This document shows, piece by piece, positions 1-64,000 of a stretch of 64,000 nucleotides of DNA. Made by a program: the position numbers and the translations under genes. Under the pieces are notes generated by a model. That model worked only from the letters and a program-made list of their open reading frames with translations. It made no database searches and was not told the DNA's origin. Each line of letters starts with the position of its first letter. Positions within the stretch are counted from its first letter, which is position 1. This stretch comes from Tequatrovirus BCH953P4: the sequence record OZ035789.1. One strand, 5' to 3'.

Positions 1-675
1 GGTAGAATCAGCTTCAAGAGCTACCACATAATTCGCGTGTTCACCTTCAAATTTAGCAGCACCTTGTTTACCTTTTGCCCAGAGCAGAAGTTTATAATTT
101 CCTGGTTGCATTTTCATATTTGCCATATTGATAATGAAATTAAATGTATTTTCACCATCATAATCACCAAGAGTCAAAGAATATTTAACACGGGTCAGAG
201 CAGAATCTTCTACTTTATTAAAACCGTTAATTACGATTTTACCTTCTTTTACTGTGATAGCAATTGTATCAATCTGCAGACCGCGAGATACACGCAACAG
301 CTGTTGAAGGTCTTCAGCTTTAATTTCGGTAACAACAGATGCTACCGGGAATGGAATTGGTTTATTAGGAGCAACTACTGTACTCGGATCGGCTGCTGGC
401 CAAAAAATTGTTGAGCGAGCATCAGCAATTTTAATATTTCCATCTTCTGATTGCGAAATTTCTGCATCATCATTAACTAGAGACAGAATACCGAGAAAAC
501 CGTTCAAATCGTAAATTGCTACATCAAAATCAATAACGTCAGAAATATTTGCTTCCGCATAAGTTGTACCATTAACTGCGCGAGTCATAATAAATTGACC
601 GGATTTAAGCATAATACCGGAGTTAATAGTAGCGAAATTTTTCAAAATATTCAGTGTGTCTTTAGATAATTTCAT
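1..675 (-). CDS. 45: Sliding clamp gp45 (DNA polymerase processivity factor); last few codons lie beyond window start
   Basis: Minus-strand ATG at 675-673 translates [14 protein letters not shown]..., matching remembered T4 gp45 N-terminus; reading frame open to position 1. Confidence 0.85.
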   Translation of the reverse strand, partial: MKLSKDTLNILKNFATINSGIMLKSGQFIMTRAVNGTTYAEANISDVIDFDVAIYDLNGFLGILSLVNDDAEISQSEDGNIKIADARSTIFWPAADPSTVVAPNKPIPFPVASVVTEIKAEDLQQLLRVSRGLQIDTIAITVKEGKIVINGFNKVEDSALTRVKYSLTLGDYDGENTFNFIINMANMKMQPGNYKLLLWAKGKQGAAKFEGEHANYVVALEADST

Positions 676-1559
676 TTCAATTTCCTATTTACATAATAGT
701 TAGACCAGGACCGTACAGCACCCTGATAAGATTCGTCGTTAAACCCATTAGCTACTGCAATTTTACGAAATTTATTATAACTCGGTTTTCCGTAAGCATG
801 CCATAAAGATTTTAATTCATCTTCATGTTCAATCCAAGTTCCTCTAGCTTTAGATTTTCTAAATTTTGATTTGAATTCCGGTGAATTATTTCTAACAGTT
901 GCTTGAATTGAAGCCCTCTGTCTTCTTTCAGCATTATTCCATAACTCTTTTTGAGATTTAGAAATTTTTGATTTTACACTTTCTGAATTCATTATATCAC
1001 TAAACTTTTTAGCATAACTACAATCAAGATATTTCAATTTCATCTTATTTGAAAGTTTAAGCTTTTTCTCATCGGTCCAGTGATTCTTCATTGAATTAGA
1101 TATTTTGTATTTTACGTCAGAACTATGTTTGTAACCTTTACGAATACCAACATAATCGGGCGTAATTTCAGATTGCGAAAGCTTTACAATTTTTCCAGTT
1201 AAAACATTTTTATATGTTCCATATCCTTTAGCGCCAATTAAAGTATTTTCATCTGCGTATGCTTTATTAAAATATTTTATATTACTTTTTGCTTTAACTT
1301 TTAATTGAAAAAATCTTTCCAATTTTCTTGGATCTAATATAGTTTCAGCTAAAATTTTGACGGTATATTTAGTGGTTTTAATAAGCTCAAAATATTCATC
1401 GCTATAACTCGATGACACGCTTCCAGTATAAATCTTTCCAGCTGAATCAATTATATTTGTTCCATCGAAAATTGCGTCAATTTTCGAACCTATATAATAA
1501 CATGGAAAAATATTTTTAGCTTCCCGCTCTGGAAAGCTAATAAGATATACTAAATTCAT
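672..1559 (-). CDS. Putative free-standing GIY-YIG homing endonuclease (seg-like), 295 aa
   Basis: N-terminal LVYLIS...YYIGSK resembles GIY-YIG motif; lysine-rich C-terminal repeats resemble NUMOD3-type DNA-binding modules; ATGA start/stop overlaps with rpbA and gene 45. Confidence 0.55.
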
Positions 1560-1945
1560 TTATTAAAATCAGCTGCGATTGTTTCGGCAACAATTTGAGC
1601 AGCAACAATCAGACGTTCATCTGCATTGCCGCAATATTCATCTTCAAGGCGTTCACCACATGAAGTCATAATAAATTTAGCACCGGCGTTTAGGGATTCT
1701 GTAGTATGTTTGCGCATTAGTTCAATCCATTTATTACTTACTTCACGATCGATAGCTTCATAATACGCATGACGAGCAGGTGCAGATTTAATTTTGTTCT
1801 GAATAACTTCCATTGCGTTATCAGAAAGAGACAAAACCCATGCTCGACGAATTTTATTTTGGTTTTGTGGATTTGATTCAGAACGCACGTGTTTTGGCTG
1901 AATATCTTTTACATCAACAGTATAATTCACAGTAATTTTAGTCAT
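1556..1945 (-). CDS. rpbA: RNA polymerase-binding protein RpbA-like, 129 aa
   Basis: 129 aa ORF with ATG start in the T4 rpbA position between genes 45 and 46; length matches remembered T4 RpbA. Confidence 0.6.
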
Positions 1946-1954
1946 AATACACCT

Positions 1955-2146
1955 TTAGTCATAATAATCAGTGACAGTCCAAGCTTCATTTCTATTGGAC
2001 ATTATTTTTGTATATTCTGCTTTAAATGCATTCCTAAGCATAGATTCAGTAACTATATGCTCTTCATTAGAAAAATTATTTCTCAGAATATATCGTTTTA
2101 TTTCAGGAATAGTTAATAGATGCTGTCCGGTTGAATATTCTGCCAC
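1955..2146 (-). CDS. 45.2: Small early protein, 45.2-like, 63 aa, GTG start
   Basis: ORF track; GTG start preceded by GGAGGAA Shine-Dalgarno; positional equivalent of T4 45.2. Confidence 0.45.
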   Translation of the reverse strand: MAEYSTGQHLLTIPEIKRYILRNNFSNEEHIVTESMLRNAFKAEYTKIMSNRNEAWTVTDYYD

Positions 2147-2156
2147 AATTCCTCCG

Positions 2157-2164
2157 TATAAATA
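2157..2164 (+). promoter_or_regulatory. Late promoter -10 element TATAAATA
   Basis: Exact TATAAATA about 33 nt upstream of the plus-strand HNH endonuclease ATG at 2198, followed by AAAAGGA Shine-Dalgarno. Confidence 0.55.
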
Positions 2165-2197
2165 TGTTTATCACTCGCTGTATCAAAAGGATATGTT

Positions 2198-2914
2198 ATG
2201 AATTATAAACTAATTTATGAAAAGTTAATCTCTAATGCTAAATCTCGAAAACTTGATTGCTATACTGAATCTCATCACATTATACCACGCTGTTTAAATG
2301 GCAGCGATGATGCTTCAAACTTAGTAGATTTAACACCAGAAGAGCACTATGTAGCTCATCAACTTTTAGTAAAAATTTATCCTTCTGAACCAAAATTAGT
2401 ATATGCTGCTAACATGATGACAGTTTCCACGAAATACGCTAAACGCAACAATAAAACTTTCGGTTGGATTCGTCGTAAACTCTGGGAAATAGAAAAGAAC
2501 AAAGAATTCTCCCAGGAGACACGAAAGAAAATGTCTGATGCAGTAGCTAATAAAGCAAGACTAACTTGTCCTCATTGCGGTAAGTCTGGATTAAGCGGGA
2601 ATATGAATCGTTGGCATTTTGATAACTGCCCAAATCACCCTAATCCTAAAGTTAGACCACCAATGTCTAAAGAACACAGAAATAATATCTCAAACGGGCT
2701 TAAAGCAATCGTTCTTGAAGAAACATCTTGCGAATTCTGCGGAATGATAGGCAAGAAATGCGTTATCGCAGCGCATAGAAATTTCTGCAAGAAAAATCCA
2801 AATGGACGCAAGAAAACTGAAAAGACTGGTACTTGCGTCCATTGTGGTAAAGTTACCACTTTCGGAAATTTATCAAGATGGCATAATGATAACTGTAAAT
2901 ATAAACCTAGCTAA
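2198..2914 (+). CDS. HNH homing endonuclease, mob family, 238 aa, with three tandem Cys-rich zinc-finger-like repeats
   Basis: HHIIPRCLNGSDDASNLVDLTPEEHYVAH motif nearly identical to the mobB-like ORF at 7496-8290; repeats CPHCGK...WHFDNC, CEFCGM...HRNFC, CVHCGK...WHNDNC; opposite strand to flanking early genes. Confidence 0.8.
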   Translation: MNYKLIYEKLISNAKSRKLDCYTESHHIIPRCLNGSDDASNLVDLTPEEHYVAHQLLVKIYPSEPKLVYAANMMTVSTKYAKRNNKTFGWIRRKLWEIEKNKEFSQETRKKMSDAVANKARLTCPHCGKSGLSGNMNRWHFDNCPNHPNPKVRPPMSKEHRNNISNGLKAIVLEETSCEFCGMIGKKCVIAAHRNFCKKNPNGRKKTEKTGTCVHCGKVTTFGNLSRWHNDNCKYKPS

Positions 2915-4595
2915 TCTTAGCTAAACTAAATCTACCAACTTTTTCCATCTGAATATGCTGACCATATTCTTGTGGGTCATGGTCTTTATGCGAAATTATG
3001 AAGAAGTTGGTATCCTTCAAACCATCTAAAATTTTAGCTACATTTTTAATACCTTCAGCATCAAATGCACCGTCATACACTTCATCAAGAAATAAACAAC
3101 TTATTTTAACACCTGAAACTTTTTCAGCAATATCACGCCAAGTAAATAAAAGAGCAATATCAATTCGTGCTTTTTCACCTTGACTGAATGAAGCATAACT
3201 AAAATCTTCACGACCACGGGATTTAATTGTCTCATTAAATTCTTCATCTAATGTAAACACATAATCCGCTTCCATTATTTTAAGATAATGGTTAATCTGC
3301 TTATTAAATAATGGAATGTACTTTTTAATAATAGCACCTTTAATACCAGAATCTTTGAGCATATCAGTCAAAATTCCTCGGTGGTATTTTTCCATTACTA
3401 AATTAGTTTTTGTCTTAACAATTTTATCAAGTTCTTCTTGAAGCAGTGCTATTTCATCAGCATGGTCAATAAACTCAGAAGATGCTTTTTCTATAGCCGC
3501 TTTAACCTTTTTAGCTTTATCTACTGCTGCGATCAAAGATTGCTTTTTATTGCGAATATCATTTGCCAACGACTGTTGGGTTTTAATATTATCTCGGTAT
3601 TCATCAACAAGAACTTTTAAATTATCACGATGTGTTGAAAGCTGTTCAAACGAATGCGTACATTCAGAAACTTTATCTTTAATTTTAGAAACAACTTTAT
3701 CACCGGAACTCAATTGTGACAAACAGGTTGGACATAATCCACCTTCGTGATACATATTAATGACTTTATTATACGAGTCAATTTTTGATTTAATTAAAAA
3801 TGCTTCTTGACCGATTTTATTAAATGCATCAGTTGGGTCTTCGTCTAAAACAATATTAACTAATCTTTCATTAGCTTCTTCTATTTCCGATTTTAGCGTT
3901 CTAGCTTCTTTTGCCAAATCATCATACATATTTTGCAGACGAGTAAGGTTGTCACCCGTTAATTTTTTCTGGCGTTCAACGTTATCATTATATATTTTAA
4001 TTTGTTGGATAATACTATCTTTTTTAACATCAAGCACTTGGTTCTGCGAATTTAATTCGCGTATTAGTGCTTTATTAAGCTTATCCATTTCAGCTAATGT
4101 TCCTACCTCAAGCAGGTCTTCCACAAGCTTTCTTCGCGCAGGGGTCGACAAACCCATGAAAGGGGTATACCCTGCTGTACCAAGGACAACAATCTGCTTG
4201 AAACTGGCATATGACATTCCGATAAGCTGTTCAAATTCTGCTTGGAAATCTTTACTGCTGGCAGATTCATTAAGACGTGTACCGTTAACGGTGATTTCGA
4301 AAACGTTTGGTTTTTGTCCTCTTTTGATATAGTACTTTTTCTCATCATATTCCATCCACAGTTCAACTAAAAGTTCTTTCTTATTTGTGCTGTTTATTAA
4401 TTGACCTTTCTTTACATCACGAAATGGCTTGCCAAAAAGCCCAAACGTGATGGCTTCTAGCATAGTAGACTTACCACCGCCATTTCGTCCAGTAATAAGA
4501 GTTTTTTGAACCTTATCTAATTGAATGTCAATCCCATTTTGACCAACTGACATTATATTTTTATATTTTACTCTATTAAGTTTAAAATTCTTCAC
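2907..4595 (-). CDS. 46: Recombination nuclease ATPase subunit gp46 (Rad50/SbcC-like), 562 aa, GTG start
   Basis: Walker A GRNGGGKST near N-terminus, long coiled-coil middle, CPTC zinc hook-like motif; AAGGAA Shine-Dalgarno before GTG; size matches T4 gp46. Confidence 0.9.
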   Translation of the reverse strand: MKNFKLNRVKYKNIMSVGQNGIDIQLDKVQKTLITGRNGGGKSTMLEAITFGLFGKPFRDVKKGQLINSTNKKELLVELWMEYDEKKYYIKRGQKPNVFEITVNGTRLNESASSKDFQAEFEQLIGMSYASFKQIVVLGTAGYTPFMGLSTPARRKLVEDLLEVGTLAEMDKLNKALIRELNSQNQVLDVKKDSIIQQIKIYNDNVERQKKLTGDNLTRLQNMYDDLAKEARTLKSEIEEANERLVNIVLDEDPTDAFNKIGQEAFLIKSKIDSYNKVINMYHEGGLCPTCLSQLSSGDKVVSKIKDKVSECTHSFEQLSTHRDNLKVLVDEYRDNIKTQQSLANDIRNKKQSLIAAVDKAKKVKAAIEKASSEFIDHADEIALLQEELDKIVKTKTNLVMEKYHRGILTDMLKDSGIKGAIIKKYIPLFNKQINHYLKIMEADYVFTLDEEFNETIKSRGREDFSYASFSQGEKARIDIALLFTWRDIAEKVSGVKISCLFLDEVYDGAFDAEGIKNVAKILDGLKDTNFFIISHKDHDPQEYGQHIQMEKVGRFSLAKIS

Positions 4596-4807
4596 AAAAG
4601 ATTCCTTTTAATGTATCTTTTAGACCATTCTATCATATCATCATAATCTAAAAAGTATTCATCAAATTCAGCCATGCAAACAACACCTTGCGCTGTTTTT
4701 GATGTGATATAAATTATTCCAACATATCTAGAATCTTCTTCGGTATAATTAATGTTTGCTATGAATTCATCATTAATGTCAAATGTCGAAAACTTCACAG
4801 TATGCAT
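4592..4807 (-). CDS. Hypothetical protein (46.1 position), start refined to internal ATG
   Basis: ORF track 4592-4855 begins at a non-ATG codon and overlaps the next ORF; internal Met 17 is an ATG at 4807. Confidence 0.4.
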   Translation of the reverse strand: MHTVKFSTFDINDEFIANINYTEEDSRYVGIIYITSKTAQGVVCMAEFDEYFLDYDDMIEWSKRYIKRNLL

Positions 4808-5042
4808 CCTTAATACAAGATACAGCCATATCTCGTAATGATTTAGGTGTGTCATTATCTAAAATGTTGAAGTTAAAAGATACAGCCCAGTCAGTGCAGA
4901 CCGTGACCTTTTTAATACAATTATCTTCAGCCTCTAACGGTTCAAACCAATATTCAATAATTTCTTTATGTCCAATATCATCTTTTACTTCGCATTCAAA
5001 ATGCTGACTCATCATAACATTTTTAAATTCATCAAAAGTCAT
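4779..5042 (-). CDS. Hypothetical protein (46.2 position), 87 aa
   Basis: ORF track; ATG start; stop overlaps downstream ORF; ATGA overlap with gene 47 stop. Confidence 0.5.
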   Translation of the reverse strand: MTFDEFKNVMMSQHFECEVKDDIGHKEIIEYWFEPLEAEDNCIKKVTVCTDWAVSFNFNILDNDTPKSLRDMAVSCIKDAYCEVFDI

Positions 5043-6058
5043 TGTGTTGCCTCTACATATAACTGATTTGCATATTGAATAAGTGCTTCACGGTCAGAAT
5101 CAGTGATGTCTGGAATTGCATTAATGTATTCTTCCATCAACGTCTGAAGAGATTGAACTTCAACTTCTTCACTGTCATCTGACTCGACAGAGTTATCAAT
5201 TTTTGACACAACTCGTAATGAATGCACAACTTTTTCTAGTTCAGATTCGAACTTCGTTAGATTTTTGTCTACTTCAGTTACTATAACACGTACTGATAGA
5301 TTTGTAAAATCTTTATAGTCAATTTTTCCTTTAAATGGATAATGAATTCTACGATGCCAGGTAGTGTTGTTTGGAATAAATTCCATTTGTTCTGTTTCTG
5401 TATCAAACATCCAGAACCCACGAGGGTCATTCTCGTCACCTGCAGTTAGTGTCCATGGTGTCCCAATATATCTGACGTTAGCAGCCTCAGAGATAGTATG
5501 GAAGTGACCAGACCACACTTCTTTATAAGTCTTAAGGAAATCAGGTTCAAGACCATGAGATTTCATTCCTTTATAAAAATAAAATCCGTTCAGTTCCCAG
5601 TGACCAACGCAAAAAGAAGCAGATGAAGTTTTGATGTGTTCAAGAATTTCACCAGTATTTTCTTCACACATCCAAGGAATTAAATCAATTAAACATCCGT
5701 CAAAATCTACTGTAGTAGGCTTATCATATACTTTAACATTAGGATATTTAGCCAAAAGCTCAGTAGAGGCATTTGGATGCATTACATTTTTGTAGTGGAG
5801 ATCGTGATTTCCTACAATAGTATGTAATGTGATTCCAGCATCATCAAGCATTTGAACTATTTCACGGGCAAACTCCATAGTTTTATGTGTGATCGCTTTT
5901 CGTACATCAAAAATATCACCATATTGAATCCATACAGTAATTCCATTTTTCTTAGAATATTCTATCGCTTGTTTAATTCCATCAATTTGAATACCGCGAA
6001 TCCACTCATCATCGGCTTTAACGCCTAAATGCCAATCACCTAAATTTAAAATTTTCAT
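5039..6058 (-). CDS. 47: Recombination nuclease subunit gp47 (Mre11/SbcD-like phosphoesterase), 339 aa
   Basis: MKILNLGDWHLG and GNHD calcineurin-like phosphoesterase motifs; size matches T4 gp47. Confidence 0.9.
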   Translation of the reverse strand: MKILNLGDWHLGVKADDEWIRGIQIDGIKQAIEYSKKNGITVWIQYGDIFDVRKAITHKTMEFAREIVQMLDDAGITLHTIVGNHDLHYKNVMHPNASTELLAKYPNVKVYDKPTTVDFDGCLIDLIPWMCEENTGEILEHIKTSSASFCVGHWELNGFYFYKGMKSHGLEPDFLKTYKEVWSGHFHTISEAANVRYIGTPWTLTAGDENDPRGFWMFDTETEQMEFIPNNTTWHRRIHYPFKGKIDYKDFTNLSVRVIVTEVDKNLTKFESELEKVVHSLRVVSKIDNSVESDDSEEVEVQSLQTLMEEYINAIPDITDSDREALIQYANQLYVEATQ

Positions 6059-6195
6059 ATATCAAGAACCGTCATTGAAATGCAAAATAAAATTATTGAA
6101 ATAAATCCATCTGGAGTGCTAAAGAACCCAATCCAACATGCTCTAGTGAATAGATAAAATGCAAGAAAAAGTATCACATATCCAAGAAATATCAT
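6055..6195 (-). CDS. Small hydrophobic protein, 46 aa (47.1 position), not in ORF track
   Basis: Hand translation from ATG at 6195-6193: MIFLGYVILFLAFYLFTRACWIGFFSTPDGFISIILFCISMTVLDI; GGAG Shine-Dalgarno; stop overlaps gene 47 ATG. Confidence 0.4.
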   Translation of the reverse strand: MIFLGYVILFLAFYLFTRACWIGFFSTPDGFISIILFCISMTVLDI

Positions 6196-6218
6196 TATAT
6201 CAAACTCCGTATAAAGCT

Positions 6219-6236
6219 AAAGGGCCGAAGCCCTTT
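6219..6236 (-). other. Intercistronic RNA hairpin with UUCG tetraloop (transcript AAAGGGC-UUCG-GCCCUUU)
   Basis: 7-bp inverted repeat overlapping the a-gt stop codon. Confidence 0.5.
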
Positions 6237-7437
6237 ATTTTGTAATAATGTCAAACTGTTCTTTAAAGCAGAAGCTTGAATCTTGATGCTGATACAAAAA
6301 TTCATATGCTTTTTCTCGCTCACGGTCATAAAGAGCTCGGTCAGATGACAGTTCTTTAATACGCTCGAATGTTGATTCCATGTCATTTTCATCAAACCAA
6401 ACGATACCGCTATCATGCGAGGTCAAAGGAGTATTATCAACACGGAATTTTAAATTTTCGCCAGTAGATTTCCAAAATACCGGAATTGTTCCACATGCAC
6501 CAAGCTCGAGGTGAGTATATTCTAAAGAGCGCTGTAGATATTTTTTATCCAACTTACTCAACTGATAACCAAATCCGGATTTACTCATACGTTCAAGCAT
6601 TTCGCTATTTACATAACGATCGAGAATTTGCGTTGGTAAATTAGGAGCAATTTTAATTTGGTCTACTTGATGAAGACGATAATACTCGTATGGAATTCCT
6701 TTTTCTTTAATAGGAATGAACGCTGGAGAACGTTCCAGACCTTCCATAATAGTACTTAGTCCTGCAGGTTTAAGATGTTTTTCGTGAAAATCAAACATCT
6801 GATAAAAACCTTTCCATGTAGTCGTACGACCAATCCAACGGTTGATATTCATGTTAATTTCAGAAACATCTTTCCAGTAGGTTGATCGAACCTTCGCAAT
6901 ATCCATAGGAGGCTGAAAGTTGTATACGGTCGGTGCTTCTTCAATATCATCAAACAGAGAAACTGTTTCTGGATACCATTCTTTCATCAGAACTTTATTA
7001 AAATCACCATTATCAGAATGGCTAAAAATAACATCAGCTCGACGAACAGTTTCTTCTAATCCCAAATTTCGACGCAAAGAAAGAGAAGAATGGTCATGTT
7101 GATAAACTACAACACGAACCGAAGGTTTAATGTTATCAATAATTTTTTTATAGTTATTAATAGTGTCTTCTTCAACTGAAGTAGCAGGAACGGAATTGAT
7201 AATTAGAATATCACAATCATTTACCAGCTTAAGTGTTTTATCGTATTCTTTTGCCAATAAAACCGGAATTGAAAATGATTTATAATCATGCGCGCAATTA
7301 CGGGTAAATGATTTATCTTTAGCATAAACCAAAGTTACTTCATGACCATTTTTAATAAACCAATCACGCTGCTCAAGAGAAAATTTAGTTACACCGCAAC
7401 CTTCAAGACCCCGAGCCATAAAAATGCAAATACGCAT
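6235..7437 (-). CDS. a-gt: DNA alpha-glucosyltransferase, 400 aa, start refined to ATG at 7437
   Basis: Refined N-terminus MRICIFMARGLEGCGVTKFSLEQRDWF matches remembered T4 a-gt; AAAGAGGAAA Shine-Dalgarno; ORF-track start is an upstream TTG. Confidence 0.85.
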   Translation of the reverse strand: MRICIFMARGLEGCGVTKFSLEQRDWFIKNGHEVTLVYAKDKSFTRNCAHDYKSFSIPVLLAKEYDKTLKLVNDCDILIINSVPATSVEEDTINNYKKIIDNIKPSVRVVVYQHDHSSLSLRRNLGLEETVRRADVIFSHSDNGDFNKVLMKEWYPETVSLFDDIEEAPTVYNFQPPMDIAKVRSTYWKDVSEINMNINRWIGRTTTWKGFYQMFDFHEKHLKPAGLSTIMEGLERSPAFIPIKEKGIPYEYYRLHQVDQIKIAPNLPTQILDRYVNSEMLERMSKSGFGYQLSKLDKKYLQRSLEYTHLELGACGTIPVFWKSTGENLKFRVDNTPLTSHDSGIVWFDENDMESTFERIKELSSDRALYDREREKAYEFLYQHQDSSFCFKEQFDIITK

Positions 7438-7495
7438 AGTTTTCCTCTTTTCATTCAATAAATCATGTAAATAATATTTTATTTTCTATAAAACG

Positions 7496-8290
7496 CTACG
7501 AATAGGCCCAAACATATCCATAAGCAATTTTGCTTTTTCCAGATATACACTTTTTAATATTAGACATGCATCCTTTAACGGATACAGCTGCGTCTTTAAT
7601 TTTAGGAAATACTCGTAATAATTTTCCAGTAGTATCATATTGAAATACTGGCACATTTCTTTTCTGAGTTATCCCACGTTTAGATTTAGACATTTTTTGT
7701 TTAGTTGCATTAGACATCCTAGAGGGCTTTCCTATGTTATCAGAATAATAATATTTCCATTGAAATCCTCCAGCGGTTTTCCTTTTCCCATCTACACATT
7801 GTTTAATTGAACTTGAACAGCTATATGACATATCTTCTGCAGCATCTGTAATACATCTATATTTGCGAATAAAATTTCCATTTAAATCATATTGATAAAT
7901 TGGTTTTCCAGCATTTCGTCTAGCGTTAGACATGTATTTTTTATTATCATCATCTTTCCAGAACTCTTTCATGCCTTCCGATATTGAGGAAGATACAGCT
8001 GTTTTAATCCATCCATACATTTTATTATTTAGTCTTGTTCCGTCAGAACTATAACACATCATACGAATAGCTAAAGCCAATTTAGGAAGTCTATAAATTT
8101 TAAATAATAATAAATGCGCGGTAAAATGTTCTTCTGGTGTCAAAAGAACTAAATTAGTTTTATCATCTGTACCACCCATACATCTAGGAATTATATGATG
8201 AGTTTCAGTATAGTATGTCAAAAGACTTTTATCATTGCCTCTGTTTAGTCCTTTTTCGATCAGTAAATTATATATGTTTAAATAATTCAT
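7496..8290 (-). CDS. mobB: HNH homing endonuclease, MobB-like, 264 aa
   Basis: THHIIPRCMGGTDDKTNLVLLTPEEHFTAH HNH motif; basic C-terminal half; T4 mobB position next to a-gt. Confidence 0.75.
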   Translation of the reverse strand: MNYLNIYNLLIEKGLNRGNDKSLLTYYTETHHIIPRCMGGTDDKTNLVLLTPEEHFTAHLLLFKIYRLPKLALAIRMMCYSSDGTRLNNKMYGWIKTAVSSSISEGMKEFWKDDDNKKYMSNARRNAGKPIYQYDLNGNFIRKYRCITDAAEDMSYSCSSSIKQCVDGKRKTAGGFQWKYYYSDNIGKPSRMSNATKQKMSKSKRGITQKRNVPVFQYDTTGKLLRVFPKIKDAAVSVKGCMSNIKKCISGKSKIAYGYVWAYS

Positions 8291-8308
8291 TTTAATTATT
8301 TTATCAAA

Positions 8309-8316
8309 AATTTATA
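8309..8316 (-). promoter_or_regulatory. Near-consensus late promoter (TATAAATT) upstream of mobB-like gene
   Basis: 7 of 8 match to TATAAATA, about 18 nt upstream of the ATG at 8290. Confidence 0.3.
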
Positions 8317-8324
8317 AAGCAATA

Positions 8325-8342
8325 TAGGAGCCGAAGCTCCTA
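8325..8342 (-). other. RNA hairpin with UUCG tetraloop (UAGGAGC-UUCG-GCUCCUA)
   Basis: 7-bp inverted repeat with cgaa loop on plus strand. Confidence 0.5.
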
Positions 8343-8516
8343 TCCACATAATACGCCATACAAAGGCTCATTAGAGCTTCTAAATTTTATGCGCTTATAT
8401 GTTATAGTTCCTTCTGCTTTAGCTTTATCATGAGACTCTTTAAAGCGTCTCATGATTTCTACTTTAGAGGAACGAATTTTATTATAATCTATTTCAGAAG
8501 TCTGGGTGTTCATCTT

Positions 8517-8720
8517 TCATAACTGCCACCATTTTTTGACTTGATAAGAATCAACCCACACTTTCATATTAGGGTCTGCTCTTACAATAGGAGGATTAAC
8601 TTCTTTAATTGAACTATCATGGTATTCTTTTTCAGAAATTTTCACACAAAGATGACCATTCAAAGATTCAGTAAATCCTGCATTAATTTTAAGACGCTTG
8701 AATTTTACGTGTGTAAGCAT
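8517..8720 (-). CDS. Hypothetical protein, 67 aa
   Basis: ORF track; start moved to first ATG (residue 2). Confidence 0.4.
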   Translation of the reverse strand: MLTHVKFKRLKINAGFTESLNGHLCVKISEKEYHDSSIKEVNPPIVRADPNMKVWVDSYQVKKWWQL

Positions 8721-9006
8721 CAATCATATCCTCAATCTGCGATCTAGTAGTCTTCCAAAGAATACTGATGAGTTCATCGTTATATGGCTGTTTTAGAATA
8801 TCCCGACTTTTCTTGATAGCATATTCGTATTGAGCAAAATTATTATTTTCAGCTGCGATCTGAGCGTGCTTATAAAGACGATTCAGTTCGCGTTTGTTTT
8901 TAGACAATAACTTATTTGCTTTTCTTTCTGCTTCAAGACGGTTCTTTTCTTCAATAGAAGAAATAAGCTTTTCCACTTCATCATTAATTTCGGGTTTATC
9001 AGTCAT
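8689..9006 (-). CDS. Hypothetical coiled-coil protein, 105 aa
   Basis: ORF track; ATG start. Confidence 0.5.
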   Translation of the reverse strand: MTDKPEINDEVEKLISSIEEKNRLEAERKANKLLSKNKRELNRLYKHAQIAAENNNFAQYEYAIKKSRDILKQPYNDELISILWKTTRSQIEDMIDAYTRKIQAS

Positions 9007-9007
9007 A

Positions 9008-9226
9008 TTATTTCTCTAATATAAAATAAAAATCATCATCTGTTAAATGATACCGATAGTTTAATTCTACACCATTAGATTTAAAAGCGGTATCATACGG
9101 ATTTTCTGGATCAATATCAATGTCAAGAGCTAAAACTTCCCTGAGATACATTTTAAGTAAATAGGGAATAGCTTCAACTTCAGGTATTTCTTCCAAGAAT
9201 CCGGAGAGGTTAATCGTTAGCCTCAT
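9008..9226 (-). CDS. Hypothetical acidic protein, 72 aa
   Basis: ORF track; ATG start; overlaps gene 55 stop. Confidence 0.5.
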
Positions 9227-9767
9227 ATAAAAAATCCAAACTAGGAGAATCGTCTACAACACTTTTCTTTTCAGCCCCCGGTGTTCTATAGGTTGATTCT
9301 TCGTAATGCGTCATTTTATCGTAGATGTCTTGAATAAAAGTTTCATCTACTAACGCAACCATATCGTCGTCACGGCTGTCATAGACATTGTGAACGAAGT
9401 AACTATATTTCTTTGCAACTTCCTTACGTTCTTTTTTAATACGTTGGACGAATGCATTAAAACAAGCTTGAGTTATATACGCATGTGGGTTTTTATATTT
9501 CGTTTCATCAAAATTATGAAGCCCCTTAATAGAAGCTTCTATACCATCTGCAATCATTTCTTGTTTCCAAGACTGGGTGTATCCTGAAAAGTTGAAACGT
9601 TTAGATAAGCCTTCTGCAATAAGCATAATGGCTAATCCGATAGTATCATTCTGACGAACTACTTTATTTGGGTCTTTATTATTTGCTAATTCTGTTTTCC
9701 AATCGATAATAGCTTGTAAAAGCTCTTTATTGTTTACGTAATTATATTTAGGCTTAGTTTCTGACAT
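9210..9767 (-). CDS. 55: Late-transcription sigma factor gp55, 185 aa
   Basis: Refined start [20 protein letters not shown]... with AAGAGGTGA Shine-Dalgarno; size and sequence match remembered T4 gp55. Confidence 0.9.
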
Positions 9768-9849
9768 TTTCACCTCTTAGCTCAATTCATAGATCTATTA
9801 TATCATAATATTTGAAGATCTATCTTAAAGCATAGAGGATGAATCAATT

Positions 9850-10065
9850 TCAAGAATTCATCAGCTTAGCCGCTCCAAGAGCTGCATCTAGTGAATCAAA
9901 TTGGTCAACATATTCAATCAATTCGCCGTAATTAGCATATAACCACCATTGGCTAAATTCATACTCAAGGATGAATCCATTTCCTTCAATTTGAGTTAAA
10001 CCATTGCCATTTGTATTTACTTCATATCCGGCAAGACGCAAATCGTTAATAAGAGCTTCGTTCAT
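9850..10065 (-). CDS. Hypothetical protein, 71 aa
   Basis: ORF track. Confidence 0.45.
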   Translation of the reverse strand: MNEALINDLRLAGYEVNTNGNGLTQIEGNGFILEYEFSQWWLYANYGELIEYVDQFDSLDAALGAAKLMNS

Positions 10066-10067
10066 AA

Positions 10068-10394
10068 TTATACCTTAGTAATTTTCAGGTCTGCAAATTT
10101 TTTCTTGCGTTGATTTTTCATGCGACGAATAGTTTTATCGGAAATTTCATGCTTTTGATAAGCTTTAGATTCTACACCAAAAGCTTTAACATCAAATTCT
10201 GACAAGATATATTGAACCAACAATTCACGGACAGTATTGCGTCCAATCTTCTGATCATTCTGTTTCATCGTCTGATGAAGCTCTTTTTCCCATTTATCCA
10301 AAATTTGAGGAGTTACAATATCGCCTTTTTCTAGCAAAGAAACTACTTTATCATATGCGTAAGAATTAATGACGTTTTTAATTTGAATAGTCAT
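10068..10394 (-). CDS. Hypothetical protein, 108 aa
   Basis: ORF track; ATG start. Confidence 0.5.
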   Translation of the reverse strand: MTIQIKNVINSYAYDKVVSLLEKGDIVTPQILDKWEKELHQTMKQNDQKIGRNTVRELLVQYILSEFDVKAFGVESKAYQKHEISDKTIRRMKNQRKKKFADLKITKV

Positions 10395-10432
10395 ACATTA
10401 TCCTCAATTACGTTAAAATTTTATTATCCAAA

Positions 10433-10448
10433 AAGGGCCGAAGCCCTT
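10433..10448 (-). other. RNA hairpin with UUCG tetraloop (AAGGGC-UUCG-GCCCUU)
   Basis: 6-bp inverted repeat overlapping the stop codon of ORF 10447-10647. Confidence 0.5.
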
Positions 10449-10647
10449 AGCTAAACTTTTTGGCACCCTTCCAGCCTTCATACATCATTGCGGCTGATAT
10501 TAATATTGCTCCTGAGCAACTCGAATATTTGTGATTCCAAAACCAGTTTAGAAAAACTTCATCATCAATACCTTGGGCTATCATATTTTCAAAGAACTGA
10601 CGACGAGATTCGGCAATTCGTTGTGATAATTTAGATTCAGGATTCAT
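10447..10647 (-). CDS. Hypothetical protein, 66 aa
   Basis: ORF track. Confidence 0.45.
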   Translation of the reverse strand: MNPESKLSQRIAESRRQFFENMIAQGIDDEVFLNWFWNHKYSSCSGAILISAAMMYEGWKGAKKFS

Positions 10648-10779
10648 TTAAATTTTCCAGTTACCGTTTTCATCAATAAATTTAATCCAGTCATTTACTG
10701 ACCACTTAGTTGTATCGCCTTTTGGAGTAGCATTTAAAGTATATAGCCCTTGCTTAAAAAGCATTCGTTTGATATTCAT
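10648..10779 (-). CDS. Hypothetical small protein; start uncertain (internal ATG with GAGGAAAA Shine-Dalgarno chosen)
   Basis: ORF track 10648-10863 starts at TTG and overlaps the upstream ORF. Confidence 0.3.
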   Translation of the reverse strand: MNIKRMLFKQGLYTLNATPKGDTTKWSVNDWIKFIDENGNWKI

Positions 10780-10786
10780 ATTTTCC

Positions 10787-11080
10787 TCAGCTGTAACGAT
10801 AACACTCGTTTGATTTACGTTTAGCAACTCGTTGAGAAGTATTATAATCAAAATCATCGTCAATGTAAACTGATTTTTTCAACTTTCTTACTTCACCGCG
10901 TAATTGGCGATTTAGCTCATCTTTAACTTCTGAATCAATACCTTTCATTCTACGCCATTTATCTGAGCGAAAAATGTTTTCAACCATATCTTTATGACTT
11001 ACACCGTCTGGAGCTTTACGCTTTCCGAAATAGTCATAATCACGCACTTTTAAGTCTTTACGACGATACGTTTTACCCAT
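10787..11080 (-). CDS. Hypothetical basic protein, 97 aa, start refined to MGKTY
   Basis: ORF track 10787-11119 starts at GTG; internal ATG preceded by AAGGAAA. Confidence 0.45.
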   Translation of the reverse strand: MGKTYRRKDLKVRDYDYFGKRKAPDGVSHKDMVENIFRSDKWRRMKGIDSEVKDELNRQLRGEVRKLKKSVYIDDDFDYNTSQRVAKRKSNECYRYS

Positions 11081-11249
11081 GGAGTTTAATTTCCTTAGCA
11101 ACTGAACTAAATACAGCACGATCGCAAATCATCTGTTTATTCCATTTAAGTACAGTATAATGAACATCTAGATCATCTACTGCTGTAACAATAACAATAT
11201 GTCCGTTAACACGATAATACTGATCTCTTTTAATCTCTTTATCAACCAT
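11073..11249 (-). CDS. Small protein, 58 aa, not in ORF track
   Basis: Hand translation MVDKEIKRDQYYRVNGHIVIVTAVDDLDVHYTVLKWNKQMICDRAVFSSVAKEIKLHG downstream of an early promoter; GAGGA Shine-Dalgarno. Confidence 0.35.
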   Translation of the reverse strand: MVDKEIKRDQYYRVNGHIVIVTAVDDLDVHYTVLKWNKQMICDRAVFSSVAKEIKLHG

Positions 11250-11279
11250 ATCAAATCCTCAAAGGCAATTCATATGTTA

Positions 11280-11309
11280 ATAATACCACAGTTTGAACTT
11301 GTTGTAAAC
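11280..11309 (-). promoter_or_regulatory. Early (host sigma70-type) promoter: -35 GTTTACA, 17-nt spacer, -10 TATTAT
   Basis: Read on the minus strand; matches the T4 early promoter pattern. Confidence 0.5.
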
Positions 11310-11407
11310 AACTTTGTGAAAAATATTTTAGGGAATGATAAGAAAGGAACGATAGATTAGAATGGTAATATACAGAATGTGAGAAAGAAAGGCCCAGAGG
11401 GCCCGTC

Positions 11408-11716
11408 TTAATCTTCTATGATATCTCTATCATATCCAAGTGAAATGAGAGTTTCTTTGAAGTGTTTAATGTTCTTTTGTCTAGAATCATTAATGAAAAT
11501 GACTGGATAACGAATGTTAAGAGATGTGAATCCAGCGCGTTTAGCAAGAGATACAATCAGTGGACGATCATACTCAATCTTACCATTATTTGTAAGAACT
11601 TTATAGAAAGTAAAAGGAGCATTGAGCTCCTTTAGAAGTTTTGTAACTGATTGACACCCAGGACAACGACCTACTTCATCTGGAATTCCATAGACTTCAA
11701 TCTTGTTTTGTTTCAC
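11408..11716 (-). CDS. nrdH: Glutaredoxin-like protein NrdH, 102 aa, GTG start
   Basis: CPGC redox motif; AAGGAA Shine-Dalgarno before GTG; located beside nrdG/nrdD. Confidence 0.7.
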   Translation of the reverse strand: MKQNKIEVYGIPDEVGRCPGCQSVTKLLKELNAPFTFYKVLTNNGKIEYDRPLIVSLAKRAGFTSLNIRYPVIFINDSRQKNIKHFKETLISLGYDRDIIED

Positions 11717-11718
11717 AA

Positions 11719-11931
11719 CTATTCCTTACTAAGAGCAGCATTCAGCTTATTAGTAATTTTATCCAGACGCTCATTGAACTCACTAGAAGACAGTCCTTTT
11801 TCTGGAGAAATCAAACTAATCACGAAAAATATAGCAATAAAAGGAATAAGGAAAATAGCTCCAACTGCCATAAACAGAAAGAATGTTACAGTTGTAAGAA
11901 AATCAGCTAAACCTTTACGAAATTTATACAT
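11719..11931 (-). CDS. Small membrane protein, 70 aa
   Basis: ORF track; ATG start; one hydrophobic helix. Confidence 0.5.
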   Translation of the reverse strand: MYKFRKGLADFLTTVTFFLFMAVGAIFLIPFIAIFFVISLISPEKGLSSSEFNERLDKITNKLNAALSKE

Positions 11932-12049
11932 TTACCTTTACCTTTAATTGATTAACCAAGCATTGATAAGCACTAAACTATATTGCGAATAAAATTCTGG
12001 ACCAAAATGAAAAATCATATCATTTATAGTGTCCATAATATAATTCAAT

Positions 12050-12520
12050 TTAATCATGTTTCCACACCCCATCGGTATTTGACCAAAGTCGCTGATTATC
12101 TGATCCTCGCCACAGCTTTTTGGTCGGAAGATTTTTCTCATACTTCCCATCAATAATAACATCAACATATTTAAGCATTTCTAGTTGTTTAATATCTTCA
12201 AACTTATATCCTGTCCACAACCAAATGCTTTTATTGGGATAAAGATTTTTAATAGTTTGAACCACAGAGTGAATCACGTCTCTGTTATCAGGATAAAGAG
12301 GGTCACCTCCGGTTATAGTCAATCCTTCTATATAATCATTATTCAAACATTCAATTAATTGTTCTAGTGTTTCACCAGTGAATGGAACACCATTTCTAGC
12401 ATTCCATGTTGATTTATTATAACACCCTTCGCATTTATGCAAACAACCTGTAACGAAAAGAACGACCCTGCATCCAGGGCCATTCACAAAATCACAGGGA
12501 TAAAATCTATCGTAATTCAT
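12050..12520 (-). CDS. nrdG: Anaerobic ribonucleotide reductase activating protein NrdG (radical SAM), 156 aa
   Basis: CxxxCxxC-type cluster (CLHKCEGCYN) and GGDP motif; ATGA overlap with nrdD stop. Confidence 0.9.
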   Translation of the reverse strand: MNYDRFYPCDFVNGPGCRVVLFVTGCLHKCEGCYNKSTWNARNGVPFTGETLEQLIECLNNDYIEGLTITGGDPLYPDNRDVIHSVVQTIKNLYPNKSIWLWTGYKFEDIKQLEMLKYVDVIIDGKYEKNLPTKKLWRGSDNQRLWSNTDGVWKHD

Positions 12521-13796
12521 TGGTGTTTAACCCTATGCATGATTTCTTTGTTTTTACCGAGATTAAATCCGCGTTCGTTCGGGTTTCCAAGATATCCGCA
12601 TGTTCTTCTTATGGTATTCATCTTTTTAGGATCAGTTTCTCCACAAATAGAACAAACAAATCCGTTTTCAGTAGGAGTCATTTCATGGGTACTTCCGCAT
12701 GTAAAACATTTATCTACCGGCATGTTAACACCAAAATAATCTAAATGTTGTGCAGCATAATCCCATACGGCCTCAAGGCCTTTTAAGTTATTTTTCATAT
12801 CAGGAAGTTCAACATAAGAAATGTGACCACCTGTCGCAATGAAATGATATGGCGCTTCACGAGAAATCTTTTCAAACGGAGTAATATTTTCTTCTACTGA
12901 AACATGGAAACTGTTAGTGTACCAGCCTTTATCGGTAACATCTTTTACACTTCCATATTTTTCTGTATCAAGTTTACAGAAGCGATAACAAAGGTTTTCA
13001 GCAGGAGTCGAATATAAACTAAAAGCAAATCCAGTTCTTTCAGTCCACTGTTTAAGATGAGCATTCATCTTAGTTAAAATTTCTTGTCCAATATCACGAC
13101 CGACAAGAATATTCAATTCGTGAATACCAATGTATCCTAGGGACACTGAACTTCTACCGTTTTTAAATAACTCAATTATGTCGTCATCAGGTTTAAGACG
13201 AACCCCGAATGCACCTTCTTGGTAAAGAATAGGAGCAACAGTAGCTTTAACTCCTTTTAAGGAACTAATTCTACACATCAAAGCTTCAAAACATAAATCC
13301 ATTCGTTCATTAAATAGCTCAACAAATTTCTGTTCATTGAACTGTGTTCCAATATAAGAATCTAACGCAATGCGAGGAAGATTCAGTGTTACAACACCAA
13401 GATTATTACGTCCATCAAGAATTTCATTACCAGTTGAATCTTTCCATACGCTCAAGAAACTACGGCAACCCATTGGAGAAACAGGAACAGATGAACCAGT
13501 GATAGCTTTATTGTTTTTAGCTGAAATAATATCAGGATACATCCTTTTGCTTGCACACTCTAGAGCAAGCTGCTTAATATCATAGTTCGGATCGTCTTTA
13601 TAAAGATTAACACCTTCTTCGACGAACATAACAAGCTTAGGAAAAATAGGAGTTATCCCATCACGACCGAGACCTTTAATACGATTTTTCAGAATTGCTT
13701 TCTGAATCATTCGTTCAGTCCAGTCAGTTCCCGTACCAAATGTAATTGTTACAAAAGGTGTTTGTCCGTTAGAGCTGAAAAGTGTATTTACTTCAT
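12517..13796 (-). CDS. nrdD: Anaerobic ribonucleotide reductase NrdD, exon 2
   Basis: Continues the exon 1 frame after the predicted splice (…QAYE|YEVNTLFSS…); C-terminal glycyl-radical and Cys-rich region; spliced product is 605 aa. Confidence 0.85.
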
Positions 13797-13822
13797 CATT
13801 ATATTCAGCATGAGTCGCAAAT

Positions 13823-14593
13823 TCATGCCCGTTTATATGAAACAACAAAATTTGGATAGTCCATAGATATGCAACGTTCTTTTATAGTGCTAGGATGAAA
13901 ATTTAGCGCTTTAGCTGCTTCTATATAAGACGTATACTTAATACCGTCAACAACCACATATTCAGGAACTTTATGAATAGTAGTCTTAATACTCAAAACA
14001 AGAGGATGAGTTTCGACTTCACTTTCAGTGCAATTTAAATATTCCGCTGCTTTTTTAAAACTTCTAAAAGTTTTATTTTTAAGCTTTATCGATACTTGTT
14101 TTTTACTTTTTCGACTATTGATATTATTTTGCACATGTTCCTTAGATCTTCCGTTTTTAGCATAATATTCAGCTACAGAAGATTTTATATTGTTTTTATG
14201 AGATTCGGATAACACTTTACCCTTATGAGCATCTCTTAATTTTTGAATATGTTCTTCAGTATCCGGATGCTTATAAAACTTTTTACCGCCTATGGATTTA
14301 TTTAAACATTTTTTGCTATAAAAATATTTACGTATGACCTCTTCTTCATGTTTTAATGCATCTTTATAACTATCAAATGTTTTTAAAATTATCCATTTAG
14401 TAGGTGTATCAGTTTTTAAGCGTTCATTTATATACTTAGATGACGTTGTGTAAGTTTTCCAGTTTGTGGGCTTGTTTTTAATTGTTCTAAATTTTTTATA
14501 ACCGATATAAATGTCGCCATTAGAAAACTTAACTAAGTATGTAAATGCGTCTTTATCTTTTATTTTAGTACAACGTCTTTTTATCCATTTCAT
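13823..14593 (-). CDS. I-TevII: Intron-encoded GIY-YIG-type homing endonuclease, I-TevII-like, 256 aa
   Basis: ATG start; GDIYIGYKK motif, NUMOD3-like and helix-turn-helix-like C-terminal modules; lies inside the nrdD intron as T4 I-TevII does. Confidence 0.7.
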   Translation of the reverse strand: MKWIKRRCTKIKDKDAFTYLVKFSNGDIYIGYKKFRTIKNKPTNWKTYTTSSKYINERLKTDTPTKWIILKTFDSYKDALKHEEEVIRKYFYSKKCLNKSIGGKKFYKHPDTEEHIQKLRDAHKGKVLSESHKNNIKSSVAEYYAKNGRSKEHVQNNINSRKSKKQVSIKLKNKTFRSFKKAAEYLNCTESEVETHPLVLSIKTTIHKVPEYVVVDGIKYTSYIEAAKALNFHPSTIKERCISMDYPNFVVSYKRA

Positions 14594-14622
14594 TGTTTCA
14601 CCTCGTATTCATAAGATAATCT

Positions 14623-14630
14623 TATTTATA
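14623..14630 (-). promoter_or_regulatory. Late promoter TATAAATA inside the intron, upstream of the endonuclease ORF
   Basis: Exact TATAAATA on the minus strand about 30 nt upstream of the ATG at 14593. Confidence 0.55.
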
Positions 14631-14841
14631 CAAGATGACTGCTGCATGTCGCCATGCAGATTAGACTATATCTTCATCTTTCGATGCCGGCCGTTTCGAA
14701 TAGCATTAGCTTCTATTCTACACCGCTACATTCATCACGGTTAGTCGTTAGGCATTTAGTTCAAAAGAACATTTAGCACGGGATTGTCTACTAGAGAGGT
14801 TCCCCGTTTAGACCGGTTTTACATGAGCCTGAATTAAATTA

Positions 14842-15379
14842 ACTCATACGCCTGAAACGCGTCGTATACATCTTTTTCTGTTTTAGATTGAGCATAATTC
14901 AACGCATCAGCGATTTGCCATTTTTCTGCATCCTCAATATGTTTTGCATAGGTGCGTTTAACATAAGGAGAAAGTACTTTATCTACATTAGCAAAAGTCG
15001 TTCCGCCATATTGGTGAGAAGCAACCTGTGCAGTAATTTGTGCCATAATTGCAGTAGCAACACCGATTGATTTAGGAGTTTCAATCTGTGCATTACCAAG
15101 CTTAAATCCGTTCTCAAGCATTCCTTTTAAATCTACTAAACAGCAATTAGTAAATGGAAGAGCAGGGGAATAATCAATATCGTGGAAATGAATAATTCCG
15201 CTTTCATGCGCTTTCATAATAAAAGACGGGACCATATTTTTGGCAATGTGTTTAGACACAATACCAGCCATAAGGTCCCGTTGAGTTGGAAAAACACGAG
15301 AATCTTTGTTAGCATTCTCGTTTAAAAGGTCTTTATTAGTTTTATGAATCAATCCTTCAATTTCTTTTTCAATTGTCAT
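14842..15379 (-). CDS. nrdD: Anaerobic ribonucleotide reductase NrdD, exon 1
   Basis: N-terminus MTIEKEIEGLIHKTNKDLLNENANKDSRVFPTQRDLMAGIV matches remembered T4 NrdD; ATGA overlap with gene 49 stop. Confidence 0.85.
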
Positions 15380-15849
15380 TTTAAACTCTTTCTAAGCTGC
15401 TTCTTAAATGAAGCTATTAATTGTGTTTTGGTGTCAGATTCATTATATTCAAATCCTCTTTGAAGCATCTCGGCCATCATTTCCTCTTTTCCTAAACGAG
15501 AAAATTCCTTTGATTTATCTCCAACAAAGTTAGGGTGAATATTATTTTGGGTGTAATCGGATTTTAAATAAGTAAGTAAATTTTCTAACCATTCAAGATA
15601 ATCAACACCTTGTCCCTTTAAGCCAGAACGATTAAATTTATGCTTCATTTGACCTTCTGCGGCATTGCAGAGATTACAAAGCAATCCACGTACCTTTCCT
15701 GCTTTTGGTCCATTTAATTCATGGTCATGGTCGAGGTGATTAGCTTGAACATCAGGATTTAGTTCTCGTTGGCAAATTAAGCATTTACCGTTTTGTGCAT
15801 CATAAAATTTCTGTTTTTCTTCTTTATATAATTTGCCAGTCAATAACAT
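15376..15849 (-). CDS. 49: Endonuclease VII gp49 (Holliday junction resolvase), 157 aa
   Basis: Sequence MLLTGKLYKEEKQKFYDAQNGKCLICQRELNPDVQANHLDHDHELNGPKAGK matches remembered T4 endo VII; zinc-binding Cys and HNH-like His. Confidence 0.9.
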   Translation of the reverse strand: MLLTGKLYKEEKQKFYDAQNGKCLICQRELNPDVQANHLDHDHELNGPKAGKVRGLLCNLCNAAEGQMKHKFNRSGLKGQGVDYLEWLENLLTYLKSDYTQNNIHPNFVGDKSKEFSRLGKEEMMAEMLQRGFEYNESDTKTQLIASFKKQLRKSLK

Positions 15850-15890
15850 AATAAACCCTTACCTTAAATAGATAAGGGTATTTATTATTT

Positions 15891-16376
15891 TCAAGTATTG
15901 TAAAACATTTGATGCAATCGCTTATATTGCTGAATCATTCGGTCAGAAAAAGAAATTTGATTTTCAAGCCATTCAATGTATTCTGCGGCAGCTTGCATCA
16001 GGTTACCTTCATAGCCATCGTTATTTTCTTGCGCAGCTAATTTAGCTAATGCGTATGAAATACGTTCACCTTGAAAAGAGGCTTCAGGCTTCTGAACAAC
16101 TTGATTAGTTCGCTCTACAACTTCTTCAATTTCGCCAATTTCGACTGATTCAGTATTCCACAAGCACCAATACGTAATTGGCTTATCGTAGATATTAATA
16201 ATCTTTCCATCAGAAAGTTCAATTTCAATAATTCCAGTATCAGGCTCTATATCATCTTCACATTCTTTTGCAAGTTCACGAACTTTAAAGACAGTACCTG
16301 CACTAAGTTCAGGCCAGTAATTACACAGCCCTGTATCAGCACGATTAATTCTAAACCACTTATCTACTGTAATCAT
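15891..16376 (-). CDS. pin: Pin-like protein (protease inhibitor position), 161 aa, start refined
   Basis: ORF-track start is TTG; internal ATG gives 161 aa, the remembered T4 Pin length; positional match. Confidence 0.55.
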   Translation of the reverse strand: MITVDKWFRINRADTGLCNYWPELSAGTVFKVRELAKECEDDIEPDTGIIEIELSDGKIINIYDKPITYWCLWNTESVEIGEIEEVVERTNQVVQKPEASFQGERISYALAKLAAQENNDGYEGNLMQAAAEYIEWLENQISFSDRMIQQYKRLHQMFYNT

Positions 16377-16499
16377 GTCCCATCTCCATATCAATTAAGT
16401 CATTTATCGTTGGTTCATTATATACTGTTTCTTCATCAGTGTAAACCGGTTCTTCCGGCTCTGGCTCTACAGTTTCCCATCTAGCCGCCCACCAAGGTT

Positions 16500-16820
16500 T
16501 TATAGCGTAATCCATTCTCTTACTGTCTGAGTTACTACACGTTCTCGAAGCTCAACCAGTTCAACGGTAGGAACTGCATAATACCAGTCAGAATGGTAAG
16601 AACCTGAGCGAGATTCATTTACGGAAACATATACGTAGTGTTTTGGGCTAAAGTAAATTACTCGACGATATTGGCATTTGCCTTGTTGAGTCCATTCTTC
16701 GGATTCAATCGGAATAAGATAGTCGGAAAAATCGAAATCATAGTTTTCCGAAAATGCATCATGGTCTTCAATGATTTCGCTCAGAACTGCATCAACATCT
16801 AATTTATTTTCAGTATTCAT
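16500..16820 (-). CDS. Hypothetical acidic protein, 106 aa
   Basis: ORF track. Confidence 0.5.
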   Translation of the reverse strand: MNTENKLDVDAVLSEIIEDHDAFSENYDFDFSDYLIPIESEEWTQQGKCQYRRVIYFSPKHYVYVSVNESRSGSYHSDWYYAVPTVELVELRERVVTQTVREWITL

Positions 16821-16831
16821 TTTTTCACCAA

Positions 16832-17026
16832 TTAATTTCGCAATTTATTAAGTTCTTCATAATCAATCCAGGATTCTAATCCTGATGGCAAATCAGATTC
16901 AATTTCCCAAAGAAGTTCTTCAATTTTATGAAGACGATCTAATTCTTCAGCTGGAATAGTAACCATTGACGGAGTTCTTGATACACTAATATCGTAAATC
17001 ATATTTACCCCAGTTTGACCATGCAA
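16832..17026 (-). CDS. Hypothetical protein, 64 aa
   Basis: ORF track. Confidence 0.45.
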   Translation of the reverse strand: MHGQTGVNMIYDISVSRTPSMVTIPAEELDRLHKIEELLWEIESDLPSGLESWIDYEELNKLRN

Positions 17027-17220
17027 TCACCGTATTTCCACTTAGAAATAGACTTTTCACCATTAGAATAATAAACTTCGAGTTTAGCACGATTATTTTT
17101 AATTTGAATAACCTTGGCTGTCATCAAAGTTCCATACCCATAATAAACTGCAACTTCATCACCTACATATACCGTGCTTCCGCGGTAATCATGAATATAG
17201 TCAGTTCCTTCGAGCATCAT
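17005..17220 (-). CDS. Hypothetical protein, 71 aa
   Basis: ORF track. Confidence 0.45.
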   Translation of the reverse strand: MMLEGTDYIHDYRGSTVYVGDEVAVYYGYGTLMTAKVIQIKNNRAKLEVYYSNGEKSISKWKYGDCMVKLG

Positions 17221-17480
17221 TTAAAGTATTCCCGCAATTGATCAAATCCACCAATATGACTTCCATCAGGAGCAAATACCTGAGGCATTGTCAAGCCGAT
17301 TTGAGTATCACGACCTAGTTTAGTCAGAAGCTCAGCGATTTTCTCATCATCAAAAACACCTTTTTCCGGCATAATGTTGATAAATTCAAACGGCTGTTTC
17401 TTCACGGTCAAAAGACGTTTTGCATTATCGCAATACACACATTTATGAATGTTGCTATCATAACCATATACTTTAAACAT
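17217..17480 (-). CDS. nrdC: Thioredoxin/glutaredoxin NrdC, 87 aa
   Basis: CVYC active-site motif; sequence matches remembered T4 NrdC. Confidence 0.85.
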   Translation of the reverse strand: MFKVYGYDSNIHKCVYCDNAKRLLTVKKQPFEFINIMPEKGVFDDEKIAELLTKLGRDTQIGLTMPQVFAPDGSHIGGFDQLREYFK

Positions 17481-17481
17481 A

Positions 17482-17724
17482 TTATTCCTTAATTCCTAGT
17501 ACTTGTTTAAAAGTCTCGTCGTAATCAAGACTTTGGCCCGTTTGTTCTTTATGTTTGTATATAATATCACTTACTTCTGATAGCATATTTTTATATGAAC
17601 GAGTTAAAGCAGATTTAAGCACGCTGTATCTATCAGGAAATTTACCATGTTCATTATAATAAGCTATTGCTAATTCACGGACTGCTTTTTCAGCAATCTC
17701 CATACATTCTTTACGCTTGGTCAT
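17482..17724 (-). CDS. Hypothetical protein, about 80 aa, start refined to internal ATG
   Basis: ORF track 17482-17883 overlaps the upstream ORF in its N-terminal part. Confidence 0.4.
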
Positions 17725-18028
17725 TTTCTTCTCTCTCAAATCGATGTTTGCAATGACGGCATTTATAACGAAGATTACTAGTCTGCCAATGGACCAATTG
17801 CACCTGTTCAGTTCCACATTCAGGGCAATTAGGAACGTTTTTAGAAGCGCGTTCGCGGCGTTCAACCATAACCATAATGGCATCCCAAGCAGGAGGTTTA
17901 AAGTCTAAATCATCACAACCATGAATCTTTCCACGCATTTCCAAATCGTCTTCTTCACCGGACATAATAATTTTAATTAAACTGGAATTACTTGAAGCTG
18001 CAATGTCTTCTAATAGACGCTTTTTCAT
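17711..18028 (-). CDS. Zinc-ribbon protein, 105 aa
   Basis: CPECG…CRHCKH four-cysteine ribbon; ATG start. Confidence 0.5.
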
Positions 18029-18951
18029 TTCAATACCTCAATAGCATTACGTAAACCATTTGCTTTTGCATTAAGAGCTTTTAACAATTTGGTGTGTTCT
18101 GCAATTTGGGCTTCAACTTCAATCAAACGAGCATTGAGATATTCGCGTTCTTCACTCAGATTATCAACCTTTTCTACTTTAGGTTCTTTTACAACTGGCT
18201 TATACGTATTAGGGTTCTTCAGTTTAATTAGAATGCGTGAACTGTATAACATTGAACCATTATCTTCGGTTTCATCATACATTTCTACTACGTCCATGAT
18301 TTTTAACATCATGCGAAGTTTATAAGACAACGAACGAATAGTTTTGTTGTGCTTATTAATTTCTCTAGCTGTCATGGTGCCGAGATTACGTGAGTAATAA
18401 TAAGGAACCTGGATATTAATTAATACTGATGAACCACCTGGCTTGTGTGTTACTTCATCAGCAATAACCCAGTCCTTAACATGAACTGTATTTGTACGGT
18501 CATCGCCAGCGGTAAACAGTTTGCGAGCATGCTTAAAAAGCATATTCACTTGAGTATTGAATTGACAAGCAAATTTATCAGCAAATTTAGTTTCAGGAAT
18601 GGTAGATAACCAATCAGCCAAATGGGTCTTTTTAACATCGTTAATAATAGTAAATTCAACCAAATCAGTTATAGATGTCGCAGTTTTAATGAAGCTCGGC
18701 TTCATAAAGTTTTTAATGTTATCACGAGCTACAGTAGAAGATAACATACGAGAACGTTTAAACCATTCAAGCAAATTGCCCAATGAATGAGAATAGGCGT
18801 TCTGAGTATCTTTACAGATATGATTTTCCTGGCCAACATATTGAAGGAAATCACGAAGAATATTATTGATTACTGCTCTGTGTCCTATCTGATAATTACG
18901 GTGTTTAGTAATAAGACTATCAAAATAATCAATATAATGTTTACGAGTCAT
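18025..18951 (-). CDS. Hypothetical protein with C-terminal coiled coil, about 308 aa (paralog family member)
   Basis: Start refined to MTRKHY… with GAGGAG Shine-Dalgarno; C-terminal YSS…KPVVKEPKVEK then heptad-rich tail. Confidence 0.55.
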   Translation of the reverse strand: MTRKHYIDYFDSLITKHRNYQIGHRAVINNILRDFLQYVGQENHICKDTQNAYSHSLGNLLEWFKRSRMLSSTVARDNIKNFMKPSFIKTATSITDLVEFTIINDVKKTHLADWLSTIPETKFADKFACQFNTQVNMLFKHARKLFTAGDDRTNTVHVKDWVIADEVTHKPGGSSVLINIQVPYYYSRNLGTMTAREINKHNKTIRSLSYKLRMMLKIMDVVEMYDETEDNGSMLYSSRILIKLKNPNTYKPVVKEPKVEKVDNLSEEREYLNARLIEVEAQIAEHTKLLKALNAKANGLRNAIEVLK

Positions 18952-18979
18952 ATTAATCTCCTCAGTAGAAAGTAAGAAC

Positions 18980-19009
18980 ATTATACCACATCCTTGTGGC
19001 AAAGTAAAC
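18980..19009 (-). promoter_or_regulatory. Early promoter: -35 GTTTACT, 17-nt spacer, extended -10 TGgTATAAT
   Basis: Read on the minus strand upstream of ORF 18025-18951. Confidence 0.55.
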
Positions 19010-20031
19010 TAGTTCAGTGCATTTAGTGCATTGTTCAGTTTAGAACGTTGCTTCGTGAGATTTTTGACTTTTTCTTGAGCTTTTTCTAACATCTTTTCAG
19101 CTTCTAACACTTCATTAGTTGCTTTAACGAGTTCATCATCTACTGCCTTGATAGACTTCTCAATCGCATCCGCGTGCCATTTTTCAACAGGTTTAAGACT
19201 CGGATTTTCAACAGGAAGAAAATTCACTTTATTGAATTTCCATGCATCCTTATTACCTGAACTATACATCCAAAATTTAGGATCGTTTGATGAGTAATTA
19301 GATAAATTTAAGTTATCTTGCACTTCCTGCTTTTTCTCTTGCGGGACTTCGTCCTTTCTCAAAAAATCGTATTTAAATGAAACGATCATATCAAGTTCAT
19401 ACGTTGTTGTGTCTAATTTAAATCGCTCAAAACGAGGTAAAATCTTAGACTGAACAGCGGCAACAACATCCATATACTTAAATGCTTCTGTCAACTGCGA
19501 TTTAAGGCATTCGCAAATTGAAAGAGAATTTTTTGTATTAGGTTTAAAGCTAATTCGTGCAGTTCTGTTATTTTCTTTTAATGGTCTTACTTCCATCTGA
19601 AGAGTATAACCATCAAATTTCAGGTTCTTTAAGTTAATGTCAGAACCTTTTAATCGACTAGCCGTGGACAAAATTTGCTTTAATTGTTTACGGAATAGAG
19701 CAATAAATCTCCATTCAATACGATAATGATTTGGATTGAAAAATCCAGATGATAAATTAACCTTACTTTGACCAACGCCTTGAACAAATAGAGGATTTTT
19801 ATAATCAATAGTTTTACAGAAATCGGTGAGCTGCTCACGAGCAGTCATTTGCGTAATATACCCTGCTTTACTAAAATTACGCACCCATTCACTGCTATTC
19901 GTATACTTAAAGTGATGAATAACACGATTAACTTTATCAGGGTCTAAATTATTTTCACACAAAAATGTCATAACATCACGAGTATAGCTGGCATTACGAA
20001 CCATATCTTCAATTTGAGAACGAGTTTTCAT
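19009..20031 (-). CDS. Hypothetical protein with C-terminal coiled coil, 340 aa (paralog family member)
   Basis: ATG start; C-terminal …SLKPVEK… then coiled coil, similar to the tail of ORF 18025-18951. Confidence 0.6.
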   Translation of the reverse strand: MKTRSQIEDMVRNASYTRDVMTFLCENNLDPDKVNRVIHHFKYTNSSEWVRNFSKAGYITQMTAREQLTDFCKTIDYKNPLFVQGVGQSKVNLSSGFFNPNHYRIEWRFIALFRKQLKQILSTASRLKGSDINLKNLKFDGYTLQMEVRPLKENNRTARISFKPNTKNSLSICECLKSQLTEAFKYMDVVAAVQSKILPRFERFKLDTTTYELDMIVSFKYDFLRKDEVPQEKKQEVQDNLNLSNYSSNDPKFWMYSSGNKDAWKFNKVNFLPVENPSLKPVEKWHADAIEKSIKAVDDELVKATNEVLEAEKMLEKAQEKVKNLTKQRSKLNNALNALN

Positions 20032-20039
20032 GGTGTTCC

Positions 20040-20930
20040 TTAAGATTTAAGTAAATCAACAATTTTAATTAACTTTTCACGCTCAGATTTAGCTTTACTA
20101 CTCAGTCCAGATAGTCTGAAAATTTCATCATCATACTGTTGAATAGAAATATTCAGCTCTTCAATTTGCTTATTAAAATAATCAATTTGTTCAGAATGTT
20201 TTTCATTACTACGAACTGGTACAGGTTTTGTAGGCAATTTAGTTGAACTGGATTCATCCGGGCGATAAATTAAAATACAATTTGAACCAATCGGACATTT
20301 AGCACCAGACACATATTCTAATGTTCCAGCTTCTTTTAAAACTTCAAAAGCTAAACAGAGATGATGCCCCATATTAACATAATCTGTAGAGCGAGCTCTG
20401 ATATAATAATCATCTCCACGAGTGCTAAATTTAAAGCATTTAAGGTCTTCTGTATTATTAGTTTTAAAAATCATTTGTTTATCTAGACCTTTAGCTAATC
20501 GAGCGCCTAATGCTAATAATCGTCGTTGATTTTCCCACAAATCCGCAATCATTTGATCGAATGATAATTTTGGCATTAGTCGACCATAAAGGTCATATCC
20601 TTTATTATAATTACGAAGGATTTCACTCGCATTAATACGAGATAATGCTCCAATTTTATTAAGGGCTTTCATGATGCGATTAGATAAACTCATTCCAGAC
20701 CCGTTTGTTCGCTGTAAATGTTTTTCTAATCCAAATCCAATATCAACTTTAAACTTATCTAAAATTTCAGCATGAACATCTCTGTCAATAACATTCAAAT
20801 CCAAAGTTGAGTTAAATCTATGAAAAAATTTATCTGGCTCTCCACGACGAAATACAGTCCATTCATTCATCATTTTTTTATTAACTAAAGATTTAATTAC
20901 TGCATTGACATTATTAATTACTACTGACAT
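20040..20930 (-). CDS. Hypothetical protein with C-terminal coiled coil, about 296 aa (paralog family member)
   Basis: ORF-track start is TTG; ATG at 20930 preceded by GAGGAAAA; C-terminal …TKPVPV… then coiled coil. Confidence 0.55.
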   Translation of the reverse strand: MSVVINNVNAVIKSLVNKKMMNEWTVFRRGEPDKFFHRFNSTLDLNVIDRDVHAEILDKFKVDIGFGLEKHLQRTNGSGMSLSNRIMKALNKIGALSRINASEILRNYNKGYDLYGRLMPKLSFDQMIADLWENQRRLLALGARLAKGLDKQMIFKTNNTEDLKCFKFSTRGDDYYIRARSTDYVNMGHHLCLAFEVLKEAGTLEYVSGAKCPIGSNCILIYRPDESSSTKLPTKPVPVRSNEKHSEQIDYFNKQIEELNISIQQYDDEIFRLSGLSSKAKSEREKLIKIVDLLKS

Positions 20931-20937
20931 ATTTTCC

Positions 20938-21345
20938 TCACTCAATTTCAATTTTACTAAATATACAGAATATGATGGAAAAGACTATATAAGCACCACA
21001 CACAGATTGAACTAATACCATTCCAAAGAACCAAATAATATTATCAAACCATGTCTGTTTTACGTCGAAAGGACGTAAACTTACAGTAATATTATCACCT
21101 TTTTCTATTGAAGAATACATCTCTGGCGAAATATATTCGCTAAATCTATAACCGTCTTTGAGTTCATATACGGCAATAAACGATAAACTAGACCCCTTTC
21201 CTTGAGTTCCTGTAAGGGTATTAACTACAGTAACATCATAATCTTTATAATGCATATAATCATTAATTGCGTAATAACCATATGCAATTACTATACATAA
21301 ACAACATATCAATAAATTCAATCTTTTAATTATCAACTGTTTCAT
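20938..21345 (-). CDS. Membrane protein, 135 aa, with N- and C-terminal hydrophobic helices
   Basis: ORF track; ATG start. Confidence 0.55.
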   Translation of the reverse strand: MKQLIIKRLNLLICCLCIVIAYGYYAINDYMHYKDYDVTVVNTLTGTQGKGSSLSFIAVYELKDGYRFSEYISPEMYSSIEKGDNITVSLRPFDVKQTWFDNIIWFFGMVLVQSVCGAYIVFSIIFCIFSKIEIE

Positions 21346-21400
21346 AATAATCTCAGTTAAAAGGGCTTAGAACCATTATACCATCCTTGGTATAAAGCGG

Positions 21401-21928
21401 TTATGCGAGTACCGTCTTTAACCGTTCTTCAAATTTCCGAATAGTGTTCTGGCGTTCAGCTCTTTGCTTTTTGTAAGTTTCAATACGCTCTGAAATGAGA
21501 GTGTATCGTTCATTTACTGATTCTTTCATAAAATCAGGAATTTCACGAGAAGCTTTAATCTCGTCAAATTTATCAATAACAGCTTGCTCTTCAGCAATTA
21601 AGTTATCATACATCAAAATATCTTTCTTGATGAACTCAATATCTTCTTGAGTTACACGAGATAATTTAGATGCTTTATCCTTTTTGTACTGTTCGTTAGT
21701 ATCACGAGACCAGTGTAATGTACGATTTTTATTCGTATTCTTGTAAATTTCTACAATACCAATCTCATCAATAATAACGATCCAATTCCAACGAGATTTG
21801 TAAATTTGCCCTCCGTCAACCGTGATTTCACCTCCGATTGAGATGTCATTAAAGAACTTGCTTTGTGCTTCAGATTTAAATTTACCATCGTTGTAATTTA
21901 CCAGGTTGAAAATATCTTTAGCGTTCAT
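21401..21928 (-). CDS. Hypothetical protein, about 175 aa, start refined to MNAKDIF
   Basis: ORF-track start is TTG inside the promoter; GGAGGAACA Shine-Dalgarno before the internal ATG. Confidence 0.5.
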   Translation of the reverse strand: MNAKDIFNLVNYNDGKFKSEAQSKFFNDISIGGEITVDGGQIYKSRWNWIVIIDEIGIVEIYKNTNKNRTLHWSRDTNEQYKKDKASKLSRVTQEDIEFIKKDILMYDNLIAEEQAVIDKFDEIKASREIPDFMKESVNERYTLISERIETYKKQRAERQNTIRKFEERLKTVLA

Positions 21929-21956
21929 TTTGTGTTCCTCCGTAGTTGATAGTTGT

Positions 21957-21986
21957 ATAGTACCACAGAGGAACAGTCTTGTAAAC
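21957..21986 (-). promoter_or_regulatory. Early promoter: -35 GTTTACA, 17-nt spacer, -10 TGgTACTAT plus conserved downstream block
   Basis: Shares the block TACTATACAACTATCAACTAC with the promoter at 38097-38126. Confidence 0.5.
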
Positions 21987-21988
21987 AA

Positions 21989-22303
21989 CTAAAAGAAACT
22001 TCTTTCACAATTTTTTCCACTGAACCAAGCGCTCACTGCTTTCTTAGTCTCAGGAGCAGTGTTATCCATAAACCATTCAAAGGCAGCCTTTTTATGATTC
22101 TGGAGGGCTTCTCGGGCTTTAATCTGCTCACGGTCTATTAACACTAACATATGAGCCTTTCTTGTCACCAAGGGCTTCTTATGATTTTTTGAATATTCCC
22201 AATCATTTGTCCATCGCATCGTTGTTGCGAATTGAAGTACAGCTTCTTTAATTTTAGTTTCGTAAATTTCACGAGCCTTTGAGTATAACATCATTACCTC
22301 CAT
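21989..22303 (-). CDS. Hypothetical protein, 104 aa
   Basis: ORF track; ATG start. Confidence 0.5.
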   Translation of the reverse strand: MEVMMLYSKAREIYETKIKEAVLQFATTMRWTNDWEYSKNHKKPLVTRKAHMLVLIDREQIKAREALQNHKKAAFEWFMDNTAPETKKAVSAWFSGKNCERSFF

Positions 22304-22393
22304 TCACCAGTTTAATTCTAGTCATCTTTTTGATTGCAGTCCATATAATCTATTTCTGAACTGCCTTTTTGTCTTAGAAGGCCTCTTATGAAT

Positions 22394-23362
22394 TTATTTC
22401 AGAAGAGTAACCTCAGCGATTTCTTGCCAACCGTTTTTGTCGGTCATAATAAAGTCAGCAAGATAAAGAGCAGTACGCAGTGAAACATTACGTAAACGGT
22501 TAACATTGACTTTCATCCATGATAATGCTTTATAAGTTTCTTCATCAGAAAGACCGCGCTTTTGCATCATGTCGGTTGAAAGAATAACATCTTCAACCCT
22601 GACCATAATTTCTTCATTAGTGTGAACACCCAAATCTAAATAAACTGAGCGGGACACTAATGCTTGTAAATGTGGAGCAAGTTTAGTACCACGGTCTAAT
22701 TCGCGGTCAATGTCAACGTTTGTGATAAAAACAATCGTTCCTTTAAATTCAAACTCACGCTCAATGCCTTTTTCTTCTAAGTAAGAAGATGCGGTGCTCC
22801 AGCAGACTTTACGGGTCTCTCCAGTGTCCAGAGCAGCTTTCAGAAGATTAAGAATGTCCATATCAGAGAAAACATCCACATCATCAATCAAAAGGACAGA
22901 ATTCTCTTCACGATTATTCCAAAGCTGTTCATAAAGACCGATACCAGAGATTTTACCATTAATGCTTTTATACTCAATGTATCCAATATCATTTGCTTTA
23001 TTTAAAGCTTTATCTAAAGAATACGTTTTACCAATACCTGCTGCTCCCGAGATAATTAATGAACGAATGTTTCCGTTAATAATACCATTCGTCATCATTC
23101 CCATAACATTAAATCTTTTATTAATGCGGGTTTTCATATCTTCATACGATTCTTTAACTTCTTCAACTTTTACACCATCATATGAAATGTCTGATTTGTA
23201 AACCCAAACACCGCGACGTTTACCGTCAATTTCAACAAAAACTTTACCATCTCCTTGTGCATCTACCGGAGCATTATCTGGGAACCATTCGCCTAAGAGC
23301 TCAAAAGTTCCAGAGATTTCTTTACCGAAGTAGATACCCTTATTGATAGTTACAGTTTTCAT
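22394..23362 (-). CDS. P-loop NTPase (AAA-like ATPase), 322 aa
   Basis: Walker A GAAGIGKT and Walker B VLLIDDVD. Confidence 0.65.
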   Translation of the reverse strand: MKTVTINKGIYFGKEISGTFELLGEWFPDNAPVDAQGDGKVFVEIDGKRRGVWVYKSDISYDGVKVEEVKESYEDMKTRINKRFNVMGMMTNGIINGNIRSLIISGAAGIGKTYSLDKALNKANDIGYIEYKSINGKISGIGLYEQLWNNREENSVLLIDDVDVFSDMDILNLLKAALDTGETRKVCWSTASSYLEEKGIEREFEFKGTIVFITNVDIDRELDRGTKLAPHLQALVSRSVYLDLGVHTNEEIMVRVEDVILSTDMMQKRGLSDEETYKALSWMKVNVNRLRNVSLRTALYLADFIMTDKNGWQEIAEVTLLK

Positions 23363-23419
23363 TTTATTCTCCTTTGATTTGATAGGACTACTATAACATA
23401 GTCCTATCAGTTTGTATAC

Positions 23420-23620
23420 TTATTTTGACATTTCTTCGATGTCACGACGATACCCGTCACGAACTTCACGAAGAGCTTCAAGGCCACACATAGGCTCGAT
23501 ACCTGTAATGTGAACTTGATTAATCTGATACTCTACATCTTCTAACTGAGCGAAAACATAACGACGTTCAGCTGCACAACCAGATTTAGCTTTACCGAAA
23601 CGTTTATTCAAAGTAGTCAT
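23420..23620 (-). CDS. Hypothetical protein, 66 aa
   Basis: ORF track; ATG start; lies downstream of an early promoter. Confidence 0.5.
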   Translation of the reverse strand: MTTLNKRFGKAKSGCAAERRYVFAQLEDVEYQINQVHITGIEPMCGLEALREVRDGYRRDIEEMSK

Positions 23621-23658
23621 TTTGTATCTCCAATTTACTCATTTGTTTTGATAGGTCT

Positions 23659-23688
23659 ATAGTATCAACAACTACAGACCATGTAAAC
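23659..23688 (-). promoter_or_regulatory. Early promoter: -35 GTTTACA, 17-nt spacer, -10 TACTAT
   Basis: Read on the minus strand; follows the terminator at 23719-23738. Confidence 0.5.
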
Positions 23689-23718
23689 CGTTTTGTGAAA
23701 AATTTTTGAAATAAAAAA

Positions 23719-23738
23719 AGGGAGCCCGAAGGCTCCCT
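23719..23738 (-). terminator. Rho-independent terminator: AGGGAGCC-UUCG-GGCUCCCU hairpin followed by a U-tract
   Basis: 8-bp GC-rich stem with UUCG loop, then UUUUUUAUUU on the minus transcript, directly after the stop of ORF 23740-24753. Confidence 0.65.
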
Positions 23739-23739
23739 A

Positions 23740-24753
23740 TCATTTATAATAACTTCGATGGTTTTCAAGATAGACCTTCTCAAGGAAGTCATCCCAAAAA
23801 CCCATGTCCACTTTTTGCTGCATACCGTTCTTAGAAGCTTCAGTAGATGCTGCTTCTACTTGATCGACCACATCTTCCAAAAACTCTTGAACGGTTTTAA
23901 ATGGATGTTTACCCAACTTCACGTCGAGAATAAATGGAGCATCTTGGAGTGGATAAACCAAGTCACCAGTTTTGTAAATTTCCAATAGTTGAAGTCCACC
24001 ACGACAGGCATGGCTCAGAGCTTTCCAGTCAATGCCTTCGTTGGCTTCGGCCTTACGAGCGCGTTCACCGTATTCAGCATCTAATTTGTTCAGTGACTGC
24101 TTAAGCTCAATAAGAGAAAGCGTTGTCTGATATTTACGACCCAACACAGTGTAGAACGTTTGTGGGCCTGTTTTCTCATGATTATGGAACACCCATTCAC
24201 AGAATTCGTTTTCTGGAAGACGATGCTTAATATCTTCAACTTTAGTACGACGCTGCTTAATGGAACCGTCTTCTTGGTAATCAACCCATTGCTCAGGGAT
24301 TTGATTAACTACTTTCAATACATCACGTAATGCTGCCAAACGAGAACCCTTGACACCGTATTTAGAAGCTTGCTTACGGACATATCCTAAATATGATTTC
24401 ATGTTAGTCGTATAAAAACGAGAACGGTTGTCTTGAATAAACTTCCACACATCAGGCAAATCAGATTTAACCACTAGTTCAGGTGGAGTGTGAAGCATAT
24501 CCAATGCTACGGTTTCACCATCTGCTGCTAATTTAAAGAAATATTTAAGACTGTATAGTTCATGGTCAATATCATCTTTAGTGTTTTTAGATGATGTATT
24601 GTTAGTGTTTTTACTCATATGTTCTTTAACATTTCCGATAAGAATATCGCGAGCAGGAGGAACAAAGATTTCTTTAAAATCTACATCAGATTCTGGGGTA
24701 GAAGTTCCATAAAGATGACTACCAAAATAGCTTTTCATTACTGTTTTCATCAT
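23740..24753 (-). CDS. Putative Pol-beta-superfamily nucleotidyltransferase-like protein, 337 aa
   Basis: N-terminal YFGSHLYGTSTPESDVDF fits the G[GS]-x(9-13)-DxD signature of minimal nucleotidyltransferases; function unassigned. Confidence 0.5.
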   Translation of the reverse strand: MMKTVMKSYFGSHLYGTSTPESDVDFKEIFVPPARDILIGNVKEHMSKNTNNTSSKNTKDDIDHELYSLKYFFKLAADGETVALDMLHTPPELVVKSDLPDVWKFIQDNRSRFYTTNMKSYLGYVRKQASKYGVKGSRLAALRDVLKVVNQIPEQWVDYQEDGSIKQRRTKVEDIKHRLPENEFCEWVFHNHEKTGPQTFYTVLGRKYQTTLSLIELKQSLNKLDAEYGERARKAEANEGIDWKALSHACRGGLQLLEIYKTGDLVYPLQDAPFILDVKLGKHPFKTVQEFLEDVVDQVEAASTEASKNGMQQKVDMGFWDDFLEKVYLENHRSYYK

Positions 24754-25211
24754 TCAGCCTTATATTCAATAACAGGACATACTTTAGCTTTACGAGCTTT
24801 TAAAAATTCGACGATAATAGATTTCTTGGGTTGAATAGGAGGTAAACCTTTATACGCCCTATCAATATTTTCTACGTGTAAAGCATAATCCTTTTTCCAT
24901 TTATAATCTTTATATTTTTCACGCAAATGTGCAGGAATAACAAATGAACCGATAATAAGTAAAACAACCAAAAGCGCAAGTATAAATGCTGATGGAAGCA
25001 AAGTCCATAAACTACCAAAAATAAGCCAACGTTGTAGGCTTTCTGCACAAATAATTGTTAGCCCTACGAGTATAGCACATCCAAAAATAGAAACGAAAAA
25101 TGTAGGAATGGCAATAGACCAAAAATATGCGCATAGTGTCTTAGGTCGTTGCCATTCATCGTTAAACAATTTGAATAATTTATAGTGCCAAGAGTTTTCA
25201 TTAATAATCAT
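24750..25211 (-). CDS. Integral membrane protein, 153 aa, 2-3 predicted helices
   Basis: ORF track; ATG start; hydrophobic segments. Confidence 0.55.
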   Translation of the reverse strand: MIINENSWHYKLFKLFNDEWQRPKTLCAYFWSIAIPTFFVSIFGCAILVGLTIICAESLQRWLIFGSLWTLLPSAFILALLVVLLIIGSFVIPAHLREKYKDYKWKKDYALHVENIDRAYKGLPPIQPKKSIIVEFLKARKAKVCPVIEYKAE

Positions 25212-25213
25212 AA

Positions 25214-25735
25214 TTATCCTTTCATTGAAGGCGTAACAGTTGTTAAATACTTAATCATAGCTTCAGCTTCTGATTTTGATAATGAAATTTCTCCATTGTT
25301 TTGACGAATAGAAATAAAATCCGGATGACGGTCACCACCAGCTTTTAAAACACACATATAAGTATCAACTTCATCTTCAATATTTGAAATGATTGAAGCA
25401 GTTCCACATGAATGCGGTTTTTGATAAATCAATGCAGCTTTTCTTCCGCCATTTGACTGTTCATAAACTTTTAATACATCAAACAAATCACTTCTTTTAT
25501 CAATAGCTAAAATGTTATTTTCATCTTCAATGTTAAATCCTTCGGATACTTCATAAAGTGTCACCCATAAATCGCCAATATCAATAACAGCGTTCACCTT
25601 TCCATGACTTTCAAGAGCATGACAAATTTTCTTGATTTCGTCATAACTCATTTTAATAATATCATCTCCTTGACTAAGAAAGATGTCATTTTTAAATTCA
25701 ACACGAATTAAACCGCTTCCACTTGAAATAAACAT
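25214..25735 (-). CDS. Hypothetical protein, 173 aa (tandem paralog A)
   Basis: C-terminus SIRQNNGEISLSKSEAEAMIKYLTTVTPSM resembles the C-terminus of the adjacent ORF. Confidence 0.55.
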   Translation of the reverse strand: MFISSGSGLIRVEFKNDIFLSQGDDIIKMSYDEIKKICHALESHGKVNAVIDIGDLWVTLYEVSEGFNIEDENNILAIDKRSDLFDVLKVYEQSNGGRKAALIYQKPHSCGTASIISNIEDEVDTYMCVLKAGGDRHPDFISIRQNNGEISLSKSEAEAMIKYLTTVTPSMKG

Positions 25736-25741
25736 ATTTCC

Positions 25742-26299
25742 TCACTTTGAAATCATAGTTGGAATGACAGAATCAAGATAAGTCTTTAGCGCAATAGCTT
25801 CGTCTTTGGTAAATGTGACAATATGTGATCGAAAATCGTCAATTTGGCGAATAGTTAAGACATCTCCCTCTTCATAACATTTTGATACATTTAAAAGAGT
25901 TTCATCATTCTGATTGCAAGCGTTAGTAATAATAGCATTGCAATTTTTGAGCCATTTTAAACTATGTTTTCTTTCATTAAAATAATAAAAATATTTAATC
26001 TTAGCTATAAAACTATCCCAATGGATAACTGATAAACACATTGACTCACTTTTAATATTAAATCCTGGGCATGAAGAATAAAAATGAATTTTGTGCTCAT
26101 CATTGATGCTTACTATTTTATCAGTATAAGGATATTCAATTTGGGTTAAATGAATGATTTCACTAGGCGTAAAATATAGCATATCGTCTTCTTGCGTCAA
26201 ACGATACATGTTATTTACTTTTTCTATAGCCAATTCACCAAAAAGCGGACTAACTTCTAATACTAATCGTTTCATATTGATTCTCTTCGACTCACTCAC
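25742..26299 (-). CDS. Hypothetical protein, 185 aa, GTG start (tandem paralog B)
   Basis: C-terminus TIRQIDDFRSHIVTFTKDEAIALKTYLDSVIPTM; AAAGGAG Shine-Dalgarno before GTG. Confidence 0.55.
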   Translation of the reverse strand: MSESKRINMKRLVLEVSPLFGELAIEKVNNMYRLTQEDDMLYFTPSEIIHLTQIEYPYTDKIVSINDEHKIHFYSSCPGFNIKSESMCLSVIHWDSFIAKIKYFYYFNERKHSLKWLKNCNAIITNACNQNDETLLNVSKCYEEGDVLTIRQIDDFRSHIVTFTKDEAIALKTYLDSVIPTMISK

Positions 26300-26301
26300 A
26301 A

Positions 26302-26406
26302 TTACATACTCCTTTGAATAATATCAATAATGTTGTTCACCAGATTATAAGTAAACATTGGGTAATTATATTGAATCATCACATACACAACAAACAAAAC
26401 TTTCAT
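26302..26406 (-). CDS. Possible small hydrophobic peptide, 35 aa
   Basis: Hand translation MKVLFVVYVMIQYNYPMFTYNLVNNIIDIIQRSM directly downstream of an early promoter with AAGGAGAAGAGA Shine-Dalgarno. Confidence 0.25.
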   Translation of the reverse strand: MKVLFVVYVMIQYNYPMFTYNLVNNIIDIIQRSM

Positions 26407-26434
26407 TCTCTTCTCCTTGGCAGTTGACAAGATT

Positions 26435-26464
26435 ACTATACCATAACCTTGCCAACTTGTAAAC
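26435..26464 (-). promoter_or_regulatory. Early promoter: -35 GTTTACA, 17-nt spacer, -10 TGgTATAGT
   Basis: Read on the minus strand. Confidence 0.5.
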
Positions 26465-26466
26465 CA

Positions 26467-26640
26467 TTAAATGACGTTTTCAATAAAATTCTGAAGCTTT
26501 GTGTGAGCATCAACCATGATTTTCATTTCTTCTTTGGCGAAAGCTATACCTCTTTCCCGAGAAGAACACTCATAGTCAGAAACTGCATTAGCATATTCTT
26601 CAATTAGCTTCATTAAAAACATCTGCTTTTCAGTTTTCAT
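26467..26640 (-). CDS. Small protein, 57 aa, not in ORF track
   Basis: Hand translation MKTEKQMFLMKLIEEYANAVSDYECSSRERGIAFAKEEMKIMVDAHTKLQNFIENVI. Confidence 0.3.
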   Translation of the reverse strand: MKTEKQMFLMKLIEEYANAVSDYECSSRERGIAFAKEEMKIMVDAHTKLQNFIENVI

Positions 26641-26824
26641 TATTCCACCTAATCATTTCAAGATATTGAACTAACTTAGCTTTAGATTTGTCCAAATCCT
26701 TTTTAGCTGCTTCTATACCGTCGTATGAATATCCTTCACAATGCTCAACTGCTAATTGATATGAATCTATTTCAATATCATGCGCTAATTTAATGATTTT
26801 TTCAAACTGTTCGCGTGTTAGCAT
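26630..26824 (-). CDS. Hypothetical protein, 64 aa
   Basis: ORF track. Confidence 0.45.
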   Translation of the reverse strand: MLTREQFEKIIKLAHDIEIDSYQLAVEHCEGYSYDGIEAAKKDLDKSKAKLVQYLEMIRWNNEN

Positions 26825-26826
26825 AC

Positions 26827-27066
26827 TTAAACTCTCGTATTATGATCGATAATTTCATCAAGAAACATATCTAACGCTTCTAAAGCATTATCCACTTTAG
26901 TTTCAAAGTCTTTAATGCCTTTATTCGAAATACCCGATGAATACCAAGCAAAGTTAATGCGCTCCTCATCTGCTTTACGAATTAAAGCTACCAATTCCTT
27001 AATTTTATCAGCTTGTTCGATACTAATCATTATTCCACCACATATGAAAGAGAGAATATTGCACAC
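26827..27066 (-). CDS. Hypothetical protein, 79 aa (start may be internal)
   Basis: ORF track. Confidence 0.4.
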
Positions 27067-27218
27067 GCCATGTGAGTTGCAACTTCATCACACATATTAT
27101 AACGTTTCTTAAGAAGTTCTACAAGTTCTTCACTAGTAACTTCATCCATGTCGACGAAAAAATCACCATTAATGATGACGTAGATATTTCCTTCTTGATT
27201 GAGTGCTTCAATTTTCAT
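27030..27218 (-). CDS. Hypothetical acidic protein, about 62 aa, start refined to MKIEALNQ
   Basis: ORF-track start is TTG inside the promoter; internal ATG with GAGGAGAA Shine-Dalgarno. Confidence 0.45.
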
Positions 27219-27246
27219 GATGTTCTCCTCTTTATCCGATAGTTGT

Positions 27247-27276
27247 ATAGTATCACAGCTCAAACGGAAAGTAAAC
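27247..27276 (-). promoter_or_regulatory. Early promoter: -35 GTTTACT, 17-nt spacer, -10 TACTAT
   Basis: Read on the minus strand; follows the terminator at 27292-27309. Confidence 0.5.
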
Positions 27277-27291
27277 CGGTAAAATGAAAAA

Positions 27292-27309
27292 AGTCTCCCG
27301 AAGGAGACT
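27292..27309 (-). terminator. Rho-independent terminator: AGUCUCC-UUCG-GGAGACU hairpin followed by a U-tract
   Basis: 7-bp stem with UUCG loop, then UUUUUCAUUUU on the minus transcript after the stop of ORF 27314-27700. Confidence 0.6.
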
Positions 27310-27313
27310 AATG

Positions 27314-27700
27314 TTATTCGAGGGAAAGAAGATACTTACTCTGGTAAAACATTCCAGTAATATCATCTATCGTGCTTTGGATGGCTGGAGGCATTTCTTT
27401 ATAAATGCTGTTAGATTGGTCTAGTATGCGATCAATCATTTTAATTGTGTCGGTAGGAAGTTTACTGGCATCTGGAATTGAAGGCGTGTATTTTCTACCA
27501 GAATACCCCAAATATTGCTCACCAAATTTATCAATCAAATCTGGCAACTCGGAGAAAATAAAATCGTATGCTTTGTGTCTAGCATAATTTTTAGTTTCAA
27601 AATGTGCAGAATGAAAATAAGCTTGTGCAGCCATTAATAAACCTAAGTATTCATCTGCCTTTGAAGGTTTTCCACTTTGTGAAAAGTCGCTGAATTTCAT
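27314..27700 (-). CDS. Hypothetical protein, 128 aa
   Basis: ORF track; ATG start. Confidence 0.5.
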
Positions 27701-27990
27701 TCAGTCTCCAATTTAATGTTCATAATTCTAGCGTATGATTGTGCCATCTCCGCGCCTCGTTCTATACATTCAAAATCAGAAGAGCACGGGTCATTTTTAT
27801 AGGTCGTTCTCATAAAACTATAGAATTGTTCAGACGATTCTACGCTTTTATTTTCAAAAAGCATATAAACGTGTCTAATACCAGATTCCATAAATTTATC
27901 AAAATGAGGATCGACATTCGCTTCAATTGGTGGAGATAAAGCAAACGCTAATCCTAGCATGGCAAATAGTGCCGTTGCTTTTAAGGCCAT
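27697..27990 (-). CDS. rI: Lysis inhibition regulator rI, 97 aa
   Basis: N-terminal signal-anchor MALKATALFAMLGLAFA; 97 aa as remembered for T4 rI; position upstream of tk. Confidence 0.8.
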   Translation of the reverse strand: MALKATALFAMLGLAFALSPPIEANVDPHFDKFMESGIRHVYMLFENKSVESSEQFYSFMRTTYKNDPCSSDFECIERGAEMAQSYARIMNIKLETE

Positions 27991-28002
27991 AAAGGCCTCC
28001 TA

Positions 28003-28215
28003 TCATTTTTGTCCTGTATTTACTTTATGCCGATGCACGGCCTTAACTTTATCAAGGTATTTTTCAAAATTTCGCAATCTAGTATAGTCTGCCGGAGATT
28101 GGTTGAGTGATACTTCTCGACGCAAAGCTGAAATGATATTTCCAACTTCCCTACGAATTTCATCTAATTGAAGAACAGTAAGATTGCGAAGTTGCTTTTC
28201 AGTTAATTGTAGCAT
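28003..28215 (-). CDS. Hypothetical protein, 70 aa (rI.1 position)
   Basis: ORF track; ATG start; AAAGGGG Shine-Dalgarno. Confidence 0.5.
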
Positions 28216-28240
28216 ATATACCCCTTTAGTTAGATAAACC

Positions 28241-28248
28241 TATTTATA
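28241..28248 (-). promoter_or_regulatory. Late promoter TATAAATA upstream of the rI.1/rI genes
   Basis: Exact TATAAATA on the minus strand about 25 nt upstream of the ATG at 28215. Confidence 0.5.
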
Positions 28249-28257
28249 ACTTTTGCA

Positions 28258-28839
28258 CTAACCGAGCTTTTTAGTTAATTCATTCCAATGTTTTCTACAC
28301 AAAGAAACATAAATTTCATCACCAATACAGATTTGATTACCTTCTTTAACGGGTGTTCCATCTTCCATTAATCGAGCTGTCATAATCGCTTTTTTGCCGC
28401 AATGACAAACTGCCTTCAGTTCAATAAGTTTATCTGCAATTGCCAAAAGTTCTTTAGAACCTTCAAATAATTTTCCGGCGAAATCAGTCCTTAATCCATA
28501 AGCCATAACAGGAACATTATATGTATCAACAATTCGGCTCAATTGATGCACCTGTTCAGTTTTTAAAAACTGGGCTTCATCTACAAATACGCAATGAATA
28601 TCTTTTTGTGCTTCAGCCCATTTATAGAACTCGAAAATATCCATATCATCTGTAATAATATTCGCTTCCTGTTTAATTCCAATGCGAGAAACGACTTCAC
28701 AGACAGAATCACGAGTATCAATAGCAGGCTTAAGAACTAATACACTCATTCCACGTTCTTTATAATTATGTGCAGCAGTCAAAAGAGAAGCAGATTTTCC
28801 AGCATTCATTGCTGCATAAGTAAAAATTAAACTCGCCAT
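28258..28839 (-). CDS. tk: Thymidine kinase, 193 aa
   Basis: P-loop AAMNAGKS near N-terminus and C-terminal Cys cluster typical of type II thymidine kinases; size matches T4 Tk. Confidence 0.9.
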   Translation of the reverse strand: MASLIFTYAAMNAGKSASLLTAAHNYKERGMSVLVLKPAIDTRDSVCEVVSRIGIKQEANIITDDMDIFEFYKWAEAQKDIHCVFVDEAQFLKTEQVHQLSRIVDTYNVPVMAYGLRTDFAGKLFEGSKELLAIADKLIELKAVCHCGKKAIMTARLMEDGTPVKEGNQICIGDEIYVSLCRKHWNELTKKLG

Positions 28840-28848
28840 ATCACCTTC

Positions 28849-29034
28849 TTAAAGCGTATTCACATAAGCTATTAATTCGTTTTCTTTCTTATCAAACCGA
28901 TCAGCAAATTCTTCCTGTTGTTCAGGAGATAGCGGGCCGTATTCATCATAAAAGGTGTTTGCTTCTGTATGCTCATCTAGAAGTTCATGGATAAGCTCAA
29001 ACAATTTATCTTTTTGTTCTTTACTCAGACTCAT
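28849..29034 (-). CDS. Hypothetical acidic protein, 61 aa
   Basis: ORF track; ATG start. Confidence 0.5.
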   Translation of the reverse strand: MSLSKEQKDKLFELIHELLDEHTEANTFYDEYGPLSPEQQEEFADRFDKKENELIAYVNTL

Positions 29035-29204
29035 ATATTAATTTCCAGGAGTTTTAAAATAATTCGCTTTTGCTTAAATATTTCCACAGTTAAATGATCA
29101 GTATCTTTTTGACCAATTCCAATGGCAAAACCTTTATTAACAGCGAGTTCAATTAAATTATCAAGTTCACGTAACACTTCATATTGTAACTCAGAACTAT
29201 TCAT
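29031..29204 (-). CDS. Small protein, 57 aa, not in ORF track
   Basis: Hand translation MNSSELQYEVLRELDNLIELAVNKGF…; ATGA overlaps on both sides. Confidence 0.35.
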   Translation of the reverse strand: MNSSELQYEVLRELDNLIELAVNKGFAIGIGQKDTDHLTVEIFKQKRIILKLLEINI

Positions 29205-29407
29205 TTCGGTTTACCTTCTTTAACGAAATCTGGATAAGGATAAAATCCCGAATAAAATCCTTCACCTTTATGATTGATGCATCCTTTATTAGAACAATAG
29301 CACCAATAATCGAAATCACAAACCATTTCATCGTTGCATAAAGCAAAAACAACCGGCCATTTACACTTTTCACAGTGGGCATTTTTAAGAATACTTGTTT
29401 GGCTCAT
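29201..29407 (-). CDS. Cys-rich small protein, about 68 aa
   Basis: Start refined to internal ATG with ATGA overlap to the upstream stop; nine Cys residues (CEKCK…CNDEMVCDFDYWCYCSNKGC). Confidence 0.45.
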   Translation of the reverse strand: MSQTSILKNAHCEKCKWPVVFALCNDEMVCDFDYWCYCSNKGCINHKGEGFYSGFYPYPDFVKEGKPK

Positions 29408-29616
29408 AACCATGTAACCTTTAAGCAATATTCTTCTACGTGCTGTTTACGACCTTTCTTATCAATAAAGGTATATTCAACGAATGTTCCAATATAGTCT
29501 TTATCTACATCATGCGGACTATTAATTGGACATTTAGTACGGCAAATGCGTTCCCATTGACGAATAATTTCCACTTTGTTTTTAGGATCAAACGGATGCG
29601 GGTAATGTACTTTCAT
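29404..29616 (-). CDS. Hypothetical protein, 70 aa
   Basis: ORF track; ATG start. Confidence 0.5.
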   Translation of the reverse strand: MKVHYPHPFDPKNKVEIIRQWERICRTKCPINSPHDVDKDYIGTFVEYTFIDKKGRKQHVEEYCLKVTWL

Positions 29617-30067
29617 AATCCACCACTATTAAATCAATATCAGGAGTAAACATGTCGATTAATTTAGAAACCTTATCCCAATCGCCGCCAGCAATACCGC
29701 AACCTATGCGTGGAATGTAAATTACTGGTTTAAACAAAAGGGTTTCTGCCTGTAGATTTAATTCTATCATGCAGTTTACTAAAGCACCATAATCAAGATT
29801 AGGACCCGGTTCATATTGCGTATACAGGTTATAGCATATACCAAATCCTGTAGGATTATGTTTAAAAACAATAGACATATCGCCTAATTTATCACGAGAA
29901 CCGTACTCGGTAGTGGTTTTATCTATTTCCAAAATTTTAGGATAGGCTCTTGCTAATTGACCTGCTACGCCAGAGCCCATTGTGTGGAAGCAATTGCACC
30001 CATGCGCAATAATATTACCTTGAAGAAATAGGGCGACAAGATCGCCCTTGATATATTTTACAATCAT
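29588..30067 (-). CDS. Macro-domain-like protein, 159 aa
   Basis: IIAHGCNCFHTMGSGVAGQLARAYP resembles the macrodomain glycine-rich ADP-ribose-binding motif; ATG start. Confidence 0.5.
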   Translation of the reverse strand: MIVKYIKGDLVALFLQGNIIAHGCNCFHTMGSGVAGQLARAYPKILEIDKTTTEYGSRDKLGDMSIVFKHNPTGFGICYNLYTQYEPGPNLDYGALVNCMIELNLQAETLLFKPVIYIPRIGCGIAGGDWDKVSKLIDMFTPDIDLIVVDYESTLPASV

Positions 30068-30405
30068 CTAGTACTCAATCCTCGATTATAAGAATCTACT
30101 AAACGGTCAACCATTGAATGACAAGCGGCTTTATCTTTCTCCTCCGCAACTGAACATTCTAAGGTATTCCACTTTTTAGCATATCGTTTTAACAATGTAT
30201 CATTTTTGTATCTGCTTGATTTATCTCTTTCTCCGTCTTTATATGCATATATTAATTTCTGCGCAAATTCAGCTTGGCATGCTTTATTTTTCCCACAATA
30301 ATCCGCGGCAGTACGGTTTACATACTCTCTAATTTCAGTATATGATGTATCTGCTAACGCAGAAAATGAAATTAATCCTATACATAAAACCAAAATTTTA
30401 GTCAT
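30064..30405 (-). CDS. Secreted small protein, 113 aa, with signal peptide and four Cys
   Basis: N-terminal MTKILVLCIGLISFSALA signal-like segment. Confidence 0.5.
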   Translation of the reverse strand: MTKILVLCIGLISFSALADTSYTEIREYVNRTAADYCGKNKACQAEFAQKLIYAYKDGERDKSSRYKNDTLLKRYAKKWNTLECSVAEEKDKAACHSMVDRLVDSYNRGLSTR

Positions 30406-30943
30406 TTACTATTTCCAAAAGTTTATTATTTTTAAGGTAATTAGCCTTTTCTAGGACTTCAGAAGCATATTTAGAACCAGCTTTAACATTCCATCCCGAA
30501 TTATAAGAGGATATTGCTTTTCTTATATCGCCCTTATGTATATTTAACCAATAAGAAAGTTCAATGTACGCCCAGGAAGCTGAATTGGATCGTTTATTCA
30601 ACATTCTTTTTATTTCAGCATCGGTCATATTATAACCAAGTTCCTTAACTCTTGCTCGCATAGTAGGCAAATAATTTTGGAACATTCCGTAGGCGTGATG
30701 CTTTGGTTTAGATTTTAAATTAACTCCGCCAGAGCTTTCTTGCCATAAAATGGCTGCCATTATATGGCCCAATCCGCTCTTGTGGATGTTTTTGTGTGTT
30801 TTATATTTTCCATCCTTAGAAAATTGTTCCCCGAATTGATATGCGTAGCGCATGTTATCGAGTTGGACATTACTGAAAGTATGCTCGGAGCTATGTGCCA
30901 TCATTGAAATGGCCAATAGACCAGCGAGTAGTGCTTTTCTCAT
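30398..30943 (-). CDS. Secreted lytic transglycosylase-like protein (SLT domain), 181 aa
   Basis: Signal peptide MRKALLAGLLAISMMAHS; SLT-like motifs WQESSG, YGMFQ, SYNSG. Confidence 0.65.
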   Translation of the reverse strand: MRKALLAGLLAISMMAHSSEHTFSNVQLDNMRYAYQFGEQFSKDGKYKTHKNIHKSGLGHIMAAILWQESSGGVNLKSKPKHHAYGMFQNYLPTMRARVKELGYNMTDAEIKRMLNKRSNSASWAYIELSYWLNIHKGDIRKAISSYNSGWNVKAGSKYASEVLEKANYLKNNKLLEIVND

Positions 30944-30950
30944 GCTTACC

Positions 30951-31412
30951 TCATTGAGTTTTAATTACTGCTTTAGAAGCCTTTCCTGGTAAACGACGAC
31001 TGTTGATAATTGCCATCCTACATTGAAGCGACGGGTCTTTGAACTTCGCATTAGGTTTACAAACTGTAAATCCAAGCCAAAGATTTCCATCTGTGATTTC
31101 TAAACGTCCAGGGCGATATTCAACCCCATCAATAAAATCCTCGTCAATGTCAGGACGCGGAGGCATACTCAGGAATTCATTAACTTCTAAAACATGGTCT
31201 TTTATTTTGTGGAATAATTCAAAAACATATGTCTCATCAATCTCCCGTTGAATTGCACGATCAAGAAGATGCTGAGAATATTTTAGATGAAACGATGAGA
31301 CCCCTGCTGCTTTTGATGCCTCACGAATCTCATTGTTAATTTGACGAAACTCCGACTCAAAGTGACGACGAAGCTTATTTCGACGGATAAAAACTTCTGT
31401 GTTGATAGTCAT
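30951..31412 (-). CDS. regB: Site-specific endoribonuclease RegB, 153 aa
   Basis: 153 aa, N-terminus MTINTEVFIRRNKLRRHFESEFRQ matches remembered T4 RegB; GAGGAGAA Shine-Dalgarno. Confidence 0.8.
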   Translation of the reverse strand: MTINTEVFIRRNKLRRHFESEFRQINNEIREASKAAGVSSFHLKYSQHLLDRAIQREIDETYVFELFHKIKDHVLEVNEFLSMPPRPDIDEDFIDGVEYRPGRLEITDGNLWLGFTVCKPNAKFKDPSLQCRMAIINSRRLPGKASKAVIKTQ

Positions 31413-31439
31413 GTTATTCTCCTCTTAACTGATAGAAAA

Positions 31440-31469
31440 ATTATACCACAGTCAAGAGGAAAAGTAAAC
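31440..31469 (-). promoter_or_regulatory. Early promoter for regB: -35 GTTTACT, 17-nt spacer, extended -10 TGgTATAAT
   Basis: Read on the minus strand about 30 nt upstream of the regB ATG. Confidence 0.55.
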
Positions 31470-31471
31470 AG

Positions 31472-31750
31472 TTATTCTTTAAATCTAATCAATTTATTCA
31501 TAGACTTTGTAACTTCTGCACGAACCTCATGTAGATTTTTGAGCTGTTCAAGACGCTGCTCATAGTAAGCAATTTCATCTTCTTCGAGACAGTCCTGTGA
31601 ATCTTCTTTAAGATAGCGTGCATAGTCCTGGAAAGCGTTACGGACTACTTCCTGGAAATCATCAAGACTTTGAATTTTCTTAGGAGCAACAGATACACGA
31701 CGAGGGGCAGTATAATACTCATAACCAAACCCTGCGCTTAATTGAGCCAT
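31472..31750 (-). CDS. Hypothetical acidic protein, about 92 aa (vs.3 position)
   Basis: ORF-track start is GTG; internal ATG chosen. Confidence 0.4.
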
Positions 31751-32052
31751 TAATATTTTTCCTCTGGTTGGAACACAGCACGACAAGCCCACATACTGGC
31801 TTCTTTGAGTTTCGTTTTAGCAATAGTTAACTGATCGAGGCTTTCGGCATAATTCTTCGCGAATTCACAGTCTTCACAATTATCTAGTGCTTCCCAGAAT
31901 TCATCGTATAAAGCATCAAAGATAAGTCCTAAACGAACTTCAGCGTCTTTGATGGCATTCACTTTACCGATTTTCTTTTCAGTATGCGGCTTATAACCCT
32001 TAATATCTTCAATCATATTTGACTTCCTCACCAGTACATAAATCATATTCAA
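31750..32052 (-). CDS. Hypothetical protein (vs.4 position); possible Acb2-like cyclic-nucleotide sponge by position only
   Basis: ORF track; start may be an internal Met; assignment rests on gene order. Confidence 0.35.
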
Positions 32053-32230
32053 CTAAACGAATAGGTTCATGAATGCCATATCCCTGAACAGAAATTTCTG
32101 TAGTAGGATAAATTCCATCAATATCACCCATGTTCCATGCTTCGTTAAATTGCTGTTCGCCTGAATTACTAAACCATTCGGCAAAAGCATTTAGCACATC
32201 TTCAGAACCTTCAATAATTATCTTTGCCAT
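32009..32230 (-). CDS. Hypothetical acidic protein, 73 aa
   Basis: ORF track. Confidence 0.45.
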   Translation of the reverse strand: MAKIIIEGSEDVLNAFAEWFSNSGEQQFNEAWNMGDIDGIYPTTEISVQGYGIHEPIRLVEYDLCTGEEVKYD

Positions 32231-32592
32231 TACAAACTCTCGGTAAAGGTACGAGCGATAACATCGCGCTGCTGTTCCGGAGTCAGAGAGTTAAAGCGAA
32301 CTGCATAACCGGATACACGGATGGTCAGCTGCGGATATTTTTCCGGATGCTTAACTGCATCTTCCAGAGTTTCACGACGCAGAACGTTAACGTTCAGGTG
32401 TTGACCACCTTCAATTTTAACTGTAGGTTGTGTTTCAATTTCAATTTCACGGGCGTGCAAACCATAGAAAATTTCTGGGTCTACAAAAGAGTCCTCTTTA
32501 AAGGTTTTAGAGACAATAATTCGCGCTTGAATACCATCTTCAAAATAAATAGTACCTTTATGCGTGCCTTCAAGAATTTGATATGCTTTCAT
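32230..32592 (-). CDS. Autonomous glycyl radical cofactor-like protein (GrcA/YfiD-like), 120 aa
   Basis: C-terminal …[55 protein letters not shown] contains the RVSGYAV glycyl-radical motif of PFL/GrcA. Confidence 0.8.
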
Positions 32593-32599
32593 ATAAACC

Positions 32600-32980
32600 T
32601 CAATTAGAAAATAAATTTATCCAAGATTGTTCTTTAATTAAAAATGGCTCAGAATCATATGCCATTAAACTCTGTGTGATTAGTCCTTTAAAAGGCCCAT
32701 CAATAAATTCCATGGTAAAATATGGAATTTTATTCATTAGCCGTGCATTAGGAGCAGTACATAAAACTCTGCATCCTTTGAATACACCCTTTTGTAATTT
32801 GTATTGCTTGGGATAAAATTCGCTCAAAATGTTATTATTCGCTAAAATTTCAAAATGATTCACCAATTTATTTTTAATAGTTTTTGGTGAAAAATAGAGA
32901 TATTCGAAAAGCTGTGCGTCTGTCATCATTGCATTCCGATTACGAAAAACTGTGGACGAGTAATACCACCAATGCAACAT
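32600..32980 (-). CDS. Hypothetical protein, 126 aa
   Basis: ORF track. Confidence 0.5.
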
Positions 32981-33465
32981 TTACTATTGCAACAGTACTG
33001 TACAGTGTCAATATGAGCATCATAAATCTTATCCATATCAGGAGATTTGACAGGCTCATCAATTATATACAAAATTCGCGAAAGCGATAAACCTCTGAAC
33101 TTGCTTCCTTTATTACCAATAAAACTGCGCACAGAATCAGTAAATAAACGAAAACGTATATCATCATTAGAATAACGCGAAAATTCCTTTTTAATGTCAT
33201 CTGCGGAATTTTTAGCATAAACTGAAGTATTAGAAAGAACAATAACTGTTCCGCCATCATACAACCAGTTAGCAGCGAAGTTAGTCACAGCAATTGATTT
33301 ACCGGATTGACGTCCACCATCTATACGAAGTGTGCAGTACTGTTTAAGTAAGTCTTCAAATGATAGGATATAATCGTTTTTACAAATTTCTTCTACTCTA
33401 GCATCAGAATGGTGTGTAAAAGCATTCATCAGGGATAGATAAGGACCAGTTAAAAATGTTCTCAT
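32926..33465 (-). CDS. P-loop-containing protein, 179 aa
   Basis: GGRQSGKS Walker A-like motif. Confidence 0.5.
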   Translation of the reverse strand: MRTFLTGPYLSLMNAFTHHSDARVEEICKNDYILSFEDLLKQYCTLRIDGGRQSGKSIAVTNFAANWLYDGGTVIVLSNTSVYAKNSADDIKKEFSRYSNDDIRFRLFTDSVRSFIGNKGSKFRGLSLSRILYIIDEPVKSPDMDKIYDAHIDTVQYCCNSKCCIGGITRPQFFVIGMQ

Positions 33466-33617
33466 TTCTTCTCTCTAAATTTGGGCCATTCCATGGCGCA
33501 TGAATTGTCCATTTCTGTATTTACCCATTACCGCACTTGGGCTCGACCTTATTACAGGTTGGCGGGAATCCCTCACAGAATCATGAGGTCCAGCTTGTTC
33601 CCATATTTCTTATTTGC

Positions 33618-34091
33618 TTATTTGAATGATTTAACGTACTGAATAGAACCTTTACTATTCACAAAGGCAATTTTACCATTTTTGTTATACATGGTAGCAG
33701 TACGCTGATAGCCATAAGTTTGTTTACCAGATTGATAACCAACTAATGCAAAATTATCTTCACCCATTTTATTCTGTTTAGCGCGAATGCGTTCATGACC
33801 ATGTGCCATAAGAACCTTAGCATCACCAGTTGCAATGGATCTACGAGTTTTTTCATCTTCAACTGTATTAACAAAGTCGTCAAATGAATCAAATTTAGCA
33901 TGAGATTTATTATACAGTTTTCCATCTACTGCATAATTATATCCCTGTACATCCATCTCAACTTCTGTACCATCATCCAATACAGCAGTGATTTTTTGAC
34001 CTTTTTTAAATTTCAAAAGATCAGTAAAAGATTCAGCAATAATTTGAGAATTAATAGCTGCTTCAGTGATAAATTCTTGATATGTTTTCAT
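33618..34091 (-). CDS. Internal protein (IP family), 157 aa, with capsid-targeting leader
   Basis: N-terminus MKTYQEFITEA matches the conserved IP capsid-targeting sequence cleaved after Glu by the prohead protease. Confidence 0.6.
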   Translation of the reverse strand: MKTYQEFITEAAINSQIIAESFTDLLKFKKGQKITAVLDDGTEVEMDVQGYNYAVDGKLYNKSHAKFDSFDDFVNTVEDEKTRRSIATGDAKVLMAHGHERIRAKQNKMGEDNFALVGYQSGKQTYGYQRTATMYNKNGKIAFVNSKGSIQYVKSFK

Positions 34092-34100
34092 ATGTTTCCT

Positions 34101-34517
34101 TTAAATGTAAATATTTTTACCGTAATACTTATACCAATGTGGTTTCATTAAAATTTTTTCATCAAGTCGTTGTTGACTCAATTTAATAGCTGATTTGCAT
34201 GGATTATAATCATTTTTCCATTCTACTGGAATATCGCTGATGTCAGGAACTTCAGTATCTTTTATACTGAACCCTCGTTTTAAGCATTCCGTTATAATGT
34301 CCGATTGACGCTTTCGCAAAAATTCTAACTTATCGTAAAAGAAAGTAACATGACCAGAACCTAAAATAAATTTAGAAGATATTTTAAAATCTTTAACGCG
34401 CTTACCATTTGCCACATGCTTACGAACTATACCAAAAACACGTGGCAATTCACGATATTCTGCGATTAAATGTTGATCAGCAAGTTCAGATACTAAAGTC
34501 AAATTAATACGAGTCAT
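34101..34517 (-). CDS. denV: Endonuclease V DenV (pyrimidine dimer DNA glycosylase), 138 aa
   Basis: [17 protein letters not shown]…ELPRVFG…[16 protein letters not shown] matches remembered T4 DenV with substitutions. Confidence 0.9.
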
Positions 34518-34542
34518 TTTATCCCTCCAAGTAACTGTGAAT

Positions 34543-34572
34543 ATACTATCACAATTCTAGGAGAAAGTAAAC
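34543..34572 (-). promoter_or_regulatory. Early promoter for denV: -35 GTTTACT, 17-nt spacer, -10 TAGTAT
   Basis: Read on the minus strand upstream of the denV ATG. Confidence 0.5.
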
Positions 34573-34576
34573 AACT

Positions 34577-35545
<969 letters not shown>

Positions 35546-35549
<4 letters not shown>

Positions 35550-35845
35550 TTTAATTTCCTGCAATCACTCACAAACTCTTTCATTGATTCATTTTCAATA
35601 TAAGACATGTAGCTATTATATTCTTTTAATTGTATTTTGTAATCCTTTTTTCTTTGCCAATTTATTTTAAAATTATCATAATGAAAATATAACATGGTAC
35701 CAAAGAATGAAAATAATGAAATAATTTTAGTATAGTGAAGTTCACTCCAAACTTCTGTTATATTTACTGTGCCGTCGATGTTTAAAATAAGACAGTCAAT
35801 TAACAATCCAAAAAGACTACCCGCAAGAGCTGCAGCCAACGCCAC
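35546..35845 (-). CDS. Small membrane protein, 99 aa
   Basis: ORF track; hydrophobic segments. Confidence 0.45.
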
Positions 35846-35890
35846 AGCAAAAATTAAAAAATGACTCAGGAAGAGAATATTTGACTTTAT

Positions 35891-36304
35891 TTAGTTTTGG
35901 CTTTTGCATCGTGATTCCTTAACAAATTTCATAATTTCATCAAATTCGTATGCAGCAAGTTTAAGCTGGTGTTCCTTTTTAATCTTTTTACACTGTGCTT
36001 TCCAATCACGTACGCGTTTACGATAATGTCTTCCTTGATACCAGTATCCTACCCAATTTACCGGTACTAATAAAAGTGGAACTACCAATGGAAGAATTAG
36101 CATTAACACAAGTATTTCGCCAGAATCAATATCAGTCATAACATCTAAAACACCTCCAATAATCAATAGAATTACAAATGATATAAGTATAACAGGACCT
36201 ATTAATACATCGGTAGAAATTATCTGGTGCTTTGATTCATACTTCAAAGGTTTACTTGGAAGGTATAGTGATGGTTTTGACATATTCTCTACATTCCTTA
36301 ACAA
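35891..36304 (-). CDS. Membrane protein, 137 aa, two predicted helices
   Basis: ORF track. Confidence 0.5.
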   Translation of the reverse strand: MLRNVENMSKPSLYLPSKPLKYESKHQIISTDVLIGPVILISFVILLIIGGVLDVMTDIDSGEILVLMLILPLVVPLLLVPVNWVGYWYQGRHYRKRVRDWKAQCKKIKKEHQLKLAAYEFDEIMKFVKESRCKSQN

Positions 36305-36863
36305 ATTTTTCTAATAATAAATCGCTTTCAAAATTGGGGTTTTCTACGAATTTATCAAAAAGATCATCAACAATAGTTAAGATATTCTTTTTACTAAGAA
36401 TACGTTTATTTTCATGCTTCGTTTCAGAATCAACTATAAGAGTAAAGAAATATTTCTTTCCCTGAAATTTTACTGTAGTATCAATATAGAATAAATTTGA
36501 CTTTTGTAAGTTACGTTTAAACCATGCGTCACTTAAACTATAAACACCGAGATAATCAAAATCGTCGTTTAAATAACATACTGTCCATTCAGGAGAAATG
36601 AAATCAGTAAATTCAACATCAAAATCACACGTCAATGAATGAATTGATTCAATACTGTTAATAAGTATTCCAGGACGTATTAAAGACTTTTTACCTCTAG
36701 AAAATCTTCCAGAAAGACTTTCATCAGTTTCATATGAAGAACCCCAATAATAATTACGTCCTTCTGCCATACGTTTAAGAGCATTTAATAATTGGTCTGG
36801 AACATCAACTTGTCTTTGGAATTCTTCAAACATTGAATTGAAATCAATTTGCATTCTTCTCAT
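36252..36863 (-). CDS. Hypothetical protein, 203 aa
   Basis: ORF track; ATG start; GGAG Shine-Dalgarno. Confidence 0.5.
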   Translation of the reverse strand: MRRMQIDFNSMFEEFQRQVDVPDQLLNALKRMAEGRNYYWGSSYETDESLSGRFSRGKKSLIRPGILINSIESIHSLTCDFDVEFTDFISPEWTVCYLNDDFDYLGVYSLSDAWFKRNLQKSNLFYIDTTVKFQGKKYFFTLIVDSETKHENKRILSKKNILTIVDDLFDKFVENPNFESDLLLEKFVKECREYVKTITIPSK

Positions 36864-36883
36864 TCCTATTTACTCCAAGTAAT

Positions 36884-36899
36884 AGGGGCCGAAGCCCCT
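36884..36899 (-). other. RNA hairpin with UUCG tetraloop (AGGGGC-UUCG-GCCCCU)
   Basis: 6-bp GC stem between ORFs 36905-37498 and 36252-36863. Confidence 0.5.
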
Positions 36900-36904
36900 T
36901 ATCA

Positions 36905-37498
36905 TTATTTCAGAGAATTAATATATTCCTGAACATCGGCAGAGGTAGTTTCAACCCCAGAAATATTACCGTTAAAGGTTTCAACTCGAGCAAGAGTATC
37001 TTCAATATCAACCTTAGTCAGCGCTGCAATTTCAACTACATCATCGGCAGTACTAATTCCAAGGGCATTTGCTGCACGAGTTTCACGGATATATTCCAAT
37101 TTAACTGCAAGTTCTTGGCGAGCATCATCCAATTCAACTACTTTCTTGGCGATTTCAATTCGCATTTCAGCATAACCATCAGCTTTAGTAGTCAACTGTT
37201 CAGCTGTTCGACGATATAGCAAACCGAGTTTAGCATGCATTGTTACATCTTGACCTTCAGAAAGAAGCTTGCGAATTTCACGCTCTTTTGATTCGGCCTG
37301 CTTATTCTTTTCAATAACAAGTTCACGAATACGTTTTTCTTCATTAATAGATTTAACAGAAGCAGTTTTTAGGTCTTTAATTTTATCAAGCAGTTTTGCT
37401 GCTGCGGCAGTATACTGTTCTTCAACAGATAGATTTTTAGCCATAGCAGAACCAAGTTTAGTGCGAATAAACTCAACAATTTTCTTCAGTGTGTTCAT
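36905..37498 (-). CDS. Coiled-coil protein, 197 aa
   Basis: ORF track; heptad-rich sequence. Confidence 0.5.
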
Positions 37499-37543
37499 AG
37501 TATTTCCTTTAGTTAATTAAGGGTTTTATAATCCGTGGGAGTA

Positions 37544-37720
37544 TTATACTCCGGATAGTTTGTAAACTATTTCAACATCGCCTTTTGCTGCTTTATAACC
37601 TTCAGCCCAAGATACAACCGAGTTTTTATCCGAAGATTCAAATTCTGGCATTGGGCTTTCGCCAATGTTCACGCAGTATGTTTCTTCATTTTCGTCGAAC
37701 CAAATAATTAAAGTAGTCAT
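37544..37720 (-). CDS. Small protein, 58 aa, not in ORF track
   Basis: Hand translation MTTLIIWFDENEETYCVNIGESPMPEFESSDKNSVVSWAEGYKAAKGDVEIVYKLSGV; GGAGAAA Shine-Dalgarno. Confidence 0.3.
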   Translation of the reverse strand: MTTLIIWFDENEETYCVNIGESPMPEFESSDKNSVVSWAEGYKAAKGDVEIVYKLSGV

Positions 37721-37788
37721 TTATTTCTCCGTTTCTGTATTTGTTTTGATAAGTCTATAATAACACCGTCCTTGGTGTTTGTACACAA

Positions 37789-38052
37789 TTATTTCATATT
37801 ATTGAAATATTCTTCTGCGATTTCGTCGTTATCATGGTAAACTTTAGAAGACAGTTTAACATAACTTTCAGCAGTGAACATGTTAATCACAACCTTTACA
37901 GTATACCACTGACCATCTTCATTACCCATTACTGCGTAAGTTTCAAACATCGGATGATCAGGACCGATAACTTTAATATCATTCACTGTACGACCAAAAT
38001 CTTCTGAAACACATTTCATAAAGAAGTTGAACAGTTCGCCGTAATTATCCAT
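37789..38052 (-). CDS. Hypothetical protein, about 88 aa, start refined to MDNYGELF
   Basis: ORF-track start lies inside the promoter -10 region; internal ATG preceded by GGAGAA. Confidence 0.45.
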   Translation of the reverse strand: MDNYGELFNFFMKCVSEDFGRTVNDIKVIGPDHPMFETYAVMGNEDGQWYTVKVVINMFTAESYVKLSSKVYHDNDEIAEEYFNNMK

Positions 38053-38096
38053 TTCATTCTCCAAGTTGTTTTTCTGTATCAGTAGTTGATAGTTGT

Positions 38097-38126
38097 ATAG
38101 TACCATGGAAGAATAGGGATGTAAAC
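38097..38126 (-). promoter_or_regulatory. Early promoter: -35 GTTTACA, 17-nt spacer, -10 TGgTACTAT
   Basis: Read on the minus strand; AT-rich upstream tract. Confidence 0.5.
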
Positions 38127-38236
38127 AGTTTTGTGAAAAATTTTTTAAAAAGTTTTGGGGGAATTCTAGGGCAGGGAGGGCAATTAAAGGATAGGATAAT
38201 ATATTATAAAGGATAGAAACTAAATGATGCCTAGAG

Positions 38237-38252
38237 AGGCCCGGAAAGGCCT
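38237..38252 (-). terminator. Second GC-rich hairpin downstream of the IP gene (AGGCC…GGCCU)
   Basis: 5-bp GC stem; no U-tract, so function uncertain. Confidence 0.3.
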
Positions 38253-38263
38253 AGATACCAAAA

Positions 38264-38287
38264 AGCCCCGACCAAAAGGTTGGGGCT
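38264..38287 (-). terminator. Rho-independent terminator after the IP gene: AGCCCCAACC-UUUU-GGUCGGGGCU plus U-tract
   Basis: Hairpin followed by UUUUUGG on the minus transcript; near-identical in sequence to the hairpin at 38823-38846. Confidence 0.55.
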
Positions 38288-38294
38288 AAGAATG

Positions 38295-38768
38295 TTATTT
38301 GATTTGTTTAGCAGACCAAATGCGGTCTTTAATAATTTTTTGGATGTCTTCAACATACTCAAGAGAGTGAACATGTGGGTTATCTTTGAAACTATAAGCA
38401 CGAGCTAGCTTTTGGCCTTCAGTTTTGATTACTAAAAGCTCTTTAAGGATAGCTTCATATTTGGAGATAATTCCTTTAACAATATTTTTCTCTTGTGTAG
38501 CTTTAGGATCTGCTTTAGGAGCAGGTTTACCTGAAGCCTTTGCAAAAGCAGCTCCAGTAGCAACTAAACTTTTCCAGGCCATACTAACTGCATTTCCCGT
38601 AAATCCTTCCGCTTTCATGTCGCGTGCGAACTGGAATCGCGATTCATCAGAAGCATCTTTATAAGAATATTTACCCGCTGCAATGGCTGCTTTTGCGACA
38701 GCTTGAATTTCGGTGCTAGATGCTTCATTTAACACCGCTTCATTTAAAAATTGAGTATATGATTTCAT
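38295..38768 (-). CDS. Internal protein (IP family), 157 aa, with capsid-targeting leader
   Basis: N-terminus MKSYTQFLNEA resembles the IP capsid-targeting sequence; Ala/Lys-rich body. Confidence 0.55.
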   Translation of the reverse strand: MKSYTQFLNEAVLNEASSTEIQAVAKAAIAAGKYSYKDASDESRFQFARDMKAEGFTGNAVSMAWKSLVATGAAFAKASGKPAPKADPKATQEKNIVKGIISKYEAILKELLVIKTEGQKLARAYSFKDNPHVHSLEYVEDIQKIIKDRIWSAKQIK

Positions 38769-38808
38769 CTTATTTCCTGTTTTAATTCGTGGATTTAATA
38801 TACTACTA

Positions 38809-38816
38809 TATTTATA
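38809..38816 (-). promoter_or_regulatory. Late promoter TATAAATA upstream of the IP gene
   Basis: Exact TATAAATA on the minus strand about 40 nt upstream of the ATG at 38768. Confidence 0.5.
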
Positions 38817-38822
38817 CCAAAA

Positions 38823-38846
38823 AGCCCCAACCTTTCGGTCGGGGCT
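38823..38846 (-). terminator. Rho-independent terminator closing the tRNA/stable-RNA transcription unit: AGCCCCGACC-GAAA-GGUUGGGGCU plus U-tract
   Basis: 10-bp stem (one G-U pair) followed by UUUUGG on the minus transcript. Confidence 0.6.
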
Positions 38847-38851
38847 AAGCC

Positions 38852-39160
38852 TTGCGGCAACCTTGTCGAGGTTCCACCTGCTAAGGCAAGTGTTTGTACG
38901 AAACGCCGGGACTTGAACCCGGTTATTAAGTAGTTGACGCTACTCAATATTTTTAAAAGGCCATATCTCGACCATATCCGAACGTTCCGTCAAAAACGCT
39001 ACTCGGCTTACGGCAAAGATATTTCCTCGAATCGATAATTCGGTGCGCCGTTTCTGCTGTGATGTAAGAGGGCATTAGCAGATCGTAAAGATTTGTTAAT
39101 GCCAGTCCTTAAACAGGGAACATCAGTCCGACGACTTACCGGTAGCGACCCGGTTTCTTG
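38852..39160 (-). ncRNA. Region likely encoding small stable RNAs (T4 RNA C/D-like) downstream of tRNA-Arg; boundaries unresolved
   Basis: No protein-sized ORF; contains a tRNA-like T-arm (CCGGGTTCAAGTCCCGG) and several stems; T4 has two stable RNAs at this position. Confidence 0.3.
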
Positions 39161-39162
39161 TC

Positions 39163-39239
<77 letters not shown>

Positions 39240-39242
39240 TAG

Positions 39243-39908
39243 TTAAAATTTCATTTTTCGACCTTTAAACCATCCTTCTGGAATTGGGTCAGTTTTCTTA
39301 ATACGTTTAGAAACTTTTTCATCTAATGAATGAATCCACATCATACCAAATTGGGAATTCTTTTCACCTTGTTGGTGTTTATTTCTGGCGTGAGATTCTT
39401 TCATTTTATTAATAGTTTCAGGAGTATGGGTCTTACCCAAGAAAGATTTAGTATTTAAAAATTTCTCTCTATACTTAGGATTATCCCAAAACTGTTTAAA
39501 CCTTTCTGAACCCATTTTACGATATTTTTCTTTAAGGTCTGGGTCGTTCTCAAATCTGGTTTTAAAAGCGGCAGCTCCTTTTAAGGAAGCTTCTTTCTTT
39601 TTATCCAAATATTCTTTAGTGTTTAAATGGTCCCAACCACCTTCACCACCTAATTTCAAATTATAAACATCAGAGCGCTTTAAAAACTCTTCAGTCACAA
39701 TATTCTTTTCTGACTCAAACATAGAGGTTTTATCGTCAAAGAACTCTAATATTTCTTTAGAAAAATTTTCTATACCATACTTATCTTGGGCTCTTTTTAA
39801 TAATTTACCAGAACCCATATATCCATCATCTAAATTTTCGGTAGAATGAGCGCCTATATAGATTTTATTATTAATTTTATTTGTTATTTTATAAGTGTAA
39901 TGGAACAT
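39243..39908 (-). CDS. segB: GIY-YIG homing endonuclease SegB, 221 aa
   Basis: Canonical GIY-YIG N-terminus YKITNKINNKIYIGAHS; located inside the tRNA cluster as in T4. Confidence 0.85.
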   Translation of the reverse strand: MFHYTYKITNKINNKIYIGAHSTENLDDGYMGSGKLLKRAQDKYGIENFSKEILEFFDDKTSMFESEKNIVTEEFLKRSDVYNLKLGGEGGWDHLNTKEYLDKKKEASLKGAAAFKTRFENDPDLKEKYRKMGSERFKQFWDNPKYREKFLNTKSFLGKTHTPETINKMKESHARNKHQQGEKNSQFGMMWIHSLDEKVSKRIKKTDPIPEGWFKGRKMKF

Positions 39909-39930
39909 AAATATCTCCTATTTCTAAGAG

Positions 39931-39938
39931 TATTTATG
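39931..39938 (-). promoter_or_regulatory. Near-consensus late promoter (CATAAATA) upstream of segB
   Basis: 7 of 8 match, about 22 nt upstream of the segB ATG. Confidence 0.3.
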
Positions 39939-39949
39939 TTCCCAAAATA

Positions 39950-40021
39950 TGGCCCTGGGTGGAATTGAACCACCATCTGGCGATTATGAGTCGCTTGCTT
40001 GAACCTTCCAGCTACAGGGCC
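39950..40021 (-). tRNA. tRNA-Ile (anticodon CAU, presumably modified to read AUA), CCA not encoded
   Basis: Acceptor GGCCCTG/CAGGGCC, anticodon loop CTCATAA, T-loop TTCAATT. Confidence 0.75.
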
Positions 40022-40027
40022 TTGATA

Positions 40028-40100
40028 TGCTGATTGACGGAATCGAACCGCCGACATCCTCATTACAAGTGAGGTGCTCTACCTACTGAGCTAAATCAGC
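40028..40100 (-). tRNA. tRNA-Thr (anticodon UGU), CCA not encoded
   Basis: Acceptor GCTGATT/AATCAGC, D-arm GCTCAGTAGGTAGAGC, anticodon loop CTTGTAA, T-loop TTCGATT. Confidence 0.8.
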
Positions 40101-40107
40101 GAAATTA

Positions 40108-40194
40108 CGGAGGCGATAGGATTTGAACCTATGAGTCGCCGGAGCGACTGCCGGTTTTCAAGACCGGTGCATTAAACCACTCTGCCACGCCTCC
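40108..40194 (-). tRNA. tRNA-Ser (anticodon UGA), class II long variable arm, CCA not encoded
   Basis: Acceptor GGAGGCG/CGCCTCC, anticodon loop CTTGAAA, long variable arm, T-loop TTCAAAT. Confidence 0.8.
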
Positions 40195-40196
40195 AG

Positions 40197-40270
40197 TCTC
40201 CGCGGCAGGATTTGAACCTGCGACATTCTGCTCCCAAAGCAGACGCTCTACCAAACTGAGCTACACGGAG
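40197..40270 (-). tRNA. tRNA-Pro (anticodon UGG), CCA not encoded
   Basis: Acceptor CTCCGTG/CGCGGAG, D-arm GCTCAGTTTGGTAGAGC, anticodon loop TTTGGGA. Confidence 0.8.
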
Positions 40271-40282
40271 TAAATTAAATTT

Positions 40283-40354
<72 letters not shown>

Positions 40355-40360
40355 AAACTT

Positions 40361-40447
40361 TGGTACGAGAAGTGGGACTCGAACCCACAAGGAAATCATT
40401 CCGCAGCATTTTAAGTGCTGTGCCTTTACCAATTTGACCATTCTCGC
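40361..40447 (-). tRNA. tRNA-Leu (anticodon UAA), class II long variable arm, CCA encoded
   Basis: Acceptor GCGAGAA/TTCTCGT, anticodon loop CTTAAAA, long variable arm, T-arm GTGGG-TTCGAGT-CCCAC, 3' ACCA. Confidence 0.8.
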
Positions 40448-40448
40448 G

Positions 40449-40521
40449 CTGGGAATAAAGGACTCGAACCTTTGCATCTAGCAGTCAAAGTGCTATGCCT
40501 TACCAACTTGGCTAATTCCCA
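40449..40521 (-). tRNA. tRNA-Gln (anticodon UUG), CCA not encoded
   Basis: Acceptor TGGGAAT/ATTCCCA, D-arm GCCAAGTTGGTAAGGC, anticodon loop CTTTGAC, T-loop TTCGAGT. Confidence 0.8.
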
Positions 40522-40607
40522 ATTATTAACAAAGGCTCTCTAACAAGAACCCTTGATGATAGAGGGTATTAATCAGTGCGATATGAATTAATAATAACAA
40601 ATAATTC

Positions 40608-41132
40608 TTAAAGCAAATTAAACATTTTAACGGTCGGCAAAACAATTTCTTCTTCTATATAAGAGTATTTAACACTCTCAACTACACGCAAAAAATCATA
40701 ATCATAATACTCAGAAGCATTACCTAAAATATTAATAAGTCCTTCAAGCACTTTATTACCATTCACAAAGAATAAGTCAAATACACGTTCTTCATCTTCT
40801 TCAGATTTATTACCAAGATCAACTTCTATGCGAAAGACCTTTTTAATGAATTCTGGATAAAGCTGGTCTGAGAACAGTCCTTCAACCAAGTATTCATAAA
40901 TAAAAAGAGATTGCTCGCTGAACAAACCATTACCACAATAGCGCTCAATTTTAGTACTAGAATATCTGCTTTTAAACTTCTTTAAAAGATACTGAAATTG
41001 TAAGATTTCATGCTCTTCTACGCCAAACAGTGTTTTAGTTTTATAGTTGTCACCATCATTTTCCCAGGTAGTGACATCAATTACGTAGCCCTGCGGAATT
41101 GTAGTACCTAAACAAATATTCATTTTCACCAC
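40608..41132 (-). CDS. Hypothetical protein, 174 aa
   Basis: ORF track. Confidence 0.5.
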   Translation of the reverse strand: MVKMNICLGTTIPQGYVIDVTTWENDGDNYKTKTLFGVEEHEILQFQYLLKKFKSRYSSTKIERYCGNGLFSEQSLFIYEYLVEGLFSDQLYPEFIKKVFRIEVDLGNKSEEDEERVFDLFFVNGNKVLEGLINILGNASEYYDYDFLRVVESVKYSYIEEEIVLPTVKMFNLL

Positions 41133-41416
41133 GCTGCATTAATGTAAGTATATTTAATACATCCAAGACCCAAAGGATTCTTGAAAATATCATATTCAAG
41201 AGGACCTTTTTCTGTTTCAATAAAGAAATCAAAATTTACTGTATTAAATGCACGGTCTTCCTTTACTAATTTAACTTGAGAAGATGAACGGTCAATGTAA
41301 ACCTTTTCAACTTCAAAACATGTTAAAACGCCATAATCATCAATCAAGGCTTTAGCTGCGTCTTGATCATATTTATATCCATTTTCAATGGATGATACTT
41401 TAGCATAAAGAATCAT
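41126..41416 (-). CDS. Hypothetical protein, 96 aa
   Basis: ORF track. Confidence 0.5.
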   Translation of the reverse strand: MILYAKVSSIENGYKYDQDAAKALIDDYGVLTCFEVEKVYIDRSSSQVKLVKEDRAFNTVNFDFFIETEKGPLEYDIFKNPLGLGCIKYTYINAAW

Positions 41417-41418
41417 TA

Positions 41419-41799
41419 TCAGCCTTCATCAACAATAGTATGAGTGTGGGCATTTACAATTTGCCACCAATCAAAGCGATTAGAACCATACATCGGTTTG
41501 TTTTCATTTTCTTTGATAATATCACGGAGTTCATCTTCGGTAGCGGCTTTCGCGATTAAATCAGCATATCCACCACGAGGATAATAATTATCACCTGCAA
41601 AAAGTAAAAAGTTTGGTTTAATATTATTAAACTCTTCAAGAGTAATAACTGTTCCACCAGGTTGAACAATCTCTACATAACTATATCCTAATTTTTGAGC
41701 AGCATCTACTGCTTCAAGCAGGGTATCATGAGCCCATCCAATTTGGCAATCTGGCTTTTCAGATGGATTAGCCTGATAATCCGCGTACACTTTATACAT
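41419..41799 (-). CDS. Hypothetical protein, about 126 aa, start refined to MYKVYADYQ
   Basis: ORF-track N-terminus overlaps the upstream ORF; internal ATG chosen. Confidence 0.45.
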   Translation of the reverse strand: MYKVYADYQANPSEKPDCQIGWAHDTLLEAVDAAQKLGYSYVEIVQPGGTVITLEEFNNIKPNFLLFAGDNYYPRGGYADLIAKAATEDELRDIIKENENKPMYGSNRFDWWQIVNAHTHTIVDEG

Positions 41800-41800
41800 T

Positions 41801-41986
41801 CTATTCACCTTTAGAAATTTTATCCATAACGATAGCAATTAAACCAATTAAAAATGCTACTACAAGTGAAAAAACATTTTCTGCTGTAGTCAATAATCCG
41901 CATATAAATCCAACAAACATTGAAAAACTAAAAGCGGAAGCAGAAATTGCAATAGCAACATTTCGAATTAATTCACAACGTTTCAT
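41801..41986 (-). CDS. Small membrane protein, 61 aa
   Basis: ORF track; ATG start downstream of an early promoter; hydrophobic. Confidence 0.45.
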   Translation of the reverse strand: MKRCELIRNVAIAISASAFSFSMFVGFICGLLTTAENVFSLVVAFLIGLIAIVMDKISKGE

Positions 41987-42014
41987 TTTATTCTCCTCAG
42001 TAGTTGATAGGGTA

Positions 42015-42044
42015 ATAGTATCACTACCCTATCTAAAAGTAAAC
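42015..42044 (-). promoter_or_regulatory. Early promoter: -35 GTTTACT, 17-nt spacer, -10 TACTAT
   Basis: Read on the minus strand upstream of ORF 41801-41986. Confidence 0.5.
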
Positions 42045-42278
42045 TTATTTTTTACGAAAAATTGATTTATTTTCTGCTGCCCATTTTTCAATAACTGCAG
42101 CCGGACCAGTAACAACAATTTTATCACCGTAATCTTCTGCGGCGAGTTGACCGAAATTATCTAATGCATCACGAAGAACTCCATGAGGCATTTCACCCAT
42201 TTTATCTTTCTTGCCAGTGTAAATAAACTCAACTTTTACATCAGAAGATTCAGCGATAAATTCTTTAAACGTTTTCAT
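42045..42278 (-). CDS. Internal-protein-like small protein, 77 aa, with capsid-targeting leader (ipI position)
   Basis: N-terminus MKTFKEFIAES matches the IP capsid-targeting pattern; lies just downstream of 57B. Confidence 0.55.
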   Translation of the reverse strand: MKTFKEFIAESSDVKVEFIYTGKKDKMGEMPHGVLRDALDNFGQLAAEDYGDKIVVTGPAAVIEKWAAENKSIFRKK

Positions 42279-42308
42279 TTTATTTTCCTAATTAATTTTG
42301 ATGAGATA

Positions 42309-42338
42309 ATAGTATCACTACCTCATCAGCATGTAAAC
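42309..42338 (-). promoter_or_regulatory. Early promoter: -35 GTTTACA, 17-nt spacer, -10 TACTAT
   Basis: Read on the minus strand upstream of the IP-like gene. Confidence 0.5.
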
Positions 42339-42350
42339 AACTTTATGAAA

Positions 42351-43047
<697 letters not shown>

Positions 43048-43048
<1 letters not shown>

Positions 43049-43773
43049 TATAGTACCTTTAGTGTATTTTTAATTTTAGAAAAAAGTTCTTCAAGAGAAC
43101 CATCGTTTGTAATTACTAAATCGCCATCACGAATTGGCAATCCAGCTTCTGTAATATGTGTATCATTGGATTTTTGACCAGGACGAACTACATGAATTAC
43201 TGTAGCACCCATCGCCCTAGCCGCATCCATTTCATGATCTTGACGAGTATCAGGAACGATATAATAATCATAACCTGAGTTAAATTTATCAAGATAATCT
43301 AAAGCAAATAATTTTACCCAGTACATGCGATCGAAGTTATTAACAATCAAATCCGTACCTAGGGCTTGCATCAGACGACGGACTGACCATTGATCTTCAA
43401 TATTATTTATAACGTCAATAATCTTGTTAAATGCTACGGAATTAACTGATTCTTGTCCTTCGTCATCAAAAACAAACACACCCTTAATTGGGCTTTTACC
43501 ATTAAGATAGCAAAATGCTTGTTCCATAATCGTGATTACTTCTGATTTAGTCAGATTTAAATTAGTCTCACGATCATAGTCAATTCCTTCAAACTCTTTA
43601 CGAGTTAAGCAAGGATAGTCAGTGTTTGCTGCAAATACTCCCCATGCATAAGCCAATGCATCCTTAATAGGACCAGCAAGTTGGTATTTAACTGCAGAAT
43701 AATTGCTCATGATAAAATCAGCAGTAGTATCTTTTCCACTACGCTTTACACCGCTTAAAAAGATTAGTTTCAT
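43048..43773 (-). CDS. 1: Deoxynucleoside monophosphate kinase gp1, 241 aa, start refined
   Basis: Refined N-terminus MKLIFLSGVKRSGKDT with P-loop; GAGGAG Shine-Dalgarno; ORF-track start is an upstream non-ATG codon. Confidence 0.85.
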
Positions 43774-43822
43774 GTGTTTCTCCTCAAATTTAATTAAGAT
43801 TATAACACACAAAACTGAAGCA

Positions 43823-44353
43823 TTAAACTTCTGCTATAATTTTTCCATCTTTTTCTACTTGAAAATAGGTGTAAGGAATCGTTGCTGTACATACTAAAGC
43901 CGGGTCTGAATCTTCCGTATAGCTAAATTCTACTTCAGACAGGTCAGAAACCCAAGGCTTATAAAAATTTATTGACATCACGATTTCAGTTTTGCTATTA
44001 TCTAAGATGTAAAGCGTAATGTACTCAGGACCTGTTTTTTGGGCAGTATTTTCACCTGTAAGATAGTTGCTAGTTCCTAGCATCCATTCATACATTCCTA
44101 TCCACGACTTAAGTTCTTCATCGACTATAAATCTCACAATGAGTGGGTCATACTCGAATGTAACACCTGGACGTTGTGCTCGGCCCAGTCCAAACGGCCC
44201 AGTCACGGTATCAGTAACAGGTATTCTAATTCCTGGAATAGGAACTGACTGAGCATTTAAAGTAAAAGCAGATGTAGTATTACTATGCGGTATTGATACT
44301 ACAAAGTTAGTTGTATTTGCTTGGTTAAAAATTTGTTGCAGAGCTTGCGACAT
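43823..44353 (-). CDS. 3: Tail tube/sheath terminator protein gp3, 176 aa, start refined
   Basis: Internal ATG (MSQALQQ…) with GAGGAA Shine-Dalgarno gives the 176 aa expected for gp3. Confidence 0.75.
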   Translation of the reverse strand: MSQALQQIFNQANTTNFVVSIPHSNTTSAFTLNAQSVPIPGIRIPVTDTVTGPFGLGRAQRPGVTFEYDPLIVRFIVDEELKSWIGMYEWMLGTSNYLTGENTAQKTGPEYITLYILDNSKTEIVMSINFYKPWVSDLSEVEFSYTEDSDPALVCTATIPYTYFQVEKDGKIIAEV

Positions 44354-44459
44354 ATATTCCTCATAATGCTTTATAACTGTTGGTGGTATAATGGGTCTAA
44401 GTCCCTTCCATTCAATTCCATTTAGAACAAACAACAGAAAAGAATGGAAGATAATAGAA

Positions 44460-45284
44460 TTAGATATTTGACCAGACTTTGTTTGCAGAGAAACGTTTTC
44501 CTTTTGAAACGAACTGCTGAAGTGGCATCAACACAACGTTCGCCCAGTCTTTCGGGGCGATTTCAACAAGGCTACCCATAATATTACCGGGTATATATGC
44601 CTTAATCATTTGATCTGCACCCCTAAATCCTTTCACTTGACTCCAATCAATTTTTAATTTCGTTTTATTAGTAATAGTAGGTGTATTTGAGTATTGCTTT
44701 AAAAGCTCTTCTAGGAATTGCTGACGAGCTTTAGGTGGAATATAGTGCAAGTTTAATCCGTACATTAAATTATGCTTACCTAAACCAAGGTAAATTATCA
44801 AAGGAAATTTATCCCAGTAAGGAAGAGTTTCCTTGTGTTTAGCATCATAAGCAAAAGCATATATTCGTCCCGGCTGTGGGCGAACAACTTTATGTCCTTT
44901 TACTTGCTTAATAGTTTCAGCAAACCACTTTCTGGTTTTATTATTAATTGCTGCGCCTTCATTACGAATTTTATCACGCAATGTTTGCCTGAATGAATTT
45001 ATCATAAGCAGTTGTCTTTCTTGCTTATTGAGTTTATTCATTGGTTTTGATTCAAGCTTTTGAATCTTTTCAGCCGTTTTAATTCCTGAAGCATATTTTG
45101 ACATTGCCGAAGTAAACGTGGAGTATTTGATTCCTCTTTCTTCAGCAAATTGCTTTCCTGTCATTCCTTTTGCTTTGGCCTTTTTATACTCAAGACCTAT
45201 CTGAATCCATTTCTTTTCGTTTAATGATTGCTTAACCTTTGGAACTTGGGGAGTGCTTTCATTAATTATTTGAAAAATAGCCAT
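44460..45284 (-). CDS. 2: DNA end-protector protein gp2, 274 aa
   Basis: 274 aa basic protein in the gene 2 position; ATG start. Confidence 0.8.
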
Positions 45285-45736
45285 TATGCCCCCTTAAAGC
45301 CAAGAGCTCGTAATCCATCTTCTGTTAGAATTCTAAATTTTATTCCACGCTTTTCAGCTAAAGATTGTGCTGCTTTCCATTTGTCAGTATTAACAGAATA
45401 TGTATAAATTTCATTCATAAATCTTTTCTTCGCTGCGGTTGTTAGATGTGCTGGTTTAACTGGTGGTTGTGTTTCTTTTTTAGGTTTTATTTCAATAAAA
45501 AATTCTTGCCCAGAAGAATCTTTCATCCAAATATCCATGAAGTATCTACGTTTTTTCCCTTCTGCATTACAAAAATAAGGAATTACTGCTGTTTCACTAC
45601 CCCATGCAATAATTTCTGGATTTTTATCTAACCATTCAAAAAAGAATTTTTCCCAATTTGATCTATACGTAATTTTTTTAGGGTCACCTCTATATTTTGA
45701 TATATTTTTAGGAACCCATTTTCCAGAATATGCCAT
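45284..45736 (-). CDS. 4: Head completion protein gp4, 150 aa
   Basis: 150 aa; ATG start; stop overlaps gene 2 start (TAATG). Confidence 0.8.
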
Positions 45737-45747
45737 TGGATTCTCCT

Positions 45748-45755
45748 TATAAATA
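45748..45755 (+). promoter_or_regulatory. Late promoter TATAAATA for gene 53 and downstream baseplate genes
   Basis: Exact TATAAATA about 28 nt upstream of the gene 53 ATG; AGGAGGG Shine-Dalgarno. Confidence 0.6.
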
Positions 45756-45762
45756 GATAATA

Positions 45763-45770
45763 TATTTATA
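45763..45770 (-). promoter_or_regulatory. Late promoter TATAAATA for the leftward gene 4-2-3 operon (divergent from the gene 53 promoter)
   Basis: Exact TATAAATA on the minus strand about 26 nt upstream of the gene 4 ATG. Confidence 0.55.
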
Positions 45771-45783
45771 AACAGGAGGGCCC

Positions 45784-46374
45784 ATGCTCTTTACATTTTT
45801 TGATCCGATTGAATATGCGGCCAAAACGGTGAATAAAAACGCGCCGACTATTCCTATGACAGATATTTTTAGAAACTATAAAGACTATTTTAAACGCGCT
45901 CTTGCGGGATACCGCTTACGTACTTATTATATTAAAGGTTCACCACGCCCGGAAGAATTAGCAAATACTATATATGGAAATCCACAGTTGTATTGGGTTT
46001 TATTGATGTGTAATGATAATTATGATCCGTATTATGGATGGATTACTTCGCAAGAAGCTGCTTATCAAGCATCTATACAAAAATACAAAAATGTAGGTGG
46101 AGACCAAATAGTATATCATGTGAATGAGAACGGTGAAAAATTTTATAATTTAATATCATACGATGATAATCCATATGTTTGGTATGATAAAGGTGATAAA
46201 GCTAGAAAATATCCTCAATATGAAGGAGCACTTGCTGCTGTTAATACGTATGAAGATGCTGTTCTTGAAAATGAAAAACTTCGTCAAATAAAAATAATAG
46301 CAAAATCAGACATTAATTCATTTATGAACGACCTTATACGTATAATGGAGAAATCTTATGGAAATGATAAGTAA
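45784..46374 (+). CDS. 53: Baseplate wedge protein gp53, 196 aa
   Basis: 196 aa, first plus-strand late gene; length and position as in T4. Confidence 0.85.
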   Translation: MLFTFFDPIEYAAKTVNKNAPTIPMTDIFRNYKDYFKRALAGYRLRTYYIKGSPRPEELANTIYGNPQLYWVLLMCNDNYDPYYGWITSQEAAYQASIQKYKNVGGDQIVYHVNENGEKFYNLISYDDNPYVWYDKGDKARKYPQYEGALAAVNTYEDAVLENEKLRQIKIIAKSDINSFMNDLIRIMEKSYGNDK

Positions 46375-48085
46375 TAACCTTAATTGGTTTGTTGGTGTTG
46401 TTGAAGATAGAATGGACCCATTAAAATTAGGTCGTGTTCGTGTTCGTGTGGTTGGTCTGCATCCACCTCAAAGAGCACAAGGTGATGTAATGGGTATTCC
46501 AACTGAAAAATTACCATGGATGTCAGTTATTCAACCTATAACTTCTGCAGCAATGTCTGGAATTGGAGGTTCTGTTACTGGACCGGTAGAAGGAACTAAA
46601 GTTTATGGTCATTTTTTAGACAAATGGAAAACTAACGGAATTGTCCTTGGCACGTATGGTGGAATAGTTCGCGAAAAACCGAATAGACTTGAAGGATTTT
46701 CTGACCCAACTGGGCAGTATCCTAGACGTTTAGGAAATGATACTAACGTACTAAACCAAGGCGGAGAAGTAGGATATGATTCGTCTTCTAATATTATCCA
46801 AGATAGTAACTTAGACACCGCAATAAATCCCGATGATAGACCACTATCAGAGATTCCAACCGATGATAATCCAAATATGTCAATGGCTGACATGCTTCGC
46901 CGTGATGAAGGATTAAGATTAAAAGTTTATTGGGATACCGAAGGATATCCGACAATTGGTATTGGTCATCTTATCATGAAGCAGCCAGTTCGTGATATGG
47001 CTCAAATTAATAAAGTTTTATCGAAACAAGTTGGTCGTGAAATTACAGGAAATCCAGGTTCTATTACAATGGAAGAGGCGACGACTTTATTTGAGCGTGA
47101 TTTGGCTGATATGCAACGTGACATTAAATCACATTCTAAAGTAGGACCAGTCTGGCAAGCTGTCAACCGTTCTCGTCAAATGGCGTTAGAAAATATGGCA
47201 TTTCAAATGGGTGTTGGCGGTGTAGCTAAATTTAACACAATGTTAACTGCTATGTTAGCAGGAGATTGGGAAAAAGCATATAAAGCCGGTCGTGATTCAT
47301 TGTGGTATCAACAAACAAAAGGCCGTGCATCCCGTGTTACTATGATTATTCTTACGGGAAATTTGGAATCATATGGTGTTGAAGTGAAAACCCCAGCTAG
47401 GTCTCTATCAGCAATGGCTGCTACTATAGCTAAATCTTCTGACCCTGCTGATCCTCCTATTCCAAATGACTCGAGAATTTTATTCAAAGAACCAGTTTCT
47501 TCATATAAAGGTGAATATCCTTATGTGCATACAATGGAAACTGAAAGCGGACATATTCAGGAATTTGATGATACCCCTGGGCAAGAACGATATAGATTAG
47601 TTCATCCAACTGGAACTTATGAAGAAGTATCACCGTCAGGAAGAAGAACAAGAAAAACTGTTGATAATTTGTATGATATAACCAACGCTGATGGTAATTT
47701 TTTGGTAGCCGGTGATAAAAAGACTAACGTCGGTGGTTCAGAAATTTATTATAACATGGATAATCGTCTTCACCAGATAGATGGAAGCAATACAATATTT
47801 GTGCGCGGCGATGAAACTAAGACGGTTGAAGGTAATGGAACTATCCTAGTTAAAGGTAATGTTACCATTGTAGTTGAAGGTAATGCTGACATTACAGTTA
47901 AAGGAGATGCTACCACTTTAGTTGAAGGAAATCAAACTAATACAGTAAATGGAAATCTTTCTTGGAAAGTTGCTGGGACAGTTGATTGGGACGTTGGTGG
48001 TGATTGGACAGAAAAAATGGCATCTATGAGTTCTATTTCATCTGGTCAATACACAATTGATGGATCGAGGATTGACATTGGCTAA
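46358..48085 (+). CDS. 5: Baseplate central spike gp5 with lysozyme domain, 575 aa
   Basis: Internal lysozyme domain (…MLRRDEGLRLKVYWDTEGYPTIGIGHL…) similar to gene e; C-terminal VxGxxxxx beta-helix repeats. Confidence 0.95.
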   Translation: MEMISNNLNWFVGVVEDRMDPLKLGRVRVRVVGLHPPQRAQGDVMGIPTEKLPWMSVIQPITSAAMSGIGGSVTGPVEGTKVYGHFLDKWKTNGIVLGTYGGIVREKPNRLEGFSDPTGQYPRRLGNDTNVLNQGGEVGYDSSSNIIQDSNLDTAINPDDRPLSEIPTDDNPNMSMADMLRRDEGLRLKVYWDTEGYPTIGIGHLIMKQPVRDMAQINKVLSKQVGREITGNPGSITMEEATTLFERDLADMQRDIKSHSKVGPVWQAVNRSRQMALENMAFQMGVGGVAKFNTMLTAMLAGDWEKAYKAGRDSLWYQQTKGRASRVTMIILTGNLESYGVEVKTPARSLSAMAATIAKSSDPADPPIPNDSRILFKEPVSSYKGEYPYVHTMETESGHIQEFDDTPGQERYRLVHPTGTYEEVSPSGRRTRKTVDNLYDITNADGNFLVAGDKKTNVGGSEIYYNMDNRLHQIDGSNTIFVRGDETKTVEGNGTILVKGNVTIVVEGNADITVKGDATTLVEGNQTNTVNGNLSWKVAGTVDWDVGGDWTEKMASMSSISSGQYTIDGSRIDIG

Positions 48086-48119
48086 TATACTTCCAATGAG
48101 CGCTGATTTAGGAGAATCC

Positions 48120-48614
48120 ATGGAAGGTTCTTCTATCGACGTCACCTTTACCGCTCAATTAGAAACAGGTGAAACGTTAGTATCTATAAATATAACTAGT
48201 TACGAAGAAACTCCTGGGGTTTTAGTAGAAGAAAATCGCTTATATGGAACATATGAATCTGTATTTGGTTTCGGAAATGACGCGTTAAAATATCGTTTAG
48301 GTGATGAATTTAAAACTGCTGCTTCATGGGAAGAACTTCCTACTGATTCTGATACTCAGTTGTATTTGTGGAAAGCTCCTCAGAATCTCCAGAAGACATT
48401 CACTTACGAAGTAACATTAATATATGACTACCAAGAACAGAGTGAATCTGGAGGTTCTGGCAGTAATTCTAGGTCATCTTCTGATATTACTGAACCGACG
48501 AATCCTCCTGCTCCAGTAAGAAAAACTCTCGTTAAAAATTATACTAAAACTATAGTTGGAAATTGGAGTCGTTGGGCTAATAAATTGAGAAGCTATGTGT
48601 ATGAGAGGTCATAA
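48120..48614 (+). CDS. 5.1: gp5.1-like protein; start uncertain (ATG at 48120 with AGGAGAA Shine-Dalgarno chosen)
   Basis: ORF track 48057-48614 starts at TTG inside gene 5. Confidence 0.45.
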   Translation: MEGSSIDVTFTAQLETGETLVSINITSYEETPGVLVEENRLYGTYESVFGFGNDALKYRLGDEFKTAASWEELPTDSDTQLYLWKAPQNLQKTFTYEVTLIYDYQEQSESGGSGSNSRSSSDITEPTNPPAPVRKTLVKNYTKTIVGNWSRWANKLRSYVYERS

Positions 48615-48908
48615 ATGCCAGGATTAAGTTATGATAAGTGTGTTACTGCTGGACATGAAGCATGGCCTCCAACAGTTGTGAATGCTACACAAAGTAAAGT
48701 ATTCACTGGAGGAATTGCTGTTCTCGTAGCAGGCGATCCAATTACAGAACATACAGAAATTAAAAAGCCATATGAAACACATGGCGGAGTGACACAACCT
48801 AGAACTTCTAAGGTATATGTCACTGGAAAGAAAGCTGTTCAAATGGCTGATCCAATATCATGCGGTGATACTGTGGCTCAGGCATCATCTAAAGTATTCA
48901 TTAAATAG
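48615..48908 (+). CDS. 5.4: Baseplate spike tip protein gp5.4 (PAAR-repeat), 97 aa
   Basis: 97 aa with Cys/His metal-site residues typical of PAAR tips; directly after 5.1. Confidence 0.8.
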
Positions 48909-48916
48909 GATTTAAA

Positions 48917-50899
48917 ATGGCAAATACCCCTGTAAATTATCAATTAACAAGAACAGCAAATGCTATTCCCGAGATATTCGTCGGGGGTACGTTTGCTGAA
49001 ATAAAACAAAACCTCATTGAATGGCTTAATGGCCAAAATGAATTTTTGGATTATGATTTTGAAGGCTCAAGATTAAACGTTCTGTGTGACCTTTTGGCTT
49101 ATAATACATTGTACATTCAACAATTTGGTAATGCTGCTGTGTATGAAAGCTTTATGCGTACTGCTAACTTACGAAGTTCAGTTGTTCAAGCTGCGCAAGA
49201 TAACGGATATTTACCTACTTCAAAATCAGCTGCGCAGACTGAAATTATGTTAACTTGTACAGACGCATTGAATAGGAATTACATTACTATTCCTCGCGGA
49301 ACTCGCTTTTTAGCATATGCAAAAGATACTTCTGTTAATCCATATAACTTCGTTTCTACCGAAGACGTTATTGCTATTCGTGATAAAAATAACCAATATT
49401 TTCCGCGTTTAAAATTGGCCCAGGGACGTATAGTAAGAACTGAAATCATTTATGATAAATTAACACCTATTATCATTTATGATAAAAATATTGATAGAAA
49501 CCAAGTTAAATTATATGTTGATGGAGCGGAATGGATTAACTGGACGAGAAAGTCAATGGTTCATGCTGGTTCAACATCAACGATTTATTATATGCGTGAA
49601 ACTATTGATGGAAACACTGAATTCTATTTTGGCGAAGGTGAAATTTCTGTTAATGCTTCTGAAGGAGCTTTGACCGCTAATTATATCGGAGGTCTTAAAC
49701 CTACTCAGAACTCTACAATTGTTATTGAGTACATCAGTACTAATGGTGCTGACGCGAACGGAGCAGTCGGATTTTCATACGCAGATACATTAACAAATAT
49801 AACTGTCATCAATATTAATGAAAATCCAAACGATGACCCAGATTTTGTTGGGGCAGATGGCGGCGGTGATCCAGAAGATATTGAGCGTATTCGCGAATTG
49901 GGTACTATTAAACGCGAAACCCAGCAACGCTGCGTAACTGCAACTGACTATGATACATTCGTTTCAGAAAGATTTGGTTCTATTATTCAAGCAGTTCAGA
50001 CTTTCACTGATTCTACTAAACCTGGTTATGCATTTATTGCTGCTAAACCTAAATCAGGATTGTATTTAACTACTGTGCAACGTGAAGATATTAAAAATTA
50101 TCTCAAAGACTATAATTTAGCTCCTATTACGCCATCAATTATTTCTCCTAATTATCTTTTTATTAAGACTAATTTAAAAGTCACATACGCTTTAAATAAG
50201 CTGCAAGAATCCGAACAGTGGCTCGAAGGTCAAATAATTGATAAAATTGATCGTTATTATACCGAAGATGTAGAAATTTTTAACTCGTCTTTTGCCAAGT
50301 CTAAGATGTTGACATATGTAGATGATGCAGATCATTCTATCATTGGTTCATCAGCGACAATTCAAATTGTTCGTGAAGTACAAAACTTCTATAAAACGCC
50401 TGAAGCAGGTATTAAATACAATAATCAAATAAAAGATCGTTCTATGGAATCTAATACGTTTTCATTTAATTCTGGACGAAAGGTTGTAAATCCTGATACT
50501 GGTTTAGAAGAAGATGTATTATATGACGTTCGCATAGTATCAACAGACCGAGATTCTAAAGGAATTGGTAAAGTTATTATTGGTCCATTTGCTTCTGGCG
50601 ATGTTACAGAAAATGAAAACATTCAGCCGTATACAGGCAATGATTTTAATAAATTAGCAAATTCTGATGGACGTGACAAATATTATATTATCGGTGAAAT
50701 AAATTATCCAGCTGACATGATTTATTGGAATATCGCTAAAATTAATTTAACATCTGAAAAATTTGAAGTTCAGACCATTGAATTATATTCTGACCCAACC
50801 GATGATGTTATCTTTACTCGCGATGGTTCACTGATTGTATTTGAAAATGACTTACGTCCACAATACTTAACTATCGATTTGGAGCCTATATCACAATGA
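48917..50899 (+). CDS. 6: Baseplate wedge protein gp6, 660 aa
   Basis: Length and order match T4 gp6. Confidence 0.9.
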   Translation: MANTPVNYQLTRTANAIPEIFVGGTFAEIKQNLIEWLNGQNEFLDYDFEGSRLNVLCDLLAYNTLYIQQFGNAAVYESFMRTANLRSSVVQAAQDNGYLPTSKSAAQTEIMLTCTDALNRNYITIPRGTRFLAYAKDTSVNPYNFVSTEDVIAIRDKNNQYFPRLKLAQGRIVRTEIIYDKLTPIIIYDKNIDRNQVKLYVDGAEWINWTRKSMVHAGSTSTIYYMRETIDGNTEFYFGEGEISVNASEGALTANYIGGLKPTQNSTIVIEYISTNGADANGAVGFSYADTLTNITVININENPNDDPDFVGADGGGDPEDIERIRELGTIKRETQQRCVTATDYDTFVSERFGSIIQAVQTFTDSTKPGYAFIAAKPKSGLYLTTVQREDIKNYLKDYNLAPITPSIISPNYLFIKTNLKVTYALNKLQESEQWLEGQIIDKIDRYYTEDVEIFNSSFAKSKMLTYVDDADHSIIGSSATIQIVREVQNFYKTPEAGIKYNNQIKDRSMESNTFSFNSGRKVVNPDTGLEEDVLYDVRIVSTDRDSKGIGKVIIGPFASGDVTENENIQPYTGNDFNKLANSDGRDKYYIIGEINYPADMIYWNIAKINLTSEKFEVQTIELYSDPTDDVIFTRDGSLIVFENDLRPQYLTIDLEPISQ

Positions 50900-53800
50900 C
50901 AGTAAAAGCACCTTCAGTCACTAGTCTCAGAATTTCCAAGTTATCCGCAAATCAGGTGCAAGTACGCTGGGATGACGTTGGTGCTAATTTCTACTATTTT
51001 GTAGAAATCGCTGAGACAAAAACAAACTCGGGGGAAAAACTCCCGAGTGATCAATATCGTTGGATTAATTTAGGATATACAGCAAATAATAGTTTCTTTT
51101 TTGATGATGCTGATCCATTAACAACATACATTATTAGAGTAGCTACAGCTGCGCAAGATTTTGAGCAGTCTGATTGGATTTATACCGAAGAGTTTGAAAC
51201 TTTTGCTACAAATGCTTATACATTTCAAAACATGATTGAAATGCAATTAGCTAATAAATTCATTCAGGAAAAATTTACTCTTAATAATTCTGATTATGTT
51301 AATTTTAATAATGACACTATAATGGCTGCATTGATGAATGAATCATTTCAATTCAGCCCATCATATGTTGATGTTTCATCAATCAGTAATTTTATTATTG
51401 GTGAAAATGAGTATCATGAAATACAAGGTTCCATTCAGCAAGTATGTAAGGATATTAACCGTGTTTATTTGATGGAATCAGAAGGGATTCTATATCTTTT
51501 TGAGCGTTATCAGCCTGTAGTTAAAGTATCTAATGATAAAGGACAAACCTGGAAAGCTGTAAAGCTCTTCAATGACCGTGTAGGATATCCTTTATCTAAG
51601 ACAGTATATTACCAATCTGCGAACACAACATACGTTCTAGGATACGACAAGATTTTCTATGGCCGCAAATCTACTGATGTTAGATGGTCAGCCGATGATG
51701 TCAGATTTAGTTCCCAGGATATAACATTTGCTAAACTTGGCGACCAGTTACATTTAGGATTTGATGTAGAAATCTTCGCTACTTATGCTACTTTACCAGC
51801 GAATGTATACCGTATAGCTGAGGCTATTACTTGCACGGATGATTATATCTATGTTGTTGCCAGAGATAAAGTTAGATACATAAAAACGAGTAATGCACCC
51901 ATAGATTCTGATCCATTATCCCCAACATATTCGGAAAGACTTTTTGAACCTGACACAATGACTATAACCGGAAATCCTAAAGCAGTATGCTATAAAATGG
52001 ATTCTGTTGGTGATAAAGTTTTTGCTCTTATTATTGGTGAAGTTGAAACATTAAATGCCAATCCGAGAACTTCAAAAATAATTGATTCCTCTGATAAAGG
52101 AATATATGTTTTAAATCATGACGAAAAGACATGGAAAAGAGTTTTCGGTAATACCGAAGAAGAAAGAAGACGTATTCAACCCGGATATGCGAATATGTCA
52201 ACTGATGGTAAATTAGTTTCTCTGTCTTCGAGTAATTTTAAATTTTTAAGCGATAATGTTGTTAATGACCCTGAAACTGTGGTGAAATATCAGTTAATCG
52301 GTGCTGTTAAATATGAATTTCCTCGTGAATGGTTAACTGATAAGCATTATCATATGATGGCATTTATAGCGGATGAAACATCTGATTGGGAGACTTTTAC
52401 TCCTCAACCAATGAAATACTACGCAGAACCATTCTTTAACTGGTCTAAAAAATCTAACACGCGTTGTTGGATAAACAACTCTGATAGAGTTGTAGTAGTT
52501 TATGCTGATTTAAAATACACCAAAGTTATAGAAAATATTCCGGAAACATCACCAGATAGATTAGTTCATGAATACTGGGATGATGGTGATTGCACTATAG
52601 TAATGCCAAATGTTAAATTCACTGGATTTAAAAAATACGCATCAGGAATGCTTTTCTACAAAGCCTCCGGTGAAATAATTTCTTACTATGATTTTAACTA
52701 TCGTGTGAGAGATACAGTAGAAATTATTTGGAAACCTACTGAAGTATTTTTGAAAGCATTTTTACAAAACCAAGAGCATGAGACTCCTTGGTCACCAGAA
52801 GAAGAGCGTGGACTAGCTGACCCCGATTTAAGACCATTAATTGGCACAATGATGCCTGATTCTTATTTGCTACAGGATTCGAATTTTGAAGCATTTTGCG
52901 AAGCATATATTCAGTATCTTTCTGATGGATATGGAACTCAATACAATAATTTACGAAATTTAATTCGTAACAAATATCCACGAGAAGAGCATGCATGGGA
53001 ATATTTGTGGTCAGAGATATATAAAAGAAACATTTATTTAAATGCTGATAAACGCGATGCTGTTGCGAGATTCTTTGAATCACGTAGCTACGATTTTTAT
53101 TCTACTAAAGGAATTGAAGCATCATACAAGTTTCTTTTTAAAGTTCTTTATAATGAAGAAGTTGAAATTGAAATTGAATCTGGGGCTGGTACTGAATATG
53201 ATATAATCGTTCAATCTGATTCTTTGACTGAAGATTTAGTAGGACAAACGATTTATACAGCTACAGGAAGATGTAATGTTACTTATATAGAAAGAAGCTA
53301 TTCTAATGGTAAATTGCAATGGACCGTAACTATTCATAATCTTTTGGGACGATTAATTGCTGGTCAAGAAGTTAAAGCAGAAAGACTCCCTAGTTTTGAA
53401 GGCGAAATTATTCGTGGCGTTAAAGGAAAGGATTTGCTTCAAAACAATATAGACTATATTAATAGAAGTAGATCATACTATGTAATGAAAATTAAATCCA
53501 ATTTACCTTCTTCCCGCTGGAAATCTGACGTTATTCGTTTTGTTCATCCAGTAGGATTTGGATTTATAGCAATTACCCTTTTAACAATGTTTATTAATGT
53601 TGGTTTAACTCTTAAACATACAGAGACTATAATTAATAAATACAAAAACTATAAATGGGATTCTGGATTGCCTACTGAATACGCTGATAGAGTAGCTAAA
53701 TTAACTCCAGCTGGTGAAATTGAACATGATCCAGTAACAGGCGAAGCAATTTATGAACCTGGTCCAAAGGCTGGTGTAAAATATCCTCTTCCTGATGACT

Positions 53801-53994
53801 ATAATGCTGAAAATAATAATTCAATATTTCAAGGTCAATTGCCGTCTGAACGACGTAAATTAATGAGTCCTTTATTTGATGCATCTGGAACAACATTTGC
53901 GCAATTTAGAGATTTAGTTAATAAACGTCTAAAAGATAATATAGGAAATCCAAGAGACCCTGAAAATCCAACACAGGTTAAAATAGATGAATGA
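50896..53994 (+). CDS. 7: Baseplate wedge protein gp7, 1032 aa
   Basis: Length and order match T4 gp7. Confidence 0.9.
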   Translation: MTVKAPSVTSLRISKLSANQVQVRWDDVGANFYYFVEIAETKTNSGEKLPSDQYRWINLGYTANNSFFFDDADPLTTYIIRVATAAQDFEQSDWIYTEEFETFATNAYTFQNMIEMQLANKFIQEKFTLNNSDYVNFNNDTIMAALMNESFQFSPSYVDVSSISNFIIGENEYHEIQGSIQQVCKDINRVYLMESEGILYLFERYQPVVKVSNDKGQTWKAVKLFNDRVGYPLSKTVYYQSANTTYVLGYDKIFYGRKSTDVRWSADDVRFSSQDITFAKLGDQLHLGFDVEIFATYATLPANVYRIAEAITCTDDYIYVVARDKVRYIKTSNAPIDSDPLSPTYSERLFEPDTMTITGNPKAVCYKMDSVGDKVFALIIGEVETLNANPRTSKIIDSSDKGIYVLNHDEKTWKRVFGNTEEERRRIQPGYANMSTDGKLVSLSSSNFKFLSDNVVNDPETVVKYQLIGAVKYEFPREWLTDKHYHMMAFIADETSDWETFTPQPMKYYAEPFFNWSKKSNTRCWINNSDRVVVVYADLKYTKVIENIPETSPDRLVHEYWDDGDCTIVMPNVKFTGFKKYASGMLFYKASGEIISYYDFNYRVRDTVEIIWKPTEVFLKAFLQNQEHETPWSPEEERGLADPDLRPLIGTMMPDSYLLQDSNFEAFCEAYIQYLSDGYGTQYNNLRNLIRNKYPREEHAWEYLWSEIYKRNIYLNADKRDAVARFFESRSYDFYSTKGIEASYKFLFKVLYNEEVEIEIESGAGTEYDIIVQSDSLTEDLVGQTIYTATGRCNVTYIERSYSNGKLQWTVTIHNLLGRLIAGQEVKAERLPSFEGEIIRGVKGKDLLQNNIDYINRSRSYYVMKIKSNLPSSRWKSDVIRFVHPVGFGFIAITLLTMFINVGLTLKHTETIINKYKNYKWDSGLPTEYADRVAKLTPAGEIEHDPVTGEAIYEPGPKAGVKYPLPDDYNAENNNSIFQGQLPSERRKLMSPLFDASGTTFAQFRDLVNKRLKDNIGNPRDPENPTQVKIDE

Positions 53995-54991
53995 TTCAAG
54001 TGTTATCTATCGTGCGATAGTTACTTCAAAATTTAGAACAGAAAAAATGTTGAATTTTTATAATTCAATTGGAAGTGGTCCGGATAAAAACACTATCTTT
54101 ATCACATTTGGAAGATCAGAACCGTGGTCATCAAATGAAAATGAGGTGGGCTTTGCCCCACCTTATCCAACCGATTCTGTATTAGGCGTAACTGACATGT
54201 GGACGCATATGATGGGAACAGTAAAAGTTCTTCCATCAATGCTTGATGCAGTTATTCCTCGTAGAGATTGGGGAGATACTCGATATCCTGATCCATACAC
54301 ATTTAGAATTAATGACATTGTAGTGTGTAACTCAGCTCCTTACAACGCTACTGAATCCGGCGCAGGCTGGTTAGTATATCGTTGTTTAGACGTTCCTGAT
54401 ACTGGAATGTGCTCAATAGCATCTTTAACTGATAAGGATGAATGCCTTAAATTAGGCGGAAAATGGACACCTTCTGTTAGATCAATGACTCCTCCTGAAG
54501 GTCGAGGAGATGCTGAAGGAACAATTGAACCCGGAGACGGGTATGTGTGGGAATATCTATTTGAGATTCCGCCTGATGTATCTATAAATAGATGCACGAA
54601 TGAATATATCGTGGTTCCTTGGCCTGAGGAATTAAAAGAAGACCCGACTAGATGGGGGTATGAAGATAATCTCACTTGGCAACAAGATGATTTTGGATTA
54701 ATTTACCGTGTTAAGGCAAATACTATCCGTTTTAAAGCATATTTAGATTCAGTTTATTTTCCTGAAGCTGCATTGCCAGGAAATAAAGGATTTAGACAAA
54801 TATCAATAATCACGAATCCTCTTGAAGCTAAAGCTCATCCAAATGACCCAAACGTTAAAGCTGAAAAGGATTATTATGATCCGGAAGATTTAATGAGGCA
54901 TTCGGGTGAAATGATTTATATGGAAAATAGGCCACCTATTATTATGGCAATGGATCAGACAGAAGAAATCAATATTCTGTTTACATTTTAA
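53987..54991 (+). CDS. 8: Baseplate wedge protein gp8, 334 aa
   Basis: Length and order match T4 gp8; start overlaps gene 7 end. Confidence 0.9.
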   Translation: MNDSSVIYRAIVTSKFRTEKMLNFYNSIGSGPDKNTIFITFGRSEPWSSNENEVGFAPPYPTDSVLGVTDMWTHMMGTVKVLPSMLDAVIPRRDWGDTRYPDPYTFRINDIVVCNSAPYNATESGAGWLVYRCLDVPDTGMCSIASLTDKDECLKLGGKWTPSVRSMTPPEGRGDAEGTIEPGDGYVWEYLFEIPPDVSINRCTNEYIVVPWPEELKEDPTRWGYEDNLTWQQDDFGLIYRVKANTIRFKAYLDSVYFPEAALPGNKGFRQISIITNPLEAKAHPNDPNVKAEKDYYDPEDLMRHSGEMIYMENRPPIIMAMDQTEEINILFTF

Positions 54992-54996
54992 ATTAA

Positions 54997-55014
54997 GGGA
55001 GCCCATGGGCTCCC
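54997..55014 (+). terminator. Rho-independent terminator after gene 8 (GGGAGCC-CAUG-GGCUCCC plus UUUUU)
   Basis: 7-bp GC stem followed by TTTTTC on the plus strand. Confidence 0.6.
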
Positions 55015-55022
55015 TTTTTCTT

Positions 55023-55030
55023 TATAAATA
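55023..55030 (+). promoter_or_regulatory. Late promoter TATAAATA for gene 9
   Basis: Exact TATAAATA about 24 nt upstream of the gene 9 ATG; AAGGAAA Shine-Dalgarno. Confidence 0.6.
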
Positions 55031-55054
55031 CTATAAACTCATAAGGAAACCGCT

Positions 55055-55921
55055 ATGTTCATTCAAGAACCAAAGAAATTGATTGATACCGGCGAAATTG
55101 GTAACGCTTCTACTGGTGATATCTTATTCGACGGTGGTAATAAAATTAATAGTGATTTTAACGCAATTTATAATGCGTTTGGCGATCAACGTAAAATGGC
55201 AGTAGCAAATGGCACCGGAGCAGATGGTCAAATTATCCATGCTACTGGATATTATCAAAAACACTCTATTACAGAGTACGCAACTCCAGTGAAAGTTGGC
55301 ACTAGACATGATATTGATACCTCTACTGTAGGTGTTAAAGTTATCATTGAAAGAGGCGAACTTGGCGATTGTGTTGAATTTATTAACTCTAATGGATCAA
55401 TATCAGTTACTAATCCTTTGACAATTCAAGCTATTGATTCAATTAAAGGTGTTTCAGGTAATTTAGTAGTAACTAGCCCATATAGTAAAGTAACTTTACG
55501 CTGTATTTCATCTGATAATTCCACGTCGGTTTGGAATTATTCTATTGAAAGTATGTTTGGACAAAAGGAATCACCGGCTGAAGGTACATGGAATATTTCT
55601 ACATCTGGATCAGTTGATATTCCACTATTTCATCGCACTGAATACAATATGGCTAAATTGCTAGTTACATGCCAATCGGTAGATGGAAGAAAAATTAAAA
55701 CAGCAGAAATAAATATTCTTGTGGATACTGTCAATTCAGAGGTAATTTCTTCTGAATATGCTGTCATGCGAGTTGGGAATGAAACCGAAGAAGACGAAAT
55801 CGCTAATATTGCATTTAGTATTAAAGAAAATTATGTAACGGCGACTATAAGTTCTTCAACTGTCGGTATGAGAGCAGCAGTTAAAGTTATCGCTACGCAG
55901 AAAATCGGGGTGGCTCAATAA
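55055..55921 (+). CDS. 9: Baseplate protein gp9 (long tail fiber socket), 288 aa
   Basis: Length and order match T4 gp9. Confidence 0.9.
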   Translation: MFIQEPKKLIDTGEIGNASTGDILFDGGNKINSDFNAIYNAFGDQRKMAVANGTGADGQIIHATGYYQKHSITEYATPVKVGTRHDIDTSTVGVKVIIERGELGDCVEFINSNGSISVTNPLTIQAIDSIKGVSGNLVVTSPYSKVTLRCISSDNSTSVWNYSIESMFGQKESPAEGTWNISTSGSVDIPLFHRTEYNMAKLLVTCQSVDGRKIKTAEINILVDTVNSEVISSEYAVMRVGNETEEDEIANIAFSIKENYVTATISSSTVGMRAAVKVIATQKIGVAQ

Positions 55922-57729
55922 TGAAACAAAATATTAATATCGGTAATGTTGTAGATGATGGTACCGGTGACTACCTGCGTAAAGGTGGTATAAAAATAAA
56001 TGAAAACTTTGATGAGCTTTATTATGAACTTGGTGATGGTGATGTTCCATATTCAGCCGGTGCCTGGAAAACTTATAATGCTTCATCAGGACAAACATTA
56101 ACAGCAGAATGGGGAAAATCATACGCTATTAATACATCTTCTGGAAGAGTGACTATAAATCTTCCAAAGGGTACAGTTAATGATTACAACAAGGTAATTA
56201 GAGCTAGAGACGTATTTGCTACATGGAACGTCAACCCAGTTACACTAGTAGCTGCTTCCGGCGATACGATTAAAGGGTCTGCAGTACCAGTTGAAATTAA
56301 TGTTCAATTCAGCGATTTAGAACTAGTGTATTGTGCCCCAGGACGTTGGGAATATGTCAAAAATAAACAAATTGACAAAATTACCAGTTCAGACATTAGT
56401 AATGTAGCTCGTAAAGAATTTTTAGTTGAAGTTCAAGGACAAACAGACTTTTTAGATGTTTTCCGTGGAACTAGTTATAATGTAAATAACATCAGAGTAA
56501 AACACCGCGGTAACGAATTGTATTACGGTGATGTATTTAGCGAAAACAGCGATTTTGGCTCTCCGGGCGAAAATGAAGGAGAACTAGTTCCTCTTGATGG
56601 ATTTAATATTCGATTAAGACAGCCTTGTAATATTGGTGACACTGTTCAAATTGAAACATTTATGGATGGTGTGTCGCAGTGGAGAAGTTCATATACAAGA
56701 CGTCAAATTAGATTGTTAGATTCAAAATTAACGTCAAAAACTTCTTTAGAAGGAAGTATTTACGTTACTGATTTATCAACAATGAAATCAATTCCGTTTT
56801 CTGCCTTTGGATTAATTCCAGGAGAACCTATTAATCCTAATTCTCTTGAGGTTCGTTTTAATGGAATTTTACAAGAATTGGCTGGAACAGTTGGAATGCC
56901 ATTATTTCATTGTGTTGGTGCCGATTCAGACGATGAAGTAGAATGCTCTGTTTTAGGTGGAACTTGGGAACAATCTCATACCGATTATTCAGTTGAAACT
57001 GATGAAAACGGCATACCGGAAATTTTACATTTCGATAGAGTATTTGAGCATGGTGACATTATCAATATCACCTGGTTTAATAATGATTTGGGTACATTAT
57101 TAACAAAAGACGAGATTATTGATGAAACTGATAATCTCTATGTATCGCAAGGACCAGGGGTAGATATTTCTGGCGATGTAAATTTAACAGACTTCGATAA
57201 AATTGGTTGGCCAAATGTAGAAGCAGTTCAATCTTATCAACGCGAATTTAATGCTGTTTCAAATATCTTTGATACGATTTATCCTATTGGAACTATATAT
57301 GAAAACGCTGTTAATCCAAACAACCCTGTTACATATATGGGATTCGGCTCATGGAAATTATTTGGGCAAGGAAAAGTTTTAGTTGGATGGAATGAAGATA
57401 TTTCGGACCCTAACTTTGCTCTAAATAACAACGATTTAGATTCGGGTGGAAATCCTTCACATACTGCAGGTGGAACAGGTGGTTCTACTTCTGTTACATT
57501 GGAAAATGCTAATCTTCCTGCAACTGAAACAGATGAAGAAGTTCTAATAGTTGATGAAAATGGATCAGTCATTGTTGGTGGGTGTCAATACGATCCAGAT
57601 GAATCCGGTCCAATTTACACTAAATACCGTGAAGCTAAAGCATCTACTAACTCTACTCACACTCCGCCAACATCAATAACTAACATTCAACCATATATTA
57701 CAGTTTATCGTTGGATAAGGATTGCATAA
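55921..57729 (+). CDS. 10: Baseplate wedge protein gp10, 602 aa
   Basis: Length and order match T4 gp10. Confidence 0.9.
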
Positions 57730-58384
57730 TGAGTTTACTTAATAATAAAGCGGGAGTTATTTCCCGCTTAGCCGATTTTCTTGGTTTTAGACCTAAAGCT
57801 GGTAATATAGATGTAATGAATCATCAATCAGTTGGGTCAGTGACAATTTCTCAATTAGCGAAAGGATTTTATGAACCAAACGTAGAATCAGCTATTAATG
57901 ACGTTCATAATTTTTCTATAAAAGACGTTGGTACAATTATTACTAATAAAACTGGTGTTTCTCCTGAGGGTGTTTCTCAAACTGATTATTGGGCATTTTC
58001 TGGAACTGTAACAGACGATTCTCTTCCTCCGGGTTCTCCTGTTACGGTATTAGTATTTGGTCTTCCAGTTTCAGCAACTACTGGAATGACGGCAATTGAG
58101 TTTGTTGCAAAAGTTCGTGTTGCCCTTCAAGAAGCTATTGCGTCATTTACTGCTATCAACTCATATAAAGACCATCCAACAGATGGTAGTAAATTAGAAG
58201 TTACTTATTTAGATAATCAAAAACATGTATTAAGCACATATTCTACATACGGAATAACTATTTCGCAGGAAATTATTTCTGAGTCTAAACCTGGCTACGG
58301 TACATGGAATTTATTGGGCGCACAAACAGTAACTTTAGATAATCAGCAGACTCCTACAGTATTTTATCATTTTGAGAGAACAGC

Positions 58385-58388
<4 letters not shown>
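57729..58388 (+). CDS. 11: Baseplate wedge protein gp11 (short tail fiber attachment), 219 aa, start refined
   Basis: ATG overlapping the gene 10 stop (TAATG) gives the 219 aa expected for gp11. Confidence 0.85.
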
Positions 58389-61428
<3,040 letters not shown>

Positions 61429-61431
61429 CAT

Positions 61432-61447
61432 GGGGCCGCAAGGCCCC
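61432..61447 (+). other. GC-rich hairpin with GCAA tetraloop between wac and gene 13
   Basis: GGGGCC-GCAA-GGCCCC; no immediate U-tract, so terminator function uncertain. Confidence 0.45.
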
Positions 61448-61459
61448 AAAGGATTTTAA

Positions 61460-63161
<1,702 letters not shown>

Positions 63162-63202
63162 TAAATATTATAAACTAATTAAAGCCCAGATTAGGAGAAG
63201 TC

Positions 63203-64000
63203 ATGTTTGGTTATTTTTATAATTCGTCTTTTAGACGATATGCTACTTTGATGGGCGATTTGTTTTCAAATATCCAAATCAAACGTCAGTTAGAATCTGG
63301 TGATAAGTTTATACGTGTTCCTATTACGTATGCATCAAAGGAACACTTTATGATGAAATTGAATAAATGGACATCAATAAATTCACAAGAAGATGTAGCT
63401 AAAGTTGAAACCATTCTACCTCGTATAAATTTACATTTAGTTGATTTTAGTTATAATGCTCCATTTAAAACAAACATTTTAAATCAGAATTTACTGCAAA
63501 AAGGTGCAACTTCTGTAGTATCGCAGTATAATCCATCTCCTATTAAAATGATTTATGAATTGAGTATCTTTACTCGCTACGAAGATGATATGTTTCAAAT
63601 AGTTGAACAGATTCTTCCATATTTTCAACCTCATTTTAATACAACTATGTACGAGCAGTTTGGAAATGATATTCCATTTAAAAGGGATATTAAAATTGTA
63701 CTGATGTCTGCTGCTATAGACGAAGCTATAGATGGGGATAATTTATCTCGTCGTAGAATTGAATGGTCATTAACATTTGAAGTAAATGGATGGATGTATC
63801 CTCCAGTAGATGATGCAGAAGGATTAATTCGTACTACTTATACAGATTTTCACGCCAATACAAGAGATTTGCCTGATGGCGAAGGTGTTTTTGAATCTGT
63901 CGATAGCGAAGTTGTTCCTCGAGATATTGACCCAGAAGACTGGGATGGAACAGTAAAACAAACTTTTACTAGTAATGTAAATAGACCAACACCGCCAGAA
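63203..64000 (+). CDS. 15: Tail sheath stabiliser/connector gp15, N-terminal part (runs off window end)
   Basis: ATG at 63203 after GGAGAAG Shine-Dalgarno; open frame MFGYFYNSSFRRYATLMGDLFSNIQIKRQLESGDKF… to position 64000; not in ORF track because no stop lies in the window. Confidence 0.8.
   Translation, partial: MFGYFYNSSFRRYATLMGDLFSNIQIKRQLESGDKFIRVPITYASKEHFMMKLNKWTSINSQEDVAKVETILPRINLHLVDFSYNAPFKTNILNQNLLQKGATSVVSQYNPSPIKMIYELSIFTRYEDDMFQIVEQILPYFQPHFNTTMYEQFGNDIPFKRDIKIVLMSAAIDEAIDGDNLSRRRIEWSLTFEVNGWMYPPVDDAEGLIRTTYTDFHANTRDLPDGEGVFESVDSEVVPRDIDPEDWDGTVKQTFTSNVNRPTPPE

Follow-up and report, generated by a model that had tools for sequence, protein, structure and literature searches.

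The shuffling of small non-essential genes in T4-type phages has been traced to repeated regulatory elements, the closest described being PeSLs, in which a terminator stem-loop is joined to an early promoter, and PmSLs, their middle-promoter version (Arbiol et al. 2010, PMC2839356; Comeau et al. 2014, PMC4122927). Both mediate indels and replacements, and excised mini-circles have been demonstrated (PMC2839356, PMC4122927). Analogous early-promoter elements reside at both internal protein (IP) loci (Repoila et al. 1994, as cited in PMC2839356 and PMC4122927). The literature refers to "two Ip loci" (PMC12373910), located in T4 at 73.6 kb (ipI) and 65.4-66.4 kb (ipII-ipIII). In the capsid-targeting (CTS) leader, residues 4 and 7 determine targeting, residues 8 and 10 processing, as shown experimentally (PMC9026906). 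Ip1, Ip2 and Ip3 of T4 each disarm a different GmrSD type IV restriction enzyme (PMC12373910), and recombination in T4 needs less than 50 bp of homology (Singer 1982, as cited in PMC2839356). The slot analyzed here, found between the rnaC and e.8 genes, has an organization analogous to the PeSL and IP-locus shuffling that Krisch and co-workers described, and is specific to one locus and built on a terminator and a late promoter. No description of the rnaC/e.8 slot was found in a literature search.

The window, i.e. the whole stretch of 64,000 nucleotides analyzed, comes from a Tequatrovirus; 786 phage records match, the best at ~96.5% identity across 1.8 kb. The slot and its neighbours read on the minus strand, and are listed from upstream to downstream.

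39950-40521, minus strand: tRNA cluster, at the upstream end of the region
39243-39908, minus strand: segB-like GIY-YIG homing endonuclease gene, 400 bp from the slot
39163-39239, minus strand: tRNA-Arg, between the segB-like gene and the rnaD- and rnaC-like RNAs
Preceding the rnaC-like RNA, minus strand: rnaD-like RNA, member of the tRNA/rnaD/rnaC transcription unit
38897..39035, minus strand: rnaC-like small stable RNA, last gene of the tRNA/rnaD/rnaC transcription unit
38814..38849, minus strand: upstream repeat copy, hairpin at 38846-38823, then T-run and GGTAT
38809..38816, minus strand: late promoter TATAAATA, an exact T4-type match, late promoter in the SA20RB annotation
38773..38778, minus strand: Shine-Dalgarno AGGAAA, 4 nt from the ATG, read off the sequence
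38295..38768, minus strand: gene A, ORF of 157 aa, PHROG 2280
38255..38290, minus strand: downstream repeat copy, flipped hairpin at 38287-38264, then T-run and GGTAT
About 130 nt, up to the e.8 early promoter: spacer after the downstream hairpin
38097..38125, minus strand: e.8 early-promoter-like site (TTTACA, 17 nt, TACTAT with TG), early promoter in the SA20RB annotation
37789..38052, minus strand: e.8 homologue, 87 aa from MDNYGELF, conserved gene bordering the slot

The ends of the rnaC-like RNA were placed by eye against the annotated T4 rnaC (NC_000866, 70908-71046), and the upstream hairpin starts 51 nt past its 3' end. Eight tRNAs and nothing else were matched in Rfam, with no family for the hairpins, rnaC or rnaD. 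As reported in the first-pass annotation, the upstream copy runs straight into an exact TATAAATA, the late promoter, which is found at 38816-38809; the first three bases of TATAAATA (TAT) are part of the repeat, the remaining AAATA of the cassette, and the promoter lies 40 nt upstream of the gene A ATG. The insert between the hairpins is made up by the promoter, the Shine-Dalgarno sequence and the 157-aa ORF, and nothing more. The e.8 early-promoter-like site is the conserved right-hand flank of the slot. The tRNA region beside the segB-like gene is polymorphic among relatives, and the neighbouring segB-type endonuclease could drive co-conversion of the region independently of the repeats.

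The repeat, found in one copy on each side of gene A, is 36 nt long, and is formed by CTT, a 24-nt GC-rich hairpin, and TTTTTGGTAT. On the minus strand the upstream copy (38849-38814) reads CTT AGCCCCGACC GAAA GGTTGGGGCT TTTTTGGTAT, and is followed by AAATA; the downstream copy (38290-38255) reads CTT AGCCCCAACC TTTT GGTCGGGGCT TTTTTGGTAT, and is followed by CTAGGCC. Compared in direct orientation, the copies are identical at 30 of 36 positions. Both hairpins were confirmed where first noticed, at 38823-38846 and 38264-38287 around the 38295-38768 ORF, and a degenerate hairpin pattern has two sites in the 64-kb window, none in 100 shuffles. The upstream hairpin (-20.3 kcal/mol, z = -4.8) features 10 pairs, 7 of them G-C, a GAAA loop and a UUUUU tract, and is the top terminator-like site in a scan of the window; the downstream hairpin (-16.2 kcal/mol, z = -3.3) has the same design, with one A.C mismatch. 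Both combine a GC-rich stem-loop with a U-run, as intrinsic (Rho-independent) terminators do: by fold and position, the upstream hairpin is the predicted terminator of the tRNA/rnaC unit, the downstream hairpin that of gene A.

The number of repeats was monitored by BLAST of the 36-mer against complete Tequatrovirus genomes. One place was found if the slot is empty or holds only the second gene described below (gene B), two when gene A is present, all at the slot locus. The exception is LF82-9, a Mosigvirus with a Tequatrovirus-type A region, in which four places were scored, the two copies at the slot locus being those inspected. Copies elsewhere in the genome, which the first-pass annotation had allowed for, did not emerge: none was found beyond the two in the 64-kb window, and a single locus is involved across Tequatrovirus genomes. 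Since copies are confined to one locus, the repeat is local, and not a dispersed mobile motif. A scan of IMG/VR with the exact 15-mer GGGGCTTTTTGGTAT returned 85 stretches, nearly all unrelated, the collection including only ~10 T4-type genomes with e.8; the matches listed for the degenerate hairpin pattern in the same collection are generic terminators of unrelated phages, and copy number was taken from the 36-mer BLAST. A transposon flanked by a target-site duplication was considered and discarded, as the insert has no transposase, and the 36-nt duplication is a functional terminator, by its features, unlike a target-site duplication. An integron cassette array was discarded as well, every module having its own late promoter; no integrase-like ORF was seen among the ORFs at 36-44 kb.

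As in PeSLs and PmSLs, a GC-rich terminator stem-loop is set directly ahead of a promoter, here the hairpin and T-run leading into the putative late promoter. As in those systems, copies flank small non-essential ORFs, each a transcriptionally insulated unit, and lie where close relatives differ by indels and replacements; in both cases the proposed mechanism is homologous recombination between neighbouring copies. The promoter, however, is the late TATAAATA, and not an early sigma70-like or a MotA middle promoter. What is repeated is a strong terminator with its T-run, rather than promoter and Shine-Dalgarno, and one to three copies are found at one locus, against dozens over hyperplastic regions. 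The term "late promoter" is missing from the 2010 PeSL paper (PMC2839356). No promoter adjoins the downstream copy; that of e.8, an early one, comes ~130 nt farther on.

The two copies had been described as near-identical, with A/G and C/U positions swapped. The swap is real and the flanks are direct repeats, but the core is inverted, the 24 nt of one copy being the reverse complement of the other at 23 of 24 positions. An inverted core set within direct flanks, as found in this genome, accounts for both the swapped A/G and C/U positions and the GAAA and TTTT loops. Over 106 nt spanning the downstream copy, phiD1 and the window differ at exactly six positions, all in the core, and the six changes jointly turn AGCCCCGACCAAAAGGTTGGGGCT into its own reverse complement. 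From these alignments, the swapped bases are the mark of an in-place inversion of the 24-bp hairpin, and not of point divergence of direct repeats. Matches of at least 99% to the downstream-copy region of the window, which include the flipped form, were found in 11 of 566 records only, most records being near 94%, and the flipped form looks for this reason rare and derived. At the RNA level a G.U pair becomes an A.C mismatch, at a cost of ~3 kcal/mol. Another flipped form, with a TTTC loop, is found in KAW1E185, and the gene B terminator is flipped in L007, which has ATTTA instead of TAAAT; with the window type, these cases amount to a minimum of three in-place flips of the palindromes. Non-coding hairpins, such as those of chloroplast DNA, are known for small inversions of this kind (loop "flip-flop"). 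There as here, loop and asymmetric stem positions invert in place, leaving the palindromic stem unchanged, and events are recurrent and apparently neutral; the phage hairpins differ in being predicted transcription terminators which would double as recombination joints.

Alignment with related phages bears out the idea that different genes may occupy the same repeat-bounded place. The slot holds nothing, gene A, a divergent A, gene B, both A and B, or the two JS98 genes encoding 184-aa and 205-aa proteins. In T4 there is no gene between e.8 and rnaC, and a single hairpin copy is found there; the left flank of this empty site corresponds to the rnaC-side junction of the window, the right flank, GGTATCTA(A/G)GCCTTTCC..., to the e.8-side junction. 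RB10 and PST have the same empty structure, and in all three phages the sole copy present is the upstream hairpin. T2 and RB9 have one copy of the repeat by 36-mer BLAST, and T2 was counted with the empty sites. Gene A only is found in the window, SA20RB, Kha5h, L004 and phiC600P9; the odd slot span of the latter was discarded as a variant cassette, being due to a deletion in the e.8 promoter region. L005 features a divergent A allele (153-154 aa, ~75% identical) within Tequatrovirus-type flanks. Gene B is alone in FL44, in tandem with A in sb4, L006 and L013, and associated in L007 with a further A form (A''). It is preceded by the late-like promoter AATAAATA, and followed by a hairpin of its own, different from that of the repeat (ATCCCTATC TAAAT GATAGGGCT, then TTTTTGGTAT).

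Slots are filled also outside the Tequatrovirus genus. In the Dhakavirus JS98 a gene encoding a 184-aa protein with no CTS (PHROG 2143) is followed by one encoding a 205-aa CTS protein, each of the two modules being headed by hairpin, T-run and TATAAATA. The Mosigvirus APCEc01 has a 154-aa A allele flanked by two hairpins. The filled slots of these other genera end at the same boundary, which in Mosigvirus is TTTTGGTATCTAGG, past the last hairpin. As both Mosigvirus and Dhakavirus slots are filled, occupancy is probably ancestral, and the empty T4 site probably a derived deletion.

The abundance of the different states was estimated by combining counts. Gene A is found once per record in 510 records, all identities included, 385 of them at an identity of at least 80%, and was in the slot at every locus inspected, never next to unrelated flanks. 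Gene B is found in 165 records, the A-hairpin-B junction in 128, the junction between A, hairpin and e.8 flank in 277. A synthetic empty-site query was covered in one joined place in 389 records, and a sample of 29 joined places included 20 A-only, 4 B-only and 5 empty slots. Rough occupancy figures, to be taken as estimates and not as exact tallies, are ~260-280 records for A only, ~128 for A plus B, ~35-55 for B only, and ~55-90 for empty slots.

In each comparison, junctions between states fall at the hairpin/T-run. L005 and L007 match the window at 96-100% in the rnaC flank; identity drops to 46-86% right after the upstream hairpin, inside the cassette, and is back to 94-100% from the gene's final ~50-100 nt and the downstream hairpin onwards. 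The right-hand breakpoint of L005 is not strictly in the hairpin, but somewhere in these final ~50-100 nt. The rnaC-hairpin-B junction of FL44 (GGGGCTTTTTAGTTTgaatcac) is identical to the A-hairpin-B junction of L006, and near-identical to those of sb4 and L013, which indicates that module A is delimited by the hairpin repeat whatever comes next. The hairpin/T-run/TATAAATA junction recurs between modules in JS98, including around the non-CTS 184-aa gene. Empty sites are found on different flank haplotypes. The rnaC flank of RB10 has 2 differences from the filled Kha5h and 10 from T4; the rnaC flank of T4 is closest to the filled SA20RB (5 differences), its e.8 flank to L005 and B-carrying genomes. 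Because each is nearer to filled genomes, more than one event is called for.

The recombination-mediated exchange of cassettes proposed in the first-pass annotation is supported by the breaks in identity after the upstream hairpin and its recovery at the 3' end of the gene. The accompanying description of a hypervariable gene holds for the content of the slot and for the wider protein family, but not for gene A itself, mostly 95-99% identical within Tequatrovirus. The account best fitting the alignments, which we regard as probably correct, is homologous or unequal recombination between duplicated terminators bounding self-contained late modules. The interval would be one such module, endowed with a late promoter, a ribosome-binding site, a CTS-leader ORF and an intrinsic terminator, and seated with the tRNA/rnaD/rnaC terminator on one side and the e.8 early promoter on the other. 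Since the module ends in a duplicate of the rnaC terminator, the gene has one copy of a 36-nt direct repeat on either side. As RNA, the hairpins would insulate the module transcriptionally, judging from sequence and fold; as DNA, the repeats would offer short portable homology to the general recombination machinery of the phage. Crossovers between misaligned copies, either within one genome or between co-infecting relatives, may result in deletion of the module (the T4-type empty site), allele replacement, or tandem stacking, and a single unequal crossover at the hairpins of A-type and B-type genomes would yield both the A plus B arrangement and an empty site. Some features count against this account: the right-hand breakpoint of L005, the adjacent segB-type endonuclease, the single PHROG shared by the encoded proteins, and the loss or gain of gene B. 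As gene B ends in a different hairpin, its loss or gain needs recombination across just ~9-14 nt (GGGCTTTTTxGTxT), a microhomology and not the 36-nt repeat.

The repeat might instead be a by-product of the tandem duplication of a gene plus its terminator in fast-evolving paralogues, with no special part in exchange; the polymorphism would then come from deletions of the ordinary kind and from vertical divergence. PHROG 2280 includes A, B and the JS98 205-aa protein alike, the JS98 protein being 29% identical to A (E = 3e-10) and 28% to B (E = 1e-5); given this weak pairwise similarity within one PHROG, tandem copies, common among relatives (128 records), could stem from an old duplication followed by divergence. 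The upstream copy, however, is part of the rnaC unit rather than of a paralogue, and is present in cassette-free genomes; the deletion has left exactly one repeat copy at the junction in T4, RB10 and PST; replacement of alleles runs from the upstream hairpin to the 3' end of the gene; empty sites feature at least two flank haplotypes; and the unrelated 184-aa gene of JS98 (PHROG 2143) comes in an identical module format. Duplication as the sole source of the pattern is therefore held unlikely, though it is the alternative that fares best.

Less probable still, and given only a slim chance, is that the hairpins, instead of offering passive homology, are acted on by a structure-specific or site-specific process: endonuclease VII might cut them as cruciforms, or mini-circles might integrate by an attC reaction like that of integrons. 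A targeted recombinase for GGGG...CCCC stem-loops was suggested by Arbiol et al. (PMC2839356), the junctions are precise, and at least three in-place flips show that the DNA palindromes are themselves reactive. Yet strand switching in replication explains flips as well, and T4 general recombination suffices for the exchange; no recombinase gene is found among the ORFs of the neighbourhood, the motif resides at one locus only, and the cassettes, in contrast to those of integrons, each come with a promoter.

It is very improbable that the presence/absence pattern results from homing of the segB-type GIY-YIG endonuclease nearby, with flanking DNA co-converted and the repeats being incidental. The segB-like gene (39243-39908) is only 400 bp off, next to a tRNA region itself polymorphic among relatives, but co-conversion tracts end variably, and would not stop precisely on a 36-nt repeat. 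Moreover, the presence of segB does not go with the state of the slot, empty in T4 and PST and filled in the window, all three segB-positive, and filled in Kha5h and sb4 and empty in RB10, all three segB-negative. Finally, that two independent GC-rich terminators look alike by chance or convergence, as unrelated phages often have AGCCCC...GGGGCTTTTT-type terminators (>120 IMG/VR stretches with the degenerate pattern), is effectively refuted by a similarity reaching the non-pairing flanks (CTT and TTTTTGGTAT), by the 0 matches in 100 shuffles, by the conservation of the pair in hundreds of genomes, and by the T4 empty site holding exactly one copy.

The modules that recombination between terminators would move encode a distinct set of proteins. 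The gene A product starts with MKSYTQFLNE, and its sole PHROG match is PHROG 2280, "unknown function" (1.8e-60); a Pfam search found no domain or family. The cluster to which A belongs has 216 members, and every named entry read from it is "hypothetical". The 187-aa gene B product, which starts with MKTYAEFLTE, and the JS98 205-aa protein match the same PHROG. In a direct comparison A and B share the 11-residue leader and nothing more, both being linked to the JS98 protein by the similarities reported above. By their PHROG matches, the three proteins are very divergent members of one uncharacterized family. The family is confined to T4-type phages, and combines ~85 conserved residues at the N-terminus with a C-terminal half that can be replaced. 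Gene A is non-essential, as it is missing from T4.

All three proteins carry the T4 capsid-targeting leader and the gp21 cleavage motif, and the leader is kept across the family. The CTS-like leader of A (MKSYTQFLNE|AVLNE|A, bars marking predicted cleavage points) agrees with the MKTYQEFIAE CTS of T4 IPII/IPIII at Y4, F7, L/I8 and E10; at the sequence level, the L/I-x-E motif recognized by gp21 is found as LNE at residues 8-10, and again at residues 13-15. The exact TATAAATA ahead of gene A points to the late expression expected for an IP gene, whose product has to be at hand when the prohead core assembles. Taken together, leader, LNE motif and late promoter make IP status likely: protein A is likely a T4-type internal protein. 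The label "IP gene" given in the first pass rests accordingly on leader peptide and late promoter, all database entries read being "hypothetical protein"; none of the sources examined names PHROG 2280 proteins internal proteins, and a literature search found no virion proteome listing protein A. The AlphaFold model of A is all-helical, and of moderate confidence (pLDDT 73.5, pTM 0.40). A Foldseek search of the model against BFVD and PDB returned one orthologue, and nothing further at E < 1; with no informative structural neighbour, no biochemical function can be assigned to A. The protein most likely would enter the prohead through its leader, be cut by gp21 after LNE, and then be injected. 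A role against host defences may be envisaged by analogy with Ip1-3, but is speculative.

The slot resembles the polymorphic IP loci of T-even phages, where leader-bearing genes vary in number, order and identity, and are bracketed by conserved regulatory repeats. The classical form of this arrangement is found in the window at the ipI-type gene (42045-42278), flanked by early-promoter/stem-loop repeats at 42004-42044 and 42298-42338; this gene and gene A are the only ones bracketed by regulatory direct repeats in the 64 kb. Bracketing by hairpins was discarded as a general trait of IP genes, as the IP gene at 33618-34091 directly follows denV, and has no hairpins. The slot differs from the IP loci because it resides at a different site (rnaC/e.8), is empty in T4, and is neither of the two recognized loci; because what brackets the gene is a strong terminator joined to a late promoter, where the IP loci have a T4 early promoter and a weak AT-rich stem-loop; and because no record read annotates PHROG 2280 proteins as IPs. 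Like T4 IPI, IPII and IPIII, which are targeted by their CTS, processed by gp21 and injected, protein A has the leader and the L-x-E cleavage motif, is small and non-essential, and is encoded behind a late promoter. In contrast, homology is not detectable beyond the leader, packaging, processing and injection of A are predicted, and its predicted helical fold has no informative match.

Genes A and B reside in most sequenced Tequatroviruses, yet are annotated as "hypothetical". Modules of this type might be annotated by a simple rule: a hairpin, a T-run, TATAAATA, and then an ORF starting with MK(S/T)Y..F(L/I).E. The locus is a clean natural system to look at repeat-mediated shuffling, with four states, a defined 36-nt joint and hundreds of genomes. 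Through it the PeSL idea, framed on early and middle promoters, comes to include a terminator/late-promoter joint. As Ip1-3 each disarm a different GmrSD enzyme, other proteins carrying the same leader are candidate injected counter-defence factors. A possible, still tentative reading is that the rnaC/e.8 slot is a third, unrecognized IP locus of the Tevenvirinae, overlooked as such because the slot is empty in T4. PHROG 2280 proteins would be packaged by virtue of their CTS, processed by gp21 and injected against host defences (e.g., further GmrSD/type IV variants), and their genes traded at terminator hairpins that also flip. The finding is of value mainly because it points to a family of probable injected proteins that lacks annotation, and provides a tractable four-state locus on which to follow cassette shuffling.

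The terminator palindromes of the slot, the interval between rnaC and e.8, have flipped repeatedly. The loop of the terminator of gene B, the 187-aa ORF that some relatives carry in the slot, reads ATTTA in L007 (3766-3788), a locus holding both A'' and B, vs. TAAAT in other genomes. The terminator of gene A, the 157-aa ORF lying between two hairpins, is AGCCCCAACC TTTC GGTTGGGGCT in KAW1E185 (L225, 35-58), the reverse complement of the form with a GAAA loop. Both are additional in-place hairpin flips.

Repeats bracket a second gene in the window, of the ipI type:

42045-42278, minus strand: ipI-type gene, 77 aa (MKTFKEFIAE), PHROG 8111 'internal virion protein'
42004-42044 and 42298-42338: two copies of a direct repeat of ~41 nt, bracketing the ipI-type gene
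41981-42005 and 42273-42297: SD region, duplicated alongside the repeat

The repeat is a stem-loop enclosing a T4 early promoter (GTTTAC...GTAGTGATACTAT), and the whole is the classical Repoila/PeSL-like internal protein (IP) cassette. The 7-mers GATAGGG/CCCTATC are common to the downstream stem of the ipI-type gene and the gene-B terminator stem. Another gene bearing the T4 capsid-targeting leader (CTS) directly follows denV, and has neither promoter nor hairpin of its own:

33618-34091, minus strand: second CTS-bearing gene, 157 aa (MKTYQEFITE), DUF7412 / PHROG 3155 'internal virion protein'

The gene order is e - denV - IP in the window, e - ipIII - ipII - denV in T4.

A terminator hairpin is combined with a late promoter at one further site:

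54995-55030, plus strand: second terminator-hairpin/late-promoter composite, GGGAGCCCATGGGCTCCC TTTTTCTT TATAAATA

The hairpin/T-run/TATAAATA layout thus occurs elsewhere in the late region; this composite is single, no duplicate bracketing a gene there. Six 24-nt (8-codon) tandem repeats (GTTGAAGGTAATG...), found within a coding region at 47801-47968 (plus strand), are consistent with a beta-helix repeat of the kind found in the gp5 needle; they have no connection with the gene-A cassette.

The tRNA-rnaC neighbourhood is mosaic throughout. The tRNA cluster is interrupted, as in T4, by a segB-like gene:

39243-39908, minus strand: segB-like GIY-YIG homing endonuclease

Some relatives, Kha5h and sb4 among them, have tRNA-Asn and tRNA-Tyr in its place. 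An additional 116-aa ORF (MKGNVYLVVHDL...) resides between tRNA-Arg and rnaD in Kha5h, L005 (divergent gene-A allele) and L006 (genes A and B). In phiC600P9 (L227, ~250-290), the early promoter of e.8 has lost its -35 region to a ~32-nt deletion just downstream of the cassette.

Slot hairpins have the stem AGCCCC...GGGGCT in Tequatrovirus, AGGCCC...GGGCCT in Dhakavirus-type genomes:

JS98 (L222) 2668-3327, coding strand; also L010 and L012: Dhakavirus-type variant-stem hairpins

The variant, a compensatory C-G to G-C change, is found in all slot copies within a genome, which suggests either homogenisation by gene conversion or movement of whole modules with their hairpins. In LF82-9 (L223, 3004-3591), classified as Mosigvirus, gene A and hairpins are both of the Tequatrovirus type, and the rnaC flank shows 0 differences from that of SA20RB; together these indicate that the region moved whole between genera.
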